UHGV virus genome: UHGV-0130462
From: a virus
Length of the DNA: 38,884 nt
Strand: one strand, 5' to 3'
Shown: piece after piece, positions 1 to 38,884 of the stretch
How positions within the stretch are numbered: position 1 is the first letter of the stretch
How the letters are laid out: every line of letters starts with the position of its first letter
Notes under the pieces: generated by a model
What the model was told of the DNA's origin: nothing
The model's input: the letters and a program-made list of their open reading frames with translations, nothing else
Database searches by the model: none
Made by a program: the position numbers and the translations under genes

Positions 1-8137: not shown

Positions 8138-10354
8138 TTAGTTCCTGACTTCTGCTTGCGTTCCAGCACTTAAACTTTGTGAGATTGTAGAGACTGCCTT
8201 TTCGAACTTGCTTGTTCCTGCTGGAGTTCCTGCTAATCTCATCACCGCCTCTCTAACTGGTTTACTTTCATAAATGCGAGCTAGTGCACCATAAGTTCCA
8301 GCACCAATTGCGGTTGATGGTTTTATGGCTGCGCCTAGGCCAAGTATGAACGGAATTGCTTGCTGACCAGTCGGCGTTGTGACACCTGCTTTTGCGGCTT
8401 GTTTGGTTGCTTCTAAATACTTCTTCAAGCCATTTATATAAATAGCATCTTGACCTCTAAATGCTATCCCTGTTTGGTTTGACATGATATTTAGTTGCCT
8501 CAAGAACTGATCGGGAGAATCACCAGCTTTCTCAATCGCCTTACCAATAATGGCATTCCTCATTTGAGCGCGACCACGAGTGTCAACTGAGTTATATAAA
8601 CTCCTAATTTCAGATTTGTTTTTGCTAAATAAAATATTGTTAACCACCTCTGGCGTTAAATCACCTTTGGTTAAGATGCTCTTCAATCGAGTATTTAATA
8701 TTTTATTTGCTTCATCTGCATAGATAGCATTGGCTTGGTTATATTTGCGTAAAGCATCAGCACCTAAGTTTGATGATATTGCATCACTAGCGTCATCAGA
8801 CATGGCTTTATAAACTCTATTTATCGCAGCATCAGAGCGATTAGGCATAGCCATTCTCTCACCCTTGACGTCTTGTCTAAATTGGGTTCTTAAGTCTCTT
8901 AGTTGAGAAATATCAACGTTACCAGATGCAAGCTCATTCCTGTAAGACTGCAATTTTGAGATGGTCTGTGTGTCAGCAACCTCACCAAGTTTAGATAATT
9001 TAGAGATTTCGCTATCAATCTGATTTATTGCTCGGTTAGGTGTGATAGGCACACCAGATAACGCATTCTGGATTGACTCTAACCTTTCGCCAGCCGCCTG
9101 TTTTATTGTTGATGTTTTTCGCTTTAAACTCTCAACAACTTGGCTAGGATCGTACTCTCCAAACCTGTCTGCGAAATCACGAACAAGTTTACTCCTCGCC
9201 TCTTGTTGGTTTGAACGCAAACCTGCCGTACCAGCAAAAGGTATGTTTTCAGCAGCCCCTTGAGCTAACCTTCCAGTTTTTGATTGCGGAGGTACAACGT
9301 CAGTTGTGTATAAAGGAACATTATTCTGCTTAGCGAATTCTGACAGCTCAGATGCCTCTTGCGTTGGTTTTCCGGTTGCCACCCGATAACCACTATTAAT
9401 AAGCTTCTCCGCCGCTTTAAACCCACCTCCAAGCCCTGCTGATAATGCTGTTTGTAGCGGGTTAATATCGCTACCGCCCGCCATATTAACGGACGATTGT
9501 AGAGCCAAGTCTGTACCTGCTGATTTCGCAGTGGCACCTAGTACAGTTGATGCTCTTCCCGCTGGAGTAAATGCGGCCGCGTTCGCTATAAATGGCATGA
9601 TATCTTCAGCTGATAGACCAGGCTTATTTAATGCATATCGGCCAGATGGTAAGTCAACTAACAGGTTCCCCTTTTCATCTTGAGATACCTTGCCTCCCAT
9701 ATTCCCGATCACTTTTACAAAGTCGTTGTCGTTGCCGAACATTTGTACCCAAGCCGCTTTCATTGCGTCAGTATTGAATGCATTCATTTCTGGCGAAGAC
9801 ATGATCCCTTCTAGCCCTTGGACTTCAGGAGTCATCTTGCTTTCACCAGTGAAGGCATCTATTACGTTTTCACGGAAACTTTTGGCGTCCTCAGACGATT
9901 GCTGTAACCCTTGAGAAAGATTCTGGTTGGTTTGCTTCATGCCGGCGATATAACTATTTTCTGGCTGTGCTGGTTGAGTGCCTTGTTCTTGTTGTGCCGA
10001 TGCGTCGAACTGATCAAAAAAATTCCTTACTTGCGGTAGGTATTCTTCTGCTTGTTGATTATGTAAGCTTTCGGCATAAGCTGTAGCGTCTTCTGGTGTT
10101 GAAAACATACCTAAGTGCTTACCTGTTCTTAGGTAGTTATCAATAGCTTCGTCGTCAGACATGATCCTGCCATCATCACTAACTGTGGGTATTAACACCT
10201 CCATTCCATCAATGTTTGCCGACAAACTCCTAACGGTACTTATGCTACCGTCTTCATTTTTCACCACTGGCCGATTATGAATATCAATATTACCTTTCTC
10301 AATCATACCATTAGGTAATTTTTGCTCATCAAATTGATCAAAGAAATTAGCCAT
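8138..10354 (-). CDS. internal virion / DNA-ejection protein (P22 gp16 position), 738 aa
   Basis: Position and size in the conserved P22-like order gp7-gp20-gp16 upstream of tailspike. Confidence 0.5.
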   Translation of the reverse strand: MANFFDQFDEQKLPNGMIEKGNIDIHNRPVVKNEDGSISTVRSLSANIDGMEVLIPTVSDDGRIMSDDEAIDNYLRTGKHLGMFSTPEDATAYAESLHNQQAEEYLPQVRNFFDQFDASAQQEQGTQPAQPENSYIAGMKQTNQNLSQGLQQSSEDAKSFRENVIDAFTGESKMTPEVQGLEGIMSSPEMNAFNTDAMKAAWVQMFGNDNDFVKVIGNMGGKVSQDEKGNLLVDLPSGRYALNKPGLSAEDIMPFIANAAAFTPAGRASTVLGATAKSAGTDLALQSSVNMAGGSDINPLQTALSAGLGGGFKAAEKLINSGYRVATGKPTQEASELSEFAKQNNVPLYTTDVVPPQSKTGRLAQGAAENIPFAGTAGLRSNQQEARSKLVRDFADRFGEYDPSQVVESLKRKTSTIKQAAGERLESIQNALSGVPITPNRAINQIDSEISKLSKLGEVADTQTISKLQSYRNELASGNVDISQLRDLRTQFRQDVKGERMAMPNRSDAAINRVYKAMSDDASDAISSNLGADALRKYNQANAIYADEANKILNTRLKSILTKGDLTPEVVNNILFSKNKSEIRSLYNSVDTRGRAQMRNAIIGKAIEKAGDSPDQFLRQLNIMSNQTGIAFRGQDAIYINGLKKYLEATKQAAKAGVTTPTGQQAIPFILGLGAAIKPSTAIGAGTYGALARIYESKPVREAVMRLAGTPAGTSKFEKAVSTISQSLSAGTQAEVRN

Positions 10355-10364
10355 GTAATTATCC

Positions 10365-11846
10365 TTATGGTAGATATCCGTATTTAGCTTTGAATTGAGA
10401 TGCTAATGATGGATCTTGCTTTAATGCTTGAATCGCCGCTTGAGGGGCTTGTTGCTTTGGTTTCTGGCTTGATGGTGCACCTAGATTGGCGTTATTCCTT
10501 GAATTAAATGCCTTCGTGTATTGGTCAATTATTTTCACTGAATTCTGCAATGCTTCAGGGCTGGAATAATCAAGCTGTGGCATTGACTGGAAGAACATTT
10601 TTGCTTCTGCAACCGTATTAATCCCACTAGCCCCCATCTCTCTAGCTGCACTAATACCTTGATTTTGCATGTTACCCTGTATACGTTGAGCGGCATTATA
10701 TAAAGATCGCGCCTCTTTATTCACCGTCCTAGTTCCTGCGTCAGCTGTTATAGGTGTTGTTCCTGTTCCTCCAGTAATACCAGTAATGGCATTTAATTGG
10801 GAAATAGGCGCGTTTGCTATTAAAGATAAATCCTCATTCATGCGTGTAGTTGATGCATTATTTGCTGTAGACGACACACTTGATAAAGCATTGACAGGAA
10901 TGGTTACTACATTACCGTTAGCGTCGAAACCCTTGTAATACTTGGAATCTCCTGCGCCTTGAGCTTTAGGGTCAATCATTACAGTTTGCCCGTTGGATAA
11001 CTGAGCCTGTTGTAATTCACTCTCTCCCCTACCTTTTAACGCTAAAAACTGCTTACGTTGCTCAGGGGTAAGCGATGCCATGTACTCGTACTCTTGCACA
11101 GATGCAGGCTTGCTTCCTGAAGAGTTAGCAGATCTAATAGAGTTTTGAGCGGAGATATTTTGTCCTCTAATTTGTATTTGATGACCTTCTCGCGTCAACG
11201 CTTCACTGGCTTGATTACTACGCACTGTCTCGGAAAGTTTATCTCTATCAATAGAACGACCTTCGATTTTATCCTGAACATCAAAATACTTATCAGGGCC
11301 TAATGCCGACATGCCGATATGGTCAGCTAACTCTATAGCCCCTTTTGGGTTTTCATTTGCCATTGCCAGAGCCTGCTGAGGGTCAATACCTAATCGTCTT
11401 AACTCATCAGCGTTTTTACGGATGTAATCAGTAGTATTACCACTATTAATAGCTATCCGGTAGCCAGATGCTATGTTTCCTAAAGATTCCCTGACGTCCT
11501 CTGATATTCCCTGCATACCTGAGGTTATTTTCTCAGCCTGATCTGGATATGTAGCCATCAACTGCCTCATAGCGTCTCTATCTCCAGATGCGTACGCCTT
11601 ACCCCACAAAGATTGGAATTCTCTATCTCTTTCCTGAGCTTGCTGTTGCTTGTACATTTCACCAAGTCCACCAAGCCCTTGAGCTAACTGCAACCCGATA
11701 TTATTAGCTCCAGACCGTTGCAGGTCATTATTTTCTCGGATCATAGCAAGAGTTGCGTTTGCGTCACTTGCTTTGGGGGCATTAGTATTATTTAAACCAA
11801 TACCGCCAAGAAATCCCCCTGATCCTTGCTGGTTCCATGTAGCCAT
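10365..11846 (-). CDS. DNA-ejection protein (P22 gp20 position)
   Basis: Synteny; 493 aa, close to the gp20 size. Confidence 0.5.
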   Translation of the reverse strand: MATWNQQGSGGFLGGIGLNNTNAPKASDANATLAMIRENNDLQRSGANNIGLQLAQGLGGLGEMYKQQQAQERDREFQSLWGKAYASGDRDAMRQLMATYPDQAEKITSGMQGISEDVRESLGNIASGYRIAINSGNTTDYIRKNADELRRLGIDPQQALAMANENPKGAIELADHIGMSALGPDKYFDVQDKIEGRSIDRDKLSETVRSNQASEALTREGHQIQIRGQNISAQNSIRSANSSGSKPASVQEYEYMASLTPEQRKQFLALKGRGESELQQAQLSNGQTVMIDPKAQGAGDSKYYKGFDANGNVVTIPVNALSSVSSTANNASTTRMNEDLSLIANAPISQLNAITGITGGTGTTPITADAGTRTVNKEARSLYNAAQRIQGNMQNQGISAAREMGASGINTVAEAKMFFQSMPQLDYSSPEALQNSVKIIDQYTKAFNSRNNANLGAPSSQKPKQQAPQAAIQALKQDPSLASQFKAKYGYLP

Positions 11847-11855
11847 ATCATCACC

Positions 11856-12512
11856 TTAAAATAATGAACCAAGAACACCAAGACCACCACCTATCGCAGC
11901 ACCCCATGGACCACCAATAGCCATGCCGGCAGTAGCACCACCTAATCCACCCATAATCCCTTGTTGCATAGATGAAGGTCGGTTAGCCATAGCCGCTTGA
12001 GCAGCTGCATTCTGTTGTAGTAACTGCCCTGTATTATTGGCGTAACTCTGACCTGCGTTTGCCTGACCTTGTAATGCTCCTAGACCAATATTCGCCAAAT
12101 TCTGATAGTTGTTCATTTGATCAGAAAGCCAGCTTTGTCCTAACATTGGCGCGATAGAAGCAAGCTGATTACTTGTCGCAGTGGAACCAAGTCCACCCAT
12201 AGCTTCTGCACCTGCTAACTGCTGGTATCTGGCTTGGTTTGCTAAATCATTAAACTGTTGAGAGTTGTAGTATTGGTTTAGTGCGTTTCCTTGTCCCTCT
12301 AATGTTGACAGGTTTTGCATTTGTCCAACGTACTGTTGCGCCATAGGTGTAAAAGGCGCCAAGTTATTCATGGTGGTTTGCCATATTTCACGCTGTAACG
12401 CTGTAGCTTCACGAGTCGCATCAGCTTGAGCACCTGCACCACCATCACCACCACCTTTCATCAGACCTGACATTGGTAGCGTTTTATTTTCAATCCATCT
12501 GATTATTGACAT
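11856..12512 (-). CDS. DNA-ejection protein (P22 gp7 position), Gly/Gln/Ala-rich
   Basis: Synteny; 218 aa low-complexity protein typical of ejection proteins. Confidence 0.5.
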   Translation of the reverse strand: MSIIRWIENKTLPMSGLMKGGGDGGAGAQADATREATALQREIWQTTMNNLAPFTPMAQQYVGQMQNLSTLEGQGNALNQYYNSQQFNDLANQARYQQLAGAEAMGGLGSTATSNQLASIAPMLGQSWLSDQMNNYQNLANIGLGALQGQANAGQSYANNTGQLLQQNAAAQAAMANRPSSMQQGIMGGLGGATAGMAIGGPWGAAIGGGLGVLGSLF

Positions 12513-12967
12513 TTCAATAACTCCTCATATTGAGAGCGTTTTAATTGATACATCGTTATACCAACAGGCTTACCGTTACTAATGTATGCATCATCTAAAT
12601 GACCGACACGAGTAGCACCAAGCATTTTCACAATAACGCGACCATATTTTGTGGTATCAGGAACCATAGTTACCGAGTTAGTGAATTGACTATTTTCCAG
12701 TAACCACTTGCAGAATAATTTGTGTGCATCAAAGGCGTACTTGCCACGGAATCCAGTATCAAATATGGCGTGACACTCAACAACTGTATGCCAGAAGTTA
12801 CGCACCTCGAAAACACCAACCAACAGAACTCCTTCATAAATACCTAAGTAAAGCGCATCAGGTTTAATGAAATACTGATCATTACTATCAACGATATTTC
12901 CCGTGTTCGACTTATCATTTAAAAACTCAGATAGTCGAATAGGATTATCAATAATTTTAATTTCCAT
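12503..12967 (-). CDS. P22 gp14-position virion assembly / ejection-associated protein
   Basis: Synteny between the tail needle and ejection genes; 154 aa. Confidence 0.45.
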   Translation of the reverse strand: MEIKIIDNPIRLSEFLNDKSNTGNIVDSNDQYFIKPDALYLGIYEGVLLVGVFEVRNFWHTVVECHAIFDTGFRGKYAFDAHKLFCKWLLENSQFTNSVTMVPDTTKYGRVIVKMLGATRVGHLDDAYISNGKPVGITMYQLKRSQYEELLKCQ

Positions 12968-13665
12968 TAGTCTATTAATCCGTGTGAGCGAAGTGCATCT
13001 TCAAGCGCCTTGATTCTCTGTCTAGCCTCAATTAACCCATTTGCTAGGGTTTGCATTTCTGATCGAGTGTAATCAGCACTGAATGAGTAGGATTGGTTAG
13101 CGTTAAACGAACCCTTAAATTCCGTACCCGTTGCTGATGTAAAGCCAGTAACACGAGAGCCAACAACTTTAGTTCCGTTTACTGAGTAGGATGTTGAAAC
13201 ATCGATGGGCGATAAAAGCTTTTGTTTTTCTGTTTTACTGAGAGAAACGTAATCAACTTTGATTTCAGATATTTGACCATCGAGGTCTTGTATCTTTATT
13301 TTCAGCCCATCAATGTCTTGCTCAACATTAAGGACTCTTACCTCTAACTTAGATAAATCCTCTTCCGTTTTCGTTATCCGCTCTTCATGATTTGCTAATT
13401 GATTGCCATGTAGAATAATAGTCTGCTCAGCATCACCAAGTCTTTCCTCATGATCATCTAGAATAATGTCTTGTTCATCATTTTTAACTTGAGCATCGAG
13501 CGCTTCTACGCCAGCCTCATTTGCACGACCAGCCACCTTTGCCATATCATCAGCGCCACTCAACACTATACGTCGATAGGCTTCGCTAAAGTTAGAAGGC
13601 AGTATGTCTGGAATAATATAAGCGGATTGGATTTCTATTGGCTTAGAAAGGTTTTCATTTGCCAT
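12967..13665 (-). CDS. tail needle protein (P22 gp26 homolog)
   Basis: Strong similarity along the length to P22 gp26 as recalled (…AQVKNDEQD… …SYSV.G.KVVG… …EDALR.HGLID at the C-terminus); coiled-coil heptads. Confidence 0.9.
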   Translation of the reverse strand: MANENLSKPIEIQSAYIIPDILPSNFSEAYRRIVLSGADDMAKVAGRANEAGVEALDAQVKNDEQDIILDDHEERLGDAEQTIILHGNQLANHEERITKTEEDLSKLEVRVLNVEQDIDGLKIKIQDLDGQISEIKVDYVSLSKTEKQKLLSPIDVSTSYSVNGTKVVGSRVTGFTSATGTEFKGSFNANQSYSFSADYTRSEMQTLANGLIEARQRIKALEDALRSHGLID

Positions 13666-15446
13666 TATTCAACCCTCATAGATAGATCGCTCAGTGTTAC
13701 AGGTGACTTAGTGATAACGCGAACCTTAAATCCTATATTCTTCCTCACTCTTCCTACTCTTCGCCACAAAACACGGCGGTCATATTGGAATGGTGAGTTC
13801 TGTTCAATCATTTGCTCTCGACCAAAATTAATGCCATCAGCCGTTGCCGACAAAAATAAACGATCAGCAATTTGAGCGACGCCTGTTGATGCCTCAAGCT
13901 CTAAATCGAACACCCTTGCGTTATCGGCTTTAGCCATGGGCGTATATAAGATATGCTCCACCTGCTTGTCGTACTGAGATGATTTATTGAAAGCAAGATT
14001 ACCAATAACTCCCTCATTCTTATCCGCGACAGTGATCTGATTACCTTCGTACATAAAATCAATTGCACGATAGGTTTCTTCATACAGTCCAGACTTTAGA
14101 ATGCACCACTGCGGATATTGCTGGCTTCCTGCTGCATCAAAGCAAAGTGTATGGCGCTGTAAGTGAACAATGAGTAACTCATGACCATCAAAGCGAATAG
14201 CCTCAAGAACCGCATGTGATAACTCGTATGACGTATAGCTACGAATGATCTTATCAATACTTGCTGTGGAAATTTGGCTAGCCGTTCCAGCACCAAGAAT
14301 ATAAATAGAAGGCGCGCCGTTTGCAGGGTTACTGATGAATGCGAATGATTCTCCAAACTTACACTTAGCATCACGACCAGCAATGCCCATCTGAACAAAA
14401 TAAGATGGTTGTGGCGCATATATTACTTGTGACGCGTTTGTTGATCCGGTAATGGTAAAGTATTCGATAGTTGACGAACCAAAGCAAAGCACCATATCAC
14501 GCCAAGAGGCAATGGCGATTATGCCGTCAGGTTGAGATTCAGCAGTGTAAAATGGACGATAACGATCAGGTTTAGACTCATCTTCTAAGTCAGTAACTCC
14601 GAACCTTTCACCTCCTTTCTGTAACCAAATATAACGCCCTCGGTTACGAGCAACATCAACAACATCACCTAATTCGTATTGAGGGTATCTCTCAACTACC
14701 TCTAGCGCCTCTTGCGTCATTATAAATTCAGTAACGTCTTTGGCTGTTTGCTCGCTAGATTTGGCAAGGTTCATTTTATACGTGACTGTAATTTTACCAC
14801 CTGCGCGCTTAACACCTTCTACCAGAACATCAGTAAGATAAGGTTTATCATCTTCTTCCTGCTGAGATAATTTAACGCCCACCATTTGCTCAGTGATAAG
14901 CATCTCATTACCGGTTTTACCATCAGAAGTTTTAGGCGTGATTTTTAACGTTAAGAACCCATCCAGATCACCCTTTGTGAGTGGCACAAAATCATCATTG
15001 CCGTCTTTGTGAGTCCATTTTTTAACGTCGCGTTTATACCCTTCGGTAATTACCTTTTCTTCAGGCCAGTTAGATAATTCCTTAACCTCACCGTCATAGC
15101 GATAGAGTTTTAACTTACCGCCTGACGCCACTGCTTGACTGTAACCCGAGTGCGCCATGGTAACCCTGTCTTTACCTTGAATGTCAGCAATAGCATTCTG
15201 TCCACGATAAAGTTTATTTCCACACACGCGATAGACCGTGTTGTTTTTCGTGTTGTACTGGACACCACGAGATACACCATCAACACTATGACGCTTTTCT
15301 AATGCAGGGAACGAACGCAAATAACCGGACGCATTCAATACTTCTTTCGGTGTGGCCAACATATTAACTGGAAGACCATCAATATAATCTGCTGTATGCG
15401 GGTCTTTTCGCAAACCTCTAGCAAGAGGTATTTGGATCCTTGGCAT
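13665..15446 (-). CDS. tail hub protein (P22 gp10 homolog) with an apparent internal insertion
   Basis: N- and C-terminal thirds track P22 gp10 motifs (ADYIDGLPVNMLATPKE..., ...GINFGREQMIEQN...RVITKSPVTLS); the protein is about 120 aa longer than recalled for gp10. Confidence 0.85.
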   Translation of the reverse strand: MPRIQIPLARGLRKDPHTADYIDGLPVNMLATPKEVLNASGYLRSFPALEKRHSVDGVSRGVQYNTKNNTVYRVCGNKLYRGQNAIADIQGKDRVTMAHSGYSQAVASGGKLKLYRYDGEVKELSNWPEEKVITEGYKRDVKKWTHKDGNDDFVPLTKGDLDGFLTLKITPKTSDGKTGNEMLITEQMVGVKLSQQEEDDKPYLTDVLVEGVKRAGGKITVTYKMNLAKSSEQTAKDVTEFIMTQEALEVVERYPQYELGDVVDVARNRGRYIWLQKGGERFGVTDLEDESKPDRYRPFYTAESQPDGIIAIASWRDMVLCFGSSTIEYFTITGSTNASQVIYAPQPSYFVQMGIAGRDAKCKFGESFAFISNPANGAPSIYILGAGTASQISTASIDKIIRSYTSYELSHAVLEAIRFDGHELLIVHLQRHTLCFDAAGSQQYPQWCILKSGLYEETYRAIDFMYEGNQITVADKNEGVIGNLAFNKSSQYDKQVEHILYTPMAKADNARVFDLELEASTGVAQIADRLFLSATADGINFGREQMIEQNSPFQYDRRVLWRRVGRVRKNIGFKVRVITKSPVTLSDLSMRVE

Positions 15447-15915
15447 GTGGTTTTCTCCTGTGGAAGTATCGCTGACCAGTCATCGTTAATAATCGATTAC
15501 CTGAGCCAATAGGGAAACCATCGGGATGATGAGATCTGGCATTTTTAGCTCTCTTTAAAGCACAGCTTCGCATGAGTCTTTCTTTGCCATATCTAGCAGT
15601 TGTAATGACCTTATCAAGCGGGGCAATTTGGTAATCAGGTGCAATGCGAGTAGCTAAGTTGTAGATAACTGCGTTAATGGCTTGTTTGTTTAACCCGTGT
15701 TCATCACCTTGATCGATAGGAGTGTCTTCATCAGCGAACTTATAGCCAGTATGAATTCCTGCACCATCTTCAAACCATTCGTACATCATTGATTCTAAAT
15801 CAACCACGCCATCTTCTAATGACTGAGGCTCGATATCGGTTAATGTAGCATCGGAAGCAACGCCTAATTTACGTAACGCCGCTACAACTAACTCACCCTT
15901 CGTTGTTATCTGCAT
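15418..15915 (-). CDS. head-completion / tail accessory protein (P22 gp4 homolog)
   Basis: MQITTKGELVVAALRKLGVASDATLTDIEPQS... closely matches the P22 gp4 N-terminus. Confidence 0.9.
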   Translation of the reverse strand: MQITTKGELVVAALRKLGVASDATLTDIEPQSLEDGVVDLESMMYEWFEDGAGIHTGYKFADEDTPIDQGDEHGLNKQAINAVIYNLATRIAPDYQIAPLDKVITTARYGKERLMRSCALKRAKNARSHHPDGFPIGSGNRLLTMTGQRYFHRRKPHAKDPNTSC

Positions 15916-16096
15916 CTTTCACCGCCTTTTTCTTGGTAGCGGGTTTATCTTCAGTCTTCTTCTTGGTGTCGTTTGGATTTTTACACCAGCCATCTTTCAA
16001 ATAACTTTCAAGTTCATCATCGTTGACAGTAATAATTTGAAGGTTCATACCCCAAATTTTCACATCACCATTAGCTTTATAAAGCATCGTTTTCAT
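15893..16096 (-). CDS. hypothetical small protein downstream of coat
   Basis: ORF track 15893..16141, but the first 13 codons are encoded by the coat terminator hairpin; GGAG sits 6 nt upstream of ATG 16096, the likely start. Confidence 0.4.
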   Translation of the reverse strand: MKTMLYKANGDVKIWGMNLQIITVNDDELESYLKDGWCKNPNDTKKKTEDKPATKKKAVKDADNNEG

Positions 16097-16109
16097 TGTC
16101 ATCTCCAAT

Positions 16110-16132
16110 AAAAAAAGGGAGCCGAAGCTCCC
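16110..16132 (-). terminator. strong rho-independent terminator immediately downstream of the coat gene
   Basis: Minus-strand RNA: GGGAGC-UUCG-GCUCCC (perfect 6-bp stem, UUCG tetraloop) followed by U7. Confidence 0.65.
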
Positions 16133-16148
16133 GAATAACAACGAGGGT

Positions 16149-17432
16149 TTATTTTTGACCTGTCAGCCCAACACCAACTGCTTCAGGTCGTTTGGTACAT
16201 GCAGAATACCAAACGGCAATACGGCATTTGCCTTCCAGTGTTGAAATATCACCCTGATATGCAACAACGCCATTTAAACCAACAGAAGGAATGTTAAACG
16301 CCTCTGTCTTCATACCACTAAACAGCGCATGGTTAAGCGGGATAGGTTGGGATAGCAGAGTAATTGAATCATCAGCCCAGAAGATGTTTGTCTTAGACGT
16401 TTTCACGTTAAGAACATTAATTGCAGCGCCATTTGCAAGAGATGTATTCACGTTGGCATATGCGCGTTGCTCTGGTTTTAAATCTGTATCATCAAGTGCA
16501 ATCGGCTTAGGCATAATAGTAATGTTGTTACCTTCAACACCAACAACAGCAAATGTTGCATCCTGAGTAAGTAAGTCTTTCGCCATTTGCGAGATGAACT
16601 TAACACCAGCAAAACTGATCTTATCACCGCGTTTAAATGCTGAACCGTCACTAACTTTAACTACTGCTGTGCGGTTATCAACGTTTTCACGATTTCCGTC
16701 AACATCTTCTTTCCATGCTTCAGGCTTGAACTTCTGCGCACCATCAACTGTAACACCAGTTGCTGTTCCAGCGGTTAGAGTTGGAAGCTTAGGTGAGCGA
16801 AGAACATCTTCAAACCCAGCAACTTGCTTTTGAATTGTTCCTGACTTGTAAGCCTCTTCCTGAATGCGTCCGTATAAGTCTTTACCTACCAGATTATACC
16901 CAGCCTTCAGGTAGTCATCTGGGTTAAAGAAATAACTAAGACCTTGGTTGCGGTTCAGCTCGCGTGAGAACATAAGAGACTCTGCTTGAGACACAAACCC
17001 CCAAGAATCTGCACCATTAGATAGATCACCTGCATCAGCAACAACTAAAGATGCCGTGTCTGCTGCTTGTTTTGCAATGGACGTCTCAACGTTGTTAGCC
17101 AGCTTTAACCCAGATGCACGAATACGACGACGTAAAGACGTTTCGTCACGAACATCATCAGCACGTAAACCGAAGAAATCGTTATCAGGAACGCCCATGT
17201 TACATTTAACAGACAATTCCAAGATACCGGTTTCTTTATCTGTTAAATCCCAGCCTTTCTGCGTTGGCGCTTCTTGCTCTACTGGCATCCAGAAAGTATT
17301 TTGAGAGCGCTGCATATCGCCAGCAGGCGGCGTATATTTACCTACACGCTGAGCCATTGGACAGTTATTTTCGATAGTGTTTACTACTTCATCCACCATA
17401 TAGGTGATGATTTGACCTTCATTTAAAGCCAT
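16149..17432 (-). CDS. major coat protein (P22 gp5 homolog)
   Basis: MALNEGQI... and extensive similarity to P22 coat protein throughout (…[11 protein letters not shown]…, …SQPIP.NH.LF.GMKT…). Confidence 0.95.
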
Positions 17433-18346
17433 TATTTTATTCCTTGTAATTTAGCCTTGATTGCGCGGTACTTTTGAACATCACCTTTACTTGCTGCATC
17501 ATCCATTTGCTTTTGTAATGCCGCGACATTTGCCGCTGTAACATCACCGCTAATTGGTTCGTCGGCAGGTGGAGCTGATGAACGTTGTGTACCGCGAGGC
17601 TTGAGAGTTAAACGATCAGCTAATCGAGTGAGTTCGATAGTGACTTGAACTGGGTTTTTGCTAAATAAATCTTTGGCTTTTTCTGGGTTTGCACCTAGGT
17701 AGTAAATGATAGCGGCTGATTTTTCGGGAAAGTTCTGCGCGATACCCTCATAAACACCTTGAGGTAATACTTGCAACGCTGAATCTTCCTTTTCCTGATA
17801 GTCAGGCAAGTTTAACTTCTCAGCCGCATCATAATGAGCCTTGATTGCATTAGCGATTTGTTGACCTTGCTGTGTGTATTCCTGAGTTTTACGACCCTGA
17901 TCCGCCACAGCTTTACTTCTTGCGTCCAAAGCCTTGTTTTGCCATTTCAGCAACTCAGCCTGAAACGCAGCGCTAGCCTTATGTGTGTCATAGTCATATT
18001 TACCGAGCACCTCCTCAGATAAAAAATCATCCAGCTTAGGCATTTCTGGTAGCTCAGGATTTACCCGCAAGTCTTCAGGAAGTTCGCCATTTTCAATTGC
18101 TGCTATCTGTTGCTCAATTTCTCGCTGGCGTTTACGAGCGATGCGTTTCGCTGCTTGGATAGCATTATTGCTTGGCTTTCCTTCCTGTGGTTTCTCATCG
18201 TCTTTCAGGACAATCTCGAAGCCTTCCTCCTGTCCTGCTGCTGAGTTGGCATTTTCAGCAGACTGACTTTCTACGGATGCCGCCGCCTGATCGTCGGACA
18301 AGTTTAATTCTTCAGAGTTATTCTGAATTTCGGTGGTTGTACTCAT
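17432..18346 (-). CDS. scaffolding protein (P22 gp8 position)
   Basis: Synteny between portal and coat; 304 aa, acidic and helical, basic C-terminus. Confidence 0.7.
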
Positions 18347-18360
18347 GATATTTAACTCTC

Positions 18361-20451
18361 TTACATGGATTGAGGATTATTCTCGACGTTATTGTCGGTA
18401 GGAATGTTTTGTTGTTGCTGTTGTGCAACCTCGTTCAGAAGTTTAATGGCCTCTCTTACTGCCGATTCATCTATATTCCTAGCTTGAGCCAGTTTATAGA
18501 CTGTATTAGCTTGAGACTCCATTGCATCTTGCTGAGCGGTAAATGCTTTGATTTGAGTTTGTGCTGTTTCGTTATTAGCTTTGGTTTGCTCTGCTTGAGC
18601 CGCGATGATTTGTGCCTGAGCTAACATAGCGTTAGGATCTTGATTGCTTTGTGCTGCTTGCTGAGCTTCCATCAACCATTGTTGTTCTTCCTCGGTTTCT
18701 GGTTTCTTCAAGCCATTAACAATCAATTCCTTGTTGGCGTAATCTCTGATGTATTCAACACCCTTGCCTTCCATCATATTTGCATATGTCAGCACCATGA
18801 CATTCCACATTGGATGCTCTACTGGAACCTTGGTGATAAGCTCGCCTATCTCAGCCCTAGCAGCATCTTTTTGTGATTGGAAAGATGGGCCCACATCAGT
18901 AAATGTTTCGTACTTGCCTCGGATATCATTGCGAACAATCATTTCACCTTTGCGGAAGTCTAATTCTTCCTGCATTAGCTCAACCTGATTCTCACCCCCA
19001 TCTTCAGCAGTTGTTGTTACTGTTCGATTGGTGTCGTATATCTCAGCTGCGATTGATGCGTAAATTTCACCATCACGGCGCATTGCGATAGCTAAGTTAT
19101 CCTGAAACACGTATGTCTCTAGGTCGATGCGACTATTTAGTTGATTAACGGTATCGAACGCCACTTGTCCATTAGCTGCCTCAGTATCAACGCCGACACG
19201 AGCGGTTGATTTAGCTGCTTCCGTTGCCACTTCCAGAAGCAATGCATCAGCCTGTGAAACCTCGGCATTCTCCATATAAGCAACGGGCGAAGGAGGCAGG
19301 TCAGCATTGTTCTCATCAGTACGGTTGAGTAGATAGTAAGGGTAATCGTCCTCACCGCTATACATGTGCTCATACCCTGCTATTTGCTCAGGGTAAAAGA
19401 ATGGCTTCTTCTTAGGTGATTTGGCGGCAGTGTCGGCAGACTTGGATAAGATAAAGTTACGCAGCCGTTGAGCATCTTTAGATAACCTGACAACCCCCTC
19501 ATACAGTTCGTTATCATCAAATAATCCCCACTCACCATACACAGGAACAATTGGTATGTGCTCGCCAGCTATCGGCATTCTATCTTTCAAAATACCAGTG
19601 CTAGTGATGATTGACTTATAGACTCTGCGCTTCTTAACTTTACGCTCACCTACTTTTTCATAACCAGCATCAGCCAATTCATCAATCTTTTCTTTCGCTT
19701 CTTTTGCTGAATAAGTTTGAAGGTCATTAGTTAGCGGATCGCGATAGACAAATACTAACTCCCTCTTTTCCTCAACTTCGTAATACTCAGCAACATGAAT
19801 TGTCTTTCCATTCGACCAAGTGAAAAGTAAGTCATTGTTCGGTGATTGGAATGATGGTTGAATGTCAGGATCTAACCCGTACTGCTCAGCGAACGCTTCC
19901 CATCCATTAATATTCATTGCGTGAATAATAGTGCAATTCTTAGCGTCAGACTTATCCATTGCCTTGGCGTTGCAATCCCATATAACGTGAGTACAAGACT
20001 CATGCATTGGAACACGTCGGATGATCTGGTTATTACTGGTTGGGTTATCGTCCTCATACTCAGTGACGAGTCGCCAAGCGCCGTAACCACATTCGATTTG
20101 CTCTCTTACTGCCACATTAACGGCAATCTTTGAGCTATTGTTTCGCATGTCAGTTCGATACATGCCCATAAGAATATCAGCGGCATCGGCTGGCGCGTTA
20201 TCCTTCGGTCGATACTGAACCTCAATAGGATTCTTGCGCATCTCAGCGACGAGCTTACGAACCATTGGGCGCACTACGTCAAACTGACCTCGGTATTGCA
20301 ATGTGACATAGTTTTCCAGCCAGTCGTCCCACTGACTAACGCGACTAAAGAATAAATCGTTTCTCGCCTCCGTTCTGGCATTTTCAGATGCAGAGTAATC
20401 GAGGTCGAATTTGCGAAGTATTTTCTCAAGCCGCTCGTTTCTATCGACCAT
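18361..20451 (-). CDS. portal protein (P22 gp1-like)
   Basis: Synteny after terminase; 696 aa; Q/A-rich helical C-terminal barrel-like tail. Confidence 0.85.
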
Positions 20452-20453
20452 CT

Positions 20454-21989
20454 CTATCTCCTAATAGGTCTAATTGGGGCGGGAATTCTCTTTTCTTTAG
20501 GCTTTTTGATATCACGCAACTGCTTAGCGAAGCGCCTCATCATGTAGGCATAGCGAACAGCATCAAGCACATCATCGTTTGTTTTGACTATCTTCCCGTT
20601 TTCGTCACGGTGATATAGTCTGAACTCTTCAAAGAATGGCTCACAGGTATTAAATACTCTAAATCTGTTATCAAGCATCAGATCACGTAATTCATTAATA
20701 CCGGACTCTACTGAGTTACCACCCTCCGCAAATGTAGCGTGCTCCTTCAGCATCAAGAATCCAGCATCTGCATACTGAGTTTTTAGCTGCTCACCACCGC
20801 CTTTCTCGTGCTGATGACCATCATGAGGCCATGCTACAGGAACTTTATTAGCCCATGACTTAACAGCACCCCACGCTTGAACTGCTGTGTTTTCTGATTT
20901 CTTCCACACTCTAGCAAGATAAAAAACACCCTCATCTTTATCCCACCATAACTGGATATGAGCCTGCGGGTGATTCCAGCCGAAATCCTGACCATCGATA
21001 ATGTAAAAGTGATCAGGGCATTCGAAAGGCTGGCACTTAATAGACTCTTCGGGTATTTGGTAAATTCGACCGCTACCCATTGTTGGAATACCACGAGCAC
21101 GAGCCTCTCTTTCATGTTCAGGATATGAAGCAACAATCCGTTCTTTCTCTTCCTCGGTGTAGTGATCAGCATCATAGATAGTCATGTTGACTACCTTCTG
21201 TGCCTTACTCGGGTTCTTTAGAAATTTTGTTACGACATCAGACATACCCATCAGCGGGGTGAATGTTAGGATAGAGAACTGACCATATTTGTTGGTTCTA
21301 GTTAAACCCTCGCTATAAATACTGTATGGCGGCTCCTCATCGAACCACACCCCATGAACAGAATCACCTTGCCATCGTGCTCGACCTTGAGAATATGGCT
21401 TGAAGTAGCATATGGACATACCATCTTCAATCCCATCTTCCGTGTGATGTCTAACAAGAAGGTGGTCGACTAAGTTCGGGAAGAAAGGCGACTTCTTCCA
21501 GCTAATAATGTCCTCTTTCGGGATTGCTCCATAACCAGGATCATCATTCTCTTCGATGCGACCACATAGAATGCGCTGCGTCGTCTTCGTAACTGTCTCA
21601 TTAGTCTCGCCACCAACCCAGAATATAACTGGCTCATAGAATCTCTTCCCTTCCCATTCTTTTCCATACAGCCCATCATCTGGATAACCTTTTGTTCCTG
21701 GGTAGCGACCAGTAAGATGAAAAGCAACTTCGGCTCCACCAGTGAATGATTTGCCTAGTTGGTTTCCAGCCATAAAGCAGCGCTCAGGGTAATCATTCCC
21801 AGAGTCAATAAATTCTCTTTGCTTGTCATAGGGAGAGTATTCAAATAAGCGGTGCGTTTTCCTGTACTCTTCCTCTTCTTCCAATAACTCAAGCAATTCG
21901 TATTGTTCGTCGTCGCTCAGGTTATCAAGTATCTGATCCAGATTTTCCACGGTTGAATAACTCCTTAATTCGAGAGCGTCGCTTGTCAC
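20454..21989 (-). CDS. terL: terminase large subunit
   Basis: Follows terS; ATPase plus nuclease-type architecture; 511 aa. Confidence 0.85.
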
Positions 21990-22416
21990 GGTCTCCCTTA
22001 TCTGGAGTTACATCCTCGACCTCTTGTCTGTCTTTGAGACCTAAATCACGAGCAATAATATTTGCATTCAGCAAGTCAGCGGCTGCGCCTGAGAATTTCT
22101 GATCGTAGATAACTTTCTCAGCTCGCGTAGTGACCTCGATAAAATCTTCTCTGGCTCGATACAGTCGCCATGTGTCCTCATGTATATCCAAGAACAAACA
22201 AAGCCCTGATAGCGTCATAGCTCGCATTTTAGGCAATGTTTCTTTAGTCACTGCCCCTTGGAATGCAAACGCCTTAGTTTCATACAGTGGATTATCTTCA
22301 ACCCACTCGAAGTATTCACAACAAGCGTTCCATAAATCATCAGGAGACTCGAATATGGGTTTTCTTCCGTGACTACTTCTAGCCTCCCAGAATCTATTTC
22401 CTTTTGGTGCTGCCAT
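21925..22416 (-). CDS. terS: terminase small subunit, near-identical to P22 gp3
   Basis: [18 protein letters not shown]...KMRAMT...[30 protein letters not shown]...[25 protein letters not shown] matches P22 gp3 almost residue for residue. Confidence 0.95.
22126..22149 (-). other. candidate pac site inside terS
   Basis: Minus-strand GAAGATTTTATCGAGGTCACTACG at the REDFIEVTT codons; P22 pac lies at the equivalent position in gene 3 (sequence recalled from memory). Confidence 0.4.
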
Positions 22417-22424
22417 ATATCCAC

Positions 22425-22802
22425 CTAATCATTAGCACTAATTTTGTAATAAAACTTATTTATCTCATTACTAATCCAACCAGTTAGATACGCCAACGCC
22501 TCATGATTTTCATAGTCTACTTTAATACCAACTATTTCTAACACCTTCCATGCGGCATGCACTGACTCATGAGATATAGTGTCGGCATTAAAACAATCGA
22601 CATCTTTAAAGCTAATGAGGATTATCATCTCGCCAGTTTTTGTATTTTCAATCTGAACAACCTGCCCCATATTTGATGGGGTATGTATGCCCGAACCATA
22701 GATACTGCCTGCAACATCCTCAGTAGCGCAGATATGAATGTTAAGTCCGTATATGGGGACTTTTATTTTTTTATGTAATTTCACATATCCCCCTTTAATC
22801 AA
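22425..22802 (-). CDS. small protein with a zincin-like HExxH motif (HESVHAAW); putative metallopeptidase-like accessory protein
   Basis: ORF track; HESVH followed by downstream Glu/His candidates; start may be the GTG at 22784. Confidence 0.5.
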
Positions 22803-22838
22803 TTATCCAGCCCACTCGTAAATGAGCTGTGTAATTAA

Positions 22839-23066
22839 CTATTGCGTGAATAGGTCGAGTGCTTCTTGAGCTTCTCGTGCTGCTTTCTGTGCTCGTGATA
22901 CAAACTCACTTTCAGTCTGGCATGTTTTGTATGCGTCTTTGAATAACTCAAGCTTGAGCGCATCGTCTTTTACGAACTCGATAGCAGCTTGAGCCGCTGC
23001 GGTATCATTGCCAACTAACCGCAATAGCTCTAAGCGCATTTGATTCTGTGCTGTAATTTCTGTCAT
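22839..23066 (-). CDS. hypothetical small helical protein
   Basis: ORF track 22839..23102; AGGAA 6 nt upstream of ATG 23066, the likelier start. Confidence 0.45.
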   Translation of the reverse strand: MTEITAQNQMRLELLRLVGNDTAAAQAAIEFVKDDALKLELFKDAYKTCQTESEFVSRAQKAAREAQEALDLFTQ

Positions 23067-23266
23067 TTGATGTTCCTGTGTGAAGTTAATCGCAACCATC
23101 ATTACGTATCACTACGTTACTTTGGTCACTTACGGCTTACCCGTCAGCAAGAAGGATCACCTCCTGTTACCTTGTCGGGGTTATTCTTTTGGAATGCTTT
23201 TATCCAGCTCTTCACGGAATTGAGTTGGGTTATCGAAACCTTGTGCTGCCATGATATTTCTCCATT

Positions 23267-23291
23267 AAAAAGCCCCGCTATTGAGCGAGGC
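23267..23291 (-). terminator. rho-independent terminator overlapping the Rz stop codon
   Basis: Minus-strand RNA: GCCUCGC-UCAAUA-GCGGGGC followed by U5. Confidence 0.5.
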
Positions 23292-23733
23292 ATTCAGTGT
23301 TGATGTAATTCTGCAAATACAAAGTTTGCTGTTCGTTCTCGACTATCATTTCTCTGAGACGTAGATAATCTTGTTCAACTGCTTTGTTAAGTCTTGCGGT
23401 GGTTTCATTGCTTCCGCTTTCGGTGGAATTTTTGGTGACTGCTGGACACTCGGCTTTGATGTACACCCGCTTATTGCCAGAGCTAACAGCATCACGAAGA
23501 GTGTTGATTTCATTCTTTGCACTGGCTAACTCCTGAGTGTATTTAATATCGAGTTGATTTAGTCGAGTGATACGAGCTTGGTAGTCTTTGTTGATTTCGA
23601 CTTGTTGAGATAGTTGACTAGTTAATTCAGCATTTGAAGCTTTTAGCTTACCAATCCTGTTACCCTGCCACGTCATACCGACGCTCATCATCAAAATAAC
23701 GCCCACGGACACTATCGTTTCGCCTAGATTCAT
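23278..23733 (-). CDS. Rz: i-spanin (Rz-like)
   Basis: N-terminal TM segment then coiled-coil periplasmic domain; last gene of the lysis cassette; ATG 23733 overlaps the upstream stop (ATGA). Confidence 0.8.
   Translation of the reverse strand: MNLGETIVSVGVILMMSVGMTWQGNRIGKLKASNAELTSQLSQQVEINKDYQARITRLNQLDIKYTQELASAKNEINTLRDAVSSGNKRVYIKAECPAVTKNSTESGSNETTARLNKAVEQDYLRLREMIVENEQQTLYLQNYINTECLAQ
23346..23513 (-). CDS. Rz1: o-spanin (Rz1-like lipoprotein) embedded in the +1 frame of Rz
   Basis: MKSTLFVMLLALAISGC lipoprotein signal with lipobox, then a Pro-rich 38-aa mature region; fully nested within Rz. Confidence 0.75.
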   Translation of the reverse strand: MKSTLFVMLLALAISGCTSKPSVQQSPKIPPKAEAMKPPQDLTKQLNKIIYVSEK

Positions 23734-24146
23734 AACAACAACCATGCATCTTCAAATACTTTTGGGCTGTAAGGCTGATAACCCAGCTCAACACCAACAA
23801 TCGCTGTGCCCAATGCAATCATAACTTCTTTTTTGTTGACTGATACACAATCTTCCGTACTTACATTCAATTCTTTAGCGACTCGATGAATGTATCCCTC
23901 AGTATTATTTTCTTTGGGCGGAGCATAGCGATTGATGATTTCACGGATAGAACATAACCCGTATTTCTTTTCGTAGGTTCGCATCAATACATAGATTGCT
24001 CGTATACCATATTCAGGTGATACGAATTGGCAAAAGTCTTTATCGGTTTGCTGTGCAGATAGTCCTTGCCATTTTGAACCGTGTCGAATATTACCAGGGT
24101 TGTTGTTTCTTTCCCCGCGTGCTGGTCTAGTCATCTTTAACTCCAA
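23730..24146 (-). CDS. putative endolysin (assigned by position between holin and spanins)
   Basis: Overlaps the holin stop and Rz start; family not recognised from sequence alone. Confidence 0.5.
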   Translation of the reverse strand: MELKMTRPARGERNNNPGNIRHGSKWQGLSAQQTDKDFCQFVSPEYGIRAIYVLMRTYEKKYGLCSIREIINRYAPPKENNTEGYIHRVAKELNVSTEDCVSVNKKEVMIALGTAIVGVELGYQPYSPKVFEDAWLLL

Positions 24147-24483
24147 ACTTAGCCTTTACTATTTTGACCGCACCCTCAAAAAGTGCGTATAGTTTCTTTG
24201 TCCCTAAGAATCCAATTACAACACCACAGAATTCCGCCAATAATGCCCACGAACTAGCATCACCACTACGTGATAGCCACCAATCAATAAACCGAATAGT
24301 TCCAACACTAAGCAAGCCACACATAACAGCCTCACCTAAAGAACGCTTCCATTGAGAACCAGCCTGTCTTTCTCTGATGTATGCAATTGTTGTAGCAATA
24401 GTAAATCCACCTAAGAGTGGGAGGACCGATTGTAACCAGCGTAAAATCTGCTCCCATTCGAATTTTTCTGGCATACGTTTCAT
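24127..24483 (-). CDS. class I holin, lambda S-like, with dual-start motif
   Basis: MKRMPEK... N-terminus and AYIRERQ...MCGLL...IRFIDWWL parallel lambda S; two in-frame ATGs separated by Lys-Arg (24483 and 24474); GGAGG upstream. Confidence 0.85.
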   Translation of the reverse strand: MKRMPEKFEWEQILRWLQSVLPLLGGFTIATTIAYIRERQAGSQWKRSLGEAVMCGLLSVGTIRFIDWWLSRSGDASSWALLAEFCGVVIGFLGTKKLYALFEGAVKIVKAKFGVKDD

Positions 24484-24583
24484 ACCCACCTCCCCATAGG
24501 AGGAATTTAGTTAATAGAACGCCGACTCACAGCTCTTGTGTGAACGTGAGGTGTTGTGATTGATTCTGTGGTCGGCATATACG

Positions 24584-24607
24584 AAAAAGCCCCACTAAAA
24601 GTGAGGC
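24584..24607 (-). terminator. rho-independent terminator between the KilA-N gene and the holin
   Basis: Minus-strand RNA: GCCUCAC-UUUUA-GUGGGGC followed by U5. Confidence 0.5.
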
Positions 24608-24627
24608 TTGCTATAAGTGATTCATAA

Positions 24628-25395
24628 TTACTCTGGGGCTGGTAAGGCTAATATTATATCATTCAGATGAGGTAATGCTTCTTTATCTTTACCCTTAAAG
24701 TAAGTTATTGATTTATTCTTTATCCAGTTGTTAATTTCAAAATTAAACATTGTCATTAACTCATTTGGATAAAGCCTTGCCTTAACAACTGGTCTTCTTC
24801 CATCATCAAATTCATGCTCATAAACAGGAAATGAATCAGGATCATAACCTCTAGCCCTGAGAATATCGCTAAAGAATCTACCTAAAGATATGTCAGGCAT
24901 AAGTTTTTGTGGGAGCATATACCCTCTAGATTCTAATGGAGCTAATAACTTTAAAGTCATTTGATCCAGCATAGAAAAGTGAGTTGGCGGTATTTTTTCC
25001 CGATTAATTAAGTAACGCCTTACATGATATGGCATCGCTGATTGATGCTGTTTTGCACCAGACATCCAATCGAATACCCATTTTGAAACAAGAACAGCGA
25101 ACTTAGGTGAAGCCCATTGACCTAAGTTGATAGCTACCTGAGGATGAACCCAAGTGCCTTGCATTTGAGAAAAACCACCTCTAACTATTTGAATTAATTC
25201 CGATACCGGAATTCCGGTATCGCTCGATAATTCAGCAACAAATGCTTTTGTTGAGTTATTATCAAGGTAATGATTGAGCCTCTTCCCAGCAGCTTGACAC
25301 ATTGCAGTAGCATTTATGTATCCATCATGAGCTCTTTGTGAAATAACTACATTGTTTTCCTGCCTAGAAATTAATGGCAATTCTAATTGGTTCAT
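24628..25395 (-). CDS. KilA-N domain protein with a C-terminal domain of unknown function
   Basis: N-terminal region (...HDGYINATAMCQAAGKRLNHYL...TKAFVAEL...) fits the KilA-N pattern; AAGGAG 5 nt upstream of ATG 25395 (ORF track start 25410 is TTG). Confidence 0.7.
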   Translation of the reverse strand: MNQLELPLISRQENNVVISQRAHDGYINATAMCQAAGKRLNHYLDNNSTKAFVAELSSDTGIPVSELIQIVRGGFSQMQGTWVHPQVAINLGQWASPKFAVLVSKWVFDWMSGAKQHQSAMPYHVRRYLINREKIPPTHFSMLDQMTLKLLAPLESRGYMLPQKLMPDISLGRFFSDILRARGYDPDSFPVYEHEFDDGRRPVVKARLYPNELMTMFNFEINNWIKNKSITYFKGKDKEALPHLNDIILALPAPE

Positions 25396-25470
25396 TACAT
25401 CTCCTTGCAAAAATCCAAATTACATTTTATGACAAGAAGATATAAAGCTAAAGGCAAATTAATATATACG

Positions 25471-25492
25471 AAAAAAGACCGCCTAAGCGATC
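25471..25492 (-). terminator. second late-leader terminator
   Basis: Minus-strand RNA: GAUCGC-UUAG-GCGGUC followed by U6. Confidence 0.5.
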
Positions 25493-25587
25493 TTCTGAAT
25501 GAGTTGTTCGGAATAACCGAATATGTGAACTATCCGGAAATTCCGGAGAGTTGAACTTGTAACGATTGCTTACAGGTTGCAGATAAC

Positions 25588-25609
25588 AAAAAACCCCGCC
25601 GGAGCGAGG
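25588..25609 (-). terminator. tR'-like terminator of the late leader
   Basis: Minus-strand RNA: CCUCGC-UCCG-GCGGGG followed by U6, about 50-60 nt downstream of the candidate late promoter. Confidence 0.6.
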
Positions 25610-25660
25610 TCTTGAATTCTTTTAACGTTAACGAAATGGCAATAACCCATCGTTAGAACG

Positions 25661-25689
25661 ATATTTACACAGAAAGGTGCAAAAGTCAA
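25661..25689 (-). promoter_or_regulatory. candidate late promoter PR'
   Basis: Minus strand: TTGACT, 17-nt spacer, AAATAT; directly downstream of the Q-like gene. Confidence 0.4.
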
Positions 25690-25713
25690 TTCATTCGTTA
25701 GAAGTATTCGTTT

Positions 25714-26469
25714 TTAATTTGTTACCTTTTTTAGTATGTAATCTGCGTTACTTTCTCCTTTTTCACACTCAACCGCCAATGACTCATAAAATTTACTAAC
25801 TGAACGCTTCCATTGATCAATCGTAATCCCTAAATGAGACACAGCCTGAAAAGCCTTTGATGCAGGTATTCGCTCGTAACCACGACCAGAACAACGCTTA
25901 CAAGGCATACTGACAGCCTCACCGGTTAACCTTAGCGTTTCTTTGTCTATTGCCATACCACGCCCTTTACAGTCATTGCACGCACAAGAAACATAACCTT
26001 TACCGTTACACTTATCACAAGCGCATGACTCGGTGTCATCAATAATGCGAACTTCTTTACCAAAGACTTTTTTAACCTTAATCGCCTTTACCTTAAAACC
26101 TGATCCATTGCACTTTACGCACTCAATAACACTTGATGCCGATCTGCAATAATCTGCATAAGCGAATTTTGCGAGTATTTGCATTACCTTTCGCTTAACA
26201 TTCATATCGAGCTTGCGTAAGGCTGGAACCTTATCGCAATGATTCAATGCATGCCGAGTTAAAAGTTGTATCGCTTTCACTTTGTCATTCTGGCTTATCT
26301 CCATCTTTCCCGAGAACGCAGAAAAGCCGAATGACTCTTTACTCTGACACATACCAAAAGCGCCCATAACATCAGTACCGGTTAATCTATCTGGCGATGT
26401 TGAGCTAGGCGCATCTGATATTGATGTTGTTTTGGCGAAGTGATATTTAACAGCGCTTTCTAGGTTCAT
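25714..26469 (-). CDS. putative late-gene antiterminator (Q-like) with a DnaJ-type zinc finger
   Basis: Four CxxCxGxG repeats (CVKCNGSG, CDKCNGKG, CNDCKGRG, CKRCSGRG); sits between the nin genes and the late promoter/terminator; GGAGG upstream. Confidence 0.5.
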   Translation of the reverse strand: MNLESAVKYHFAKTTSISDAPSSTSPDRLTGTDVMGAFGMCQSKESFGFSAFSGKMEISQNDKVKAIQLLTRHALNHCDKVPALRKLDMNVKRKVMQILAKFAYADYCRSASSVIECVKCNGSGFKVKAIKVKKVFGKEVRIIDDTESCACDKCNGKGYVSCACNDCKGRGMAIDKETLRLTGEAVSMPCKRCSGRGYERIPASKAFQAVSHLGITIDQWKRSVSKFYESLAVECEKGESNADYILKKVTN

Positions 26470-26669
26470 CTCGCCTCCGGTAATACTGTGTGATTATGGC
26501 AGTCGTAGCGTGTGCTAAATGACTTTCTGAGTAATGCCTCTCTCGACATGCCGACCTCCTGCCTAACCGATAAGAAGCCGTTTCTTTTTTGAGTGACGAC
26601 ATGATGATGCTTTGTTTGTTGCCTAAGCCACCTAGCCTCTTCAATGGCTGCGCGGATATCAGTAAACAT
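26466..26669 (-). CDS. hypothetical nin-region protein (NinH position)
   Basis: Start and stop overlap the neighbouring genes (ATGA / TAATG overlaps). Confidence 0.4.
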   Translation of the reverse strand: MFTDIRAAIEEARWLRQQTKHHHVVTQKRNGFLSVRQEVGMSREALLRKSFSTRYDCHNHTVLPEAR

Positions 26670-27289
26670 TAAGCCACCTCCGAATATTGATCCTTTCGCC
26701 TTTTCTCATACCAACGGGCCCTACGAGTGAATATTGATTTCATTCGCTTGAGATATTCGATGTCGAATTTACGGACCGTGTTATCGTGCTCTAAACGAAT
26801 TACTCGCTCTTCGCCGATTTTATTGATGAGATTAATGCGATACGGGATGAGATTTCCTGACAGGTCCCTATTGCAGTGAACACAGCCAGCGTGAATATTG
26901 AGTAAATTAAATCTTAAATGACTTGCCGAACCCCTTGATCTGTAATGACTAGCATCTACGGACCCACCTCTTACTCCATAATTTAAGGGCCGACCGCAAG
27001 CGATGCATGGCTGACCATAGTCTCGCCAAAATATGTATTTATTTACTGCCGCTTGGGCCTCTTTGTTCCAGTCTGATTTTGTCTTTAACTTTTCCTTTCT
27101 GGCCCGCAATATTTTTCTTTCCTCAGATAAACGTTTCTTACGGCCCTTTTCTTCGGTCCGTTTAATTTCATTTGAGGCGAATTTTATTGCGCAGGATGTG
27201 GAACAAACTTTTTGGGTGGATAGGTAGGGAATGAATTCTTTGTTGCAGACTTTACAGGTTTTGAGCTTCGGCTTTTTAGCCTTCGCCAC
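26669..27289 (-). CDS. ninG: NinG / Rap recombination protein
   Basis: N-terminal CKVC...CSTSC zinc motif, basic stretch, and CIACGR...HYRSRG...LRFN..NIHAGCVHCN..LSGNL.PYR pattern as in lambda NinG; GTG start. Confidence 0.85.
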   Translation of the reverse strand: MAKAKKPKLKTCKVCNKEFIPYLSTQKVCSTSCAIKFASNEIKRTEEKGRKKRLSEERKILRARKEKLKTKSDWNKEAQAAVNKYIFWRDYGQPCIACGRPLNYGVRGGSVDASHYRSRGSASHLRFNLLNIHAGCVHCNRDLSGNLIPYRINLINKIGEERVIRLEHDNTVRKFDIEYLKRMKSIFTRRARWYEKRRKDQYSEVA

Positions 27290-27404
27290 TCTTTTCCTCC
27301 TTGATTTTTTCCATCACTTCCAAATGAGCGTATTCATCAGCACACTGGGCACACACATAAATTTCATCATCTGTTAGCTGTCTATTGCATGATCGGCAGT
27401 TCAT
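27276..27404 (-). CDS. ninF: NinF-like small zinc-binding protein (42 aa)
   Basis: [10 protein letters not shown]...[10 protein letters not shown] resembles lambda NinF; ATG overlaps the upstream stop (ATGA); not in the ORF track. Confidence 0.5.
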
Positions 27405-28078
27405 TTGATTTGCCTCATAGTTAGCCCATAACCAAACACAGCTCCAGTATCGATGTATTCCTGATTAGCGCGCTTTTCGATACCTTTAATCATTGGTGTG
27501 TGACCAAATAGAAATAGGTCCGCACCTTTAATCTCACGGACGTTATCGTCACCAATGCGCTCACGGCTCCAAATCACATACTGCTCATCTACTGGTTTGC
27601 CGAACTCGTATTCATCGGATGGATAATCAGCATGTGCAATGACTGCCTTTTTTTCATCTGTATTTACTTCGATAATAAAGGGAAGTTTCTCTGCTCTGGC
27701 TAAGCAGGCGCGGGATAAAATCTCTTCCTCATAATTTTGCAGAAAAAACCAATTACCACCGTTGTATAGCCAGTTATTGACATCCCCACCATTAAACAAG
27801 GCATCAATAGCCATTTGCTCATGATTACCACGCACCGCTCTAAACCATTTTTCATTAATCAGGTCTAGGCATTCGACATTCTGATCACCCCTATCTATTA
27901 GGTCACCAACTGAAATCAATAAATCTTTTTCTTTATCAAAATCAATTCGATACATATTCCTTTTTAATAGATTGAAGCATCCGTGAATATCACCAACCAC
28001 CCAAATATGGCGATATTGATCACCATCGATTCTGAGGTAAATTCCGTTTCTTTCTTCTGTCATTTCTCTAACTCCCAC
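27401..28078 (-). CDS. Ser/Thr protein phosphatase (lambda NinI / PP-lambda family)
   Basis: Calcineurin-like motifs GDIHG, GDLIDRG and GNHE. Confidence 0.9.
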
Positions 28079-28278
28079 TCCGCAAGTGTAATAACAAGCA
28101 TCGGATTACTGCTGCTTTCAATCTTCCGCATTGCTTCATACGCTAAATGCCCTTTAAATTTGCGCTTTAATAGCCCTGCACACTTCCTGACGGCGTTATT
28201 AGATCTATGGATAGACCAACATAGCTTGAGTGTTGTTAATGCGCTCATAAACGCTTCTGCTTCGTTTTTCATCTCCAC
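28060..28278 (-). CDS. hypothetical nin-region protein
   Basis: ORF track; overlapping arrangement with neighbours. Confidence 0.4.
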
Positions 28279-28466
28279 ATCCTATTAATCATTGCTCGTG
28301 GTGTTGGCTTGAGCCATTTTTGGGTGGGTAGGTTGACTGATACATCGAAATTTTTCGGGTTAATATTGAGCATTTTGACTGGGGAATAACCTTGTCGCTT
28401 GTAATGCTCACAAAGTCTTTCTGCTTCTTCGTAAGTGAGAAGCTTGTGTATGTGAGGTTCTTTCAT
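28269..28466 (-). CDS. hypothetical nin-region protein
   Basis: ORF track; overlapping arrangement with neighbours. Confidence 0.4.
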   Translation of the reverse strand: MKEPHIHKLLTYEEAERLCEHYKRQGYSPVKMLNINPKNFDVSVNLPTQKWLKPTPRAMINRMWR

Positions 28467-28912
28467 CTCTCTTGCTGCTCCTTGAGTTTCATGTATTCGC
28501 TGTCGTTTGGGATGATGATTGGAATGCCTTTTTCAATACACCATGCTTCGTGTTTCTCCATCATGTAGAGCATCCGTGCTTTATCCATCTTGCGGGTTTT
28601 CTCACGCTCTCCGTTTTCATCACGACCTAGCCAGTGACCAACAAAATACTCATGCGTTTCTTCGTTAGTGATTGGCTTTGATAGAACAACCTCACCAGCG
28701 CCATTTTTAATATCAATGACAACGCCACGCGCACGCAGCCAATCGCCTGTGGTTTCTATCCACATACGCCATGTTTTGTTCATTGGTATTGTTCTGAGTT
28801 CACGCCATTCGGTGATTTTGATTCGGTAACGCTTACCAGTTTCTGTTACTTCTGAGAGAGTTTTGAAAATGCCTTTTAGATTGGATTTATGGAGACAGAT
28901 ATCATCCGTCAA
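28463..28912 (-). CDS. ninB: NinB / Orf-family recombination mediator (putative)
   Basis: Position at the head of the nin region and a ...NKTWRMW... motif reminiscent of lambda NinB (DQNRKLW). Confidence 0.5.
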   Translation of the reverse strand: MTDDICLHKSNLKGIFKTLSEVTETGKRYRIKITEWRELRTIPMNKTWRMWIETTGDWLRARGVVIDIKNGAGEVVLSKPITNEETHEYFVGHWLGRDENGEREKTRKMDKARMLYMMEKHEAWCIEKGIPIIIPNDSEYMKLKEQQER

Positions 28913-28935
28913 TTAAACCTCCATATCACTCACTG

Positions 28936-29328
28936 TTAGCTCTCCTGCTGATACTGTTCAAACCAGAAAACAACCGGTTTATCGACCAATTCAATCAATC
29001 CAAACCTTTCAGCCGTTCTGAAATTAACAGATGATTTTCTAGCCCTATCAGCTTGTTTTTTGATTTCTTCTCGAAACACTTCAATGCTATAAACAGATTT
29101 AAATAGATTGCAGGGTGCGCATGCAGGAACAAGGTTGTCCTCTGTGTCTTTTTCAGGATTAAAACACTCTCCTGTTACTACTATTTTTCCGTTAATTCTG
29201 TCGATTTTTCTGTAAATAGGCTCTACGTGATCCGCGTGCCAACCTTTTTCTGGTAACTCACAACCACAGTAAGCGCATCGACCACCGAATAGCATCCGTA
29301 GATTTTCACGTTGTTTTTTAGTCATCAT
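28936..29328 (-). CDS. HNH endonuclease
   Basis: CAYCGC...GWHADHVEP...CAPCN layout. Confidence 0.8.
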   Translation of the reverse strand: MMTKKQRENLRMLFGGRCAYCGCELPEKGWHADHVEPIYRKIDRINGKIVVTGECFNPEKDTEDNLVPACAPCNLFKSVYSIEVFREEIKKQADRARKSSVNFRTAERFGLIELVDKPVVFWFEQYQQES

Positions 29329-29570
29329 TCACCCTCTGGCATTGGTGGGAGCGGCAGGTCTTTGATGTACATCCAGTAGTCGAATGTTTCCAATGGATCC
29401 GAATCATAGTCGCTGTTATTGTGTGGTATCCATCTAAGTTCTTCGCAGTCAACACCACATGAAATTAGCTCGTATGTTATGTTCTGGATATGTTCGCCAT
29501 AGATAACAATTACCGCCTCGCCTTCGGTTGGTAATTTGTCCTTTGTCTTAACCCAATTAGTTCCCTGCAT
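29325..29570 (-). CDS. DUF551-like phage protein
   Basis: NWVKTKDKLPTEGE...VIVIY...DYWMYIKDLPLPP pattern typical of DUF551. Confidence 0.45.
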   Translation of the reverse strand: MQGTNWVKTKDKLPTEGEAVIVIYGEHIQNITYELISCGVDCEELRWIPHNNSDYDSDPLETFDYWMYIKDLPLPPMPEGE

Positions 29571-29850
29571 TAGATGCCTCCTCCCCTATCAGTGGCTCAA
29601 ATGAAACCAACTCAAATGTAATTTCACGATGGTAATCGTAATAATCATTAGTTGGTTTTAGCGTATAGACCCCCTCACCCTGAAAGTAATCTTCTCCGGT
29701 CAAAACCATTGATATTTCTTCTTGAAACTCTCGAATGTCAGTTGCGTCAAAATCACCATGGCAACCCTTTAAATAGACCTCGTTTTCGTCATCAACAGCG
29801 TGATGAATTACAACAATAGTTCCAAATGGGATTTCCTTTTGCTTGTTCAT
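29557..29850 (-). CDS. hypothetical protein
   Basis: ORF track. Confidence 0.4.
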   Translation of the reverse strand: MNKQKEIPFGTIVVIHHAVDDENEVYLKGCHGDFDATDIREFQEEISMVLTGEDYFQGEGVYTLKPTNDYYDYHREITFELVSFEPLIGEEASNAGN

Positions 29851-29869
29851 CTAAAAATCCTCTTGCGTG

Positions 29870-31240
29870 TTAAACGTTGGCACCTTGGAATCGCCGTTGT
29901 TGTGGTCTGCTACTTTGTTGACAGATGCTAGATGCTTGAGCCTGATCGGTGTCAAGAAAATGACCGTTTTTAAATAATTGATAGACAGTACCCAGTTTCC
30001 CAAATCGGTTTTTTGTCACAATTATTTCTGCGTAAGCTGCTGCGGGGGAGTTCTCGTTATAGACTGCATCGCGGTAAAGCATGATGATGCTATCTGCATC
30101 TTGCTCTACGCTTCCTGAGTCTCTTAAATCCGCATTGGTAGGTCGTTTGTTAGGTCTCTTTTCAACATCACGAGATAACTGGCTTAGTGAAATAACAGGC
30201 GTTCTGATGTTTTTAGCCAACCCTTTCAGCGTTGCTGAAATATGAGCAATAGCCAAATCGTTACGCTCTGCGCGAGGTTTCTCAATCAACCCTAAGTAAT
30301 CAACCATGATTAACGATAATTCAGGGTGACGTTTCTTGTGTCGTGTTGAAATTGCAGTGATTTGTTCAACGGTTAACTTACTGGCATCGACAACCCAAAC
30401 ATTCAGTCCAAGTAAATTACCTGCCCCCATTGATACCCTGCCCCAATCTTCGTCACTCATACGAGATGGGTTTCTCAATGCGCTAACAGATAGATTTGCG
30501 GATCCTGCAATCTGACGCTCTACGATTTGCTGGGAGTCCATTTCCATGGAGAAAATTAAAACTCCTTTTTTGGTGTCAGATCCGATAACATTTTGAGAGG
30601 CAACACCTTCTGTAATTTTCAGCGCGATTTCTGTTTTACCCATTCCTGGTCGAGCGGCAATGATGACCAGGTCAACAGGATTGATACCTCCCATAATTTC
30701 ATCTAATTCGCGGATCCCCGTTTTTAACGTGTCCGACTCCTCGCCTTTGTTAACACGCTCTTGTAAAACTTCCGTGTAATCTTCGATTAACGATGACACA
30801 TGGACTGGTGCGATATCACCTTTCGAAGAATGCATATCAGATGCCTGAGCAAGAAAACTTTCCATTGCCTCACTGGCTTGCTCAATAGTTCCGTTCTCAA
30901 TCACACCGCGCACAGAATCCATTAACTGGATCATAGCTCTACGGTTATGATTATCGGTCACCATCTTGGCATAGCCTTTCAGGTTGGCTGCGCTAGGGCA
31001 ATCCTTGGCTGTTTGAATGATGTTTGCTAGGTGTTCACTTCCCATTCCTTCAGCAACCATCATCATATCGATGACACCGCGAGACTTGGCTTGTTTTTGA
31101 ATAACTTGATAGGCTTCTCGATAGAACCTAACTGAAAATGATTCAGGCTCTAAAGTGGCCAAAACATCCGAGGCATCAGGTGTTAACCCTGAAATTAACA
31201 AACCGCCAATAACACTTGCTTCAAATTCCGTATTGATCAC
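29870..31240 (-). CDS. replicative DNA helicase (DnaB-like; P22 gp12 position)
   Basis: Walker [10 protein letters not shown] and DnaB C-terminal domain motifs; follows the O-like initiator. Confidence 0.9.
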
Positions 31241-32077
31241 TTAAAACCCCCTGTCAGCAAATTTACCTTCTCGAACACCCGTCAACGTTGTTTCTCTTAG
31301 CAGATAATCAATGTCAGCCGTCCAGCCTGTGTCGTTTTCACCAAAATAAAATGGCTTAGCCATTCGAACAAAAGCTCTTACGTAGGCTCGCCAACCATCA
31401 ACGTTTGCCGTTGCAAGGTTTTTGATTATCTTCCTGATCCGTGTTTTACGTTTCTCGTTAGCTTCCACAGCGTGAGGTAATCTGTCGCCAACCTCCTCGT
31501 TGTAGGCATTGAGATATTCATCGTAGTTAATTGGAGTTGATTTTCTCTTGGTAGGTTTTACCGATTCTCCCCCTTTCACCTCGTGAGGGGTAAGGGGTGT
31601 ATTACTTTCTTTCTTTTCTTTTGTAATAGTTTCTTTTGTGTGTCCCTGTTTTGGTGACAGCGCTGTCACGCTTTTGGTGACACTTTTTGTCACTGTTTTG
31701 GTGACAATGACACCGTTTTGGTGACACTCATGAATATCCCACTCAGTTAGGTTTTTATTAGGCCCTATCGCCATACCAACTTTCACTATAACTTTCATAG
31801 CGATAAGCTCATTTTTTGCCTTGTTAACTTTCTGCCTTGGTAGTCTAGTTAACTCTGCCAACTGACTGTCTGATATGCGGTCTGTTTTCTTATTAAACCC
31901 ATAAGTTTTCCTGCAAATAGCATGAGCAACTTTTGCCTGATTCTTTGTTAGGTTTGCGCCAATTAATTCTTCGTAAAGCTCATTAGCTAATTTTGTATAG
32001 CCATTATCAAGATCTGCCACGTTAGGCCTCTCTTGCCGTCGTTGATTACCAAAATCTGCATATGCAACATTACTCAT
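31241..32077 (-). CDS. replication initiator, lambda O-like
   Basis: N-terminus (...NVADLDNGYTKLANELYEEL...LTKNQAKVAHAICRKTYGFNKKTDRISDSQLAELT...) parallels the lambda O N-terminal domain; iteron array inside the gene. Confidence 0.85.
   Translation of the reverse strand: MSNVAYADFGNQRRQERPNVADLDNGYTKLANELYEELIGANLTKNQAKVAHAICRKTYGFNKKTDRISDSQLAELTRLPRQKVNKAKNELIAMKVIVKVGMAIGPNKNLTEWDIHECHQNGVIVTKTVTKSVTKSVTALSPKQGHTKETITKEKKESNTPLTPHEVKGGESVKPTKRKSTPINYDEYLNAYNEEVGDRLPHAVEANEKRKTRIRKIIKNLATANVDGWRAYVRAFVRMAKPFYFGENDTGWTADIDYLLRETTLTGVREGKFADRGF
31649..31726. repeat. origin iterons: four direct TTTTGGTGACA repeats at 20-24 bp spacing inside the O-like gene, next to an AT-rich tract
   Basis: Read directly at 31649, 31672, 31696 and 31716; partial inverted TGTCAC/GTGACA elements. 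Confidence 0.75.
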
Positions 32078-32246
32078 GCGATCCTCCTAGTAATTTCTCA
32101 CGATGCTCATTTCTCAATTTTGCATCTTCGAATGCTTCCTTTAGACGTTTACTTCCTAACGGTGTCACTTCTCGTAACGTCTTATCTCGCATGATGTTTT
32201 TATGCACTTCGTGACGATTAAACCAATGATTAACTTTCTTCTTCAT
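32070..32246 (-). CDS. hypothetical small basic protein (58 aa) between cII-like and O
   Basis: ATG 32246; its stop overlaps the O start (ATGAGTAA); below the ORF-track cutoff. Confidence 0.35.
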   Translation of the reverse strand: MKKKVNHWFNRHEVHKNIMRDKTLREVTPLGSKRLKEAFEDAKLRNEHREKLLGGSHE

Positions 32247-32279
32247 GGTATAATTTCCTTATTCCTAAGCTGTATCAGC

Positions 32280-32306
32280 AAAAGGAAAGCTCAAAATCAG
32301 CTTCCC
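32280..32306 (-). terminator. rho-independent terminator downstream of the cII-like gene
   Basis: Minus-strand RNA: GGGAAGCU-GAUUUUG-AGCUUUCC followed by a U run. Confidence 0.45.
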
Positions 32307-32363
32307 TTTAATGCTGGTTATTGATACAGTGTATTTGTTAGTTTAAATGGTTAAGTCCATTTG

Positions 32364-32690
32364 TTAATGCGCCTCGGTTGCTCCAACAATCGGGGCGTTT
32401 TCTTTTGTTCTCACCTGAGAAAGTTCACCTATTTGTTTCCATAAAAAGCGGTATTCTTCCTCTGATATTTTCCTCTCTCCTTCCATCACAAAATCGACTA
32501 TCCCTGATGCGACTAATGTCTCGCATATCTCAGGATATTTTTCAGTTCTGCGTAGAATGGTTGAGTCATGAACACCTAATGTTTTAGCGACCACCGACTG
32601 AGTTTTATTTCTCAATGCCTGTAATGCCGAAGCCATCAAGTGATTTGAAATGAATTTATTAAATTGTTTGCGTGTATTTGTGTATTCCAT
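32364..32690 (-). CDS. CII-like transcriptional activator (HTH)
   Basis: Position after cro and HTH segment ALRNKTQSVVAKTLGVHDSTILR. Confidence 0.5.
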   Translation of the reverse strand: MEYTNTRKQFNKFISNHLMASALQALRNKTQSVVAKTLGVHDSTILRRTEKYPEICETLVASGIVDFVMEGERKISEEEYRFLWKQIGELSQVRTKENAPIVGATEAH

Positions 32691-32779
32691 GGTTTAATTT
32701 CCTTATTAAATTACTTCTCGTTAGAGAACAGCAGTAATGATCCGTGGCTCATTCCATATGAGCGGATTGTTGATATGTT

Positions 32780-32813
32780 CCACAATGGCGGAACCTAAAT
32801 TGTGAAAAGAGCG
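32780..32813 (-). promoter_or_regulatory. nutR: boxA (CGCTCTTTT) plus boxB-like hairpin (CCGCCAUUGUGG)
   Basis: Minus strand, just downstream of the cro stop; same two elements recur at nutL. Confidence 0.5.
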
Positions 32814-32819
32814 GGTAAA

Positions 32820-33038
32820 TCAGTGAAAAATGTCTGGGTATAAAACTTCTTTAGATAATCCAGTAGCCATCATAAATTCACGCATTTTTGTTCTTGGTAG
32901 AGAACCACCGTTCTTTTTGATGGCTGAAATTCGCTGAGGTGTTAAGCCAACCTTTTTCGCGAGGTCTTTTTGCTTTCCACCTACTGCACTTACTGCAATA
33001 TCAATTGGTGTTTGCTTTTCCATTAAGTATAACTCCAT
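32820..33038 (-). CDS. cro: Cro-like repressor
   Basis: 72-aa HTH protein (QKDLAKKVGLTPQRISAIK) divergent from cI across the operator region. Confidence 0.6.
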   Translation of the reverse strand: MELYLMEKQTPIDIAVSAVGGKQKDLAKKVGLTPQRISAIKKNGGSLPRTKMREFMMATGLSKEVLYPDIFH

Positions 33039-33044
33039 GTTTAT

Positions 33045-33121
33045 TTATCAACATAATGTTAATCATTATCGAGCCATAAATCAACATAAAGATGATTGGT
33101 TTAAATAAACAAAATGTTTAT
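33045..33121. promoter_or_regulatory. OR: three dyad-symmetric operator sites sharing (T)CAACAT/ATGTT(G) half-sites, with divergent pR/pRM
   Basis: ATCAACATAATGTTAAT (33047-33063), ATCAACATAAAGATGAT (33080-33096), AAACAAAATGTTT (33107-33119); candidate pRM TTGGTT-17-TATCTT. Confidence 0.55.
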
Positions 33122-33141
33122 CTTTGTGTTCGGAGGTTCGC

Positions 33142-33852
33142 ATGGAACTTAGAGATCGAATTAATTACTTGCTAAAGGCTGAAAATCTAAAGCAAAAGGA
33201 CTTAGCTGAGAAACTAAATGCCAGTGCGCAAACAGTTAATAACTGGCTAAAAAGAAACTCAATTAGCAGGGAAGCAGCGCAACAGATTAGTGATATTTTT
33301 GGTTATTCACTTGACTGGTTACTGATTGGCAAAGGTGAGCCGAAAATAAAAAATATTGGACAATCAGAAATACCTGATGAAAACAAATTTATTCCTCTTC
33401 GAGTTTGGGATAGTCTAACACCTCTTGAGGCAGATGAAGTTGAGGTTCCTTTTTTGAAGGATATAGAATTTGCTTGTGGTGATGGATCGTTTACAGACAC
33501 TGATTACAACGGATTTAAACTAAGGTTTTCTAAAGCAACAATGCGGAGGATCGGAGCCAACAGTGACGGAGAAGGTGTGATTTGCTTCCCAGCCAGAGGG
33601 GATAGCATGGAGCCTGTTATATTTAATGGTACTACTGTTGCTGTAAACACTAGAGATAAGAAAATTGTTGATGGTAAAATTTATGCGATAAATCAAGGTG
33701 GGCTAAAAAGAGTGAAAATGCTTCATCAAACCACGCCTAAAACATTAACAATTCGTAGCTTCAATAAAATTGACTACCCAGACGAAGAAGTGCCAATAGA
33801 GGCAATAGAGATCATCGGTAGAGTTTTCTGGTGGTCTGTATTAGACGTCTAA
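33142..33852 (+). CDS. cI: CI-type prophage repressor (HTH plus LexA-like S24 autopeptidase domain)
   Basis: N-terminal HTH (LKQKDLAEKLNASAQTVNNWL) and C-terminal GDSMEP ... LKRVK catalytic Ser/Lys; GGAGG 6 nt upstream of ATG 33142. Confidence 0.9.
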   Translation: MELRDRINYLLKAENLKQKDLAEKLNASAQTVNNWLKRNSISREAAQQISDIFGYSLDWLLIGKGEPKIKNIGQSEIPDENKFIPLRVWDSLTPLEADEVEVPFLKDIEFACGDGSFTDTDYNGFKLRFSKATMRRIGANSDGEGVICFPARGDSMEPVIFNGTTVAVNTRDKKIVDGKIYAINQGGLKRVKMLHQTTPKTLTIRSFNKIDYPDEEVPIEAIEIIGRVFWWSVLDV

Positions 33853-33868
33853 TCAGCACTAACAAATG

Positions 33869-33897
33869 AAGCCACTTAACAAAAGTGGCTTTTTTTA
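33869..33897 (+). terminator. rho-independent terminator after cI
   Basis: AAGCCACUU-AACAA-AAGUGGCUU perfect 9-bp stem followed by U6. Confidence 0.65.
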
Positions 33898-33954
33898 TGC
33901 TCAAAATACACCTCTCGTATATCAAATGTTTATTTTTACAAAATAAATCCCTTT

Positions 33955-34032
33955 TAAAATCAACACAAAATCAACTTTTTCAGAAAATAAATCAACATAG
34001 AGTTGACTTTAAAATCAACATAATGTTTAATT
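33955..34032 (+). promoter_or_regulatory. OL operators and pL promoter
   Basis: Repeated AAATCAAC motifs including dyads TCAAC-ATAGA-GTTGA and ATCAACATAATGTT; TTGACT (34003-34008), 17-nt spacer, TTTAAT (34026-34031). Confidence 0.55.
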
Positions 34033-34072
34033 AACTCATCGAAGGCAAGGAGCCATAGATAAACAGGATGTT

Positions 34073-34106
34073 CGCTCTTTTACAAATTAACTCCCGCCAT
34101 TGTGGG
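34073..34106 (+). promoter_or_regulatory. nutL: boxA (CGCTCTTTT) plus boxB-like hairpin (CCCGCCAUUGUGGG)
   Basis: About 40 nt downstream of the pL -10; same elements as nutR. Confidence 0.5.
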
Positions 34107-34345
34107 AAAGTTTCAAAACTCCAAGTGAGTATTGGGATGCGGTTACGCTGAACCAGATGCAAGCAAAACCAATGTCAGACGGTGTGAGTCCGTCGAGTAA
34201 TAACAACGCTGTTGATCATTAACTTAGGAAGGTGAACAGCAAATAAAGTGGTGTTATTGCAGAGGATGCAAGCAAGGCTGACAAGACAGTTCGAGACTGA
34301 TAGCCAATGACCGCATCACCAATACTTACTAACCGAGGGTAAATT

Positions 34346-34618
34346 ATGGCTCAAATTACTTACTTACCGCGCACTGGTAAGACAAATTCAAAGATGCGTC
34401 GTTATATCGCTAGAGGAGAATTAATGGCGCGTAAGGCTTTAGAGGAAGCTAATCGCGGTCGCACTACTGAGGAAATTTGGGATTCAATCATTAAACCAGT
34501 TGATGAAACAGATGTGCTAGCAAGTTTGGTGTTAAGTCTTAAATCATCACCAGATGCACGCAAAACATTAAAACTGAAAAAACAGCCGAGCAGTGAGTTC
34601 GGGGTTACGGCGAGATAA
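34346..34618 (+). CDS. N-like antitermination protein (P22 gp24-like)
   Basis: MAQITY...GKTNSKMRRY arginine-rich N-terminus and ...VTAR C-terminus parallel P22 gp24; first gene after pL/nutL. Confidence 0.6.
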   Translation: MAQITYLPRTGKTNSKMRRYIARGELMARKALEEANRGRTTEEIWDSIIKPVDETDVLASLVLSLKSSPDARKTLKLKKQPSSEFGVTAR

Positions 34619-34632
34619 ATAGGAGAAGTAAG

Positions 34633-34950
34633 ATGAAATTTGAAGATTTAACAGAAGCGTCTCAAGAATCGGCTCGTGCGGTTCTATCAGCCATGCTAGT
34701 TGATAGTTATCGACGCAATTTTAAATTAACTCGTGATGATATTTTAGAATTAGGTCATAGAGTTAGAAAGGCATTTGTGACCTTGGAAAGTGAAGAGCCT
34801 AAAGCTGAATTATGTTCTGGTTCAGGTATGTGTAGTGACTTGCATCCTGATGCCTCGTTAAGTGTGGGAGGGCTTGGCATTCAGCAAGGGCATGGAATTG
34901 CTATGAGTGAAAATAACGCAAATCAGTTAAGAAAAAAAGGAATGCTTTAG
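34633..34950 (+). CDS. hypothetical early-left protein
   Basis: ORF track. Confidence 0.5.
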   Translation: MKFEDLTEASQESARAVLSAMLVDSYRRNFKLTRDDILELGHRVRKAFVTLESEEPKAELCSGSGMCSDLHPDASLSVGGLGIQQGHGIAMSENNANQLRKKGML

Positions 34951-34961
34951 TTAACTAAAAT

Positions 34962-35573
34962 TCATTTATTAAAATATCCAGTGAATTGCCTAACGCATTC
35001 TGAGTAATAATCGGGATTAATTATAAACTCATTGGTATGTCTCATACTCAAATGCTTTGACGAATCATGGAGAATGTCTTTATCCAACAGTGAGTTAATA
35101 ACAGGGTCATTTCTTTTCCCGCCTAGAAATTCCTTTCCAGTGTCAATGAACATGGCTAGGTAATCCTTTTCATCCTCAGAAAGGCTTGAAATAACAAATG
35201 ATATTTTGTGCTGATTATTACGCTTTATTGATTTTAACTTTACGGAATTAATTATACCAAAAGTTAATAAATATATTCTTTTTGTTATATCTGAAAGAAA
35301 GAAGCTAACAGGAATAATAAAAAGAACAGCATTGATATTATTTACCGAGCCAAAAATTGGCTTTGCGTTAAGAAAATCAAAGAATGATTCAGGTAAAAAT
35401 AACCACAAACTGACCAGATATAGCAACCACACCATAGTAAACCTCAGTGAAATTTGGTTTTTCAAATAGGCAATCACTGCCTCAATCCAATTCGGCATGG
35501 TTGATAATCTCTTATTCTGTAGGGGTAAGTGGATTATAGCCGATTTCTCGATGTAGGGGTACACGAGAACCAC
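34962..35573 (-). CDS. AT-rich membrane protein (two N-terminal TM helices plus soluble C-terminal domain), transcribed against the pL operon; superinfection-exclusion or abortive-infection candidate
   Basis: ORF track; hydrophobic segments FTMVWLLYLVSLWLFL and INAVLFIIPVSFFL; convergent with the upstream plus-strand gene, divergent from the next; strongly AT-rich. An alternative GTG start at 35564 has a GAGGTG site upstream. Confidence 0.6.
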   Translation of the reverse strand: MVLVYPYIEKSAIIHLPLQNKRLSTMPNWIEAVIAYLKNQISLRFTMVWLLYLVSLWLFLPESFFDFLNAKPIFGSVNNINAVLFIIPVSFFLSDITKRIYLLTFGIINSVKLKSIKRNNQHKISFVISSLSEDEKDYLAMFIDTGKEFLGGKRNDPVINSLLDKDILHDSSKHLSMRHTNEFIINPDYYSECVRQFTGYFNK

Positions 35574-35664
35574 CTCGCCTGACGTGGCTAAAAGCAGGCG
35601 CAGTTAACTAATTACAGTCCATTCTGTGGGCTGTGGTGAGTTGATTAATAGATAGGAGATAGAT

Positions 35665-35853
35665 ATGGATATTACGATTTTGTGCTCATCTGCTGATTGC
35701 AGTTCAGGGGTTGGAATAATGGAGGTAAAGGTCATCGATGTGGCTGATATTTCAATTCCAGAAGAATACCAAAATGAAGTGCTCAGAACCGCTATTAGTG
35801 AAGAAAATATAATTAAATACCTTAAAAGTCAGGGTTATTTAGTTACTTGTTAA
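35665..35853 (+). CDS. hypothetical small protein
   Basis: ORF track; AGGAG upstream. Confidence 0.4.
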   Translation: MDITILCSSADCSSGVGIMEVKVIDVADISIPEEYQNEVLRTAISEENIIKYLKSQGYLVTC

Positions 35854-35866
35854 TAACGGAGGGAGT

Positions 35867-36106
35867 ATGACAGATAAAACAGGTGGAGCGGCTTTTCCTG
35901 CGAGCGGGCATCCAAATATGCAATTTGTAGCTCAGGAAGGTGTGAATATGCGTGATTATCTAGCTGCTAAGGCTATGCAGGGCGATTTAGCTTCACAAAG
36001 CGCAGAACTCGGTCATTTTCCAAATGATGTAGATGATGAATGCTTAATAAAACGCGCTAAATTCTACTACCGCATGGCAGATGCAATGTTAAAAGCTAGG
36101 GGGTGA
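35867..36106 (+). CDS. hypothetical early-left protein
   Basis: ORF track; GGAGG upstream. Confidence 0.5.
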   Translation: MTDKTGGAAFPASGHPNMQFVAQEGVNMRDYLAAKAMQGDLASQSAELGHFPNDVDDECLIKRAKFYYRMADAMLKARG

Positions 36107-36107
36107 T

Positions 36108-36251
36108 ATGAACGAAAAATATAACGGAGGAGTTAAGCCTGATAATACAAAAGAAGCTAAAAAGCTCAATCGTGATTATCAAGTTAAACGCCTAATTGCT
36201 AAAGGCCACACAAAGAAGTTTGCCCGCCAACAAGTTAAACGCATTAAATAG
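36108..36251 (+). CDS. hypothetical small basic protein (47 aa)
   Basis: ATG 2 nt after the previous stop; K/R-rich; below the ORF-track cutoff. Confidence 0.35.
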   Translation: MNEKYNGGVKPDNTKEAKKLNRDYQVKRLIAKGHTKKFARQQVKRIK

Positions 36252-36325
36252 CAAGCAGTAACCCATCACTTAATCATTCATATCGCTATTAATAGTGATG
36301 AATACGCACATAAGGGATATAGGAA

Positions 36326-37267
36326 ATGGCAAATGAATTAGTCGTAATTGAACAAGCTACGGCGCTAGATTTGTTTACGGCACCAGAAAAAGTAAATCAG
36401 ATGCTAGAGCACATTAAATCTCTTGCAGAAGAAGAGCGTAAAGAACTCGACAGTGATTTCTCAGTAGCTAAAAACCGAAAGGCTTTTGCATCTCTGGCGT
36501 ACAAAGTTGCTCAAACAAAAATGTATATCGACAAGGAAGGTAAAGCGGTTGTCGATAAGTTAAAAGAGCTACCCAAAAAAGTTGATGCTAATCGCAAGAT
36601 ATTTCGTGATGAACTAGATGCATTAAGCACAGATATTCGCAAGCCACTAACAGAGTGGGAAGCACAAGAAAAAGCTCGCGAAGAAGCTGAGGCGCTTAAG
36701 AAGCAAATCGAAGTTGATCACGAAGAAGCTCTGCAAATGAACGAGTTGTTTGATTTGCGCAAAGCCGAAGAGGAACGCAAACGCATTGCTCGTGAAGAAG
36801 AAATGAAGCGACAAGCTGCGGAACAGGCAAGACTTGAAGCTGAGCGCAAAGCACAGCAAGAAATTGAAGCAGCAGCACGGCGCGAACGTGAAGCAAAAGA
36901 AGCTGCCGAACGAGCAGAGCGCGAGAAGCAGGAAGCTATTCAACGTGCAGAGCAAGCGGCAAAAGAAGCCAAGGAAAAGGCAGAACGTGATGCTAAAGAA
37001 GCTCAGGAACGAGCAGAGCGCGAGAAGCAATTAGCTATCGAAGCTGAACGCAAGAAAGTACAGGAAGCAAAACAAGCGCGATTAGCAGAAGAAGAACGTA
37101 AGCGCCAGGAAGAAGCTAAACGTCAGGCTGATAAGGAGCATCGTCGCAAGTATAACCAAGAAACTTTACAGGCATTAGTAAGTAACGGATTTGATGAAAA
37201 ATTAGCGACTGAATTTATTAAGTTAGTTGCTAGTAATAAAATCCCCCACATGACAATGAACTACTAA
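36326..37267 (+). CDS. protein with a long E/R/K/A-rich charged helical region (coiled-coil or single alpha-helix) after a roughly 110-aa N-terminal domain
   Basis: ORF track; low-complexity ...REEAEALKKQ...AERAEREKQ... repeats; located just upstream of the Sak4-like ATPase. Confidence 0.6.
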   Translation: MANELVVIEQATALDLFTAPEKVNQMLEHIKSLAEEERKELDSDFSVAKNRKAFASLAYKVAQTKMYIDKEGKAVVDKLKELPKKVDANRKIFRDELDALSTDIRKPLTEWEAQEKAREEAEALKKQIEVDHEEALQMNELFDLRKAEEERKRIAREEEMKRQAAEQARLEAERKAQQEIEAAARREREAKEAAERAEREKQEAIQRAEQAAKEAKEKAERDAKEAQERAEREKQLAIEAERKKVQEAKQARLAEEERKRQEEAKRQADKEHRRKYNQETLQALVSNGFDEKLATEFIKLVASNKIPHMTMNY

Positions 37268-37322
37268 TACCCACCGCACCAACACCAGATAACCACCCTA
37301 TCGCTCACCTAGCGAGGTAACA

Positions 37323-37499
37323 ATGAAAACTAACTATTACAGCGCTATGCGTGATTGCATGGCGGTGCGTATCACTACGCCTTTTTTACAACTCGCACGT
37401 CAAGCGGCAAGGATAGCCGTCTCAACTAATAACAAGGATGTCTGGCGGTTGGCGAGTCAACTACAGAAGATGGCTTACGGGAGGAAAGTATGTCACTGA
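37323..37499 (+). CDS. hypothetical small protein
   Basis: ATG 37323 after the previous stop; overlaps the next ORF by a few nt; below the ORF-track cutoff. Confidence 0.3.
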   Translation: MKTNYYSAMRDCMAVRITTPFLQLARQAARIAVSTNNKDVWRLASQLQKMAYGRKVCH

Positions 37500-37765
37500 C
37501 TATACGTTACACCTATGCAGATATGACCAGTAGAAACCGAAATAACGGCACGGAAATAGCCTTTCAGAATCTTAACGATGTCCGCATTGAAACAGAATCA
37601 TTCAGGGAACTTACTCAATATTACCAACCTGAGCCATCAGAAGTCGTTGATTACATCATTAATCAGTATGACGCAAAGTCACTCGCAGCAGCTATTCATC
37701 TCTCAGGACGAGGGGAAGTAGTCGCAAAGATACTCAATGAGTTGTATTTCAGGAGGGTTGCGTGA
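37490..37765 (+). CDS. hypothetical protein
   Basis: ORF track. Confidence 0.45.
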   Translation: MSLTIRYTYADMTSRNRNNGTEIAFQNLNDVRIETESFRELTQYYQPEPSEVVDYIINQYDAKSLAAAIHLSGRGEVVAKILNELYFRRVA

Positions 37766-37910
37766 CAAATCATCAACAATGGTTGGAAGAATTACGCAGG
37801 AAGCGTAAAGAATCGCAGGAACGCGAACACGATGAATTTATGTATCAAACGGAAGTGTTAGGACGACAAGGATTGTCTATGCCTCTCAAGGACTTTTCAG
37901 GAGATTTTCA

Positions 37911-38231
37911 ATGAACGTTTCTAACTCATACCCTACCGATAAATACCCCCAATTAACATCACCGTCATTAGCAAAAAACAGAGAGGAAGCTCTGGCTCAA
38001 GCTATTGCAATGATTGAGGGATGTTTGCCAAATACGAGTGCGCCAGACAGGGAAAAACGATTAGCAATGGAACTGCTACACATGAACTTGGACGCATCGA
38101 AAAATCACCCTCCTCTACCTGCTCATATTCAGGCATTACGTGATGCGGAAAGGAATTCTGCACCGAGTAATAAGTTTGAAGTCGATTACTACGGAAGCGA
38201 TCGACGTCAAGGTCAATACTTAGGAGATTAG
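37911..38231 (+). CDS. hypothetical protein
   Basis: ORF track. Confidence 0.5.
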   Translation: MNVSNSYPTDKYPQLTSPSLAKNREEALAQAIAMIEGCLPNTSAPDREKRLAMELLHMNLDASKNHPPLPAHIQALRDAERNSAPSNKFEVDYYGSDRRQGQYLGD

Positions 38232-38884
38232 TATGAAATTCGCCAAGGCAATGCGAAAAAAAGCAAAATTAAGGCTCGCTTTAACAGGGCCTAGTGGCTC
38301 AGGTAAAACCTATGGAGCACTGGAAATAGCCAAAGGACTTGGCGGAAAAACGGCATTGATTGATACGGAAAAAGGAAGTGCTTCTCTTTACTCTGACCGT
38401 TTTAATTTTGACGTATTGGAGTTAGATCCACCATTCACACCAGAGCGATTTATTGAAGCTATCGGGGTTGCGCAGGAAGCTGGCTACGATAATTTGATAA
38501 TCGACAGTATTACTCACGAATGGAGTGGAACAGGCGGATGTCTAGAATTACTCGATGTGTTAGCAAAAGCCAAGTATCGAGGCAATACGTGGTCAGCATG
38601 GAGCGAAATAACACCACGTCACAATGCATTTCTCGACGCGATACTACGGTCTGACCTGCATATTATCGCAACGATGAGAAGTAAAACGGAAACTGCTCAG
38701 GTCGATAAAGGCAATGGTAAGAAAGGCGTAGATAAACTTGGCATGAAATCAGAGCAGCGTGACGGGGTTGAGTATGAGTTTACGACTGTACTAGACCTAA
38801 ATCACGAAACTCACACGGCAATGGCAAGCAAGGATAGAACAGGATTGTTCAGCAACGCCGAAGTTACTCAGTTAAATGAATTAG
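38232..38884 (+). CDS. Sak4-like RecA-fold ATPase (AAA_24 family), 3'-truncated by the window edge
   Basis: Walker A LTGPSGSGKTYGA near the N-terminus, LIIDS Walker B-like segment; GGAGA upstream of ATG 38232; open to the window end. Confidence 0.65.

Follow-up and report, generated by a model that had tools for sequence, protein, structure and literature searches.

Rz1 is a small lipoprotein and forms the outer-membrane half of the spanin, with which phages break the outer membrane of the host at lysis. Rz1 embedded in Rz is a textbook arrangement that is routinely missed by gene callers. The locus analysed here raises the question of whether an open reading frame nested in the Rz gene of the virus genome UHGV-0130462 is such a gene and, if so, where its translation starts and how its product relates to the o-spanins of lambda and P22. 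We refer to the whole stretch of DNA that was analysed, 38,884 nucleotides, as the window. The original prediction, made from the letters of this stretch, placed a 55-amino acid open reading frame (ORF) at 23346-23513 inside Rz and in its +1 frame, and interpreted it as an Rz1-type o-spanin.

Results

The nested reading frame lies in a late lysis cassette

Judged by its sequence, the window is a P22-like (Lederbergvirus-type) Proteus mirabilis prophage. In the genes for head and packaging, it shares 93% identity with the Proteus phages vB_BPM-V3 and Brookers. The region of interest (Table 1), read on the minus strand, has the order NinG, Q, a terminator-like hairpin, KilA-N, a second hairpin, holin, endolysin, Rz/Rz1 and a third hairpin, after which follow a 49-amino acid ORF, DUF2560, the small terminase gp3 and the large terminase. 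The holin also scores 49.3 bits against TIGR01594, slightly below the cut-off of 55. The endolysin, for which no Pfam family was found, is Enc34-like and differs from both lambda R and the SAR lysozymes. Since the holin and endolysin genes are directly upstream of Rz/Rz1, Rz1 completes a holin-endolysin-spanin cassette; this had been claimed at the outset, and the profile matches of Rz and holin together with the 7q47-like endolysin bear it out.

The enclosing Rz gene, coding for the i-spanin, can start at ATG 23745 (155 amino acids) or at ATG 23733 (151 amino acids), the latter in an ATGA overlap with the endolysin stop codon. Exactly this 151-residue protein, named 'lysis protein [Proteus mirabilis]' at NCBI, occurs on 42 contigs, and an Rz that is 100% identical is found on two IMG/VR contigs. 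Rz has an N-terminal hydrophobic segment, TIVSVGVILMMSVGMTW (residues 6-22), which is a putative transmembrane domain (TMD), and two Cys residues, Cys96 and the near-C-terminal Cys148, which are the equivalents of C99 and C152 in lambda Rz. A single-sequence AF2 model of Rz contains a helix (residues 3-84), a low-confidence linker (85-107) and a second helix (108-150), with a mean pLDDT of 70. With the modest confidence of this model, it matches the layout of lambda Rz, which consists of TMD, CC1, linker and CC2 (PMC5295617).

Table 1. Features of the lysis region of the window, in the order in which they are read on the minus strand
Feature	Coordinates	Strand	Basis or remarks
NinG	26669..27289	minus	upstream of Q
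Q antiterminator	25714..26469	minus	PF03589; upstream of the lysis genes
KilA-N protein	24628..25410	minus	between two terminator-like hairpins, upstream of holin
Class I (lambda S-like) holin	24127..24489	minus	PF05106, 4.1e-14; PHROG 126
Endolysin	23730..24146	minus	PHROG 873 'endolysin', 9.6e-49; PDB 7q47 'Endolysin', E=2.8e-22
Rz (i-spanin)	23278..23745	minus	PF03245, 1.2e-29; PHROG 13, 7e-43; contains Rz1
SD-like AGGAG	23530..23534	minus	7 nt before GTG 23522, 17 nt from ATG 23513
Rz1 (o-spanin) CDS, most probable limits	23346..23522	minus	58 codons + stop, GTG start; MQRMKSTLFVMLLALAISGC followed by TSKPSVQQSPKIPPKAEAMKPPQDLTKQLNKIIYVSEK
Rz1, limits of the original prediction	23346..23513	minus	55 codons + stop, ATG; alternative or additional start
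Lipobox I-S-G-C	23463..23474	minus	read from sequence; lipoprotein pattern check; Cys invariant in alignment
Mature Rz1 (predicted), 39 residues	23349..23465	minus	CTSKPSVQQSPKIPPKAEAMKPPQDLTKQLNKIIYVSEK; Thr at +2, 6 Pro, no second Cys, pI about 9.6
Terminator-like GC-rich hairpin + T-run	23272..23291	minus	overlaps the Rz stop codon; consensus scan only

The nested frame encodes a predicted lipoprotein

Direct translation of the minus strand from the ATG at 23513 gives the 55-residue product MKSTLFVMLLALAISGCTSKPSVQQSPKIPPKAEAMKPPQDLTKQLNKIIYVSEK, ending at a stop codon. According to the ORF list, the nested ORF lies wholly within the Rz ORF; it is in frame +1 relative to Rz, with an offset from the Rz start of 232 nt for this ATG and 223 nt for the GTG considered below, and spans 0.46-0.85 of the length of Rz. 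Thus, position and frame were correctly predicted, and the strand, which had not been given, is minus. On the plus strand, the ORFs 23371..23529 and 23384..23536 lie antisense to Rz. Because even the longest form of the nested ORF, with 58 residues, is below the default cut-off of 60, it remains hidden from ORF calling. That length-filtered calling would miss it had been anticipated; in agreement with this, both the 55- and the 58-residue protein are absent from a collection of 15 billion proteins, in which the enclosing Rz is found on 42 + 13 contigs.

The N-terminus of the product has the features of a lipoprotein signal peptide. PROSITE-type rules for lipoproteins call for six uncharged residues before the lipobox, the Cys at position 15-35, and Lys or Arg among the first seven residues. 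In a scripted, rule-based check, the Rz1 N-terminus satisfies this rule with the pattern VMLLALAISGC, the Cys being residue 20 with the GTG start and residue 17 with the ATG start, and the basic residues of the n-region being R3/K5 or K2, respectively. The lipobox named in the original prediction, ISGC, is therefore not only seen directly but also passes, in this rule-based form, the suggested check for a signal peptidase II signal. The codon of the lipobox Cys is 23463..23465, and this Cys is predicted to be the acylated residue and residue 1 of the mature protein.

According to the established '+2 rule' of Lol sorting in Enterobacterales, lipoproteins without Asp at +2 are sorted to the outer membrane. 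Residues +2 and +3 of mature Rz1 are Thr-Ser, as in the lambda-type proteins, and there is no Asp at +2; this residue is T, M or I in all 125 related loci examined (see below). ISGC also fits the o-spanin lipobox consensus [LVI][ASTVI][GAS]C (PMC6139136). The mature part is enriched in Pro (6/39, 15.4%), compared with 24.4% in lambda-type Rz1 and 11.9% in P22 Rz1. Its description as proline-rich is accordingly right in direction but too strong, as the enrichment is only moderate and the penta-proline stretch of lambda is absent. The protein is short and expected to be largely disordered.

The product matches the Rz1 o-spanin family

The protein matches the Pfam family Rz1 (PF06085) with 41.0 bits (E=1.6e-10), above the gathering score of 27.9 bits, and the match covers model positions 1-39 of 41 and is aligned to the mature part. 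The best PHROG is 3198, 'Rz-like spanin' (1.3e-16). Both matches agree with the assignment as an Rz1-type o-spanin. We also made the comparison with lambda and P22 Rz1 that had been proposed as a check: in pairwise alignments, Rz1 of the window is 49% identical over its full length to the lambda-type o-spanin of phages 434 and 21 and 47% identical to P22 Rz1, with 48 bits for the lambda-type match vs 39 bits for the P22 match. Eleven alignment columns are invariant among the window, lambda-type, P22, Vibrio, Providencia and Morganella Rz1 proteins, including the acylated Cys and the C-terminal L..II..S motif.

The overlapped o-spanin family of P2-type phages, LysC (PF23793), was considered and rejected, with 13.3 bits vs a cut-off of 27 (E=0.079). 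Scanning Rz1 and Rz against NCBIfam gave no meaningful family, the sole match being sub-threshold and reflecting lipoprotein-signal resemblance to LpoB. Because a PDB sequence search with Rz1 gave no significant match, there is no structural template for the protein, and we found no solved structure of any Rz1 relative.

Translation most probably starts at GTG 23522

Three codons between the upstream in-frame TAG and the lipobox could serve as the start, namely GTG 23522, ATG 23513 and ATG 23492. We compared 76 unique start regions of relatives. At the position of GTG 23522, which precedes the Cys by 19 codons, all 76 have a start codon (GTG in 42, ATG in 33 and TTG in one), and an AGGA-containing Shine-Dalgarno (SD) motif is at the homologous place in 68 of them. 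In the window, this motif, AGGAG, doubles as Q-E codons of Rz. GTG 23522 and AGGAG coincide with the annotated Rz1 start and ribosome binding site (RBS) of phages 434 and 21.

We gauged from these data how far translation might instead start at ATG 23513, giving the predicted 55-residue form, or at both sites rather than at GTG 23522 alone. ATG is a stronger initiator than GTG, a start at ATG 23513 with Cys17 and Lys2 still conforms to the lipoprotein rule, and the position is ATG in 56 of the 76 unique relatives and TTG in one. However, it is a non-start codon (CTG, AAG or CGG) in the other 19, and the SD-like motif is at a much greater distance from ATG 23513 than from GTG 23522 (Table 1). 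Only GTG 23522 corresponds to the annotated ATG and RBS of 434 and 21 and places the Cys at position 20 as in lambda. Based on the invariance of the start codon, the SD spacing, the match to 434/21 and Cys20, we prefer GTG 23522, and the Rz1 coding sequence of 58 codons given in Table 1 is the most probable one. A start at ATG 23513, whether alone or in addition to GTG 23522, appears unlikely, if by no means far-fetched. Thus, the start of the original prediction gives way to a likelier one, and its mature protein is unaffected: if the precursor is processed, the mature lipoprotein is identical from all three candidate starts. Therefore, the choice of start has little functional weight.

Rz1 of the window resembles lambda-type and P22 Rz1 and lacks the penta-proline stretch

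The lambda-type proteins, which make up the 'Lambda' o-spanin family of Kongari et al. 2018 (PMC6139136), are similar to the window protein in organization. In phages 434 and 21, Rz1 is embedded in the same +1 frame and at the same relative position (0.46-0.85 of Rz), in agreement with the observation that lambda-type embedded o-spanins start at about 0.4-0.5 of the i-spanin length (PMC6139136). Start and RBS are at homologous nucleotides, with ATG in place of GTG, and both Cys20 and the Thr-Ser at +2/+3 are shared, as is the C-terminal motif PP...D...L-N-x-I-I...SE. The partner Rz proteins are also alike in having a TMD, two helices joined by a linker, and two Cys.

By contrast, the mature proteins differ at positions that matter in lambda. 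Table 3 of PMC5295617 lists the mutationally sensitive residues of lambda Rz1, among them the penta-proline P32-P36, which, except for P34, is also reported to be retained throughout the 'Lambda' o-spanin family (PMC5295617, PMC6139136). Where lambda has PPPPP, the window protein has IPPK preceded by K or a gap: the choice of aligner decides whether P32 faces the K or the gap, while P33 is replaced by I and P36 by K. Of the other sensitive residues, I39 is replaced by A, P44 by Q and W46 by L, whereas P35, P42, L50 and I54 are kept. The protein also has E in place of W38. Cys29 of lambda is absent. Overall, the Pro content is 15% vs 24% and the pI about 9.6 vs 8.0. In the subfamily of window-like proteins, the longest Pro run is two, the penta-proline stretch being absent throughout, and the second Pro varies (P/Q/T/S/L).

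P22, which belongs to the same virus group as the window (Lederbergvirus/P22-like), also has an Rz1 embedded in the +1 frame, in gene 15, and this protein has been placed in the 'HK97' o-spanin family (PMC6139136). P22 was not among the tblastn matches to the window Rz1 at E<=1e-3. Like the window protein, P22 Rz1 has neither a penta-proline stretch nor a second Cys in the mature o-spanin, and its i-spanin has two Cys; it differs in having the lipobox VSAC, Lys at +2, a pI of 4.6 vs 9.6 and a longer C-terminal tail. Because P22 Rz1 is also without it, the penta-proline appears to be a narrow feature of the lambda subfamily and not Rz1-wide.

The same residues bear on the idea that the ORF is a decaying, non-functional remnant of Rz1 that has lost penta-proline and Cys29, and that the outer membrane is disrupted in another way. 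The substitutions at positions sensitive in lambda and the absence of P32-P36 and Cys29 (PMC5295617) would fit such decay, and so would a relative, L044, with a truncated copy. However, L044 is the sole shortened copy that we found, ending after 18 mature residues, while the form without penta-proline and second Cys is intact in about 40 distinct window-like mature sequences, in many Proteus and Morganella prophages and in the lytic-capable phages Brookers and Pm34. P22 Rz1 has the same two absences, and its record notes a requirement for lysis with divalent cations. Furthermore, the C-terminal Cys of Rz, which suffices in lambda (PMC6139136), is kept, and 124 of 526 catalogued two-component spanins are without a periplasmic o-spanin Cys (PMC6139136). 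We, therefore, consider decay very unlikely. Because the form is intact in about 40 sequences and P22 is likewise without the penta-proline, we read its absence as a trait of a subfamily with a co-evolved Rz.

The nested frame persists across diverged Rz genes and leaves a dual-coding signature

To place the nested frame against chance, the Rz protein was recoded 20,000 times with synonymous codons drawn according to the codon usage of the window. Of these recodings, 2.2% contained, on the same strand, an alternative-frame ORF with 55 or more codons, and 0.16% an alternative-frame ORF that was lipoprotein-like.

Rz loci came from three sources: annotated phages, a set with a single genome for each species, which gave 36 loci, and IMG/VR, which gave 80. 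In all 125 loci, the window included, the +1 frame has a start codon and encodes a hydrophobic signal with a lipobox Cys, and in 124 it is full length. The loci are from phages or prophages of Proteus, Morganella, Providencia, Xenorhabdus, E. coli and Vibrio, ranging from near-identical Proteus prophages through the lambda-type E. coli phages 434 and 21 to phages of Vibrio anguillarum. Across this range, Rz has diverged to about 35-50% identity; the most distant Rz proteins are about 40% identical to that of the window in tblastn alignments, with alignment scores about one quarter of the self score. The lipobox varies between LSGC, ISGC, TSGC, LSAC, LNGC and others, and manual inspection of five loci with LNGC or QSGC boxes showed the nested ORF in all five. 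Because the loci are phylogenetically related, 125 of 125 overstates the number of independent observations. A nested frame that is not conserved among related phages had been named as the result that would speak against Rz1; instead, signal peptide and lipobox Cys are found throughout, with one truncated copy.

In a codon alignment of 100 unique C-terminal halves of Rz, third positions vary most outside the overlap, where the ratio of third-position diversity to mean first- and second-position diversity is 1.71; within the overlap, this ratio is 0.98 (permutation p=0.0002; bootstrap 95% CI of the difference 0.38 to 1.08). In the window-like subfamily alone, the corresponding values are 2.07 vs 1.15 (permutation p=0.023), and the bootstrap interval just includes zero. 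Because position 3 of Rz codons is position 2 of Rz1 codons, this loss of third-position diversity in the overlap is the expected signature of dual coding.

That the ORF is not a gene but an open frame accidentally kept by constraint on the Rz protein is a notion to which we give almost no credence: chance frames of this length do occur in the recodings, alternative frames of conserved genes all look conserved in tblastn and the frame is uncalled by gene callers on 55 contigs carrying the window Rz, but lipoprotein-like frames arise in only 0.16% of the recodings, signal peptide, lipobox Cys, start and SD motif persist over the divergence of Rz, its third-position freedom is lost precisely in the overlap, the Pfam Rz1 match exceeds the gathering score and the homologous frame of lambda is genetically proven (PMC5295617).

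The gene is rarely annotated in relatives

In vB_PmiP_Brookers (Brookers), vB_PvuS_Pm34 (Pm34) and 'Salmonella phage MS2 LVA', the Rz1 frames are 91-96% identical to that of the window over 55 residues and have the same GTG start, SD motif and lipobox. At mature position 25, the window has Q, while nearly all relatives have H. The nested gene is unannotated in the records of Brookers, Pm34 and PSTCR7lys, and the MS2 LVA record is without any annotation. A tblastn search with Rz1 gave matches in 121 phage records, whereas a protein homologue search found one called protein (P0003), which is 85% identical. The single called homologue thus reflects how seldom the nested gene is called and, in view of the 121 records, says nothing on the rarity of the sequence. 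P0003 is the NCBI protein 'lysis system o-spanin lipoprotein Rz1 [Proteus mirabilis]' with 48 amino acids, and it starts at the third Met; with this called start, the Cys is at position 10 and the signal peptide is too short. Both types of error are familiar from a survey of spanins, in which 196 o-spanins lacked annotation and another 64 were annotated from a wrong start (PMC6139136).

Discussion

Based on the data reported here, the nested ORF is, with high confidence, a genuine Rz1 o-spanin gene that lies within Rz in the +1 frame and belongs to the late lysis cassette of a Proteus mirabilis prophage of the P22-like type. The observation from which the analysis set out is confirmed, and its interpretation is supported.

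We suggest a model for the function of this gene in which the individual steps are transferred from the lambda paradigm (PMC5295617, PMC6139136). In this model, translation of Rz1 would be initiated within the Rz mRNA, the most likely site being GTG 23522 with its preceding AGGAG. The precursor would be exported by Sec, Cys20 would be diacylglycerylated, signal peptidase II would cleave the signal peptide and the Cys would finally be N-acylated. The C-terminal part of mature Rz1 would then bind the C-terminal helix of the Rz dimer, which is anchored in the inner membrane, with the formation of a complex that spans the periplasm. Once the peptidoglycan has been removed by the action of holin and endolysin, the Rz/Rz1 complex would collapse and fuse or otherwise disrupt the outer membrane, and lysis would be completed. 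We infer that lipidation, the outer-membrane location, the Rz-Rz1 complex and the role in lysis would all be as in lambda.

Lambda requires at least one homotypic disulfide, formed by either Rz C152 or Rz1 C29, and C152 alone is sufficient (PMC5295617, PMC6139136). In the window, Cys96 and Cys148 of Rz provide the residues for such a disulfide, and the bonds are putative. Among the relatives compared, 69 of the 72 unique mature Rz1 proteins likewise have no extra Cys and 124 of 125 Rz proteins have two Cys in the periplasmic part, and P22 shows the same pattern. Because mature Rz1 has no periplasmic Cys, covalent dimerisation would rest on Cys148 of Rz. Thus, in this system, Rz C148 is predicted to be indispensable.

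That Rz1 is missing from the records is a further instance of the bias against nested genes that is known from gene callers, and without Rz1 the lysis cassette of the prophage looks incomplete; herein lies the value of the annotation. The previously unannotated Rz1 adds a Proteus-centred subfamily to a well-understood system, and neither its mechanism nor its architecture is new. It is mildly informative that this Proteus subfamily, like P22, manages without the penta-proline and Cys29 of lambda. A more far-reaching proposal, which we regard as speculative and rather doubtful, is that the basic Rz1 of Proteus and Morganella, 'IPPKAEAM...DLTKQLNKIIYVSEK', having neither the penta-proline nor a periplasmic Cys, represents a distinct solution among embedded o-spanins that works without the polyproline motif. 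If this were true, the outer membrane would be disrupted without the polyproline 'fusion motif' that is considered essential in lambda, perhaps via a short amphipathic helix, and the subfamily would provide a natural test of the need for polyproline in spanin-mediated membrane fusion.

Truncation and probable mis-annotation of Rz1 homologues

The nested Rz1 frame is truncated in only one of the 125 Rz loci compared, L044, in which the precursor has 37 aa and the mature part reads CTSKPNVQRAPVIPPQHG. This prophage copy is probably decaying; another Rz locus on that contig, L042, has its Rz1 intact. The sole homologue of the window Rz1 that has been called in a database, NCBI's Proteus mirabilis o-spanin lipoprotein Rz1 (P0003, 48 aa), begins at an internal Met (MLLTLVLSGC...), which places the lipobox Cys at position 10 and leaves the protein without a charged n-region. 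The conserved start is a GTG 10 codons upstream of the called Met, and the start of P0003 has probably been mis-called. Locus L013 lies on a 4.4-kb contig (CAAFUN010000119.1) binned as an "uncultured Bacteroides sp." MAG; its Rz/Rz1 pair is of the Proteus type, with an Rz 73% identical to that of the window, and the contig is most likely a mis-binned fragment of an Enterobacterales prophage.

Features of the lysis region and of the truncated locus
Feature	Position	Strand	Basis or remark
GC-rich hairpin with T-run (GCCTCGCTCAATAGCGGGGC TTTTT)	23272..23291	-	overlaps Rz stop codon
Rz start, ambiguous	23733..23745	-	ATG 23745 or ATG 23733
Endolysin	23730..24146	-	PHROG 873 and PDB 7q47 matches
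Holin N-terminus, (GTG)M-G-M-K-R-M-P-E-K-F	24472..24489	-	sequence
Terminator-like hairpin	24587..24609	-	after KilA-N gene
KilA-N domain protein, 260 aa	24628..25410	-	PF04383, 2.9e-26
Terminator-like hairpin	25590..25613	-	directly after Q, tR'-like position
L044 (Proteus vulgaris PR00166, NZ_JAEHOQ010000006.1)	Rz region about 2501..2907

Organization of the lysis region

Two starts are in use for Rz: the upstream ATG, giving 155 aa, is chosen in JGI/Logan calls (13 contigs), and the downstream ATG, giving 151 aa, by NCBI (42 contigs). The start codon of the shorter form and the stop codon of the endolysin overlap as ATGA, which suggests that Rz and endolysin are translationally coupled. The endolysin belongs to no family in Pfam or NCBIfam; it contains an NNNPGNIR motif and matches a solved structure annotated "Endolysin" (PDB 7q47, E=2.8e-22), probably that of the Hafnia phage Enc34 enzyme, an endolysin with an unusual lysozyme-type fold. 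It also resembles a domain internal to the 1295-aa virion protein Gp29 (PDB 9vvp), and likewise matches PHROG families of tape-measure and tail-injection transglycosylase proteins. At the holin N-terminus, several Met codons lie close together with basic residues between them, an arrangement reminiscent of the dual-start holin/antiholin motif of lambda S107/S105 and P22 gene 13/13'.

A scan found 10 terminator-like sites versus 2.8 expected from shuffles. The hairpin at the end of Rz lies within the late operon, ahead of the genes for terminase. The KilA-N gene, which follows the Q antiterminator and precedes the holin, has terminator-like hairpins on both sides. At this site relatives such as the Proteus phage vB_PmiP_Brookers have a tRNA-Met gene together with one for a small membrane protein. 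The KilA-N gene is a moron-like insertion.

Follow-up and report, generated by a model that had tools for sequence, protein, structure and literature searches.

A lambda S-family holin gene with a basic dual start and a hairpin over its Shine-Dalgarno site in a P22-like phage of Proteus mirabilis

The lysis cassette and its surroundings

The virus genome UHGV-0130462, analysed here as one stretch of 38,884 nucleotides (the window), is that of a P22-like Proteus mirabilis phage: over the structural genes it is 93% identical to the Lederbergvirus phage vB_PmiP_Brookers. Its lysis genes follow a Q antiterminator in the order holin, soluble endolysin, Rz/Rz1. Their coordinates, and those of the other features to be discussed, are collected in Table 1.

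Table 1. Features of the lysis region, with positions in the window
Feature	Position	Strand	Remarks
Long holin reading frame	24127..24483	(-)	From ATG1 (24483-24481); 118 aa, MKRMPEK...; predicted antiholin-type product, comparable to lambda S107
Short holin reading frame	24127..24474	(-)	From ATG2 (24474-24472); 115 aa, MPEK...; predicted active holin, comparable to lambda S105
N-terminal extension	24475..24483	(-)	ATG-AAA-CGT (Met-Lys-Arg); two extra positive charges in the long form
Shine-Dalgarno site	24487..24493	(-)	GGAGGUG; single site for both starts; anti-Shine-Dalgarno duplex -12.2 kcal/mol
sdi-like hairpin	24489..24503	(-)	CCUCCU-AUG-GGGAGG; 6 bp, -7.3 kcal/mol; 3' arm is the Shine-Dalgarno site
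Second hairpin	24470..24486	(-)	GGUAUG-AAACG-UAUGCC; weak; would join the regions of ATG1 and ATG2
Conserved structured late leader	24505..24588	(-)	Directly upstream of the sdi-like hairpin; also L001 2745-2830 and L046 2640-2715
Endolysin candidate	23730..24134	(-)	134 aa; PHROG 873 'endolysin', E=1.6e-48
Rz-type inner-membrane spanin subunit	23278..23745	(-)	PF03245, E=1.2e-29
Rz1-type outer-membrane lipoprotein spanin subunit	23346..23522	(-)	PF06085, E=1.8e-10; inside the Rz gene, in another frame
Terminator-like hairpin and T-run	24587..24609	(-)	Separates the KilA-N/BstA-like gene from the holin leader
KilA-N protein	24628-25410	(-)	260 aa; best PHROG match 'BstA abortive infection system', phrog_6287, E=9e-48
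Q-type late antiterminator	25714..26469	(-)	PF03589, E=2.4e-34

Holin and endolysin candidate are closely joined: the ATG of the latter overlaps the holin stop codon (ATGACTAG), which is the TAG at 24129-24127 (-). The 134-aa protein has no Pfam match; it begins MTRPARGERNNNPGNIRHGSKWQG, with no N-terminal hydrophobic, signal or SAR segment. (A side note: the same protein also matches domains that lie within tape-measure and tail-injection transglycosylase proteins.)

The gene that separates Q from the holin encodes a KilA-N/BstA-like protein (PADLOC BstA match, E=4e-11) and has a terminator-like hairpin on either side, at 25613-25590 and 24609-24587. BstA homologs in the literature are typically found downstream of the prophage repressor (PMC8585504), and its place in the late leader is therefore a different context; the Proteus phage Pm34 is without this gene at the corresponding site. 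The 300-nt gap that follows Q (25588-25695 (-)) holds the first of the two hairpins, a strong one, in a layout that resembles the short pR' transcript of lambda, which ends at tR'. Sub-threshold Rfam matches in this gap, to istR, RsmY and the Phe leader, are probably driven by the terminator.

The holin protein

The product is, by its sequence, a lambda S-family (class I) holin. It matches Pfam PF05106 (Phage_holin_3_1, 'lysis protein S') over residues 10-104 with 53.3 bits, as against a gathering score of 23.8 (E=3.9e-14), and PHROG 126 'holin/anti-holin' with E=1.5e-19. In BLASTP it is 28% identical to lambda S (E=7e-9) and 31% identical to P22 gp13 (E=6e-12), and both alignments begin at the dual-start residues. 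In a 14-sequence alignment of the family, Met4 and Pro5, the first two residues of the short form, are invariant.

Hydropathy places three hydrophobic cores near residues 20-30, 54-63 and 82-95. The C-terminal tail is basic (K96, K97, K107, K110, K112, K116), and the N-terminal tail carries a net charge of -2 in the short form (MPEKFEWEQ) and 0 in the long form, a charge distribution that is compatible with an N-out/C-in orientation. An AlphaFold model has four helices, at 10-41, 45-73, 76-93 and 96-112; because its confidence is low (pLDDT 58) it can be read for the helix pattern only.

Two starts behind one Shine-Dalgarno site

A preliminary description of this DNA had pointed to two in-frame ATGs separated by Lys-Arg behind a single GGAGG, and to a longer product that carries extra positive charge. 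Both observations hold. The minus strand reads 5'-AAAUU CCUCCU AUG GGGAGG UGGGU AUG AAA CGU AUG CCA GAA AAA UUC-3': ATG1 and ATG2 lie nine nt apart in the same frame, and the codons AAA-CGT between them supply the lysine and the arginine. The GGAGG core lies at 24493-24489 (-) and is part of a longer match to the 3' end of 16S rRNA, GGAGGUG (24493-24487), whose last paired base is separated from ATG1 by 3 nt and from ATG2 by 12 nt. There is no other good Shine-Dalgarno site for either holin start. (A third start, the GTG at 24489 with which the open reading frame was listed, M-G-M-K-R-M, was considered and rejected; it is not credible because it lies inside the Shine-Dalgarno site.)

How much is such a motif worth? 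Among the 276 Met positions that open ORFs of at least 60 aa in the window, four (1.45%) begin an M-x(1-2)-M that contains Lys or Arg, while any M-x(1-2)-M is found at 5.1% of them, so that in any phage genome one motif of this kind is to be expected by chance. The dual-start motif alone is weak evidence; its conservation is what raises it above chance.

That conservation was followed in two ways. A tblastn search with the holin against a phage collection gave three distant matches only; the comparative loci were drawn from a protein database, GTDB and IMG/VR. The first set consists of 43 related loci from GTDB genomes and IMG/VR, in which the DNA was read at each start; 42 could be assessed, one being cut by a contig edge. 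Of the 42, 36 retain an upstream ATG that is in frame and comes with Lys or Arg, across protein identities of 36-100%, and the spacer beside this upstream start varies among the relatives in both length and sequence. The window's own M-K-R-M recurs in nine of these loci, M-K-C-M is found in one and M-R-M in 26.

The other six have no in-frame upstream ATG (L004, L005, L015-L017 and L021, from Morganella psychrotolerans, Providencia stuartii and others; starts near position 3001), and the long form must therefore be dispensable. In L004 an upstream ATG is present, out of frame by one base. The L005 group has an in-frame GTG four codons upstream and a degenerate Shine-Dalgarno/hairpin sequence to which we return below.

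The second set is an exhaustive HMM search of 50%-identity cluster representatives, which yielded 56 proteins, of which 54 were read. A basic dual start stands at the head of at least 10 of the 54, where the background rate is ~1.1-1.45% (P ~1e-9; ~13-fold enriched), and an uncharged one at the head of at least 9, for which the background rate is 4.7-5.1% (P ~1e-12); these counts rest on gene-finder starts and are lower bounds. Uncharged openings among the PF05106 holins include MSNM, MPHM, MPNM, MNAM and MDPM (P0032, P0034, P0037, P0044, P0055, P0058, P0063, P0066, P0068), and the holin of Proteus phage Pm34 has the uncharged dual start MQNM (L001 2722-2733 (-)). Uncharged dual starts are thus frequent in the family, and two Met codons by themselves are therefore no proof of an antiholin.

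A hairpin over the Shine-Dalgarno site

The single Shine-Dalgarno site is also one arm of a small stem-loop. The sdi-like hairpin is seen in minimum-free-energy as well as centroid folds, in contexts of 81, 91 and 132 nt, and its position matches that of the sdi stem-loop of lambda S and of P22 gene 13. The preliminary description of the lambda arrangement, which was right about the starts, the charge and the Shine-Dalgarno site, had overlooked this hairpin, an essential part of it.

Judged as one sequence alone, the hairpin is unremarkable: z lies between -0.6 and -1.5, 10% of shuffles do as well, and 2 of the 37 leaders in the window equal it. Such single-sequence folding statistics were not taken as evidence by themselves, and the case is comparative instead. 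Because the leaders vary in the length of their loops and spacers, a MAFFT alignment does not bring the hairpin arms into structural register; hairpins were therefore detected sequence by sequence and set against a null of 190 unrelated leaders from the same loci. This procedure adapts to every sequence separately and does not amount to a formal covariation statistic. In 21 of 22 distinct dual-start leaders it found a hairpin whose 3' arm is the Shine-Dalgarno site, with a stability of at least -5 kcal/mol and an end 3-8 nt before ATG1; the corresponding figure for the control leaders is 9 of 190 (4.7%).

The pairing is kept while the letters change. At least eight different complementary arm pairs cover the Shine-Dalgarno site among the relatives, lambda and P22: the relatives have CCUCCU/GGGAGG, CCUCC/GGGGG, CACUCC/GGGGUG, CCCAUU/AAUGGG, GCCCC/GGGGU and ACUCC/GGAGU, lambda has AUCCCC/GGGGGU, and P22 has CCUCAC/GUGAGG. 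Hairpin and Shine-Dalgarno site are degenerate, at -2.1 kcal/mol or weaker, in loci that have lost the upstream ATG (L005, L015-L017, L021); in the L005 group the remnant is CACUU/AAGUG, at -2.1 kcal/mol. This joint loss fits with the two features working together.

(Two further observations on this stretch of RNA. The hairpin loop is itself an AUG. It is out of frame with the holin and opens a 5-codon ORF, AUG GGG AGG UGG GUA UGA, at 24480-24497 (-), whose stop overlaps ATG1 (AUGA); no Shine-Dalgarno site precedes it, and L023-L025 and L033-L034 are relatives whose loop AUG does share the holin's frame. Further down, a second hairpin could form across the two starts. Its relevance is uncertain: it is impossible in the M-R-M relatives because their spacing is too short, and, being possible only with the M-K-R-M spacing, it was left out of the mechanism proposed below.)

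A proposed mechanism and its competitors

In lambda, S107 and S105 are made from a dual start, and the extra positive charge of the longer product alters its membrane topology and makes it an antiholin (PMC9636201). The sdi structure close to the message's 5' end controls initiation at the two codons and sets their ratio (PMC3359269); holin to antiholin stand at about 2:1, a ratio set by the hairpin just upstream of the starts (bioRxiv 10.1101/2020.05.17.100420).

It is likely that the gene described here works as a holin/antiholin dual start of the lambda/P22 type, with the product ratio set by its sdi-like hairpin. The use of both starts, the topology switch and inhibition by the long form are taken over from lambda on the strength of homology, and on that footing events would unfold as follows: 1) One late mRNA would offer two in-frame starts behind a single Shine-Dalgarno site that is at the same time half of a small hairpin. 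2) Initiation at ATG2 would generate the 115-aa holin, whose acidic N-terminal tail (net -2) would permit N-out insertion of the first transmembrane helix; this protein would build up and in the end provide the soluble endolysin with large holes. 3) Initiation at ATG1 would generate the 118-aa form, in which Lys-Arg would neutralise the acidic tail, so that the first helix would be held on the cytoplasmic side for as long as the membrane is energised; in that state the long form would bind and inhibit the holin, as an antiholin, until the membrane depolarises. 4) How much is made of one product relative to the other, and with it the timing and sharpness of lysis, would be decided by the hairpin, which sequesters the Shine-Dalgarno site.

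The likeness to lambda S107/S105 that the preliminary description had drawn is supported: the protein is of the lambda S family, the same motif stands at the same position in lambda and in P22, and the basic extension is kept in the relatives. Its further statement, that the arrangement implies the same lysis-timing mechanism, has homology on its side but is worded too strongly: six relatives do without the upstream start.

Could the message be read from one start only? If ATG1 alone were used, the gene would make a single 118-aa holin in which Met4 is just a conserved internal residue, and there would be neither an antiholin nor any timing by alternative initiation. Considered by spacing alone, ATG1 is indeed much better served than ATG2, its 3-nt gap to a strong Shine-Dalgarno site being near-optimal and the other gap measuring 12 nt; database annotations of close homologs, too, begin at the upstream Met. 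P22 and lambda share this geometry, however, and lambda uses both starts, with the downstream one predominating. Spacing consequently cannot predict the ratio of the products, and an estimate of the holin:antiholin ratio along those lines was discarded, as by that reasoning the upstream start ought to prevail in lambda, which it does not. Moreover, the six relatives that lack an upstream start encode the Met4-type start alone, from which it follows that the short form is a complete holin; Met4-Pro5 is invariant; and a Shine-Dalgarno site sequestered in a conserved hairpin would be an odd provision for a single start. Exclusive use of ATG1 is on these grounds unlikely.

The converse, that only ATG2 is used and that the upstream ATG with its Lys-Arg codons is an accident of the untranslated leader, would be in keeping with a chance rate of ~1.5% for the motif at ORF-opening Met positions, and with the six relatives that have no in-frame upstream ATG, including L004 with its out-of-frame copy. 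An accident should hardly be retained, in frame and basic, in 36 of 42 loci, down to 36% identity and despite a varying spacer, nor be ~13-fold enriched among the representatives of the family; and ATG1 is the start nearest to the Shine-Dalgarno site. We regard this reading as very unlikely. That the inverted repeat at 24489-24503 has its role on the plus strand instead, whether in termination or within an antisense ORF, with no connection to holin translation, is scarcely credible: a consensus scan does mark it as terminator-like on that strand, and mechanically called plus-strand ORFs of 40-48 aa overlap it, but the tail AATTTAGTTA is a poor T-run, the ORFs are short and lie antisense to a gene that is itself well supported, and it is relative to the holin start that the relatives conserve the position of the hairpin.

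The late leader and movement of the holin module

Directly upstream of the hairpin, the lambda/P22-type dual start is preceded by a ~85-nt late leader that is 85-95% conserved among the Proteus phages Pm34, Brookers and BPM-V3. The leader folds on a 13-bp long-range stem (AUGCCGACCACAG / CUGUG-AGUCGGCGU), and the 132-nt leader fold stands out from its shuffles (z=-3.47; 0 of 200 match it). An Rfam scan of 24400-25800, late leader included, gave nothing above the gathering score. The leader could serve in the processing or the stability of the mRNA, or as a joint at which lysis modules are exchanged by recombination.

Directly after the leader's end, '...ttctattaacta', each Proteus phage has a different lysis module. 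Pm34 continues from this point with another lambda-type holin (M-Q-N-M) that has its own CCUCC/GGGGG hairpin, and Brookers with an unrelated lysis module and no such hairpin. Since these phages diverge immediately after a shared leader, it is to the holin gene, and not to the leader, that the hairpin, the Shine-Dalgarno site and the dual start belong.

One can go a step further and think of the three together as a portable lysis timer that is swapped along with the holin at the '...ttctattaacta' joint in P22-like phages of Proteus, with the charge of the extension as the knob by which lysis time is tuned in evolution: +2 in M-K-R-M, +1 in M-R-M and M-K-C-M, 0 in M-S-M and M-Q-N-M, and lost together with a weakened hairpin in six loci. 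This is a tentative suggestion, possible but rather doubtful as it stands.

Annotation and use of the relatives

The locus is a real but ordinary case of a well-known holin/antiholin arrangement and raises no new question. For annotation it calls for a holin/antiholin gene with two starts, after the manner in which RefSeq treats lambda S and S' (both 'holin/anti-holin'), with the upstream hairpin as part of the same feature. The relatives among the Morganellaceae phages may be of wider use, as they constitute a natural allelic series (M-K-R-M, M-K-C-M or M-R-M, or else no upstream start, with a hairpin variant to match each) in which the charge of the extension and the stability of the hairpin can be set against lysis timing beyond E. 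coli and Salmonella.

Comparison with known systems

The dual-start principle is shared across classes of holin. In phage 21 the class II holin S21 is likewise made in two forms, S21-71 and S21-68, and a positively charged extension turns the longer into an antiholin. In phage 21, however, a two-helix pinholin is combined with a SAR endolysin, whereas the present holin shows three hydrophobic segments and is paired with an endolysin that lacks a hydrophobic N-terminus; on both counts membership in the pinholin/SAR-endolysin class was rejected.

Lambda S, like the gene described here, codes for a class I PF05106 holin and has a dual start, a basic residue in its extension and a hairpin that covers the Shine-Dalgarno site; it too lies downstream of Q, with genes for a soluble endolysin and Rz/Rz1 after it. 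Its sequence runs AUCCCC-UUAUU-GGGGGU-AAGAC-AUG-AAG-AUG-CCAGAAAAA. The differences lie in the extension, which is M-K-M (+1) in lambda and M-K-R-M (+2) here, in the protein as a whole (28% identity), and in the KilA-N/BstA-like gene and extra terminator that are interposed between Q and the holin in the present phage. How sdi biases the choice of start in lambda was reportedly worked out by Blasi et al. (1989/1990) and Chang et al. (1995).

The M-R-M holins of Morganella, Providencia and Proteus prophages (from IMG/VR and GTDB: L003, L014, L019-L044) are homologs at 36-75% identity; they have the dual start, the basic residue and the hairpin over the Shine-Dalgarno site in common with the gene described here, and differ from it in their single Arg and in the sequences of the hairpin arms.

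P22 gene 13 offers another close parallel. It belongs to the same Pfam family, gp13 opens M-K-K-M with two basic residues between the Mets, as here, and the 3' arm of the hairpin is again the Shine-Dalgarno site; both genes are found in P22-like (Lederbergvirus-type) phages. P22 reads CCUCAC-GGUC-GUGAGG-UAAGAC-AUG-AAA-AAG-AUG-CCAGAAAAA, and at the downstream start P22, lambda and the present gene all have ATG-CCA-GAA-AAA. P22 has its two starts 4 and 13 nt from the Shine-Dalgarno site, lambda 4 and 10 nt from it, and the present gene 3 and 12 nt. The two P22-like phages also differ: the proteins are only 31% identical, with Lys-Lys in P22 and Lys-Arg here; the arms are CCUCAC/GUGAGG in the one and CCUCCU/GGGAGG in the other, and the spacers UAAGAC and UGGGU; the hosts are Salmonella and Proteus. 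Steiner and Blasi (1993) are said to have found that more positive charge at the N-terminus makes for stronger inhibition. If that effect carries over, an extension with a charge of +2, like that of P22, would make the long form of the Proteus phage holin a strong antiholin.

Follow-up and report, generated by a model that had tools for sequence, protein, structure and literature searches.

The prophage analysed here carries, between its Q antiterminator gene and its lysis genes, an inserted gene for a 255-aa protein that combines a KilA-N N-terminal domain with a BstA_C C-terminal domain, and within the coding sequence of this gene lies a perfect 22-bp palindrome on which selection acts at the level of the DNA and which is kept, with compensating mutations, in more than 100 relatives from many bacterial phyla. 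With moderate confidence we read the gene as defence cargo of the BstA-like kind, gated by Q; its intragenic palindrome would be the cognate DNA site, perhaps comparable to the aba element of BstA systems. The window, i.e., the whole stretch of DNA that was analysed (38,884 nt, UHGV virus genome UHGV-0130462), represents a temperate, P22-like Proteus mirabilis prophage with an integrase, cI, CII, a SieB-like gene, Q, lysis and P22-type morphogenesis genes.

The late slot between Q and the lysis genes

According to sequence reading and to ORF and motif scans, all parts from Q through the holin are encoded on the minus strand, in the order Q, candidate late promoter, pause element, two terminators, ribosome binding site and ATG (25395), the 255-aa ORF, a third terminator and the holin. 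The features are as follows.

25714–26469, minus strand: Q antiterminator gene, 251 aa (Pfam PF03589, Antiterm, E 2.4e-34; phrog_127, E 1.6e-83)
25662–25689, minus strand: candidate late promoter PR', TTGACT (25689–25684), N16, TAAATA (25667–25662), read from the sequence
25646–25654, minus strand: sigma70-dependent promoter-proximal pause element AACGAT-GGG, lambda pR'-like, read from the sequence
25590–25613, minus strand: T1, first intrinsic terminator (backbone tR'), scan match with a 10-bp stem and a T-run
25533–25547, no strand assigned: leader palindrome TCCGGAAtTTCCGGA (its sequence is also given as TCCGGAATTTCCGGA), part of the backbone, folding with -11.3 kcal/mol
25473–25496, minus strand: T2, second intrinsic terminator (backbone), a hairpin followed by U6, from RNA folding
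25401–25406, minus strand: ribosome binding site AAGGAG, with a 5-nt spacer to the ATG at 25395, read from the sequence
24628–25395, minus strand: KilA-N + BstA_C ORF, 255 aa (ORF call; Pfam, PHROG and PADLOC)
24587–24609, minus strand: T3, the cassette's own intrinsic terminator inside the inserted segment, scan match and folding
24127–24489, minus strand: holin, first gene of the lysis cassette (Phage_holin_3_1, PF05106, E 4e-14)
24146–23730, minus strand: endolysin, following the holin in the lysis cassette
23745–23278, minus strand: Rz, following the endolysin (PF03245, E 1.2e-29)

The stop codon of Q precedes the candidate PR' by 25 nt, and besides its Antiterm domain the Q protein has DnaJ-type CxxCxGxG zinc repeats (PF00684, E 1.6e-7). 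The candidate PR' scores under the threshold of the consensus promoter scan. At lambda pR', the wild-type -10-like element AACGAT occupies +1 to +6 and is followed by the discriminator-like sequence GGG (PMC4005639). T1 folds with -15.3 kcal/mol (z -3.2), T2 with -12.6 kcal/mol (z -4.5, with none of 200 shuffles equally good) and T3 with -13.9 kcal/mol (z -4.1); T2 was missed by the consensus terminator scan and recognised by folding. Altogether 10 terminator-like sites were observed between 22 and 28 kb, against 4.2 ± 2.1 in shuffles. The lysis genes match phrog_126, phrog_873 and phrog_13. With Q, a promoter plus -10-like pause element and terminators, the region matches the lambda-type Q-dependent late unit in its anatomy. 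The promoter-proximal late position of the KilA-N gene between the late promoter and the lysis genes had already been proposed in a preliminary description, together with a strong ribosome binding site, two upstream terminators and one downstream terminator before the holin, and all of this was confirmed by sequence, scan and folding; the gene lies between Q/PR'/tR' and the lysis genes, on the minus strand like these. In the Stx/lambdoid late slot, cargo such as stx and tRNA genes takes the same position after the late promoter and terminator and before the holin, which places it under Q-dependent transcription; in Stx phages, tRNA genes precede stx. Whereas the Stx-phage cargo is a toxin, the cargo in the window is a gene for a DNA-binding, defence-type protein, and a promoter belonging to it is not apparent.

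The limits of the insertion were defined by blastn breakpoints and by comparison of the window with the phages BPM-V3 and Brookers.

25464–25477, minus strand: direct repeat 1, CTTTTTTCGTATAT, left flank of the cassette
24577–25463, minus strand: inserted cassette of 887 bp, consisting of a 68-nt leader with the ribosome binding site, the ORF, T3 and direct repeat 2 (breakpoints against L001 and L002)
24577–24589, minus strand: direct repeat 2, CTTTTTCGTATAT, right end of the cassette

The cassette is thus flanked by a direct repeat of 13–14 bp. In BPM-V3 the site is empty (junction ...CGTATAT/GCCGACCACAG) and in Brookers a tRNA-Met gene sits at exactly the same junction; a tRNA scan of the window found none, so Brookers-type tRNA cargo is absent here. 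T1 is conserved in both phages (blastn), and T2 is found in BPM-V3 at the empty site and in Brookers upstream of the tRNA-Met gene. Because T1 and T2 are kept in relatives that carry tRNA-Met or nothing, they are the backbone tR' and not parts of the cassette, which corrects the earlier view of flanking terminators that bracket the gene; T3 is the sole terminator that arrived with it. The whole module recurs with 99.6% identity in another prophage, L017, whose Q is of a different type, and is found behind two Q families and ahead of two lysis cassettes. These comparisons show that P22-like prophages of Morganellaceae have, in the Q-to-lysis slot, one exact junction that is used repeatedly for the insertion of cargo (tRNA, defence gene).

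The gene had also been called a moron. In agreement with that term, it was inserted as a separate accessory unit and brought a terminator with it, but no lysogen-active promoter of its own was detected: the consensus scan of the leader and cassette, which reports consensus matches only, gave no sigma70-like site on the minus strand, so the classical promoter-gene-terminator definition does not apply. By eye, the leader offers only a weak TTTAGC-N17-TAAAAT. Since the insertion is discrete and has its own terminator, Q-antiterminated transcription must pass through the gene. Its transcription must originate at PR'; expression would be low in the lysogen, by read-through of T1 and T2, and, judging from the anatomy, high after Q antitermination; T3 would likewise be read through by the Q-modified polymerase en route to the lysis genes.

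Elsewhere, many homologues occur as passengers within IS1595 elements, which are bounded by terminal inverted repeats and flanked by 8-bp target duplications, in some cases twice in a single genome. An IS1595 transposase is the commonest upstream neighbour (19 of 127 loci), and 24 of 100 homologue loci have both an adjacent transposase of this type and terminal inverted repeats. The window copy, in contrast, is the phage cassette with its direct repeats; tblastn with two IS1595 transposases gave no match in the window, and no inverted repeats lie near the gene. Full-length homologues with 51% identity are located directly downstream of cI in the Proteus phage BPM-V3 and in E. coli PhiR5_2. The distribution shows one defence-type gene moving across phyla with two kinds of carrier, namely prophages, in which it takes two different slots, and IS1595 elements.

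The encoded protein and its relation to BstA

The protein starts at the ATG served by the AAGGAG site; the TTG at 25410, with which the longest version in the ORF list begins, is unlikely to be the real start. It consists of two domains.

25045–25341, minus strand: KilA-N/APSES-type DNA-binding domain, residues 19–117 (Pfam, E 2.9e-26)
24676–25056, minus strand: BstA_C domain, residues about 114–240 (PF26567)

The N-terminal assignment to KilA-N agrees with the preliminary description, in which the C-terminal domain was left unrecognised. The latter is BstA_C according to PF26567 in precomputed annotations, the PADLOC BstA profile (E 4e-11; 4.1e-11), phrog_6287, 'BstA abortive infection system' (residues 6–243, E 9e-48), and hhalign with BstA-BTP1 (94.6% probability). 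The remote-homology search that had been proposed for this domain therefore returned no standard antirepressor module and instead a defence module proven in distant homologues. An NCBIfam search of the protein gave no family match, and by exact look-up the protein is annotated as 'KilA-N domain-containing protein [Proteus mirabilis]'; it is found unchanged in 155 collection blocks, and the identical gene is present within P. mirabilis chromosomes.

BstA proteins mediate prophage abortive infection and block the replication of competing phages (Owen et al. 2021, PMC8585504). BstA of the Salmonella prophage BTP1, BstA-Kp and BstA-Ec are likewise prophage-encoded, with a KilA-N or KilA-N-like N-terminus and a homologous C-domain (residues about 156–307 in BstA-BTP1). 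With KilA-N at its N-terminus and BstA_C at its C-terminus, the window protein is, by its sequence, a distant relative of these proteins and is placed in a sister subfamily, the function of which is predicted. BstA-BTP1 has 307 aa against 255 aa here, and the N-domain of the window protein is a canonical Pfam KilA-N domain. In BLASTP the two align in the C-domain only (28% identity over 95 aa, E 9e-7); homology to the experimentally tested BstA proteins is limited to ~100 residues of this domain, which counts against the defence reading. BstA genes often, though not universally, lie directly downstream of cI and presumably share its promoter (PMC8585504). This slot is shared by the 51%-identical homologues and not by the window gene, which belongs to the late operon and lies ~8 kb from cI (33124–33852, plus strand). 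A further point against this reading is that BstA-type defence depends on constitutive expression in the lysogen; with the gene outside the cI slot and no promoter match in the cassette, such expression is unproven here.

Could the protein be an ordinary KilA-N regulator or antirepressor, acting on the choice between lysis and lysogeny or on late expression, with the palindrome as its operator and no part in defence? Many phage regulators contain KilA-N domains, residues 19–128 match phrog_129 ('transcriptional regulator') with E 3e-24, phage records label homologues 'DNA-binding protein' or 'transcriptional regulator', and a related palindrome is present in the late-operon leader. However, KilA-N antirepressors end in an ANT or Bro-C module, and Pfam, with KilA-N as the sole domain found, gave neither of these nor any other antirepressor C-terminal module in the window protein, whose C-domain is BstA_C. 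The window moreover has a single copy of the palindrome, placed within the ORF and not at a promoter, and the family also occurs on IS1595 elements in non-phage contexts. We consider such a regulator unlikely.

The intragenic palindrome and its orphan copies

The palindrome lies within the KilA-N coding region.

25201–25222, no strand assigned: perfect 22-bp palindrome CGATACCGGAATTCCGGTATCG, covering the last base of codon 58 and codons 59–65 (D-T-G-I-P-V-S)

It is unique in the window, where no second copy of it or of its core was found, and shuffles gave no match. Extra copies are also rare among homologues (5 of 57 loci), which together with the single copy in the window makes a multi-operator model unlikely. 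Across phyla, a perfect palindrome was present in 40 of 85 homologue loci, compared with 0.18 expected if the same peptides are encoded with resampled synonymous codons. These 85 loci, the first to be examined, yielded 21 perfect sequence variants connected by compensatory changes, and further variants came from the viral set; the degenerate pattern, constrained to dyad symmetry, is CGNNNNNGGAATTCCNNNNNCG. Paired cells amounted to 87.8%, compared with 72.2% in shuffles, none of 500 of which reached the observed value, and cells changed on both sides numbered 128 against 42; controls with slid partners gave 24–47%. The signal ends sharply at 22–24 bp, its reading-frame position is invariant in homologues with 35% to 100% protein identity, and copies carried by IS1595 elements conserve it to the same degree. 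We take selection on the DNA itself as shown. The palindrome is absent from both BstA-BTP1 and a KilA-N+P63C gene, so it is not a general feature of KilA-N or BstA genes.

Copies without the gene, here called orphans, occur elsewhere in phage genomes, in both orientations and also in non-coding DNA, for example in the late-operon leader of Providencia prophages and beside hok/sok in E. coli lambdoid prophages. In orphans the 22-mer is perfect, an observation biased by a search that required exact matches. The leader palindrome TCCGGAAtTTCCGGA of the window, which is also present in Brookers and BPM-V3, is positionally orthologous to the Providencia orphan, a palindrome of the KilA-N type (site CGTTATGGGAATTCCCATATCG in L007). 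The phage 933W was considered as an annotated case of the orphan site of E. coli and rejected, as the site is absent from it.

What orphans have in common with the gene is limited to the palindrome and 0–22 nt to one side of it, and in E. coli the orphan lies at a mosaic breakpoint relative to 933W. Both observations would fit a selfish or mobility-associated cargo in which the palindrome is a hot spot of recombination or cleavage, or owes its symmetry to hairpin-templated repair, and is no immunity site bound by a protein, and in which the orphans are junction scars; so would the IS1595 passengers, the frequent upstream transposase and the direct-repeat flanks of the window cassette at a recurrent insertion junction. 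But the palindrome has a central position in the ORF and is not at the ends of the cassette or of the IS elements, its frame position does not vary, and the orphans, within the bias just mentioned, keep the perfect 22-mer, and we give this explanation little credence. Although the palindrome as RNA would form a 9-bp stem with an AAUU loop (-15.7 kcal/mol, z -4.0) and its pairing is preserved by compensatory changes, an action as an mRNA hairpin (stability, RNase III processing, translational pausing) is quite improbable and a double-stranded DNA site is favoured, because mismatches on the sense strand reveal no G.U preference (9 GT/TG, 18 AC/CA, 24 others) and the innermost pair 10/13, which cannot pair in a hairpin, covaries (GGT/ATA, GGG/ATC). 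Against the hairpin stand also the orphans, which occur in both orientations and in non-coding DNA, and Rfam, which gave no match at gathering score in 24300–25900 (best istR, 25 bits against a cut-off of 45).

The palindrome as a possible cognate site

For the Q-gated defence cargo that we favour, the palindrome would be bound, as double-stranded DNA, by a symmetric dimer, most likely of the encoded protein itself, and might serve as a self-recognition element in autoregulation and/or in aba-like self-immunity upon amplification of the phage genome. The aba element of BstA-BTP1 is a 63-bp element across the start codon with CCCGCC terminal direct repeats (PMC8585504). Both loci thus have a cis DNA element within the gene locus, and the likeness extends to a short DNA sequence at a defence gene whose variants, differing between homologues, resemble 'cognate' specificity; by analogy, stand-alone copies of the palindrome would be predicted to protect a phage. 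The organization differs in that aba has direct terminal repeats at the start codon, whereas the window has a perfect dyad at codons 59–65. A repeat search of 25300–25480 found no aba-like direct-repeat family. An 8-bp AT-rich repeat noticed by eye (ATTAATTT, at 25463 and 25375) is at chance level in AT-rich DNA and no convincing equivalent of aba. The conservation of the palindrome in IS1595-borne copies counts against self-immunity, since immunity during lytic replication is irrelevant there.

A further step, which we put forward tentatively and hold to be rather doubtful, is that the palindrome is the cognate ligand of the KilA-N domain, that binding to it on replicating DNA switches the protein off, and that half-sites define specificity classes. 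These classes would lie in the variable half-site positions, whose variation is of necessity coupled to that of residues 60 and 64 in the protein, and orphans would be gene-less decoys that free other phages from the corresponding defence protein. If so, there would be a sequence-readable code for the specificity of defence and counter-defence across many phyla, and the decoys would constitute a new, easily scanned class of anti-defence elements. How BstA recognises phage DNA and how aba switches it off are stated as open questions (PMC8585504, Discussion). The subfamily described here provides a candidate DNA ligand, short, conserved over large distances and with many natural variants, for the recognition question, which becomes directly testable through the number of perfect variants and their deep conservation. 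A limited set of literature gave no match for KilA-N combined with 'palindrome' or for these sequences in a phage context, which leaves novelty unproven.

There is a precedent for intragenic sites of this kind in lambda O, a DNA-binding protein with dyad-symmetric sites, the ori iterons, inside its own coding sequence. In lambda ori, four iterons and an AT-rich region form the replication origin, whereas the window has a single palindrome and an origin function is not indicated.

As a side observation, mutual information between protein positions and palindrome class peaked in the N-domain at residues 39–46 and 69–79, with 0.70 at residue 41 (mean 0.34, sd 0.07); this comparison is exploratory and confounded by phylogeny, and we do not use it as evidence.

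Late-operon anatomy and identity of the protein

Every gene of the region lies on the minus strand, with the elements arranged as follows.

Late-operon features around the KilA-N gene
Upstream of Q (-): NinG, then a small ORF
26469-25714 (-): Q antiterminator, Pfam Antiterm (E 2.4e-34) plus DnaJ-type zinc repeats
25689-25684 and 25667-25662 (-): promoter-like element, TTGACT, 16-nt spacer, TAAATA
25654-25646 (-): AACGAT-GGG, -10-like sigma70 pause element plus GGG discriminator-like sequence
25613-25590 (-): terminator T1
25547-25533: 15-bp palindrome in the leader, between T1 and T2
25496-25473 (-): terminator T2 with U6 (-12.6 kcal/mol, z -4.5)
25406-25401 (-): RBS, AAGGAG
25395-24628 (-): 255-aa ORF, from its ATG to its end
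24609-24587 (-): terminator T3
Downstream of T3 (-): holin, endolysin, Rz

Read on the minus strand, this order of genes and terminators confirms the anatomy of the preliminary description, in which a candidate PR', two tandem terminators, the KilA-N gene with its strong RBS, its own terminator and the holin follow one another. The candidate late promoter PR' and its pause element are lambda-like, a -10-like sigma70 pause element with a GGG discriminator-like sequence having been described for lambda pR' (PMC4005639). The AACGAT-GGG element is of lambda type despite lambda Q being of another Pfam family; Q here (25714-26469, minus strand) joins Pfam Antiterm with DnaJ-type CxxCxGxG zinc-finger repeats (PF00684, E 1.6e-7).

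The protein combines a canonical KilA-N domain (residues 19-117, E 2.9e-26) with BstA_C (PF26567), an architecture precomputed by Pfam for the exact protein and all close homologues. The C-terminal domain, which had been called unrecognised, is also matched by the PADLOC BstA model (residues 114-240, E 4e-11), by phrog_6287 'BstA abortive infection system, replication inhibitor' (whole protein, residues 6-243, E 9e-48) and in hhalign against BstA of the Salmonella prophage BTP1 (residues 129-233 against 166-272, 94.6% probability); it had no match among solved structures. Two domains are indicated by the AlphaFold2 model (pTM 0.51, mean pLDDT 85). Direct alignment with BstA-BTP1 is confined to the C-domain core (BLASTP, 95 aa, 28%, E 9e-7), which on sequence grounds makes the protein part of a subfamily that is sister to the BstA proteins studied by experiment (PMC8585504), not their close orthologue. 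The protein occurs on many P. mirabilis contigs and is annotated only as 'KilA-N domain-containing protein [Proteus mirabilis]'; its gene, common in public P. mirabilis genomes, adds a new member to an architecture that Pfam already defines.

Cassette boundaries and spread of the family

The Q-PR'-T1-palindrome-T2 backbone and 70 bp before the lysis genes are common to the sister phages. The junction after T2 is empty in BPM-V3 (...GGTCTTTTTTCGTATAT|GCCGACCACAG), holds a tRNA-Met inserted at exactly this point in Brookers, and in the window holds an 887-bp segment (25463-24577) that closes with T3 and then a repeat of CTTTTTCGTATAT. This comparison sets the boundaries of the cassette and shows T1 and T2 to be late terminators (tR') native to the phage; they are not part of a bracket around the gene, as had been proposed, since only T3 arrived with it. 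A 13-14-bp direct repeat, CTTTTT(T)CGTATAT, lies on either side (25464-25477 and 24577-24589), and together with the re-used junction it suggests site-preferring insertion or microhomology-mediated capture at the terminator tail.

The T1 to T3 module recurs with 99.6% identity in a prophage whose Q family (PF06530) and lysis cassette both differ, and Providencia prophages carry a 93%-identical gene in the same Q-to-lysis slot. A consensus scan detected no promoter within the 68-nt leader of the cassette; Proteus and Providencia do not differ in this leader at all, against ~5% divergence of the genes, which may hint at constraint. One Providencia prophage with the KilA-N/BstA_C gene in the Q-holin slot encodes, directly ahead of the small terminase (L008, 8612-9379), another KilA-N protein of 255 aa, whose C-terminal domain is P63C and whose gene has no such palindrome.

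The family, which is very widespread, is conserved to an unusual degree (50-65% identity) and ranges over Proteobacteria, Chloroflexota, Bacteroidota, Bacillota, Spirochaetota, Planctomycetota and candidate phyla. In Proteus phage BPM-V3 and in E. coli phage PhiR5_2, homologues with 51% identity come directly after cI, an arrangement stressed for BstA (PMC8585504). The window prophage has an integrase, cI (33124-33852), CII and a SieB-like gene, and no BstA-like gene was found behind its cI. The SieB-like superinfection-exclusion gene (34962-35573, minus strand; phrog_1301 E 2e-11, phrog_6399 E 2e-8), in the stretch downstream of cI, therefore gives this prophage another candidate exclusion function, located at the classical hot spot of the immunity region.

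The family is also associated with IS1595: the transposase adjoins the gene in 24/100 loci and is its commonest upstream neighbour (19 of 127 loci), further ones being cI-like Peptidase_S24/HTH_3 (~6) and Q (3). Two genomes carry the gene twice, in 2.26-kb and 2.57-kb units, each with a transposase of the IS1595 family, terminal inverted repeats of 23-33 bp and target duplications of 8 bp. Complete elements with the KilA-N/BstA_C passenger span 1895-4152 (L026/L027, 33-bp inverted repeats) and 2180-4753 (L042/L043, ~23 bp).

An intragenic palindrome and its orphan copies

The last base of codon 58 and codons 59-65 (D-T-G-I-P-V-S) form the palindrome CGATACCGGAATTCCGGTATCG (25201-25222), the single site of its type in the window. 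At the same 22 positions, 40 of 85 homologue loci are perfect palindromes (21 distinct sequences), against 0.18 expected by chance (maximum 1) when the same peptides are encoded by synonymous codons sampled from each gene's own usage; 17 loci match at 10/11 and 11 at 9/11. Changes are compensatory, and both amino acids are frequently altered.

Heptapeptides and their palindrome arms
DTGIPVS: ATACC/GGTAT
DIGIPIS: ATATC/GATAT (rare ATA codon used)
DMGIPIS: ATATG/CATAT
ETGIPVS: AAACG/CGTTT
VTGIPVT: TTACG/CGTAA
SMGIPMD: TCCATG/CATGGA

The Pro codon's third base follows that of codon 60 (GC 40, CG 27, UA 4, AU 2). Across 82 distinct sequences, 87.8% of cells were paired versus 72.2% in column shuffles (0/500 reached 87.8%), and 128 cells versus 42 were changed on both sides; sliding the partner by 1-3 columns lowered pairing to 24-47%, and complementarity just outside the 22-24 bp was at chance level. 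The palindrome is kept down to 35% protein identity, also where homology is to the KilA-N half alone, and is not present in bstA of BTP1 or in a KilA-N+P63C gene. As judged from these alignments, it is under selection at the DNA level. No prior description was found in the limited library of literature searched.

Compared with Mbp1, the protein has the heptapeptide inserted after the second HTH helix and ahead of the wing; the AlphaFold2 model places in it the last part of helix 47-60, then a GIP turn and a short helix (64-67). A mutual-information scan, exploratory and with phylogeny not controlled, showed that the columns outside the heptapeptide that best tracked palindrome class cluster in the helix 40-45 region and the KilA-N wing (residues 39-46 and 69-79, window ~25160-25280; residue 41, 0.70 versus a mean of 0.34).

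A double-stranded, dyad-symmetric candidate protein-binding site is favoured, because mismatches lack a sense-strand G.U preference (GT/TG 9, AC/CA 18, others 24), the innermost variable pair covaries (GGT/ATA, GGG/ATC) though unable to form in a hairpin, and copies occur outside genes too. Homogenisation of the arms via a hairpin template, with no function, is possible. The same three observations make action as an RNA hairpin very improbable, despite a 9-bp fold at -15.7 kcal/mol.

Orphan copies exist. In Providencia prophages the leader of the late operon has, between its tR' terminators, a stand-alone CGTTATGGGAATTCCCATATCG (L007, 4581-4602), a full 22-bp KilA-N-type palindrome of a class unlike their own gene's and at a position orthologous to TCCGGAAtTTCCGGA of the window. 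The latter, a 15-bp odd palindrome (25533-25547) between T1 and T2, is also found in Brookers and BPM-V3. At least 120 loci in IMG/VR have the 20-mer GATATGGGAATTCCCATATC, and just 31 of these lie in detectable homologue genes; the window-type 20-mer occurs at 8 loci (5 genes, 1 fragment, 2 orphans). These are counts of exact matches, from which the degree of orphan conservation is not readable. Both 20-mer scans combined gave 42 distinct flank classes, in many of which the Asp reading frame is closed by stops within a few codons; orphan-gene similarity covers the palindrome plus 0-22 nt on one side and nothing more.

The commonest orphan belongs to E. coli lambdoid prophages and adjoins hok/sok at a mosaic breakpoint: it lies ~160 bp upstream of hok/mok/sok (L220, 5002-5021), exactly where similarity to 933W stops, and therefore at a mosaic module boundary; 933W itself lacks the site. 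That the gene is selfish cargo and the palindrome a recombination hot spot is nevertheless an unlikely reading. In two IMG/VR contigs of 250 kb and 95 kb (L177, 1927; L201, 3785), outside any detectable homologue gene, the core lies in the middle of a far longer palindrome, AAAAAAATAATAGATATGGGAATTCCCATATCTATTATTTTTAT (~44 bp, one mismatch close to an end).

Possible roles

The protein probably acts like BstA, through an abortive-infection block of competitor replication; that it is an ordinary regulator seems doubtful. A BstA-like protein would be made at low level in the lysogen by read-through and strongly after Q antitermination, and the palindrome may be its own DNA ligand, for autoregulation and/or aba-like self-immunity. 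What speaks most against protection of the lysogen is the gene's place in the late operon, which would suit a function in lytic growth, against co-infecting or co-induced phages, just as well. Unlike characterised BstA systems, to which it is homologous in the C-domain only (28% identity), the gene occupies the stx/tRNA-equivalent late slot instead of lying behind cI, and within its coding sequence is a palindrome that is deeply conserved, covaries and has orphan copies.

Follow-up and report, generated by a model that had tools for sequence, protein, structure and literature searches.

On its minus strand, the region at 25471–25689 of UHGV virus genome UHGV-0130462 (38,884 nt, the whole of which is referred to here as the window) most probably forms the late-gene switch, of the Q-lambda type, of a P22-like lambdoid Proteus prophage; judged from the sequence, we give this reading a probability of roughly 0.85. 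The parts and mechanism of Q cassettes have been published (PMC9388147, PMC5001585, PMC7171158), and of the parts by which such a cassette is defined (PMC9388147), the window has a Q protein of family PF03589 and a predicted sigma-70 promoter, pause element, and intrinsic terminator, with co-oriented late genes; the Q-binding element is putative. An initial annotation had interpreted the region as a PR'-like promoter with a short leader and two tandem intrinsic terminators, in a layout expected for Q-dependent antitermination; the elements were confirmed and this interpretation is supported. The limits given in that annotation span exactly the distance from the -35 hexamer to the end of the U-tract of the second terminator.

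The promoter named in that annotation, TTGACT and AAATAT separated by 17 nt, is present on the minus strand exactly where it was placed (25689–25661). The -35 hexamer TTGACT (25684–25689, read directly from the sequence) is identical to that of lambda PR'. It is followed by the 17-nt spacer TTTGCACCTTTCTGTGT (25667–25683), the inferred Q-binding element, and by an extended -10 element, TGT-AAATAT (25661–25669), in which the TG lies at 25669–25668 and the hexamer at 25666–25661. This hexamer, whose second base is A and whose sixth is T, stands in the same register as the lambda hexamer TAAATT and agrees with TATAAT at only three of six positions, which explains its absence from a generic consensus promoter scan. 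The hexamers by themselves are not significant, since chance alone would supply the pattern 0.64 times in the window when up to one mismatch is allowed. Six nucleotides past the -10 element, again in the lambda register, begins the 12-mer AACGATGGGTTA (25654–25643, minus strand), an exact copy of lambda PR' from +1 to +12 whose expected number of exact matches in the window, calculated from sequence length, is about 0.005; the initial annotation had overlooked it. The 12-mer includes the putative sigma-dependent pause element (25646–25654, minus strand), assigned by its identity with lambda and consisting of the -10-like AACGAT (+1 to +6) and the discriminator-like GGG (+7 to +9). The composite of promoter and AACGATGGGTTA lies far beyond chance, and we regard the pause element as the strongest single piece of evidence for the predicted Q cassette. 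The predicted transcription start is the A at 25654.

Previous studies of the Q-lambda cassette have shown that sigma region 2 re-binds the -10-like element while region 1.2 binds the GGG discriminator, and that in lambda the polymerase pause falls at +16/+17 (PMC5001585, PMC9388147). The pause consensus G(-10) Y(-1) G(+1) fits less cleanly in the window than in lambda, with a T-G step at +14/+15 as against C-G at +16/+17 in lambda; a polymerase pause is therefore predicted at approximately +14 to +17, its exact position being uncertain. The comparison set consisted of 65 fetched loci encoding relatives of the window Q, together with lambda, Gifsy-2, and SPN3UB. In all 31 distinct variants of the promoter, which come from Escherichia, Salmonella, Proteus, Tatumella, and Pantoea, one common layout is retained despite sequence divergence: a TTGAC- or TTGAT-like -35, 16–17 nt, a -10 whose second base is A and whose sixth is T, 6–7 nt, and the motif NANNNT. 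The last of these occurs as AACGAT, AATGAT, AATGGT, CATGGT, or CATAGT, and in every variant except two, GGG directly follows it. A scan of the window revealed no other candidate late promoter ahead of the 20 kb of late genes.

The gene whose stop codon lies 24 nt upstream of the -35 hexamer (25714–26469, minus strand) encodes a 251-aa Q antiterminator of the Q-lambda family, bearing out its earlier description as Q-like. The protein belongs to PF03589 (E = 2.4e-34; family cut-off 26.7 bits), the sole antiterminator family matched in a Pfam search of the window, and aligns with PDB 7UBM in two segments, 1–112 and 162–250 (E = 2.4e-51); the solved Q-lambda structure 4MO1 is also matched. Homologs of NinG and of the lambda phosphatase precede it. 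Cassettes of the Q21 (PF06530) and Q82 (PF06323) types, which are defined by their Q family and by a pause element located farther downstream, were considered and rejected, because neither family was matched and the pause element lies at +1 to +6, as in lambda. The window Q is 39% identical to lambda Q and differs from it by a 49-residue insertion in the zinc-ribbon arm, which yields four CxxCxGxG motifs and two zinc sites. With this enlarged arm, the window Q may therefore contact DNA and sigma region 4 in other ways than lambda Q does.

Lambda Q binds between the -35 and -10 elements, with the helix-turn-helix (HTH) of the Q body at one end and the zinc-ribbon arm at the other (PMC9388147), and records of lambda-type phages label TATTGAATAAAATTGGGTAAA, within the promoter spacer, as the Qut site. 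In the window, we place the Q-binding element in the spacer (25683–25667), with the putative core CACCTTTCTG at 25679–25670 on the minus strand, because across genera the class of the spacer co-varies with the class of the Q recognition helix (aligned to the lambda helix PTWSRTVKPLY). Helices of the type DQWKR[SG]VS, found in Proteus and in Tatumella prophages of the L040 type (L numbers denote individual loci), accompany the spacer CAC[CT]TTT[CT]TG, which in both genera stands equally far from the pause element. Helices containing WRY, from Gifsy-2 and the L038-type Tatumella loci, accompany CGGAAA(A)TGG, and the Pantoea helix RTW[TE]RNW accompanies AAAATGGAT. The Tatumella Qs represent natural swaps: their N-termini and arms are nearly identical, their recognition helices differ, and so do their spacers. 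Among approximately 30 loci carrying the window-type Q, the spacer TTTGCACCTTTCTGTGT is nearly invariant; in L033, where Q is 69% identical and the flanks have diverged, the spacer differs from that of the window by a single C-to-T change.

Turning to termination, a hairpin with a U6 tract had been noted within about 60 nt of the promoter, and a terminator scan identified one whose stem starts 48 nt past the -10 element. This GC-rich hairpin, T1 (25588–25613, minus strand; stem 25613–25590, U6 25593–25588), is the putative equivalent of tR' and would end a leader of approximately 67 nt. Its fold of -15.1 kcal/mol was equaled by none of 200 shuffled sequences, and in 15 distinct variants its helix is 98% paired, with two compensatory pairs, compared with 39–61% in slid controls. 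The 3' flank of T1 is homologous to the flank that follows tR' in lambda (23/30 identical, P = 0.0005). The second terminator, which had been placed about 100 nt further on, was recovered by folding as T2 (25471–25496, minus strand; stem 25496–25473, U6 25476–25471); its U-run ends 117 nt beyond that of T1, and its fold of -12.6 kcal/mol (z = -4.1) was likewise unmatched in 200 shuffles. By a stricter criterion, the window contains eight strong terminators, as against 1.05 in shuffled sequence, and of the six on the minus strand, four (T1, T2, T3 at 24609, and T4 at 23291) fall within 2.4 kb downstream of the promoter.

The T2 sequence is present in all close relatives with downstream sequence except L019, and in nearly all close relatives carrying it, T2 scores as a terminator. 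In the T2 homolog of L019/L020/L033, a compensatory change has replaced A-U by G-C, and the tail, TTTTTCGTAT, is the same. T2 is retained both where nothing lies between it and T1 and where T1 has been replaced, and it forms a fixed, conserved module just upstream of the lysis cassette. Two strong terminators ahead of the lysis genes are the rule across the Q-lambda family, and the same geometry with tandem terminators was found in every locus of the family that we examined. T1 is not indispensable, since Brookers-type relatives have a broken T1 U-tract, leaving T2 as the sole strong terminator ahead of the lysis genes. Between T1 and T2, the window folds into a further hairpin, H, of 13 bp with an internal loop (25509–25545, minus strand). 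Hairpin H is partly deleted or absent in many relatives (L008, L011, L021, L022, L024, L030, L032, and L036); it was for this reason treated as dispensable and rejected as a functional part.

The leader that T1 would terminate begins with a predicted stem-loop (25630–25654, minus strand), identified by folding and covariation, in which AACGA (+1 to +5) pairs with UCGUU (+21 to +25), with an additional inner helix of 3 bp. Across the family, the 3' partner co-varies with the variant of the pause element. AACGA/UCGUU occurs in lambda, the HK97 type, Proteus, L076, and L085; AAUGA/UCAUU in L033; AAUGG/CCAUU in Tatumella; UGGUGG/CCACCA and UAGUG/CACUA in Pantoea; and AAGAAUG/CAUUCUU in L149, L155, and L168, where Q is identical to that of lambda. 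The stem is weak or exceptional in Gifsy-2, L037, L064, and L066. RNAalifold, applied to a MAFFT alignment of the leaders, recovered the 5' stem in a partly wrong register, and register-free statistics were therefore used: over all nine classes, the pairing is supported at P = 0.007 (Fisher's method), and a swap test gave P = 0.0002. A stem-loop starting at +1 is a classic mRNA-stabilizing arrangement. Folded in this way, the 5' stem-loop would sequester the RNA copy of the pause element; it may stabilize the leader and the late mRNA, and it may take part in events after Q loading. No description of a 5' stem in 6S RNA was found in the literature searched, which is no proof of novelty, and the co-varying stem-loop is possibly unreported.

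Comparison with lambda shows how far the lambdoid 6S-RNA/tR' layout proposed in the initial annotation applies. The promoter and tandem terminators of that layout stand, but the leader body is not homologous to 6S RNA and belongs to a short type resembling HK97 and Gifsy-2. Shared with lambda are the Q family, TTGACT, the 17-nt spacing, the 6-nt gap, AACGATGGGTTA, the 5' stem AACGA/UCGUU, a homologous post-terminator flank (TATCTGCA..CAAC..GTAAG), and a second terminator upstream of the lysis genes. The differences are considerable: the lambda leader (6S RNA) is 194 nt long, compared with approximately 67 nt in the window, and the body from +26 to T1 is unrelated; the spacer is TATTGAATAAAATTGGG in lambda and the T-rich GCACCTTTCTG in the window; the recognition helix is PTWSRTVKPLY in lambda and DQWKRSVSKFY in the window; the -10 is TAAATT in lambda and AAATAT with a TG extension in the window; and the window lacks the -35-like TTGACT that overlaps the lambda start site. 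A homolog of lambda 6S RNA was accordingly rejected as an identity for the leader, which is about 67 nt rather than about 194 nt long and resembles 6S RNA only from +1 to +25 and in the flank that follows the terminator.

Closer parallels are provided by the Salmonella phages Gifsy-2 and SPN3UB and by phages of the HK97/mEp235 type, in which, as in the window, a leader of 60–70 nt runs from a Q-lambda-type PR' to a GC-rich terminator, with a second terminator also present. The Gifsy-2 and SPN3UB leaders are approximately 79% identical to that of the window from the pause element through T1, whereas the Gifsy-2 Q is only 30% identical to the window Q and its promoter spacer is AATTAACGGAAAATGGC. 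The HK97 type has the lambda Q and Qut site, but its leader body and terminator differ from those of the window; by analogy, the window leader would correspond to the short HK97/mEp235 leader. StxS of Shiga-toxin phages and IsrK of Gifsy-1 resemble the window leader in being short terminated transcripts directly downstream of an antiterminator gene in lysogens, but neither shows a detectable sequence or Rfam relationship to it, and StxS differs further in that RNase E releases it, as a 74-nt product, from a 258-nt leader.

Relatives of the window indicate that these parts have been exchanged. The closest phage records are the Proteus phages vB_BPM-V3 and Brookers, both of which have Q annotated and the intergenic region left blank. 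Every module of locus L007 that was compared, from the promoter as far as the holin gene, is identical to its counterpart in the window. L019 and L020 carry the window promoter and the sequence from +1 to +24, followed by a body similar to lambda 6S RNA. Conversely, the exact leader and T1 of the window lie behind another promoter spacer in L071, L082, L084, L095, and L096, and in the two of these where the upstream gene is readable (L071 and L082), Q differs from that of the window. The same leader is attached to at least three types of Q and Q-binding site, and loci with Qs 99–100% identical to that of lambda have three different leader bodies. A scan with a 40-nt leader pattern proved too specific, returning mostly the same phages along with the informative loci of the second Q type and three coincidental matches inside a coding-like region (L073, L075, and L078). 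A wider family-alignment search of viral contigs returned solely loci with Qs 99–100% identical to lambda Q and was therefore uninformative on Q diversity. From the sharp mosaic joints, we infer that the stretch between the promoter and about +24 travels with Q, while T2, like the leader body plus T1, can be exchanged. The late cassette appears to be assembled from interchangeable units, one consisting of Q and its promoter up to about +24, another of the leader body and T1, and the last of T2 and the pre-lysis element.

Downstream of T2, the window contains an accessory insert (24577–25463, minus strand) comprising a KilA-N gene (Pfam KilA-N, E = 2.9e-26; ATG at 25395, stop at 24628) and its own terminator, T3 (stem 24609–24587, fold -13.9 kcal/mol), which shares its tail with T2. 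Copies of the 12-nt repeat TTTTTCGTATAT, at 25475–25464 and 24588–24577, bound the insert. In relatives, T2 directly abuts the pre-lysis element, or else a tRNA-Met or a small ORF lies between them. The intervals from T1 to T2 and from T2 to the pre-lysis element constitute two slots with variable inserts in relatives, among them reverse-orientation ORFs (182 aa; 210 + 61 aa) and small forward ORFs. Brookers has a tRNA-Met in its slot, and several other loci have inserts of matching size, 78–82 nt, at the same joint. In the window, the T1–T2 interval has its minimal form, holding hairpin H.

The pre-lysis element itself (24508–24576, minus strand) is conserved before at least four different lysis cassettes. 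Its long-range stem pairs GCCGACCACAG (24576–24566) with CTGTGAGTCGGC (24532–24521) and is followed by TATTAACTAA; the element folds at -19.9 kcal/mol (z = -4.0), and a consensus fold was also computed. Although the stem is conserved, no compensatory pairs were seen in an automatic alignment. The first late genes follow as a lysis cassette of holin, endolysin, and Rz (23272–24489, minus strand; Pfam and PHROG matches), after which the terminator scan and folding place T4 (23291–23272, minus strand) behind Rz. Altogether, the co-oriented lysis and virion genes beyond the promoter extend over about 20 kb. The genes met there on the minus strand are KilA-N, holin, endolysin, Rz, small and large terminase, portal, scaffold, and coat, with the head-closure protein, ejection protein, and tailspike among the further late genes; this gene set corresponds to a P22-like late operon.

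Together, these elements may form a switch that operates as follows. The promoter would fire constitutively, sigma-70 would re-bind AACGAT-GGG, and RNA polymerase would pause at about +14 to +17. Without Q, transcripts would stop at T1 as the leader of approximately 67 nt, and read-through, together with transcription arising from inserted accessory genes, would be halted at T2 and then at T3. Once the early operon supplies Q, the HTH of the protein would bind the -35/-10 spacer through the core CACCTTTCTG, and the spacer-bound Q would load onto the paused polymerase. The Q-modified enzyme would then ignore T1 to T4, allowing expression of the lysis and virion genes.

Several other readings of the region were weighed against this switch. 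It is highly improbable that the promoter match is coincidental and that T1 and T2 merely terminate an early operon ending with Q. The expectation of 0.64 for the hexamer pattern alone would permit such a coincidence, and operons commonly end in a terminator, but the exact lambda pause 12-mer in its exact register, the geometry kept across five genera despite divergence, the co-variation of the spacer with the Q recognition helix, and the lack of an alternative late promoter candidate before the 20 kb of late genes all argue for a late promoter. Attenuation by a leader peptide is scarcely credible. It would invoke a 26-codon ORF (ATGGGT...TAA) whose frame is open from an ATG at +5 through T1, with similar frames in the Gifsy-2, Tatumella, and Pantoea leaders and a weak match to the Rfam family Phe_leader (21.6 bits against a cut-off of 55). 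This ORF has no Shine-Dalgarno sequence, however; its ATG arises from the pause element and the adjoining GGG and shifts position between families, leaders of the CATAGT type have no ATG at all, and substitutions between Proteus and Gifsy-2 show no bias to synonymous changes. With the ATG explained as a by-product, lambda itself reading ATG GGT TAA, and no alternative anti-terminator fold predicted, this reading was rejected. A third proposal concerns T2, which, by a tentative reading to which we assign a minority chance, mainly insulates the insertion slots and keeps transcription born in the inserts off the lysis genes, rather than serving as a second tR'. T2 is not simply a duplicate of tR', because it bounds the slots for accessory genes. 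The variable inserts on either side of it in relatives, some in reverse orientation, agree with an insulating role, as do the provision of the KilA-N insert with its own T3, whose tail is that of T2, and the retention of T2 in L019 and L020, where a lambda-6S-like module replaces T1. Yet T2 is unchanged where the T1–T2 interval is empty (the window, L008, L011, L013, and L024), and in Brookers-type relatives it must act as tR', because the T1 U-tract is degenerate and no other strong terminator precedes the lysis genes. The two roles of T2 are in any case mutually compatible.

The leader may have a function beyond the Q-lambda-type switch, and here two related ideas of low probability bear on the evidence. 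It is doubtful, if conceivable, that the short leader does not merely arise as a by-product of the Q switch but is a conserved, horizontally mobile RNA module specifying a stable RNA of approximately 67 nt that acts in trans; that the transcript from PR' to T1 is a functional trans-acting sRNA in lysogens, alongside its role in the switch, we consider unlikely. The leader has the shape of an sRNA, in that its 5' stem-loop is joined by an A/U-rich linker, which includes AAGAAUU, to a terminator hairpin ending in U6. Its body is approximately 79% identical between Proteus phages and the Salmonella phages Gifsy-2 and SPN3UB, the Qs of which are 30% identical and the flanks unrelated, and the identical leader is joined to at least three types of Q and Q-binding site. 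There are also precedents for such a role, StxS (PMC7547250) and IsrK (PMC4825925). On the other hand, a search of the whole window against Rfam 15, which includes the prophage sRNAs isrK and isrJ, gave no match at gathering thresholds, and a permissive search of the window and its relatives yielded no family, only sub-threshold matches attributable to the terminator (istR, with 25 bits where the cut-off is 45; RsmY, with 20 where it is 57; and Phe_leader, at the score given above). Complementarity of the leader to its own downstream transcript, of the kind seen in IsrK-like pairing, did not exceed that of shuffled sequences (z no better than -1.35), and the islands of leader similarity are equally explained by recombination at conserved joints of mosaic phage genomes.

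The arrangement of Q, PR', pause element, and terminators thus corresponds to an already known kind of switch, of which the Proteus instance would be a new member; nothing on Proteus late promoters was found in the literature searched, which does not prove novelty. For a widespread group of Proteus prophages and phages, the analysis fixes the start of the late operon and confirms the assignment of Q, in records that annotate Q and include no promoter, pause site, or terminators. It also makes Q specificity testable, with three classes of recognition helix paired with three classes of spacer and the Tatumella prophages offering natural swap pairs. Finally, should the co-varying 5' stem-loop prove both real and previously unreported, a textbook system would gain a conserved RNA feature.

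The late leader, a predicted ~67-nt RNA running from +1 to the first intrinsic terminator, T1, begins with a 5'-terminal stem (25630–25654, minus strand) in which the transcribed pause-element bases, +1 to +5, pair with +21 to +25. This stem was noted in the window and in seven other loci (L003, L033, L045, L051, L065, L107, and L149). In six sub-families, the pairing strand on the 3' side changes in step with the variant of the pause element (P = 0.0002 by swap test, P = 0.007 by Fisher's method), with exceptions in the Salmonella phage Gifsy-2, L037, L064, and L066. No description of a 5'-terminal pause-element stem in a late leader was found in the searchable literature.

Mosaic joints fall within the late leader in L019 and L020 (~3275–3500), where the Proteus promoter plus positions +1 to +24 lead into a lambda-6S-like body, and in L071, L082, L084, L095, and L096. 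Loci of the L071 type carry an identical leader and T1 behind a different promoter spacer (TTGATC-TTTTGGCGGAGATGGGC-TATCGT); in L071 and L082, the loci with a readable upstream gene, the Q antiterminator is also different, with the helix TTWRRNFKPFY.

Turning to Q itself (gene 25714–26469, minus strand), comparison with lambda Q showed that 49 residues (~113–161) are inserted into the zinc-ribbon arm, as a result of which the window protein contains four DnaJ-like CxxCxGxG motifs. These motifs imply two zinc sites. A long arm is also seen in Gifsy-2, Pantoea, and L037; lambda Q and most Tatumella Qs possess a short arm.

In Proteus phage Brookers (L002, ~2640–2680) and in L035, the T1 hairpin is kept and its U-tract is broken (GGGGTCTTGTTGTAT), and the sole strong terminator before the lysis genes is the second one, T2, ~400 nt downstream. 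In the window, the T1–T2 interval contains a hairpin of 13 bp, interrupted by an internal loop (25509–25545, minus strand) and composed of the repeats TCCGGAAT, TTCCGGAT, and TTCGG..CCGAA. This element appears dispensable, as L008, L011, L021, L022, and L024 have lost its 3' half and the whole hairpin is missing from L030, L032, and L036. Separately, the T1 hairpin and tail matched twice in each of the 174-kb records of Campylobacter phages A18a and A11a (GenBank MG065686 and MG065691), over 34–35 nt at 97–100% identity; these matches could reflect chance, a terminator shared by the phages, or contamination.

Beyond T2, at 24577–25475 (minus strand), an insert comprising a KilA-N gene and a terminator of its own, T3, precedes the conserved pre-lysis element and is flanked by a 12-nt direct repeat, TTTTTCGTATAT (25475–25464 and 24588–24577). 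In relatives, this joint is empty or contains a small ORF or a 78–82-nt insert, which in Brookers is a tRNA-Met. The pre-lysis element itself (~70 nt; 24508–24576, minus strand) immediately precedes the lysis genes in at least four different cassettes and comprises a long-range stem of GCCGACCACAG with CTGTGAGTCGGC around a variable loop, followed by TATTAACTAA; in the divergent loci L020 and L033, coordinated single-base losses from the two arms of the stem keep the pairing. The holin start region (24472–24503, minus strand) encodes Met-Lys-Arg-Met, a dual-start motif whose ATGs lie at 24483 and 24474, and its Shine-Dalgarno sequence GGAGG (24493–24489) is sequestered in a hairpin with CCUCC (24503–24499), an arrangement reminiscent of the lambda S holin/antiholin start region.

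Follow-up and report, generated by a model that had tools for sequence, protein, structure and literature searches.

The genome of the virus UHGV-0130462 carries a gene for an HNH endonuclease among its nin and recombination genes rather than beside terminase, and this raises the question of what kind of nuclease it encodes: a packaging factor, a homing endonuclease or some other accessory protein. The whole stretch of DNA that was analysed, 38,884 nt in length, is referred to here as the window. A preliminary description of the window regarded the position of the gene as unusual and suggested a homing or accessory nuclease. In the present study, both the gene and its location proved to be of familiar types. 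The HNH gene is an optional cassette in a mosaic ninR region and is ordinary for this kind of phage.

The host element is a P22-like, Proteus-type prophage with headful packaging. As a P22-like temperate phage, it encodes a P22 portal, a P22 coat protein, a gp3-type TerS, a Terminase_6 TerL (6N/6C), an integrase, CI and a SieB-like protein. Its nearest database relatives are Proteus and Providencia phages, and two IMG/VR contigs were approximately 99.9% identical to the window over the HNH region. The genes that define the neighbourhood are as follows.

31241-32077, minus strand: replication protein O.
29870-31240, minus strand: DnaB-type helicase.
Between the DnaB-type helicase and the 81-aa ORF, minus strand: a 97-aa ORF.
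29325-29570, minus strand: an 81-aa ORF, predicted DUF551 family, upstream of the HNH gene and overlapping its start by 4 nt.
28936-29328, minus strand: the HNH nuclease gene, an intact ORF of 130 aa with an ATG start.
28463-28912, minus strand: NinB/Orf, a recombination mediator downstream of the HNH gene, with a TTG start preceded by GGAGG.
Between NinB/Orf and the NinI-like phosphatase, minus strand: a 65-aa ORF and then a 72-aa ORF.
27401-28078, minus strand: NinI-like phosphatase.
Between the NinI-like phosphatase and NinG, minus strand: a 42-aa ORF.
26669-27289, minus strand: NinG/Rap.
25714-26469, minus strand: Q.
21925-22416: terS, approximately 6.5 kb from the HNH gene.

The gene order, running from O and DnaB through HNH and NinB to NinG and Q, places the HNH gene in the nin region. 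The identity of NinB/Orf was supported by PHROG 72 (E 9.6e-21) and NCBIfam NF007281 (175.5 bits). The preliminary description had located the nuclease gene in the nin region and away from terminase, and this was correct: the gene lies between DnaB and NinB, and the ORFs near terS are not of the HNH type. The ORFs between Q and terS encode a BstA-like protein, a holin, an endolysin, Rz and two proteins of unknown function, and no HNH gene beside terminase was detected among them. The same description had named a DUF551 protein as the neighbour, which was only partly upheld. On its own, the 81-aa protein scored 14.2 bits against DUF551 (PF04448; E 0.086), below the cut-off of 22. However, of 24 proteins whose N- and C-termini follow the same conserved pattern, 20 matched DUF551 (best E 3.9e-16), which ties the 81-aa protein to the family. 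The proteins of this family have conserved ends (MQGTNWVK.S..LP ... HWMPLPPMPEGE) and a hypervariable middle. The 81-aa protein is probably a divergent DUF551-family member.

The start codon of the HNH gene and the stop codon of the DUF551-family gene overlap as ATGA, and a 23-nt spacer containing GGAGG separates the HNH stop codon from the NinB start. A promoter and terminator scan of the region revealed no promoter or terminator for the HNH gene alone above chance (4 promoter-like sites versus 13.4 in shuffled sequence). The ATGA overlap, the short spacer to NinB and the lack of an own promoter or terminator together indicate that the HNH gene is part of the early-right operon. We predict that it is expressed early, within the long early-right (PR) operon, and that its translation is coupled to that of the upstream DUF551-family gene through the ATGA overlap. 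A lone weak promoter-like site was noted at 29432-29403, within the DUF551 gene.

The ORF is a real and intact small HNH nuclease gene. Its description as an HNH endonuclease on exactly this minus-strand ORF was borne out by profile searches of the 130-aa protein, which matched Pfam HNH (PF01844) with 27.2 bits against a cut-off of 21.4 and PHROG 2118, labelled 'HNH endonuclease', at E 7e-55. The protein carries the signature C18-x2-C21 ... H31-A-D33-H34 ... N65 ... C70-x2-C73-N74, the positions of which did not vary across two alignments, one with 24 and the other with 30 homologues (57-96% identity). This includes the four cysteines of the [CxxC]2 zinc site (C18/C21/C70/C73), all invariant in both alignments. 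The catalytic residues are D33-H34, N65 and N74, and these were present in all of the 80 best-scoring IMG/VR loci. In the same 80 loci, the ORF was intact with its motifs and no pseudogene was found; these loci are the top-scoring tblastn matches, and the sample is therefore biased to intact copies. A C-terminal extension of approximately 55 aa is also conserved (SSVNFRTAERFGL...PVVFWFE). The dN/dS ratio against seven alleles was 0.05-0.10, and the protein is under strong purifying selection. The GC content of the gene (0.38-0.41) is similar to that of its neighbours and thus gives no compositional sign of a recent foreign origin. We noted that purifying selection and the absence of pseudogenes among the 80 loci are just as compatible with a benefit to the phage as with selfish spread.

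The AlphaFold2 model of the protein, built from a 30-sequence alignment, was poor (mean pLDDT 64.8, pTM 0.42), with pLDDT below 50 at both motif halves, and a Foldseek search of this model against the PDB returned noise only (best E 4.3). PDB sequences were searched both with the protein itself and with a profile, and the only match was a marginal one, to the Geobacter HNH protein 4H9D (E 0.02-0.07), in an alignment that spans both HNH motif halves. Membership in the T4 endonuclease VII family was considered and rejected. Only PHROG labels point there, with families labelled 'endonuclease VII' matching at 2e-12 and 1e-6, and the profile of that family (Endonuclease_7, PF02945) did not match the protein even at E <= 10. 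The NCBIfam and PADLOC matches (retron HNH, IscB and PtuB) were sub-threshold, generic and restricted to the HNH core, and were not accepted as evidence for a defence system. BLASTP revealed no meaningful similarity between the HNH protein and NinG of the same phage, and Rfam gave zero matches over 26000-33000. A characterisation of this HNH family in nin or ea regions was not found in the literature.

The window was compared with related phages by blastn, locus by locus. In the HNH-positive loci L001, L003, L055, L056 and L059, homology was confined to an interval from 28926 or 28941 to 29348 or 29360, and the flanks were unrelated. Proteus phage vB_BPM-V3 matched 28926-29360 at 93%, and the record named 'Salmonella phage MS2 LVA' matched 28941-29356 at 90%. 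In L057 and L058, where the HNH gene is found directly before RusA, homology was strictly 28948-29324. Homology among the HNH-positive phages stopped approximately 10-30 bp beyond the ORF, which indicates that there are no co-conversion tracts. The replication genes were 97% identical to those of L001 and have a different history.

The HNH gene was absent from L002, L004, L009 and L010. In the HNH-less loci L187, L234 and L241, a 5' linker was followed by an unrelated cassette of 62, 75 or 118 aa and then by a 3' linker, which was contiguous with a window-type NinB (window 28947-28470, 91-92% identity). The HNH-less loci L240, L160 and L155 had the same layout, with NinB at 95-98% identity. 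In all of these loci, homology to the window ended at 29322/29323 and resumed at 28947/28945. Since the linkers and the NinB allele are shared by loci with unrelated cassettes, the HNH-specific DNA can be delimited to 28948-29322. The parts of the slot are as follows.

29323-29351, minus strand: 5' linker GCTCCCACCAATGCCAGAGGGTGAATGATG, 29 nt, the end of the predicted DUF551-family gene.
28948-29322, minus strand: HNH-specific cassette DNA, absent from relatives with the same flanks.
28925-28947, minus strand: 3' linker CAGGAGAGCTAACAGTGAGTGA(T), 22-23 nt, comprising the final three codons of HNH, its TAA stop codon and 11 spacer nucleotides.

The slot between the two linkers was never empty in the window lineage; it held other cassettes, or NinB came directly after the 5' linker. 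The preliminary description had proposed looking for an insertion-site signature against relatives without the gene, and what we found instead was a slot between generic linkers refilled with unrelated cassettes. In the sequences compared, the signature is therefore that of cassette replacement between two generic linkers and not of insertion into a conserved target. The gene was missing from many relatives, rather than being present in all of them with conserved flanks. Because most close relatives do not carry it, the HNH cassette, and with it the HNH family, is dispensable.

The 5' linker encodes the PPMPEGE* end of the DUF551-family gene, a Shine-Dalgarno-like GAGGGTGA and the ATGA stop/start overlap; the 5' edge of homology is a 26-29-nt sequence, (GCT)CCCACCAATGCCAGAGGGTGAATGATG. 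It occurs once in the window, where zero chance matches are expected. It was 100% identical in the HNH-less L240 and L160, and was also present in L002, L004, L009, L010 and L063, each with other genes after it. In the HNH-less Brookers, PSTCR7lys and P. penneri and P. alcalifaciens prophages, it precedes unrelated genes. An exact 20-mer of the 5' linker was found in at least 120 IMG/VR contigs. In the 120 contigs listed, at least 21 cassette families come after the linker, including Lar-like zinc-ribbon proteins, a DNA methyltransferase, small membrane proteins, further DUF551 genes and NinB directly. A DUF551-family gene was upstream of the slot in 114 of these 120 listed contigs. The window-type HNH gene followed the linker in only three of them, while an HNH homologue of any allele (48-100% identity) was held by seven; the divergent alleles (48-72% identity) sit as the second or third cassette. 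Of the 120 contigs listed, 91 carried the 3' linker no more than 2.5 kb downstream of the 5' linker; it was 100% identical in the HNH-less L240, L155 and L010. The HNH gene and other cassettes read it as ...QES*, and a Lar-like cassette uses a different frame, which gives ...NSE*. Since the frames differ, the 3' linker is a DNA-level feature rather than a protein motif. Mobility as such needs no nuclease activity, and every other cassette in this slot moves without a nuclease.

The idea of linkers, short conserved sequences at gene boundaries, reportedly goes back to Susskind and Botstein. In lambdoid ninR mosaics, gene-sized cassettes are swapped at short conserved junctions, as in the slot of the window. 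The particular linkers described here, from phages of the Proteus/Providencia type, are the terminal 29 nt of a DUF551-family gene and an element of 23 nt read in two frames. HNH boxes are drawn in the ninR maps of Curtis et al. 2014 (PMC4118853), and the epsilon34 paper calls the nin region 'typically mosaic'. The two-linker slot of Proteus/Providencia-type P22-like phages illustrates linker-mediated mosaicism clearly, and the engineering of phages of this type could make use of it as a natural place for insertions.

The HNH family is not confined to this slot. Homologues were found in 1051 proteins at E <= 1e-5, mostly in Enterobacterales genomes, and those with a source name were almost always called 'HNH endonuclease'; a homologue was present in 184 phage records. 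In the P22-like phages g341c and BIS08P22 and the Stx phage ArgO145, it is located in the ea/PL region. The nin region of HK225 has two HNH genes. In eiAU, Sasha and Carvaje, the homologue is part of a replication module: that of eiAU is flanked by DNA polymerase and helicase genes, and those of Sasha and Carvaje adjoin ParB-like and methyltransferase genes. In Bas77 and HC6, a homologue with 62-63% identity is the last of a series of small early genes that precede terS/terL. Among 76 IMG/VR HNH loci, 22 had an integrase downstream, which corresponds to the ea/PL region, and at least 21 were placed in the nin region; three were placed between NinG and Q, and NinB was the direct downstream neighbour in three. 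The commonest spacing to both neighbours across the family was a 4-nt overlap. The family normally resides in ea/PL, nin or replication modules, and the view that a nin-region position is unusual was not supported. This position is normal for the HNH family.

The neighbours across the HNH loci include Ead/Ea22-like proteins, dATP/dGTP pyrophosphohydrolase, DUF4014, DUF7279 and RusA proteins, and no constant partner or immunity gene was found among the neighbours surveyed. Upstream, 77 cases yielded 43 distinct neighbour families; downstream, 75 cases yielded 37. Neighbour diversity was considered as a sign of nuclease-driven mobility. However, the control genes NinB, NinG and CI showed a diversity equal to that of HNH, and the variety of neighbours thus reflects the region, not the nuclease. 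What distinguishes the HNH family is its presence in several genome regions and in unrelated virulent phages. A comparison of HC6 with Seszw_1 (Skatevirus lineage) revealed a 463-bp segment with the HNH gene that is precisely present in the former and absent in the latter, with flanks 92% identical. The HC6 region was matched by 178 phage records, five of them near-identical; the matches listed beyond those five cover 58-66% in three or four pieces, and absence of the HNH gene was confirmed by alignment in one HC6-region record, Seszw_1. The difference between HC6 and Seszw_1 indicates that the HNH family is dispensable even near terminase genes.

Ten phage HNH enzymes of 121-130 aa with a [CxxC]2 site nick DNA in a site- and strand-specific manner at sites of 3-7 bp (Xu and Gupta 2013, PMC3592412). 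N.phiGamma, N.phi105 and Gmet_0936/PDB 4H9D (PMC3592412) resemble the HNH protein of the window in length (120-130 aa) and in the order CxxC ... DH ... N ... CxxC-N/H, and short-specificity nicking is likely to be shared. However, the N.phiGamma-type nickases are encoded beside cos/terminase genes, whereas the window HNH gene lies in the early nin region of a headful phage. Its sequence similarity to 4H9D is marginal, at the E values given above, and its C-terminal extension (SSVNFRTAERFGL...VVFWFE) has no counterpart in nickases of this type. By analogy with these enzymes, the HNH protein is most likely a dispensable, early-expressed nickase or nuclease of short specificity.

We give about even credence to a fuller reading, in which the gene encodes an active zinc-finger beta-beta-alpha-Me HNH nuclease, forms an optional cassette exchanged at linkers, and acts as a short-specificity nickase that confers a homing-like advantage and/or serves recombination-dependent replication. 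The cassette probably passes from one phage genome to another through homologous recombination at the linkers and not by site-specific insertion, and the recombination functions of NinB/Orf and NinG/Rap may take part in its transfer. The protein would be a metal-dependent nickase or nuclease with short or low sequence specificity, similar to other 120-130-aa [CxxC]2 phage HNH enzymes. Breaks that it introduces into co-resident phage, prophage or host DNA would be repaired by recombination. This repair may favour the cassette through homing-like gene conversion and/or supply recombination-dependent replication. The family is abundant, with over 1000 proteins from enterobacterial prophages and from several virulent siphoviruses, and knowledge of the nicking site of a single member would help to annotate many genes.

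Another explanation is a classical free-standing homing endonuclease. Such an enzyme would cut HNH-less phages at a long and specific recognition site, located at or next to this slot, and would be copied in by double-strand-break repair. The sporadic distribution among close relatives, the ORF-precise boundaries in at least three contexts and the clean 463-bp difference between HC6 and Seszw_1 within flanks of 92% identity are consistent with this explanation, as is the conserved function of the HNH protein (dN/dS and intact loci). The gene of eiAU is also in its favour, lying between the DNA polymerase and helicase genes; this interval is a typical site for homing endonuclease genes. The nicking paradigm among free-standing HNH homing endonucleases is SPO1 I-HmuI. 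Features in common with enzymes of the T4 MobE type are the sporadic occurrence, boundaries that follow the ORF precisely, a position in DNA-metabolism regions and conservation of the active site, and Xu and Gupta discuss HNH-driven conversion of an HNH-minus phage (PMC3592412). However, the window HNH protein is much smaller than T4 MobE or I-HmuI and has no recognisable extra DNA-binding module; at 130 aa, only the extension of approximately 55 aa is left for the recognition of a long site. Its gene is translationally coupled within an operon and lacks its own promoter. Moreover, the lineage of the window offers no empty target, and with other cassettes filling the slot, a single conserved cognate site does not exist. 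The absence of co-conversion tracts, with homology ending 10-30 bp outside the ORF, is also against homing, as are the occurrence of HNH alleles of only 48-72% identity in the same slot and the approximately 40 different neighbour families beside the HNH family. The preliminary suggestion of homing thus gained no support from the comparison, which gave no clean insertion, no co-conversion tracts and a neighbour variety no greater than that of NinB, NinG and CI. We regard classical homing as unlikely.

The position of the gene immediately upstream of NinB, with a 23-nt spacer, invites another explanation, namely, that the HNH protein is a partner of NinB/Orf in recombination or host takeover and represents a split version of the Orf-HNH fusions (DUF968; Gp16 of the S. 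aureus phage PhiNM1). The protein would then nick DNA to let NinB load recombinase, or inhibit host replication. Orf/NinB-HNH fusions exist (PMC4118853), and Gp16, which has NinB-like and HNH domains, is an early-expressed, RecA-dependent nickase that aids the phage (PMC12817073). As here, the DUF968 fusions and Gp16 bring HNH and NinB functions together in the early region. The position of HNH directly before RusA in L057 and L058, its predicted early expression and the purifying selection on it also fit. However, HNH and NinB are separate genes in the window, and their adjacency is not conserved (3 of 76 loci). Members of the HNH family occur at least as often in the ea/PL region, well away from NinB, and HNH-less relatives make do with the same NinB allele. 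Gp16 belongs to a CxxC/CxxH subclass from Gram-positive phages, whereas the window protein is of the [CxxC]2 type, and NCBIfam and PADLOC gave generic HNH-core matches only. A dedicated partnership with NinB is, in our view, rather improbable.

We give still less credence to a weapon in conflict between elements, that is, a nuclease that degrades the DNA of the host, a competing phage or a satellite, or that acts in superinfection exclusion or anti-defence. The company of the gene is suggestive: the slot also carries cassettes for Lar-like proteins of the restriction-alleviation type and for a DNA methyltransferase, and the prophage bears BstA-like and SieB-like proteins. Weak PADLOC matches to the PtuB-type HNH of Septu were obtained (best E 1.5e-5), but these span the generic HNH core only, and the partner ATPase is absent. 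An immunity or inhibitor gene is not consistently adjacent. Furthermore, the gene lies in the lytic early operon and should be silent in a lysogen if it lacks a promoter of its own, and the promoter scan revealed none. These points make a role in conflict distinctly improbable.

A very improbable variant is that the HNH protein nicks the linker sequences, or another motif repeated at the boundaries, and drives cassette exchange in the slot. If this were the case, the nuclease would drive the shuffling of its neighbours together with its own spread, in a manner somewhat like that of an integron but based on recombination.

HK97 gp74 and other terminase-associated packaging HNH proteins were reportedly described by Kala et al. 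in 2014 (cited in PMC12817073). Gp74 resembles the HNH protein of the window as a small phage HNH protein with a zinc site. However, the two differ in genomic position, the packaging genes of the window phage are of the P22 type, not the HK97 type, and the HNH family, in contrast to gp74-type proteins, is dispensable in relatives. BLASTP gave no alignment between gp74 and the window HNH protein at E <= 100. A packaging cofactor that stimulates terminase cutting as gp74 does, while being encoded away from the terminase genes, is the least probable of all the explanations considered: although Bas77/HC6-type siphoviruses carry the homologue of 62-63% identity a few small genes upstream of terS/terL, and small [CxxC]2 HNH enzymes beside cos are common (PMC3592412), the window phage has P22-type headful machinery with no HNH gene adjoining terS, its HNH protein has no similarity to gp74, most close relatives with the same packaging genes are without HNH, the gene is precisely missing from Seszw_1 even in the HC6 lineage, and the HC6-region matches listed beyond the five near-identical ones cover 58-66% (178 records). 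The HNH protein is very probably not a terminase cofactor or packaging factor. The earlier proposal of an accessory, non-packaging nuclease agrees with its sporadic occurrence in relatives, the P22-type packaging genes and the lack of similarity to gp74, and the annotation should read accessory early-region HNH nuclease, not packaging HNH.

The HNH endonuclease gene of the nin region has homologues that occupy different surroundings in other phages. In Escherichia phage HC6, a 62.5%-identical HNH gene forms a precise 463-bp segment (L259 2466-2928), which Salmonella phage Seszw_1 (Skatevirus; L260 1827-1835) does not carry; the flanks of the segment are 92% identical in these two phages, and approximately 9 bp are common at the junction. 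The HC6 HNH region had matches in 178 phage records, and coverage among the matches listed was only 58-66%, with the exception of five near-identical records. An 88%-identical HNH allele was also found directly 5' of a RusA Holliday-junction resolvase in the IMG/VR contigs L057/L058 (L058 7001-7387). This locus has none of the linkers, and its homology to the window is limited to the ORF.

The neighboring DUF551-family gene and the 3' linker are located as follows.

29325-29570, minus strand: DUF551-family gene, with junctions at 29547-29582 and 29323-29351
28925-28947 (L010 9510-9531 in an HNH-less relative): 3' linker, CAGGAGAGCTAACAGTGAGTGA

The N terminus (MQGTNWVK.S..LP) and C terminus (HWMPLPPMPEGE) of the DUF551-family gene were both conserved at approximately 100% nucleotide identity in at least 114 IMG/VR contigs. 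Between these ends, the protein was unalignable, with 44 variants of less than 80% similarity and lengths of 63-159 aa. Judging from these sequences, the gene looks like a set of exchangeable or fast-evolving cores with constant ends. At the C-terminal linker of DUF551, the N terminus of another small gene is joined to form a 17-codon mini-ORF.

L004 ~2917-2970 (HNH-less relative) and L056 ~6930-6980 (HNH-positive), gene orientation: mini-ORF, MKGTTLTELIPPMPEGE followed by a stop codon

In both, this mini-ORF is probably a recombination scar at the linker.

The 3' linker closes unrelated cassettes in two reading frames, one ending in QES (TAA) and the other in NSE (a later TGA), and in some phages it also provides the GTG start of the following gene. 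A divergent allele of the HNH gene, found in L140 and L236, has its GTG start immediately at a variant 3' linker.

Another conserved element was observed elsewhere in the nin region.

27297-27405: 110-bp island containing a 42-aa ORF (PHROG 672)

Nearly all related phages share the island at 90-96% identity, and the DNA on either side differs. On sequence comparison, it is a further conserved junction or mini-gene.

Nin-region segments including HNH were 90-96% identical between the window and MZ614453.1 (L003; "Salmonella phage MS2 LVA", UNVERIFIED). This record is Salmonella by label, and the window phage is of the Proteus/Providencia type; the record may carry an incorrect host label, or the nin-region module may have been transferred across genera.

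Two further genes are candidates for defense and exclusion.

24628-25410, minus strand: BstA-like protein, 260 aa, between Q and holin
34962-35573, minus strand: SieB-like superinfection-exclusion protein (Pfam SieB, E 4e-13)

The 260-aa protein matched PHROG 6287 ("BstA abortive infection system, replication inhibitor") with an E value of 9e-48, and is likely a prophage-encoded defense protein. The SieB-like gene is located near the CI repressor gene (33124-33852).

Follow-up and report, generated by a model that had tools for sequence, protein, structure and literature searches.

In this temperate, P22-like phage of Proteus, the origin of vegetative (theta-type) replication is very probably the segment 31570–31726 of the window (the whole 38,884-bp stretch of viral DNA analysed), a segment of lambda-like design that lies within the gene for the phage's own initiator. 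The lambda ori architecture put forward in the original prediction is supported by the homology of the initiator, by a gap-free alignment of the iterons with the same spacing, by an adjoining AT-rich tract and by comparative data. The layout of iterons and AT tract within O is also that described for lambdoid phages (PMC7466680). Searches of the literature turned up no paper about either the phage or its iteron sequence, the only sequence matches being unrelated primers.

Judged by its sequence, the source genome is that of a P22-like temperate phage of Proteus mirabilis. Its structural half is ~93% identical to vB_PmiP_Brookers and vB_BPM-V3 over 65–68% of the first 25 kb. The DNA of its O gene is 98.3% identical to the O gene of the isolated Proteus phage vB_BPM-V3, which speaks for a working replicon; the record of that phage labels a 'DNA replication protein O' and a 'DNA helicase' and has no origin label. 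The initiator gene (31241–32077, minus strand) encodes a lambda O-like protein of 278 aa that combines a Phage_rep_O N-domain with a C-domain of the P22 gp18/HK97 gp54 type. It is followed on the same strand by a gene for a DnaB-family replicative helicase of 456 aa (29870–31240; DnaB_C 7e-76, DnaB N-terminal domain 3e-14), whose start codon stands directly after the O stop codon and whose product presumably works together with the O C-terminal domain. Upstream of O are a 58-aa ORF and, within a lambdoid immunity and early-right region (32364–33852), a cII-like gene (32364–32690, minus strand), a cro-like HTH gene (32820–33038, minus strand) and a divergent cI-type S24 repressor gene (33124–33852, plus strand). 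The gene order around O thus reads as a lambdoid early-right operon, with the cI/cro/cII/O context that the window has in common with lambda.

The product of the initiator gene matches Pfam Phage_rep_O (PF04492) with residues 20–113, covering profile positions 2–95 of 95 at E = 1.7e-37, and this is its only Pfam match at E ≤ 0.01. It can be divided into a DNA-binding N-domain (about codons 20–113), a middle part that is encoded by the origin (118–169) and a C-domain (about 170–278). Identity to lambda O is 53% over residues 10–157, aligned with residues 13–156 of lambda O, and protein comparison detected no similarity to lambda O past residue 157; identity to HK97 gp54 is 51% over the full-length initiator and is higher in the C-terminal half. 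A PDB sequence search with O gave no match at E ≤ 0.01, and an Rfam scan of the whole window matched no family. Two other assignments were considered and rejected. An iteron plasmid replicon of the RepA/pi/Rep_3 type does not fit a protein for which Pfam gives Phage_rep_O only, nor iterons that lie inside the gene; a lambda O/P module does not fit a locus with neither a lambda O-like C-domain nor lambda P, in which the next gene is of the DnaB family.

Four direct repeats at a periodicity of about 20–24 bp had been predicted from the sequence, and the window does hold four exact copies of TTTTGGTGACA, starting on the plus strand at 31649, 31672, 31696 and 31716 with spacings of 23, 24 and 20. 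A search of both strands of the window returned no further exact copy, and the chance expectation for exact matches to this 11-mer is ~0.02. At ≤1 mismatch the window has 7 matches as compared with 1.38 ± 1.20 in shuffled sequences, and 0 of 100 shuffles reached 7. A repeat finder showed the true repeat unit to be 19 nt long (TGTCACnnTTTTGGTGACA), occupying 31641–31659, 31664–31682, 31688–31706 and 31708–31726. The range of 31649–31726 originally assigned to the array is therefore right at its right end and in the four starts of the repeat but misses 8 nt on the left, the full array beginning at 31641. In coding (minus-strand) orientation, the unit is the palindromic TGTCAC-CAAAACA-GTGACA, and the inverted TGTCAC/GTGACA halves that had been noted are real: GTCAC-N7-GTGAC at ≤1 mismatch occurs in the whole window at these four iteron sites only. 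The functional unit is most plausibly the 19-bp palindrome, of which TTTTGGTGACA makes up about two thirds.

The array (31641–31726) spans nt 352–437 of the 837-nt minus-strand Phage_rep_O ORF (codons 118–146), in agreement with the earlier placement of the repeats midway along this gene, and in the coding direction its iterons are spaced 20, 24 and 23 from start to start. Iteron 1 (31708–31726, coding-strand TGTCACCAAAACGGTGTCA) is nearest the gene start, has one mismatch in its right arm and is translated as CHQNGV. Iterons 2 (31688–31706, TGTCACCAAAACAGTGACA) and 3 (31664–31682, TGTCACCAAAAGCGTGACA) have perfectly palindromic arms and share a second frame, in which they encode VTKTVT and VTKSVT, respectively. 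Iteron 4 (31641–31659, TGTCACCAAAACAGGGACA) is read in the third frame as LSPKQGH; its right arm, again with one mismatch, continues into the conserved CAGGGACACACAAAAGA. All four iterons lie on the minus strand, and the left arm is perfect in every one of them. One DNA motif is thus read in three frames because the 20- and 23-nt spacings are not multiples of 3. A 41-aa ORF in another frame of the minus strand (31602–31727) was discarded as a mechanical ORF inside the O gene.

Directly beyond iteron 4 lies the predicted AT-rich tract (31598–31640), which is A-rich on the coding strand, encodes TKETITKEKKESN and is presumed to be the DNA-unwinding element. Its G+C content is 23% compared with 40.5% for the window, a value among the lowest 3.5% for segments of 43 nt but not a unique minimum, and its strand asymmetry (77% pyrimidine on the plus strand) falls in the top 0.4% of the window. 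Over 48 nt (31606–31653) the DNA here is homologous to the AT-rich tract of lambda ori, with 89.6% identity. The tract is bordered in turn by an imperfect, G+C-rich inverted repeat (31570–31597; CCCCTTACCCCTC-ac-GAGGTGAAAGGGG) with 13-nt arms that are 85% complementary and 2 nt apart; it was reported by one scan and is absent from the output of a second, which has a distance limit. It lies 44 nt past iteron 4, as compared with 43–44 nt for the lambda counterpart, a palindrome with 12-nt arms to the right of the AT tract (1163–1190 of the lambda locus, L004), and an inverted repeat is present at the corresponding place in mEp043 and phiEt88 too. The segment also overlaps a coding region that is conserved as protein (TPLTPHEVKGG). 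Because of this protein conservation and the imperfect (85%) pairing, the inverted repeat may not be a separate origin element. An inverted fifth half-iteron at 31329–31346 (TTTTGGTGAAA, minus strand) was rejected as part of the origin. It falls within the conserved C-domain motif FYFGENDTGW and is not co-inherited with the iteron type, since Salmonella phage MS2 LVA, which has another N-domain and other iterons, possesses the stretch unchanged (100% identity).

The correspondence with lambda is close in layout. The lambda RefSeq record gives four ori iterons at 39034, 39054, 39078 and 39101, which is the same 20/24/23 spacing as in the window, and the origin occupies nt 349–433 of 900 in the lambda gene and nt 352–437 of 837 in the window gene. 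In a multiple alignment, the four units of the window are in register, free of gaps, with lambda ITN1–4 and with the corresponding arrays of three further phages (HK97, mEp043 and phiEt88); all of them keep the A-rich core, and the ACACAAAAGA that follows the last unit is invariant. Both window and lambda have four iterons that are palindromes of 18–19 bp with a common CAAAAC core. They differ in the arms, which are ATCCCTC/GAGGGAT in lambda but TGTCAC/GTGACA in the window, and in the putative recognition-helix motif, PVKRCNEAK in lambda but PRQKVNKAK in the window. Furthermore, the C-terminal domain of the window O is unrelated to that of lambda O, and the gene after O encodes a DnaB-family helicase rather than lambda P. 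Because of this last difference, the window phage presumably does not hijack the host DnaB. Only the origin and the N-domain are lambda-like, the C-domain and helicase being of the P22 gp18/gp12 (HK97 gp54/gp55) type.

The same order of genes, an O-like initiator followed by a phage DnaB-type helicase, is found in P22 (gene 18/gene 12) and HK97 (gp54/gp55). The HK97 record notes that gp54 is similar to P22 gp18 and gp55 to DnaB, and gene 12 of P22 encodes a helicase of the DnaB type (PMC8022706). P22 and phage L have different iterons within gene 18, and those of P22 differ from those of lambda (PMC8022706). HK97 and the relatives of its type differ from the window in having TTAGC-type iterons and the helix motif HHTHV. 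The window presents an HK97/P22-type C-domain and helicase joined to a different N-domain-plus-iteron cassette. The N-domain type of the window is found in the O proteins of coliphage mEp043, Shigella phage Sf101 and Salmonella phage SEN22, with 61% identity over residues 1–197, a stretch that covers the N-domain and the origin-encoded linker. The TGTCAC/GTGACA iterons are common to these three phages and the window; hardly a base differs in iterons 3 and 4 and at the start of the AT tract, whereas degeneracy is greater in their iterons 1 and 2. None of the three has a C-terminal domain related to that of the window, and the gene after O is annotated as 'DNA primase/helicase' in SEN22 and as 'hypothetical protein' in mEp043 and Sf101. 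The records of all three, like that of vB_BPM-V3, carry no origin annotation. The Stx phages 933W and P27 also have a lambda-type origin in the middle of O, as the window does, but there the iterons number six and are of the lambda type, and the loader is of the lambda P type; the window has four, with other arms, and a DnaB-type helicase instead. Iteron number is variable in Stx phages (PMC7466680), as it is among the relatives of the window (3 to 7 or more).

A scan of IMG/VR for exact matches to TGTCACCAAAANNGTGACA returned at least 120 contigs, a set that was selected by its iterons and is thus biased. Among the matches listed, a window-type N-domain lies directly upstream in the same orientation in 111 of 120 contigs, while the window-type C-domain is found in only 25 of 120. 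Nine of the 120 contigs listed have no N-domain match. One of these (L049) ends 97 nt after the match and has both this iteron array and the AT tract. The others among the matches listed have a single isolated palindrome in an unrelated context; given the size of the collection, a 17-base pattern could occur this often by chance, or as part of an unrelated operator. As a control for the selection of viral contigs by iteron, 38 prophage loci from different bacterial species were gathered by the N-domain protein only and are therefore free of bias in iteron content. In this set, an N-domain at least about 66% identical to that of the window goes with a GTCAC-type array with 3 to 7 or more units, except at two loci where the gene is interrupted. 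A clade at 49–56% N-domain identity has GTCTC-N7-GAGAC arrays, HK97-like N-domains go with TTAGC-type arrays, and a distant MAG has yet another type. More diverged relatives of the N-domain are accordingly accompanied by arrays of like layout with other arms (GTCTC, GTTAC, TTAGC and the TCCCTC of lambda), and the ACACAAAAGA tract stands behind most such arrays, being absent in the two most distant (L166 and L167).

Across prophages of many Enterobacterales, the arms of the array also vary together with one short motif of the N-domain, the pairs being PRQKVNKAK with GTCAC, SRQNVNKAK with GTCTC, SRSKANIAK with GTTAC, HHTHV with TTAGC and PVKRCNEAK with TCCCTC. This motif most likely lies in the second helix of a helix-turn-helix; the term 'recognition helix' is used here in a putative sense, the helix having been placed by eye on the alignment and not from a structure. 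A comparison with MS2 LVA separates the N-domain and its sites from the remainder of the module: identity to the window is 46–60% through the N-domain and iterons, and from about 31650 it is 90–100% through the AT tract, C-domain and helicase. This jump points to exchange of the N-domain and its sites as a single cassette, joined to the remainder where iteron 4 meets the AT tract. On the other side of that boundary, the C-domain is associated with the helicase. Of 110 related loci with enough downstream sequence to be scored, all 16 with the C-domain type of the window have a DnaB-like helicase immediately downstream, as compared with 19 of the 94 others (Fisher p = 6e-10). This co-occurrence fits a two-domain model in which the N-domain would read the origin and the C-domain would recruit the helicase.

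It could be argued from the same comparison that the array is an inherited relic, or merely the joint at which modules recombine, and that replication starts elsewhere, for instance in a helicase-driven or recombination-dependent manner. The joint with MS2 LVA is located exactly at the iteron 4/AT-tract boundary, and degraded prophages do retain iterons, as in L164, in which the N-domain is a pseudogene. We consider this explanation improbable. A role as a recombination joint is compatible with origin function, and the phage has a complete initiator-plus-helicase module. No rival candidate for an origin came to light in the course of these analyses. Four perfect left arms, and arm conservation of at least 0.9 across species (computed on 28 of the 38 protein-ascertained loci, those bearing the TGTCAC/GTGACA iteron type), also speak against decay, and the unfailing match between array type and N-domain type is not expected of a relic.

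Somewhat less credible still is the possibility that the palindromes act as RNA or single-stranded DNA hairpins, serving as terminators or attenuators of antisense transcription through O, or as the operators of a regulator other than O. A consensus scan did find four terminator-like hairpins on the plus strand (antisense to O) at 31654–31715, each built from the arms of one iteron or of neighbouring iterons and followed by a T-run. Such structures are, however, the automatic outcome of short inverted arms beside TTTT; their stems are of 5–8 pairs with 3 G-C, and the consensus scan found no antisense promoter downstream. As for operators, the arm sequence tracks the O N-domain and no other gene, and an identity as cI/Cro operators was rejected, the repeats of the cI–cro intergenic region (33039–33123) being of the unrelated ATCAACATAA type.

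Conservation in the 28 loci distinguishes constraint on the DNA from constraint on the peptide. In the folded N-domain, third codon positions have a mean conservation of 0.58, as against 0.87 for the iterons and 0.78 for the AT tract (Mann-Whitney p = 6e-10), and the spacers between iterons are the least conserved columns. In phiEt88 both arms are altered symmetrically, from GTCAC/GTGAC to GTTAC/GTAAC. We take these patterns to show that selection acts on the DNA itself rather than on the peptide. A reading of the repeat as a mere (V-T-K-x)n peptide linker between the initiator domains, with the repetition in DNA a by-product of repeated codons, would account for iterons 2 and 3 and for relatives with similar VTK runs, but is the least tenable of all and can practically be dismissed, given four copies that encode unrelated peptides in three frames, third codon positions that are more conserved in the array than in the N-domain, V-T pairs that use the reverse-complementary GTCAC and GTGAC in a twofold DNA symmetry unexplained by peptide constraint, and arms that change together in phiEt88.

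We posit that the replication origin favoured here would function much as that of lambda does. Transcription of the early rightward operon (cro, the cII-like gene, the small ORF, O and helicase) would lead to the production of O and, as in lambda, would pass through the O gene and the origin within it. Dimers of the O N-domain, probably through a helix-turn-helix, would bind one to each 19-bp iteron with its TGTCAC/GTGACA arms and A-tract core, and four bound dimers on intrinsically bent DNA could form an 'O-some', straining the 43-bp AT-rich tract until it opens. The O C-terminal domain, being of the P22 gp18/HK97 gp54 type, would then bring in the phage DnaB-type helicase encoded by the next gene, after which host primase and polymerase would complete the replisome. 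For the binding of O and its dimer stoichiometry, for the bending and unwinding of the DNA, for the recruitment of the helicase and for the dependence on transcription, this model draws on the biochemistry of lambda and P22 (PMC7466680, PMC8022706).

A broader interpretation of the comparative data, to which we give about even chances, is that the helix motif and the arms form a readable, co-varying specificity code, that an N-domain and its own sites make up a self-contained 'specificity cassette', and that the nearly invariant start of the AT-rich tract (ACACAAAAGA) serves both as unwinding element and as the joint for homologous recombination. If the cassette interpretation is true, any combination of origin and N-domain could be joined to any helicase-recruiting C-domain, and the code, if true, would provide a natural dataset for predicting and re-engineering origin specificity. 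This interpretation takes further a principle that lambdoid phages have long been suspected to follow, and the mechanism is not a new one.

Taken on its sequence, the window appears to place a lambda origin architecture in the P22-type replication module of a Proteus phage, a textbook feature and a further example of the lambda paradigm. Current understanding is not challenged, and the mildly useful by-products are the co-variation of helix motif and arms, which may be tabulated, and the cassette boundary at the AT tract. The analysis identifies a TGTCAC-N7-GTGACA iteron type that is present, within the collections sampled, in at least 120 contigs of viruses and in about 27 species of bacteria, and it provides a candidate origin annotation for a group of P22-like Proteus phages and for the many prophages of Enterobacterales in which O is annotated and the origin is not. 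Possible uses are modest: the iteron type may help to predict replication incompatibility or cross-activation between co-resident prophages, to construct origin-based plasmids for Proteus and related hosts, and to read the breakpoints of mosaic phage genomes.

In some relatives (L112, L014, L139, L146, L153), the iteron array is enlarged by three or four additional upstream units. The additional units have a different core, GTCACCATGGTAGTGAC, and lack the A-tract; they come first in each array and are followed by two canonical CAAAAC units, an arrangement reminiscent of Stx phages, which also carry additional iterons.

The same initiator gene is disrupted in three further loci, from a Klebsiella sp. 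plasmid (L148), Pantoea sp. (L165) and Serratia symbiotica (L164). Because the sequence following the N-domain in the first two is unrelated and devoid of iterons, these two copies suggest an insertion or deletion. The Serratia symbiotica copy has stop codons within the N-domain, yet retains the iteron array. Among the IMG/VR matches listed, four contigs (L012, L073, L082, L103) each contain one TGTCACCAAAAAGGTGACA palindrome in a conserved intergenic stretch, closely followed by GGTATAAT and the start of a gene, with no O-like gene near the palindrome. These lone copies may represent the operator of an unrelated regulator, or coincidence.

The first 8 nt of the O gene are shared with a 58-aa ORF (32070–32246, minus strand) that has no Pfam match. 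HK97 (gp53), mEp043 (mEp043_053, DUF2740) and vB_BPM-V3 likewise have a small ORF at this site. In the nin-like region, a 130-aa ORF (28936–29328, minus strand) contains, by eye, what looks like a putative HNH-nuclease motif, CAYCG...HADHVEP...NLVPACAPCN.

On the plus strand, the region 32251–32410 includes a strong terminator-like hairpin at 32369–32398, listed by a consensus scan, with 12 pairs (7 of them G-C) followed by TTTCTTTTGT. The hairpin is antisense to the cII-like gene and overlaps its 3' end. A possible promoter, TTGATA-17-TAAATG, was picked by eye at ~32321–32349. In lambda, pO and the oop antisense RNA lie at the same position as the hairpin and candidate promoter; an Rfam scan of the window, including 32251–32410, matched no family. 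The intergenic segment 32251–32350 is 92–96% identical to Salmonella phage MS2 LVA, compared with 40–60% in the flanks on either side.

Comparison with the same phage revealed an abrupt mosaic breakpoint at ~31650, the boundary between iteron 4 and the AT tract. Identity to MS2 LVA is 46–60% upstream of this point and 90–100% downstream, as far as through the helicase gene, and O codons 1 to ~17 are again common to both phages. Since identity returns in these first ~17 codons, the exchanged unit spans roughly O codons 18–146 and comprises the DNA-binding domain together with its iterons.

Follow-up and report, generated by a model that had tools for sequence, protein, structure and literature searches.

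Probable nutL and nutR sites with a CANU-loop boxB hairpin and a candidate N-like antiterminator in a P22-like temperate Proteus phage

Does a P22-like phage carry, on either side of its immunity genes, a pair of nut sites whose boxB resembles neither that of lambda nor that of P22, and, if so, which protein would read it? This question is raised by positions 32780 to 34106 of the viral genome UHGV-0130462 (38,884 nucleotides analysed as a whole and called the window below). The N-boxB interaction is a textbook case of peptide-RNA recognition and of processive antitermination, and its lambda version is in standard use for tethering. Judging from the sequence, the elements found here very probably represent nutR and nutL of a P22-like temperate Proteus phage and would serve N/Nus antitermination at pL and pR. 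The novelty lies in the specificity class of a well-known switch and not in the mechanism, which is already known, because what is new is a CANU-loop boxB paired with an unannotated N-like protein.

Organization of the immunity region and position of the two sites

A first-pass annotation had described the immunity region as lambda-like but mirrored, with pL, cI and N on the plus strand, and this layout was recovered. The cI-type repressor gene (33142-33852; Pfam Peptidase_S24 4e-17 and Phage_CI_repr 5e-12; phrog_4) and the N candidate both lie on the plus strand, as does a putative pL read from the sequence as two hexamers, -35 TTGACT (34003-34008) and -10 TTTAAT (34026-34031), separated by a 17-nt spacer. 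This promoter is absent from the promoter scan because the scan demands an A at position 2 of the -10 hexamer. It overlaps two operator repeats of the oL region (33991-34007 and 34014-34030), and three further operators (33047-33063, 33080-33096 and 33105-33121) are located in oR, with the divergent pR and pRM. The 17-bp operator pattern had nine matches, where 1.1 were expected, and eight of the nine fell in the oR and oL regions. On the minus strand, a cro-like HTH gene (32820-33038), assigned from HTH_3 and phrog_35 matches and from its position, lies upstream of nutR, and the first gene past nutR encodes a cII-like activator (32364-32690; Pfam Phage_CII above cut-off, phrog_191 3.5e-17). 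The Q-type late antiterminator gene (25714-26469, minus strand; Pfam Antiterm 2.4e-34, phrog_127 1.6e-83) is presumably the downstream beneficiary of read-through from pR, and a strong terminator is found 3' of it (25613-25590). P22 is organized likewise, both on the right side (cro, nutR, c1/cII, an O-like gene, a DnaB-like gene, nin and Q) and on the left side (pL, nutL, gene 24 and convergent sieB), and the window phage also has P22-like virion genes.

Searching the whole window for the composite motif CGCTCTTTT-N(10-16)-CCGCCATTGTGG led to exactly two matches, at 32780-32813 on the minus strand and at 34073-34105 on the plus strand, while none of 100 dinucleotide-preserving shuffles contained a match. 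The spacers, 13 nt at nutR and 12 nt at nutL, agree with the claim that both sites share a boxA followed 12-13 nt later by a common 12-mer. Exact copies of the 9-mer CGCTCTTTT and of the 12-mer CCGCCATTGTGG occur in the window at nutR and nutL only. When one mismatch was allowed, the 9-mer was not enriched in the window (14 observed, 11.2 expected), so the signal resides in the combination of boxA and 12-mer and not in boxA alone. In each copy boxA precedes boxB on the strand that is transcribed, and both copies occupy the positions of the lambda and P22 nut sites. The identities first proposed for the two sites fit this arrangement, with nutR directly 3' of cro and before cII, and nutL ahead of the first early-left gene, about 35 nt past the putative start of pL transcription.

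The boxA elements are longer than the 9-mer first noted, each being a 13-14 nt near-consensus CGCUCUUUU(C)ACAA. The nutR boxA CGCUCUUUUCACAA (32800-32813, minus strand), an exact pattern match that is kept in relatives, starts 7 nt past the stop of the cro-like gene at 32820 and is close to the consensus CGCUCUUUAACAA. The nutL boxA CGCUCUUUUACAA (34073-34085, plus strand), also an exact pattern match, recurs unchanged in 24 of 28 related loci that belong, like the window, to class A of the N-like family; the Morganella class-A nutL boxA is AGCUCUUUAACAA, and the consensus itself is found at nutL in three Photorhabdus class-A loci (L028, L029 and L054). At both nut sites, 8-9 nt separate boxA from the hairpin that follows.

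A covarying hairpin with a CANU loop

The 12-mer had been proposed to fold into a short stem with a CAUU loop, and RNA folding predicted such a hairpin at each site. The nutR boxB (32777-32794, minus strand) reads GUUCCGC-CAUU-GUGGAAC and has 7 bp (RNAfold -9.3 kcal/mol, z -3.19), and the nutL boxB (34092-34107, plus strand) reads UCCCGC-CAUU-GUGGGA and has 6 bp (-8.6 kcal/mol, z -3.39), these z-scores being computed on 23-nt segments. Both hairpins have a G.U at the second pair. At both sites the 12-mer covers only part of the stem, whose outer pairs differ between nutL and nutR by compensatory changes (UCCCGC/GUGGGA versus GUUCCGC/GUGGAAC). Among 14 distinct boxB variants from prophages of Proteus, Providencia, Morganella and Photorhabdus, 96.9% of the stem cells were paired, a fraction that dropped to 37-64% in slid controls, and the observed covariation score was reached by none of 500 shuffles. 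Double-sided changes were seen at four of the seven pairs, namely all four lower pairs, and every substitution in the stem kept RNA pairing, a U.G intermediate included. The apical C-G, G.U and C-G pairs were invariant, together with loop positions 1, 2 and 4, and loop position 3 was U, C, G or A. An invariant apex on a covarying stem points to sequence-specific recognition of the hairpin, and the conserved G.U pair indicates an RNA element and rules out its reading as a DNA palindrome. In this alignment, the conserved recognition core appears to be G-C-[CANU]-G-U and not the whole 12-mer. A lack of conservation in relatives had been named as the outcome that would speak against the nut sites; all 28 related loci examined kept the elements, and the changes in their stems were compensatory.

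The four apical bases, CANU, probably form a true tetraloop. In lambda, the boxB loop is GAAAA or GAAGA and adopts a GNRA-like fold. The corresponding pentaloop, of pattern G-N-(N)-R-A with its sheared G.A and a Watson-Crick closing pair, was absent from all 14 variants, which have C-A-N-U with no G/A at the loop ends, so that recognition cannot be assumed to be lambda- or P22-like. The CAUU loop is also unlike the boxB sequences annotated for P22 (GCGCUGACAAAGCGC and CCGCCGACAACGCGG), and the distinction originally drawn from both lambda GAAAA and P22 boxB was upheld. P22 boxB has a GACAA pentaloop with a GNRA-like fold (PMC12550061), whereas the window boxB combines C-A-N-U with a G.U that is obligatory at the second pair. 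A precedent for a loop other than G-N-R-(N)-A is phi21 boxB (PDB 1NYB), a CUAACC hexaloop with its own cognate arginine-rich motif (ARM) (PMC12550061). The UAAC core of this hexaloop mimics GNRA, whereas CANU does not have the UAAC sequence.

Other known RNA architectures were also compared with the two sites. Permissive Rfam searches of positions 32000-35000 gave only weak, chance-level matches, none of them to a nut or boxB family. HK022 put RNA has two stems and acts without boxA and without N protein; a put-type element is ruled out here by the presence of a boxA, of one short hairpin and of an N-like gene. Leaders of rrn operons are ordered boxB-boxA-boxC, and such a leader is ruled out by the boxA-then-hairpin order in a phage immunity region.

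The first early-left protein and its boxB classes

The first gene of the early-left operon (34346-34618, plus strand) encodes a basic, arginine-rich 90-aa protein that we consider as an N-like antiterminator from its position, its synteny with P22 gene 24 and sieB and the alignment of its ARM (about residues 10-36, nt 34373-34453). The protein had no match in Pfam (E up to 1), PHROGs or NCBIfam and missed the PF25694 threshold. Similarity to P22 gp24 was weak by BLASTP (E 0.005 over 20 residues), and hhalign of the family of the 90-aa protein with gp24 gave E 4e-4 with a probability of 34%. The two proteins are collinear, in systems that both have boxA before boxB, and share M-x-x-I-T-Y, N-[SA]-K-x-R-R, I-x-D-S-I and a terminal TAR; their ARMs, SKMRRYIARGELMARKA in the window protein versus AKTRRHERRRKLAIERD in P22, align at N14, K16 and R18. 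Over residues 1-68, the 90-aa protein shares 71-72% identity with two proteins of Photorhabdus, P0102 and P0104, which carry a class-A ARM 1-3 residues off that of the window and likewise have a boxB of the CANU type. At full length they score 29.8 and 29.4 bits, respectively, against PF25694 N_peptide, for a gathering threshold of 27.9 bits and 152 bits for P22 gp24. These comparisons support the reading of the 90-aa ORF as a putative mosaic N protein, whose membership of the P22 gp24 family goes through its relatives only, without a direct profile match.

AlphaFold predicted a non-globular protein (pTM 0.26) with helix 15-36 as the only confident element, and a profile search of PDB sequences with the N-like protein returned chance matches only. 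By tblastn against 50,697 phage records, three Proteus phages were matched, in each case at an annotated hypothetical protein, and P22 was not among the matches. No sequence similarity to lambda N was detectable (no Pfam match); the likeness to lambda is one of organization, with an N-terminal ARM, a pair of nut sites in which boxB follows boxA, a cascade through Q, and a long, structured leader that separates nutL from the start of N. This leader contains a 22-bp long-range duplex (34124-34330, plus strand), formed by a 5' arm at 34124-34145 and a 3' arm at 34308-34330, which ends 16 nt upstream of the start codon of N. The leader fold had a z of -4.16, with none of 100 shuffles equally stable, and the duplex is also present in other ARM classes, with compensatory pairs at 7 of 21. 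The lambda N leader contains an RNase III site, to which this duplex may correspond by analogy.

At least seven N-terminal ARM classes were recognized in the protein family, each of which occurred exclusively with one boxB class of its own, without cross-combinations, in a count where the class motifs of both partners were defined from the same loci as the association. Different ARMs within one family thus go one to one with different boxB hairpins, which lends weight to the co-evolved N-like specificity suggested by the first-pass annotation. In class A, a CANU boxB was present at both nut sites in 28 of 28 loci. Because of the tight linkage between nutL and the ARM, the nutR match is the sole independent evidence in this association; 15 unrelated immunity cassettes were found between nutR and nutL among 29 class-A loci, which argues that the nutR match has been maintained through recombination. 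Class E has the same CANU loop as class A with the closing pair flipped. At the nutL of class D loci, which have a P22-like ARM, boxA is degenerate (TGTTCTTTAA) and a matching GCAUC hairpin was not seen, and one locus with an ARM related to class B (L030) has a variant boxB outside the reach of the boxB motif used.

In the N homologue gp43 of phage epsilon34, the C-terminal part is conserved and the N-terminal 27 residues are divergent, which was taken to indicate a new BoxB specificity (PMC2629481), and modular exchange of N- and C-termini has been described for phages L and P22 (PMC8022706). These reports concern Salmonella phages, and the CANU boxB, the Morganellaceae family and an explicit pairing of ARM and boxB classes are absent from them. 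Our literature search recovered no paper in which boxB, nutL and Proteus appear together; among the papers listed, the one that names boxA and boxB alongside these genera concerns rRNA antitermination, and the search turned up no account of nut sites in their phages.

Proposed antitermination, alternatives and significance

In the model that we favor, the near-consensus boxA of the pR transcript (minus strand) and that of the pL transcript (plus strand) would recruit host NusB and NusE (S10), and each transcript would present, 8-9 nt past boxA, the boxB hairpin with its apex G-C-[C-A-N-U]-G-U. The 90-aa protein encoded first in the pL operon would act as an N-type antiterminator and bind the CANU boxB through the arginine-rich helix near its N terminus (approximately residues 15-36, SKMRRYIARGELMARKALEEAN), and the remainder of the protein, with NusA and NusG, would make RNA polymerase resistant to termination. 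The modified polymerase would then read through into the early-left genes in one direction and, in the other, into the genes for replication, nin and Q. Scans for intrinsic terminators from nutR to Q and downstream of N gave none that was convincing, and no tR1- or tL1-type sites were identified, so the overridden terminators are presumably Rho-dependent.

It is improbable that boxA works as it does in rRNA operons, through host Nus factors only, with a structural or processing hairpin unbound by any phage protein and a different role for the 90-aa ORF. The boxA of both sites is indeed nearer to the rrn consensus than lambda boxA, and the 90-aa protein has no direct profile match; yet the order of boxA and hairpin is that of phage nut sites and not that of rrn leaders, the apex of the hairpin is invariant while its stem covaries, the hairpin class switches exactly with the N-terminal motif of the adjacent protein, and relatives of this protein pass the P22 N Pfam model. 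We consider it very unlikely that the 12-mer functions as DNA, for instance as an operator or recombination boundary bound by a protein such as Cro, cII or a recombinase, and not as an RNA hairpin. Read as DNA, the repeat is imperfect, with a mismatch at the always-conserved G.U, yet all the changes preserve RNA pairing. The orientation of the two copies with respect to boxA and to the direction of transcription is constant, and the true operators follow a different 17-bp motif, although exchange boundaries are conceivable at two copies that flank an immunity cassette variable among relatives. To a likeness of nutL and nutR arising by chance, or from a recent local duplication without function, we give practically no credence. 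Short motifs and a 9-mer unenriched at one mismatch would suit this explanation, but no shuffle gave a match, and the two sites persist in four genera, where they bear compensatory substitutions and enclose unrelated sequence; the comparative data effectively refute it.

Starting from N-boxB antitermination as the preferred reading, a bolder proposal can be made. The CANU loop and the obligatory G.U might be read by the arginine-rich helix through a fold that, unlike those of lambda, P22 and phi21, does not mimic GNRA, and the Morganellaceae N family might comprise at least seven mutually orthogonal peptide-RNA pairs, including classes A and E, set apart by the flipped closing pair. We regard this as possible but lean slightly against it. 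If it is true, one base pair and a few ARM residues would set the specificity of classes A and E, which have the CANU loop in common.

To our knowledge, the solved structures comprise three boxB recognition modes only, all of them mimics of the GNRA fold, and a natural CANU boxB, comparatively validated and with its wobble pair conserved, would contribute a fourth. Seven or more matched ARM-boxB classes on one protein scaffold would make a panel for probing the encoding of specificity and for the design of orthogonal tethers. The value of the finding lies mainly in this source of possibly orthogonal peptide-RNA pairs, and the understanding of the antitermination mechanism is unchanged by it. 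For the phages themselves, it provides a predicted function for a protein family that is annotated as 'hypothetical protein' almost everywhere in prophages of Proteus, Providencia, Morganella, Photorhabdus and Xenorhabdus.

The immunity region and its two nut sites

The immunity region is laid out like that of lambda or P22, in mirror image. As the first-pass annotation had proposed, cI, a pL-type promoter and the N candidate, a 90-aa ORF, lie on the plus strand. nutL is also on this strand; a cro-like gene, nutR and a cII-like gene are on the minus strand. On the plus strand, the cI repressor gene (33142-33852; Peptidase_S24 plus CI HTH) is separated from the oL/pL region by a bidirectional terminator hairpin (33868-33892, both strands), overlapped by a weak Rfam STnc250 match (E 0.047, below the gathering score). 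Two 17-bp operators overlapping a putative promoter (TTGACT-17-TTTAAT) follow before nutL, and the 90-aa ORF, the N-like antiterminator candidate (34346-34618), is located 3' of nutL. On the minus strand, three operators lie 5' of the cro-like gene (32820-33038), nutR begins 7 nt past the stop codon of this gene, and the cII-like, O-like initiator, DnaB-type helicase and nin genes (NinB, NinI-like, NinG) come before the Q antiterminator gene (25714-26469), with a strong terminator next. The gene for a SieB superinfection-exclusion homologue (34962-35573, minus strand; Pfam PF14163, 4e-13) and the 90-aa ORF converge, which exactly reproduces the arrangement of sieB and gene 24 in the annotated P22 record. 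Since the window carries P22-like virion genes (terminase, portal, scaffold, coat, ejection protein, tailspike) and an integrase, it corresponds to a P22-like prophage; at the DNA level it is closest to phages of Proteus and Providencia.

A strong terminator-like hairpin (12 bp and a T run; 32369-32398), situated on the plus strand opposite the 3' end of the cII-like gene, matches the P22/lambda oop RNA terminator in position and overlaps a weak Rfam Spot_42 match (32316-32404, E 1.7). Between Q and the holin gene (region 24587-25613), a KilA-N/BstA-like abortive-infection gene (24628-25410, minus strand) has a strong intrinsic terminator on either side (25613-25590 and 24609-24587, minus strand), an arrangement suggestive of a moron in the late leader.

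The composite pattern CGCTCTTTT-N(10-16)-CCGCCATTGTGG matched the window exactly twice, at 32780-32813 (minus strand, nutR) and 34073-34105 (plus strand, nutL), and was found in none of 100 dinucleotide-preserving shuffles, in agreement with the two matched sites initially described. Exact copies of the 12-mer, and likewise of the 9-mer, occur only at these sites. The 9-mer alone, with one mismatch allowed, was not more frequent than expected by chance, so that the signal resides in the combination of boxA and hairpin. Upon folding, both sites formed the proposed CAUU-loop hairpin, UCCCGC-CAUU-GUGGGA for nutL (-8.6 kcal/mol) and GUUCCGC-CAUU-GUGGAAC for nutR (-9.3 kcal/mol), with z-scores of about -3.3 for each isolated 23-nt segment. 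Both stems are longer than the shared 12-mer, and their outer pairs differ between nutL and nutR in a compensatory manner. The full form of boxA, CGCUCUUUU(C)ACAA, is one base off the consensus CGCUCUUUAACAA, which is exact in the Photorhabdus relatives. No Rfam family matched these nut sites, and the literature search yielded no paper on phage nut sites from Proteus or its relatives.

Covariation of boxB and its association with the arginine-rich motif

Related loci (65) were collected from IMG/VR and one genome per species using the 90-aa protein as query, and Morganella examples were added by two further look-ups. Every locus bearing the N-terminal motif of the window's class (class A) had the same nut elements, boxA and a CANU hairpin with compensatory stem changes. 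Covariation was analyzed on 14 distinct variants of the hairpin, drawn from both nut sites of Proteus, Providencia, Morganella and Photorhabdus prophages, in which 96.9% of cells were standard pairs, a proportion that fell to 37-64% when the partner strand was slid. Double-sided changes affected four of the seven stem pairs, including a C-G, U.G, U-A series at one position, and the observed covariation score was reached by none of 500 shuffles. The invariant apex, 5'-G-C-[C-A-N-U]-G-U-3', comprises the closing C-G, the G.U wobble beneath it and positions 1, 2 and 4 of the loop, position 3 being U, C, G or A. Judged from these comparisons, the class A boxB is an RNA element under selection. Two features favour RNA over a DNA site: the G.U pair never varies, and the hairpin always follows boxA in the same orientation on the transcribed strand.

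The loop is, as first noticed, unlike those of lambda and P22, CANU contrasting with the GACAA pentaloops of the P22 record (boxB GCGCUGACAAAGCGC on the left, CCGCCGACAACGCGG on the right); the GNRA-like pentaloop of the lambda/P22 subclass is absent from the window boxB. The P22 pentaloops adopt a GNRA-like fold with one base extruded, and the phi21 loop is a CUAACC hexaloop with a GNRA-mimicking UAAC core (PMC12550061). None of the structurally characterised boxB modes has a CANU tetraloop with an obligatory G.U.

The N family is a mosaic in which at least seven N-terminal motifs combine freely with the central block EEIWDSIIKPVDETDVLA and one of three C-terminal tails. Each class of arginine-rich motif (ARM) has its own boxB: class A (GKTNSKMRRYIARGELMARKA) ..GC-CANU-GU..; class B (DNLKMRRYKRNGEYYKQRNE) GCUCAGAGGAAC(G/U)UCUC(C/A)GAGC; class B' (ENSKIRRRRKQGEFLARKIA) GCUCAGA(A/G)UAAAUU(U/C)UCAGAGC; class C (NAKSRRLAKQMAFWDRKREEY) GCUCUGAAUAUGUGUUAGAGC and covarying relatives; class D (NSKKRQERRRKAWIAERR, with an evident resemblance to P22) a GCAUC loop carried by two unrelated stems; class E (RRYERRAAFLAKK) ..GG-CANU-CU.., with the class A loop and G.U and a flipped closing pair; and class F (NSRQRYKLRRKQ) a lambda-like UGAAAAU loop. 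No cross-class combination was found in nut context in the tabulated loci, the motifs being defined from the same loci in which the association was counted. The suggested co-evolved specificity of the N-like protein is supported. Both nutL and nutR carried the class A boxB in 28 of 28 loci with flanks available. The match at nutL could be mere linkage, since nutL adjoins the ARM. nutR is separated from the ARM by the immunity cassette, and the 29 class A loci contain 15 unrelated cassettes (1.1-3.7 kb, <30% of 12-mers in common). The nutR match is therefore maintained through repeated recombination, and the nut sites bracket an exchangeable immunity module (window 32814-34072).

Several loci displayed additional features. 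Extra genes lie between cI and pL in some class A loci (HipA_2-domain and BstA_C genes in L069 and L072), and an NYN-domain gene occupies this position in phage Brookers. Class E loci (L065-L068, Xenorhabdus; L066, Proteus cibi) have the CANU loop, a G.U second pair and a G-C closing pair at nutL and nutR, and an ARM (RRYERRAxFLAxK) related to that of class A; a single-base-pair specificity switch between the two classes is possible. At the Xenorhabdus anantnagensis locus (L061, 4735-4790), which carries the class F ARM, the boxB CCUCCU-UGAAAAU-GGGAGG contains the lambda-type GAAAA in its loop. Three class B loci (L031, L055, L056) have an extra hairpin of 45-55 nt between boxA and boxB of nutL and nutR (in L055, 4808-4900, plus strand, and 2006-1910, minus strand), giving a boxA-boxB distance of about 60-76 nt with an unchanged boxB sequence. 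Outside the window, many relatives possess a third boxA-like sequence, CTCGCTCTTTT(C/T)ACAATTGTTTTACGAGCCAT, on the opposite strand 3-5 kb downstream of N (minus strand; e.g. L003 9244, L006 9660, L007 9786, L008 8230); no CANU hairpin follows it in these relatives, and it is probably coding sequence.

The N-like protein and its leader

Pfam, PHROG and NCBIfam searches with the 90-aa protein gave no match. Database relatives numbered 137, and among the 120 listed all those bearing a name were 'hypothetical' or 'uncharacterised' protein except two Photorhabdus entries, with the UniRef name 'transcriptional antitermination N peptide'. P22 gp24, taken from the annotated P22 record, is collinear with the window protein (MxxITY start, N-[SA]-K-x-R-R at the ARM start, IxDSI, terminal TAR), and N14, K16 and R18 are invariant in all ARM classes and P22; taken alone, this direct comparison is weak (BLASTP E 0.005; hhalign E 4e-4, probability 34%). 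Two Photorhabdus relatives, P0102 and P0104, share 71-72% identity with the window protein over residues 1-68; their class A ARM departs from the window's at 1-3 residues, and the same CANU boxB is found at their loci (L029, L054, L028). The full-length proteins exceed the cut-off (27.9 bits) of Pfam PF25694, 'Transcriptional antitermination N peptide', with 29.8 and 29.4 bits, a family that P22 gp24 matches with 152 bits; the window protein itself falls below this threshold in a direct Pfam search. Its link to the gp24 family is closed through these relatives. AlphaFold predicted no globular fold (pTM 0.26), the most confident element being helix 15-36, the ARM.

In loci L045-L050 (e.g. L046, 4488-5078), the place of N is taken by a 196-aa HNH/AP2-type endonuclease ORF that continues in frame into the last 25 N codons (EKSAPDTRKTLKLKKQPSSEFGVTAR). 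No ARM-bearing N was found upstream of it in these loci; a homing-endonuclease gene has therefore apparently replaced N or disrupted it.

Between nutL and N lies a 273-nt leader with an unusual degree of structure (z -4.16, none of 100 shuffles as stable). Most of it is enclosed by a long-range 22-bp duplex (34124-34145 with 34308-34330, plus strand) ending 16 nt 5' of the N start codon. Classes A, B, B', C, E and F share an equivalent duplex (19-27 bp), with double-sided changes at 7 of 21 pairs. In lambda, the N leader contains an RNase III site involved in N autoregulation; the window duplex resembles it and is a candidate for such a site.

Proposed antitermination and relation to known systems

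Ordinary N-type processive antitermination is the best-supported reading of the window nut sites. As transcripts emerge from pL and pR, their boxA would recruit NusB and NusE, the ARM helix of N would bind the boxB apex, and the rest of N, with NusA and NusG, would render RNA polymerase termination-resistant. In this way cII, O, the helicase, the nin genes and Q would be expressed in one direction and the early-left genes in the other. The anatomy of the sites, the family membership and the co-variation were observed here; we infer the further steps from what is established for lambda and P22. The scan detected no convincing intrinsic terminators in the relevant intervals; in lambda, the key terminators are Rho-dependent.

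A divergent N terminus in epsilon34 has been read as a new BoxB specificity (PMC2629481), and N-protein modularity has been described for phage L (PMC8022706). The comparisons support grouping the window system with the P22 and lambda N/nut systems, both in its mode of action and in its descent. That new N/boxB specificities exist would not surprise a specialist. The CANU/G.U apex, together with a panel of matched classes, makes the specificity question directly testable, and the matched ARM/boxB classes may yield orthogonal peptide-RNA pairs.

Follow-up and report, generated by a model that had tools for sequence, protein, structure and literature searches.

The window, by which we mean the whole stretch of 38,884 nucleotides analysed here (virus genome UHGV-0130462), contains a lambdoid early region in mirror orientation. 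Reading along the plus strand, a cro-like gene on the minus strand is followed by a first operator region (OR, 33039-33141), the repressor gene cI on the plus strand, a terminator, and a second operator region that holds the rightward promoter pL (OL/pL, ~33940-34032). The cI gene (33142..33852, plus strand) encodes a protein of 236 aa, with an N-terminal HTH domain (Phage_CI_repr/HTH_3) and a C-terminal S24 self-cleaving peptidase domain; the Pfam matches are 5e-12 for Phage_CI_repr and 4e-17 for Peptidase_S24, and the recognition helix reads AQTVNNWLKR. The cro-like gene (32820..33023, minus strand; 67 aa) is the first gene of the pR transcript and a homologue of phi80 gene 30 (Cro). Its product has HTH_3/YdaS Pfam matches, and the same 67-aa product was called independently in other assemblies; the ATG at 33023 is preceded, 9 nt upstream, by GGAG. 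To the left of cro lies a CII-family gene (32364-32690, minus strand; Pfam Phage_CII, PHROG 191).

An intrinsic terminator follows cI on the plus strand (33868..33899), formed by a 10-bp stem (33868-33892) and then a T-run, and it is kept in relatives with 74-100% CI identity. On its 3' side the DNA is A/T-rich for ~130 bp; then come 310 untranslated nucleotides and a 90-aa ORF. The assembly collection contains the exact CI protein in 138 blocks. A PDB sequence search returned no solved relative of the window CI, and an Rfam scan of the whole window returned no match.

In a translated search of annotated phages, the characterised repressors nearest to the window CI were those of phi80 and HK225, with 62-63% identity. 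The CI of phi80 is 63% identical to that of the window over 232 residues, with the helix PQTVNNWIKR in the place of AQTVNNWLKR, and the phi80 Cro (gp30) is 63% identical over 62 aa (E = 6e-28). The phi80 motif EFACGDG is also kept in the window CI; the common Cys-Gly motif FACGDG is, we presume, the site of RecA-dependent cleavage. For the operators and promoters of phi80 we relied on the GenBank annotations X13065 (O-R and O-L regions) and JX871397 (complete genome). The latter record annotates three 19-bp CI operators at OR and three at OL, the distal one of 20 bp, together with the hexamers of pR, pRM and pL, as well as nutL and N. Full-text literature searches found nothing on phi80 operator sequences; a study by Ogawa et al. 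1988 is said to form part of the experimental basis for the annotations. Below, phi80 positions are those of our locus L152.

The sites on either side of cI are built on one repeat unit, a 17-bp imperfect dyad of the form ATCAAC-N5-GTTGAT, with three copies at OR and two at OL. A repeat finder gave four 17-bp members (at 33047, 33080, 33105 and 34014), and the member at 33991 was added by scoring against ATCAAC-N5-GTTGAT. An earlier note on this DNA had described a shared TCAACAT/ATGTTGA dyad, present at least three times at OR and three to four times at OL. The left half of that description is borne out, since TCAACAT occurs on the plus strand at 33048, 33081, 33992 and 34015. The exact ATGTTGA, however, is absent from the region, and the right halves are degenerate across the sites (GTTAAT, GATGAT, GTTTAT, GTTGAC and GTTTAA); that is, each site consists of one good left half and one degenerate right half. 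The count of three at OR also stands. At OL there are two dyads, the third site being made of direct half-sites and the fourth finding no support.

Within OR, the site OR1 (33047..33063; ATCAACATAATGTTAAT) matches the repeat unit at 11 of 12 positions and covers the -10 hexamer of pR. OR2 (33080..33096; ATCAACATAAAGATGAT), also with 11/12, lies over the -35 of pR and directly adjoins that of pRM, and OR3 (33105..33121; ATAAACAAAATGTTTAT), with 10/12, overlaps the pRM -10. OR3 lacks TCAACAT and is a perfect 7-3-7 palindrome. The three sites align to the phi80 CI operators at L152 2495-2513, 2528-2546 and 2552-2570, respectively, and, like the OL dyads below, they carry no strand assignment. The spacing of 33 bp between OR1 and OR2 is kept in all relatives compared for OR.

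The promoters of OR were placed by homology. For pR (33056..33084, minus strand), the hexamers annotated in phi80 (-35 at L152 2528-2533, -10 at 2505-2510) correspond to TTGATT (33084..33079) and TAACAT (33061..33056), 17 bp apart. The candidate pRM (33096..33124, plus strand) has weak hexamers, TTGGTT (33096-101) and TATCTT (33119-24), again separated by 17 bp, at the counterparts of the phi80 -35 (L152 2544-2549) and -10 (2567-2572); the window has one base more between OR2 and OR3, with a spacing of 25 bp against 24 in phi80. From this position pRM would give a very short leader, in which GGAGG at 33133-37 would precede the cI ATG. A generic promoter scan, which requires A at position 2 of the -10 hexamer and at least 9/12 matches, called none of pL, pR and pRM, and placement by homology was used instead.

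At OL, the dyad OL2 (33991..34007; ATCAACATAGAGTTGAC; 11/12) contains the pL -35 in its right half, and OL1 (34014..34030; ATCAACATAATGTTTAA; 10/12) covers the pL spacer and the -10, which lies in its right half; the corresponding phi80 operators are at L152 4645-4663 and 4668-4686. The promoter itself (34003..34031, plus strand) reads TTGACT (34003-08), 17 bp, TTTAAT (34026-31), exactly as the earlier note had it, overlapping both operators, and the exact pattern occurs once in the window. Each hexamer has 5/6 matches; the generic scan missed pL because its -10 has T at position 2, where A is usually conserved. In phi80 the homologous hexamers are TTGACC (-35, L152 4658-63) and TTTAAT (-10, 4681-86), also 17 bp apart and likewise overlapped by OL2 and OL1. 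The pL transcript probably starts near A34038, within a conserved CATCGAA. The whole block formed by OL2, OL1 and pL, with its GTTTAAT and the CATCGAA that follows, is kept in more than 30 distinct relatives, and GTTGAC...GTTTAAT is present in every relative where pL was found. A possible fourth OL site near 33922 (ATATCAAATGTTTAT) was rejected: only CATGTTTATTT is kept in the closest relatives, and nothing of it at 74-77% identity.

Downstream of pL, on the plus strand, lies a candidate nutL (34073-34107), composed of a boxA-like CGCTCTTTTACAA (34073-85) and a hairpin UCCCGC-CAUU-GUGGGA (34092-34107). A candidate nutR lies on the minus strand between cro and cII (32813-32777), with CGCTCTTTTCACAA (32813..32800) and the hairpin GUUCCGC-CAUU-GUGGAAC (32794..32777). 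What separates the two candidate hairpins is one compensatory change, from a C-G to a U-A pair. Beside the nutR hairpin, in the gap between cro and cII, there is a dyad-like match of 10/12 at 32758-32774 (ATGAGCGGATTGTTGAT), which is not found at that score in the closest relatives (L072-L074) and is probably due to chance.

The 90-aa ORF (34346-34618, plus strand) is the first gene after pL and nutL, and the N-terminus of its product is basic (KMRRYIARGELMARKA). Neither Pfam nor PHROG gave a match for this product, which shows no similarity to phi80 N; at the DNA level the gene shares 95% identity with a hypothetical one in Proteus phage Pm34. The product may be an antiterminator of the N type, from a family not yet classified. 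Further along the pL operon region, on the opposite strand, we noted a homologue of SieB (superinfection exclusion B) at 34962-35573 (minus strand; Pfam 4e-13). The genes at the cII and N positions belong to other families than those of phi80: the window CII is of the lambda family, whereas the CII of phi80 is larger. Lambda-type CII sites of the form TTGC-N6-TTGC were not found near cro and cII, and thus no pRE-type establishment promoter was located.

When the switch is compared with that of phi80 as a whole, all six operators and the promoters pR, pRM and pL align one to one with sites in the window. In the immunity regions of both phi80 and HK225 there are three OR operators in the same order, with the same 33-bp spacing between OR1 and OR2 and with the pR and pRM hexamers at the same places, and direct ATCAAC repeats lie at the distal end of OL. 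The proposal that CI has its operators here, at OR and at OL, and that the OL sites overlap pL, is thus upheld at the level of sequence by a position-for-position match to the phi80 annotations. There are differences as well. Several phi80 sites have ATCCAC where the window has ATCAAC or ATAAAC, and the distal repeats number two good copies 11 bp apart in the window but three, at 12 bp, in phi80. Moreover, phi80 has a gene, 40A, between cI and OL. The window has no gene there, and for this reason the distance between OL and OR is only ~0.9 kb, as against ~2.1 kb in phi80. The recognition helices and half-sites are nearly the same in the two phages, and homoimmunity with phi80 is possible.

The arrangement also resembles that of phage lambda. 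In both, a tripartite OR separates the divergent genes cI and cro; pseudo-symmetric operators of 17 bp lie across pR, pRM and pL; CI has a domain that is, in the window, predicted to be a self-cleaving S24 domain; and a second operator cluster, downstream of cI, is found at pL, with nut-like sites beyond it. The lambda operator sequence, TATCACCGCCAGTGGTA, is unrelated to the operators of the window. Lambda further differs in its OR1-OR2 spacing (24 bp, against 33 bp in the window) and in its leaderless cI mRNA, where the window would have a short leader with a Shine-Dalgarno sequence, and the distal OL element of the window is, unlike in lambda, not a dyad. With its divergent cI and cro, tripartite OR, pL operators and predicted SOS-cleavable repressor, the region has the features of the general lambdoid CI/Cro switch.

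The earlier note had pointed to P22-like immunity groups as the relevant comparison. Operators of the P22 type follow the consensus TNAAG-N4-CTTNA, and no match to this consensus was found anywhere in the window. The likeness to P22 extends to the virion module and to the overall lambdoid layout of the early region, but not to the operators or to the c2-type repressor. To judge from these comparisons, the window does not belong to the P22 immC specificity group; its immunity module is of the phi80 type, and phi80 is the right group for comparison.

In the window as a whole, there are nine dyads with at least 10/12 matches, against 2.7 +/- 1.6 in 200 dinucleotide shuffles of the 38.9 kb, and five of the nine, including all three matches of 11/12, fall in the two ~100-bp regions that flank cI (OR and OL). 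The 7-mer TCAACAT by itself is not enriched (14 occurrences against 8.9 +/- 2.8 expected; 8 of 100 shuffles reach 14). Because the dyad motif was derived from the same sites, we rely on independent comparative evidence, namely conservation and covariation.

A CI protein search of genomes and viral contigs gave 150 loci. In relatives from Providencia and Morganella at 74-77% CI identity, the flanks and spacers have diverged and the sites are retained. For example, the centre of OR1 varies among relatives (ATA, ATC, GTG, ATG, ACC), and both of its halves are constant. We quantified this pattern over the OR footprint of 24 distinct sequences, in an alignment in whose anchoring OR1 played no part: the OR1 half-sites retain 1.90 bits per position, as compared with 1.39 for the OR1 centre, 0.95 for the spacer between OR1 and OR2, and 0.72 for the left flank. 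The conservation of the OR1 half-sites therefore defines a conserved core ATCAAC-N5-GTTGAT, usually with A on its outer sides and with A or T at positions 7 and 11; this core contains the TCAACAT noted earlier.

The motif also follows the recognition helix of the repressor. At least two dyads with at least 10/12 matches occur within 120 bp upstream of cI in 62 of the 65 loci where QTV[N/H]NW is the helix near the N-terminus of CI, and no such dyads are found upstream of cI in 86 of the 87 loci with other helices. Many of the 65 loci are near-identical phi80-like prophages, so that the effective sample is ~24-35 distinct sequences; even at a few dozen effective loci, the contrast between the two sets of sequences is complete. 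Certain CI homologues from Xenorhabdus (L004, L006, L013 and L115-L120) keep a QTVNNW helix without ATCAAC dyads upstream. The layout of these loci is another one, since either CI is extended at its N-terminus by a long segment or a gene in the same orientation lies upstream, and they were ruled out as a counter-example to the divergent switch. The covariation supports the claim in the earlier note that the half-site defines the immunity specificity of the phage, with one amendment: this specificity is not private to the phage, but common to phi80, HK225 and many enterobacterial prophages.

The distal OL element ('OL3', 33947..33976, plus strand) requires separate treatment. It contains the direct repeat ATCAAC at 33959-64 and 33970-75, 11 bp apart, and a degenerate ATCCCT at 33947-52. 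If the segment 33959-75 (ATCAACACAAAATCAAC) is read as an operator, its right half matches GTTGAT at only 2/6 positions; it is not a dyad, and so a model in which a repressor dimer binds a dyad leaves this element unaccounted for. The phi80 counterpart, an annotated CI operator of 20 bp (L152 4601-4620), is a pair of direct ATCAAC repeats 12 bp apart. Relative to that pair, the window has ATCCCT, a decayed form, in place of the first repeat; it retains the second intact (33959) and has an extra copy at 33970. Tandem direct half-sites are conserved across the phi80-type family, and their copy number and spacing drift between clades. We regard the distal element as real and family-specific.

It might be argued that CI has its conventional operators only in the five dyads, two at OL and three at OR, and that the distal element (33947-33976) is either the site of some other factor or a set of weak half-sites that do no more than aid higher-order CI assembly or looping. 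This reading draws on the poor right half (2/6 matches to GTTGAT), on the drift between clades of copy number (2-3) and spacing (11, 12, 13, 19 or 21 bp) around a half-site that is itself kept, and on the decay of the first copy to ATCCCT in the window. Yet the distal half-sites share both the sequence ATCAAC and the 5' flank AAAT with the dyad operators; within the family they occur only next to OL; and the homologous 20 bp are annotated as a CI operator in the phi80 record. On balance, we find this division of the sites unlikely, though it deserves to be kept in mind. Another proposal is that the tandem ATCAAC half-sites upstream of OL2 form a functional non-dyad element for CI binding, to which we would assign a rather low probability. 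Here, single subunits of CI dimers or tetramers would dock on the tandem half-sites and nucleate either a higher-order complex or a loop of ~0.9 kb between OL and OR. If this were true, CI would dock on non-dyad DNA in a way that is not known from repressors of the lambda type.

A different possibility is that the ATCAAC repeats do not belong to the phage repressor at all, but serve host proteins or replication, as sites for DnaA, IHF or an iteron-binding protein. The motifs are A/T-rich and bear a superficial likeness to the DnaA box and the IHF core: the TTATCAACA at OR1 is one mismatch from the DnaA box, TTATCCACA, and ATCAA resembles the IHF core WATCAA. The TTR element of an IHF site is nevertheless absent at the required distance, and in phi80 the origin binding sites of gp15, an O-like initiator, are annotated inside the O-like gene and not at OR or OL. 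The repeats of the window sit exactly on promoter hexamers on either side of cI, as in phi80. Furthermore, sites for a host factor would not covary with the CI helix, and the motif is missing from 86 of the 87 loci in the same host groups where CI has another helix. We consider such an origin of the repeats very improbable. That chance alone put these repeats into A/T-rich intergenic DNA can hardly be credited: although TCAACAT alone shows no significant enrichment in the window and a pL-like pattern with one mismatch is no rarer than expected by chance, the best dyads are all clustered in two 100-bp regions, their half-sites are kept where spacers have diverged at 63-77% protein identity, and the motif covaries with the helix.

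With these alternatives weighed, we conclude that the region very probably represents the immC immunity switch of a temperate phage, organised as in phi80. In this switch, CI (HTH plus S24), made from pRM, would bind as dimers to the 17-bp imperfect dyads ATCAAC-N5-GTTGAT. Dimers at OR1, on the pR -10, and at OR2, on the pR -35, would occlude the leftward lytic promoter pR. Since OR2 abuts the pRM -35, it could serve both to repress pR and to stimulate pRM, and binding to OR3, which overlaps the pRM -10, would provide negative autoregulation. On the other side of cI, the pL -35 lies in OL2 and the spacer and -10 are covered by OL1, so that bound CI would shut off the pL transcript, which is expected to read rightward through the nutL-like site into the early genes. 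During lytic growth Cro, the homologue of phi80 gp30, would be expected on the same sites. RecA would stimulate CI to cleave itself through its S24 domain, which would end repression and induce the prophage. The analysis establishes the sites, their geometry relative to the promoter hexamers, their conservation, their covariation with the CI helix and their homology to phi80; from the last two we infer that CI occupies the window operators. We likewise suppose the occupancy by Cro, the order in which the sites fill, the activation of pRM, cooperativity over the unusual 33-bp spacing between OR1 and OR2, and looping between OL and OR.

The phage that carries this switch differs from phi80 in host and virion. 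The left 22 kb of the window (1-22416) form a virion module, with genes for portal, terminase, ejection proteins and a head-binding protein, that shares 93% identity with two P22-like podoviruses of Proteus, vB_PmiP_Brookers and vB_BPM-V3, whereas phi80 is an E. coli siphovirus. Neither Brookers nor BPM-V3 has an immunity region in common with the window. Given a P22-like virion, no P22 operator pattern, and a phi80-like CI, the window thus combines a P22-like virion module with a phi80-type immunity cassette. The cassette, from cro through OR, cI and OL to nutL, is identical in six assemblies (L154-L159) whose flanking genes differ. At its right edge the sequences diverge abruptly after ...GAGTATTGGGAT (~34140), and they diverge also to the left of cro; the position ~34140 is a mosaic breakpoint that bounds the immunity cassette.

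The switch is a close copy of the lysis/lysogeny switch already mapped in phi80, and the finding is therefore correct but ordinary: the known working of such switches is unchanged by it. What it provides is a confident, coordinate-level annotation of the switch (operators, pR, pRM and pL) for a common Proteus prophage. It also shows that the phi80-type immunity cassette moves as a unit between an E. coli siphovirus and a P22-like Proteus podovirus, a movement that predicts possible cross-immunity across such phages.

Follow-up and report, generated by a model that had tools for sequence, protein, structure and literature searches.

What is the one gene that runs against the early-left operon of this phage, and is it new? 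The window, by which we mean the whole 38,884-nucleotide stretch of viral DNA analysed here (UHGV-0130462), contains a minus-strand open reading frame of 203 codons with a GTG start (34962..35573), which in the ORF listing is the sole non-shadow minus-strand frame amid the plus-strand genes of 34346-38231; the remaining minus-strand frames of this span are shadows within those genes. A sequence-only reading had described it as the only minus-strand gene in the pL operon, separated by 11 bp from the gene with which it converges, and had suggested that neither its sequence nor its orientation was a familiar one, so that it might be an undescribed exclusion factor expressed in lysogens. The description of the arrangement holds. 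It is right to say that no other gene in the pL operon runs antisense, as plus-strand genes surround this one and a cI-type repressor gene and a pL-like promoter lie upstream, and the convergent gap is exactly 11 bp (34951-34961), with the neighbouring gene ending at 34950. The suggestion of novelty has to be given up: this is a sieB superinfection-exclusion gene, a textbook family in its textbook arrangement, and as such is already known.

The family assignment comes from several searches. The window protein matches Pfam SieB (PF14163) with 49.6 bits against a gathering cut-off of 26 (E 4e-13), and both of the PHROG families that it matches, 1301 and 6399, are SieB. In tblastn searches of phage records it aligns over 97-98% of its length, at about 26% identity, with genes annotated as sieB in P22-like Salmonella phages and in a Hafnia phage. 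An exact-sequence look-up returned the identical 178-aa protein under the NCBI name [quoted passage not shown]; this protein is found on 93 contigs, among them 4-Mb Proteus mirabilis chromosomes, and its cluster has 34 members, while a relative from Providencia rettgeri is also named SieB. Given the Pfam match and the name that the identical protein already carries, the gene is not undescribed. It is also real, as the match above the Pfam cut-off, the 163 SieB family clusters found by profile search and an AlphaFold2 model built from a 70-sequence family alignment (mean pLDDT 93.7) indicate. At 178 aa its size and layout fit what is expected of a SieB protein, namely about 180-195 aa, the N-terminal part forming a membrane module and the C-terminal part a cytoplasmic domain.

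It is therefore extremely improbable that the gene encodes a new kind of defence factor, expressed in lysogens and outside all known families. Such a reading could appeal to the absence of matches in PADLOC-DB v2 (0 families at E <= 1) and in NCBIfam (zero matches), and to an identity of only 20-27% to the P22 and lambda SieB proteins, but it would have to set aside a Pfam score well above the gathering threshold, a full-length tblastn alignment to P22 sieB, an identical protein already annotated as SieB and the conserved PsieB, sas and esc features described below. The low identity nevertheless means that the target range, and even the mode of action, could differ from those of P22 and lambda SieB. 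When the SieB, RexB and Abi families were proposed as the ones to search, the first of them proved to be the right guess: SieB was matched above its cut-off, Pfam at E <= 0.1 gave nothing besides SieB, with RexB absent, and PADLOC gave no match.

The orientation that had appeared unfamiliar is the canonical one for this gene. The SieB family is defined genetically by exclusion in P22, where sieB reportedly goes back to Susskind et al. in 1974. P22 sieB (29758-30336, +) runs against pL and converges with gene 24; the P22 record BK000583 annotates a promoter at 29690-29720, an RNA start (29727) and a nested esc CDS that begins at 29830. Lambda sieB (lambdap48, NC_001416 34482-35036, +) is likewise antisense to pL and meets N in a 0-bp tail-to-tail junction. 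With P22 the window locus shares the Pfam family, the protein size, two N-terminal transmembrane segments, the antisense position relative to pL, convergence with the neighbour on the N side, a homologous promoter and transcription start region, an internal Esc-type methionine at the start of TM1 and a sas region. It differs from P22 in the protein itself, which is about 20-26% identical, in its Morganellaceae host and in having two genes between pL and sieB where P22 has one. Lambda has the same upstream block and a sieB GC content below its surroundings, but its protein is about 21% identical to that of the window and has a different N-terminal membrane module.

The surroundings of the gene agree with a lambdoid early-left region. 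A pL-like promoter lies downstream of the cI-type repressor gene and amid four AAATCAAC operator-like repeats (33957-34019), and would act as pL. Directly after the repressor gene stands a strong intrinsic-terminator hairpin (33871-33896; GCCACTT-AACAA-AAGTGGC followed by a T-run), whose sub-threshold Rfam matches to STnc250 and trpB probably represent mere terminator resemblance. The first gene behind the promoter possibly encodes an N-type antiterminator: BLASTP aligns its product with P22 gp24 at E 0.005 over 20 aa, confined to the N-terminal arginine-rich stretch, and it has no match to Hafnia N, Pfam or NCBIfam. Between the second gene and sieB, which converge, a consensus terminator scan found no terminator. 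The phage itself, as far as its sequence can tell, is a mosaic P22-like temperate phage or prophage of Proteus/Providencia (Morganellaceae), and the sieB gene confirms that this Morganellaceae phage is lambdoid (P22-like), with an immunity region of the standard kind. Farther along the operon, the gene at 36326-37267 encodes a 313-aa protein (phrog_1376) with a long, highly charged, coiled-coil-like middle rich in E, K, A and R; the strand opposite this gene shows several long shadow ORFs, and a local peak of GC and AT skew falls here.

Table 1. Features of the sieB locus, of its product and of related loci. Positions are nucleotides of the window unless residues or another locus are named.
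Feature	Position	Strand	Detail or basis
cI-type repressor gene	33124-33852		Pfam Peptidase_S24 and Phage_CI_repr
pL-like promoter	34003..34031	+	TTGACT, 17 nt, TTTAAT; sequence reading
First pL gene, possible N-type antiterminator	34346..34618	+	90 aa; arginine-rich N-terminus resembles P22 gp24
Upstream pL-operon gene	34633..34950	+	105 aa, phrog_26625; convergent with sieB
Plus-strand ORFs around sieB	34346-34618, 34633-34950, 35665-35853, 35867-36106, 36108-36251, 36326-37267, onward to 38231	+	ORF listing
sieB CDS	34962..35498	-	178 aa, TGA stop 34962-34964; Pfam, PHROG, start alignment, NCBI identical protein, AlphaFold2
Predicted nested in-frame Esc-type product	34962..35435	-	157 aa; internal ATG where the P22 esc ATG aligns
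Putative PsieB	35533..35563	-	homology to annotated P22 promoter (BK000583 features, DNA alignment)
Direct repeat ACCCCTACA(G/T), two copies	35560-35551 (over -35 region), 35526-35517 (at TSS)	-	read from sequence
P22 sas homologue, pL-sense	35496..35610	+	96/113 identical (85%) to published P22 sas (PMC13397905)
Amphipathic helix	residues 3-15		AlphaFold2 model
TM1	residues 18-34		AlphaFold2 model
Short loop, predicted periplasmic	residues 35-54		about 20 aa; AlphaFold2 model
Single long helix, TM2 and stalk	residues 55-104		AlphaFold2 model
Compact alpha/beta domain, winged-helix	residues 108-172		AlphaFold2 model
Locus with phrog_8894 cargo	L005 2515-2899		MS2 LVA (MZ614453)
Locus with phrog_8894 cargo, unannotated	L007 2501-2860		phiES15
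Locus with phrog_5286 cargo	L006 2501-3037		SfIV

The extent of the gene had been taken from the mechanical ORF call, and this has to be corrected. M26 of the 203-codon frame is invariant in the protein alignment and falls on the residue at which the P22, lambda and Providencia SieB proteins are annotated to begin, and the NCBI entry for the identical protein uses the 178-aa form; sieB is therefore 35498..34962, with a weak Shine-Dalgarno sequence (AAGAG, 35513-35509) ahead of its ATG. Two GTG codons, at 35573 (203 aa) and 35564 (200 aa), were considered as starts and rejected, as both lie upstream of the transcription start that homology assigns. The frame happens to be open across the promoter and 5'UTR (35499-35573), just as the P22 ORF is open upstream, and the 200-aa and 203-aa products are probably gene-calling artefacts that read through the promoter. 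The 25 "codons" ahead of the ATG are, going by the alignments, noncoding and consist of the conserved sieB promoter and 5'UTR. The divergent gap to the next gene (at 35665), which had been given as 90 bp, stands at 91 bp if counted from the GTG and becomes 166 bp from the real ATG. The gene is also conspicuously AT-rich, as had been noticed, with a GC content of 32.2% for the ORF against 40.5% for the window. This is typical of the SieB family, in which sieB has 38.6% GC against 42.8% for its own locus in lambda, 39.2% against 45.1% in P22 and 28.6% against 39.4% in Providencia, and the Hafnia gene is likewise AT-richer than its locus.

The stretch in front of the ATG is better conserved than the gene that it serves. 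Over about 110 bp upstream it is 74-78% identical to P22, lambda and Hafnia (full ~106-110 aligned columns), and a BLAST core of about 85 nt reaches 83-86%, compared with only 20-27% for the proteins. When the annotated P22 features are carried over by alignment, the promoter falls at 35563-35533 (-), the TSS at about 35526, the sieB ATG at 35498 and the esc ATG at 35435. The promoter had been sought in the intergenic 35574-35664 gap, whereas homology to the mapped P22 PsieB places it inside what had been taken for coding sequence. Its -10 is a perfect TATAAT (35538-35533), closer to consensus than the TAAACT of P22, and the T-A-n-A-n-T pattern of this element is kept in all lineages (41 unique blocks among the matches listed). 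The -35 is poor, and for this reason a consensus promoter scan of the window did not detect PsieB. This element would be the promoter from which sieB is expressed in the lysogen.

The block also contains the two copies of the direct repeat ACCCCTACA(G/T) listed in Table 1, which are conserved in the 41 unique blocks among the matches listed and invariant in phages of E. coli, Salmonella, Hafnia and Proteus. Each copy lies between short inverted repeats. The direct repeats may serve to bind a protein or may function as an RNA element. The first copy lies within a near-perfect palindrome, TTCTCG-TGTA-CCCC-TACA-(G/T)-CGAGAA. The short inverted repeats that flank the second ACCCCTACAG copy were considered as stems and dropped, because they shift between lineages.

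On the opposite strand the same region corresponds to the antisense RNA sas, which has been known since 1993. Ranade and Poteete are said to have found in that year that an internal P22 product, Esc, inhibits SieB, and that sas made by the growing phage blocks translation of SieB but not of Esc. In P22 the RNA has been defined by RNA-seq as 127 nt long (PMC13397905 Table 2). Within the P22 locus sas takes up 2457-2583, on the strand opposite sieB. Its first nucleotide lies 4 nt beyond the A of the sieB start codon, and it overlaps the sieB mRNA by 36 nt, a stretch that runs from the TSS of this mRNA up to and including its start codon. The published sas length of 105 nt is exactly the spacing between the sieB ATG and the distal hairpin in P22. 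The 5' part of the window homologue is complementary to the sieB 5'UTR, Shine-Dalgarno sequence and AUG (35496-35526). Both the window and the P22 sequence fold into three predicted hairpins, of which II and III lie at 35545-35569 and 35577-35599 in the window, with modest single-sequence z-scores of -2.1 to -2.3, while the fold of the sieB mRNA 5' end is not significant (z -1.4). The consensus fold of 15 diverse copies showed no covariation, a test that is uninformative here since 19/19 pairs are invariant, and hairpin II had been fixed beforehand by the search pattern used to collect the copies. No convincing sigma-70 promoter for sas was seen by eye within the sieB 5' coding region; the RNA may have a promoter of its own or be processed from pL transcripts. 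The conservation of the block could reflect the opposite-strand promoter as much as the RNA. A scan of 33800-36400 against Rfam 15 at E <= 1 gave no family over the conserved block; homologues of sas occur in at least 144 phage records and in more than 120 viral contigs, yet Rfam 15 has no family that matches them.

The third component of the P22 locus, the internal start for Esc, is found as well. The Esc-type ATG of the window is preceded by a GAGG ribosome-binding site (35445-35442) with a 6-nt spacer, a strong site unlike that of P22, and a 157-aa Esc would be translated from it. A methionine occupies the column of window M22 in 49 of the 70 family representatives and lies within 3 columns of it in 64, against a Met background of 0.11 for comparable windows, and it is internal in 62 of the 70. 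Forms of 157 aa of the same protein occur among public gene calls, and many of the profile-search representatives are called from profile position 22-24. These patterns argue that an Esc-type start is a feature of the SieB family. According to the structural model, Esc would lack precisely the N-terminal amphipathic helix and would begin at TM1.

The two N-terminal transmembrane helices and the soluble domain that had been read from the sequence are present in the 178-aa protein, as hydrophobic segments at about 18-35 and 55-75 followed by a stalk and a folded domain of about 70 aa. The stalk after TM2 carries 5 K/R and no D/E, a positive-inside pattern which places both termini and the C-terminal domain in the cytoplasm. 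The best match of the model among predicted viral structures (BFVD) is the P22 SieB ORF, Q38660. Among the papers searched, none links SieB with a winged-helix fold. The resemblance to MarR/SarA-type winged-helix proteins is one of fold, without sequence similarity (5-16% identity), and the window protein is tethered to the membrane. It raises the possibility of a membrane-tethered transcription regulator with DNA binding as its main role, which is highly improbable: the domain is net acidic, with 13 D/E against 9 K/R, which is atypical of a DNA binder, winged-helix folds also mediate protein-protein contacts, and membership of a family defined by exclusion in P22 speaks for another function.

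SieB proteins appear to be assembled from parts. P0003, from Providencia rettgeri, is 26% identical to the window protein over residues 1-100 and 92% identical over residues 101-178, while its N-half is 44% identical to that of lambda SieB, so that it joins a lambda-like N-half to a window-type C-half. P0004 has the reverse pattern, with 67% identity in the N-half and 19% in the C-half. The breakpoint of the chimera, at residues ~100/101, is the junction of stalk and winged-helix domain in the AlphaFold2 model. This supports a SieB made of two separable modules that are exchanged independently among relatives. From the fold and the domain shuffling, the membrane module may be taken as the effector and the cytoplasmic winged-helix domain as the specificity or sensor part, and the architecture suggests a testable sensor/effector model for a protein whose molecular mechanism has, to our knowledge, gone unexplained since the 1970s, even in P22.

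It is very probable that the locus as a whole is a sieB exclusion locus of a P22-like Proteus/Providencia phage with the PsieB, SieB/Esc and sas circuit; this P22-type circuit is the best-supported model here because all three of its sequence components are present. In the lysogen pL would be repressed, while the gene's own promoter, the constitutive PsieB, would drive transcription of sieB against the direction of pL; the message would yield SieB (178 aa) as well as Esc (157 aa) from the internal in-frame start. SieB would reside in the inner membrane with both ends in the cytoplasm. Upon infection by a heterologous lambdoid phage it would, by analogy with P22, abort the infection halfway into the lytic cycle by bringing macromolecular synthesis to a halt, with the winged-helix domain sensing a phage product and the membrane module, which would need its N-terminal helix, acting as the effector. 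During lytic growth of the resident phage, transcription in the pL direction would instead produce sas, which would pair with the 5'UTR, Shine-Dalgarno sequence and AUG of sieB and block translation of SieB. The Esc start, some 60 nt beyond the sas duplex, would be left free, and Esc would neutralise SieB made beforehand. The same logic has been described for P22, in which Esc inhibits SieB and sas blocks the translation of SieB but not of Esc (PMC10883804, PMC12197685).

By analogy, the window protein is expected to act in abortive exclusion of heterologous phages, in the manner of P22 SieB, which halts macromolecular synthesis when heterologous P22-like phages are midway in their lytic cycle (PMC10883804). 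A SieB-family protein could also block DNA entry at the envelope, as P22 SieA or T4 Imm do, and the inner-membrane location, the strong divergence from P22 SieB and a SieB mechanism that is not understood would all be compatible with this. We consider such an entry block improbable. By the positive-inside rule most of the protein (stalk and winged-helix domain) lies in the cytoplasm, and the periplasmic loop measures only about 20 aa; P22 SieB acts midway in the lytic cycle (PMC10883804); and both the Esc-type antidote start and sas are conserved, which is sensible only if SieB harms the lytic growth of the resident phage once DNA is inside. Still less can be said for a decaying or silent remnant without current function, which is scarcely credible. 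AT-richness, a position antisense to an operon and a weak -35 might be expected of a remnant, but the ORF is intact, the identical protein recurs on 93 contigs and in 34 cluster members, the -10 is a perfect TATAAT, the predicted fold is of high confidence, and promoter, Esc start and sas have all been kept.

The functional guess that accompanied the claim of novelty is supported: a sieB/rex-type membrane protein, expressed by the prophage and serving exclusion or abortive infection, with SieB as the family. RexB of lambda offers a functional comparison outside this family. RexAB, too, involves a prophage-expressed inner-membrane protein encoded near the immunity region which aborts superinfecting phage, and there, too, activity is modulated by membrane component from an internal or an additional source. 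RexB has four TM helices, requires the RexA sensor and is co-transcribed with cI, whereas the window protein is a single polypeptide that combines a membrane module with a cytoplasmic domain. The two have no sequence relationship (no Pfam or PADLOC match), and the window ORF listing contains no rexA-like neighbour.

The upstream block is not restricted to sieB. Viral contigs were scanned with the invariant 23-nt core, which gave at least 120 stretches, 118 of them usable and reducible to the 41 unique blocks. Genes found behind the block belong to no fewer than five SieB lineages that have diverged deeply, and in at least 18 of the 118 usable loci the cargo is an unrelated, non-membrane, Cys-rich protein of 164 aa (phrog_1244; L013, L016 and L008 are examples). 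The phrog_1244 loci keep the full PsieB/sas block with both ACCCCTACAG copies and hairpins II and III, and in one lambda-like phage (L013, 4295-4900) the phrog_1244 gene lies tail to tail with lambda N, which is the sieB slot. This variety of cargo behind a conserved block marks the sieB slot as a hot spot of cargo exchange with a shared regulatory scaffold. A doubtful extension, for which we would claim only a minor share of the probability, is that the PsieB/sas block is a portable expression cassette gated by antisense RNA and that, separately, SieB is a modular, membrane-tethered winged-helix sensor whose sensor domain is swapped by recombination to retarget exclusion. If the cassette is true, the phrog_1244, phrog_8894 and phrog_5286 proteins would likewise be toxins that serve prophage exclusion or abortive infection, and pL-driven antisense RNA would switch them off while their own phage grows lytically. 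Conserved across phages from those of E. coli to those of Proteus, missing from Rfam and shared with unrelated cargo, the sas scaffold would offer a handle for other antisense-gated prophage morons. The winged-helix architecture, the module shuffling and the sas scaffold, with its sharing among cargo and its absence from Rfam, are modest leads, not established findings.

Other phages share a shorter part of the block. MS2 LVA, phiES15 and SfIV keep only the distal ~35 bp (hairpin III and GAGGTGG; TGTGCCTGCTTTTARCCACRTCAGGCGAGGTGG) upstream of other cargo, which occupies the same slot antisense to pL. In MS2 LVA, which is closely related to the window, a 93-aa gene has replaced sieB. In each of these three loci, a short direct repeat of its own lies between the hairpin and the ribosome-binding site.
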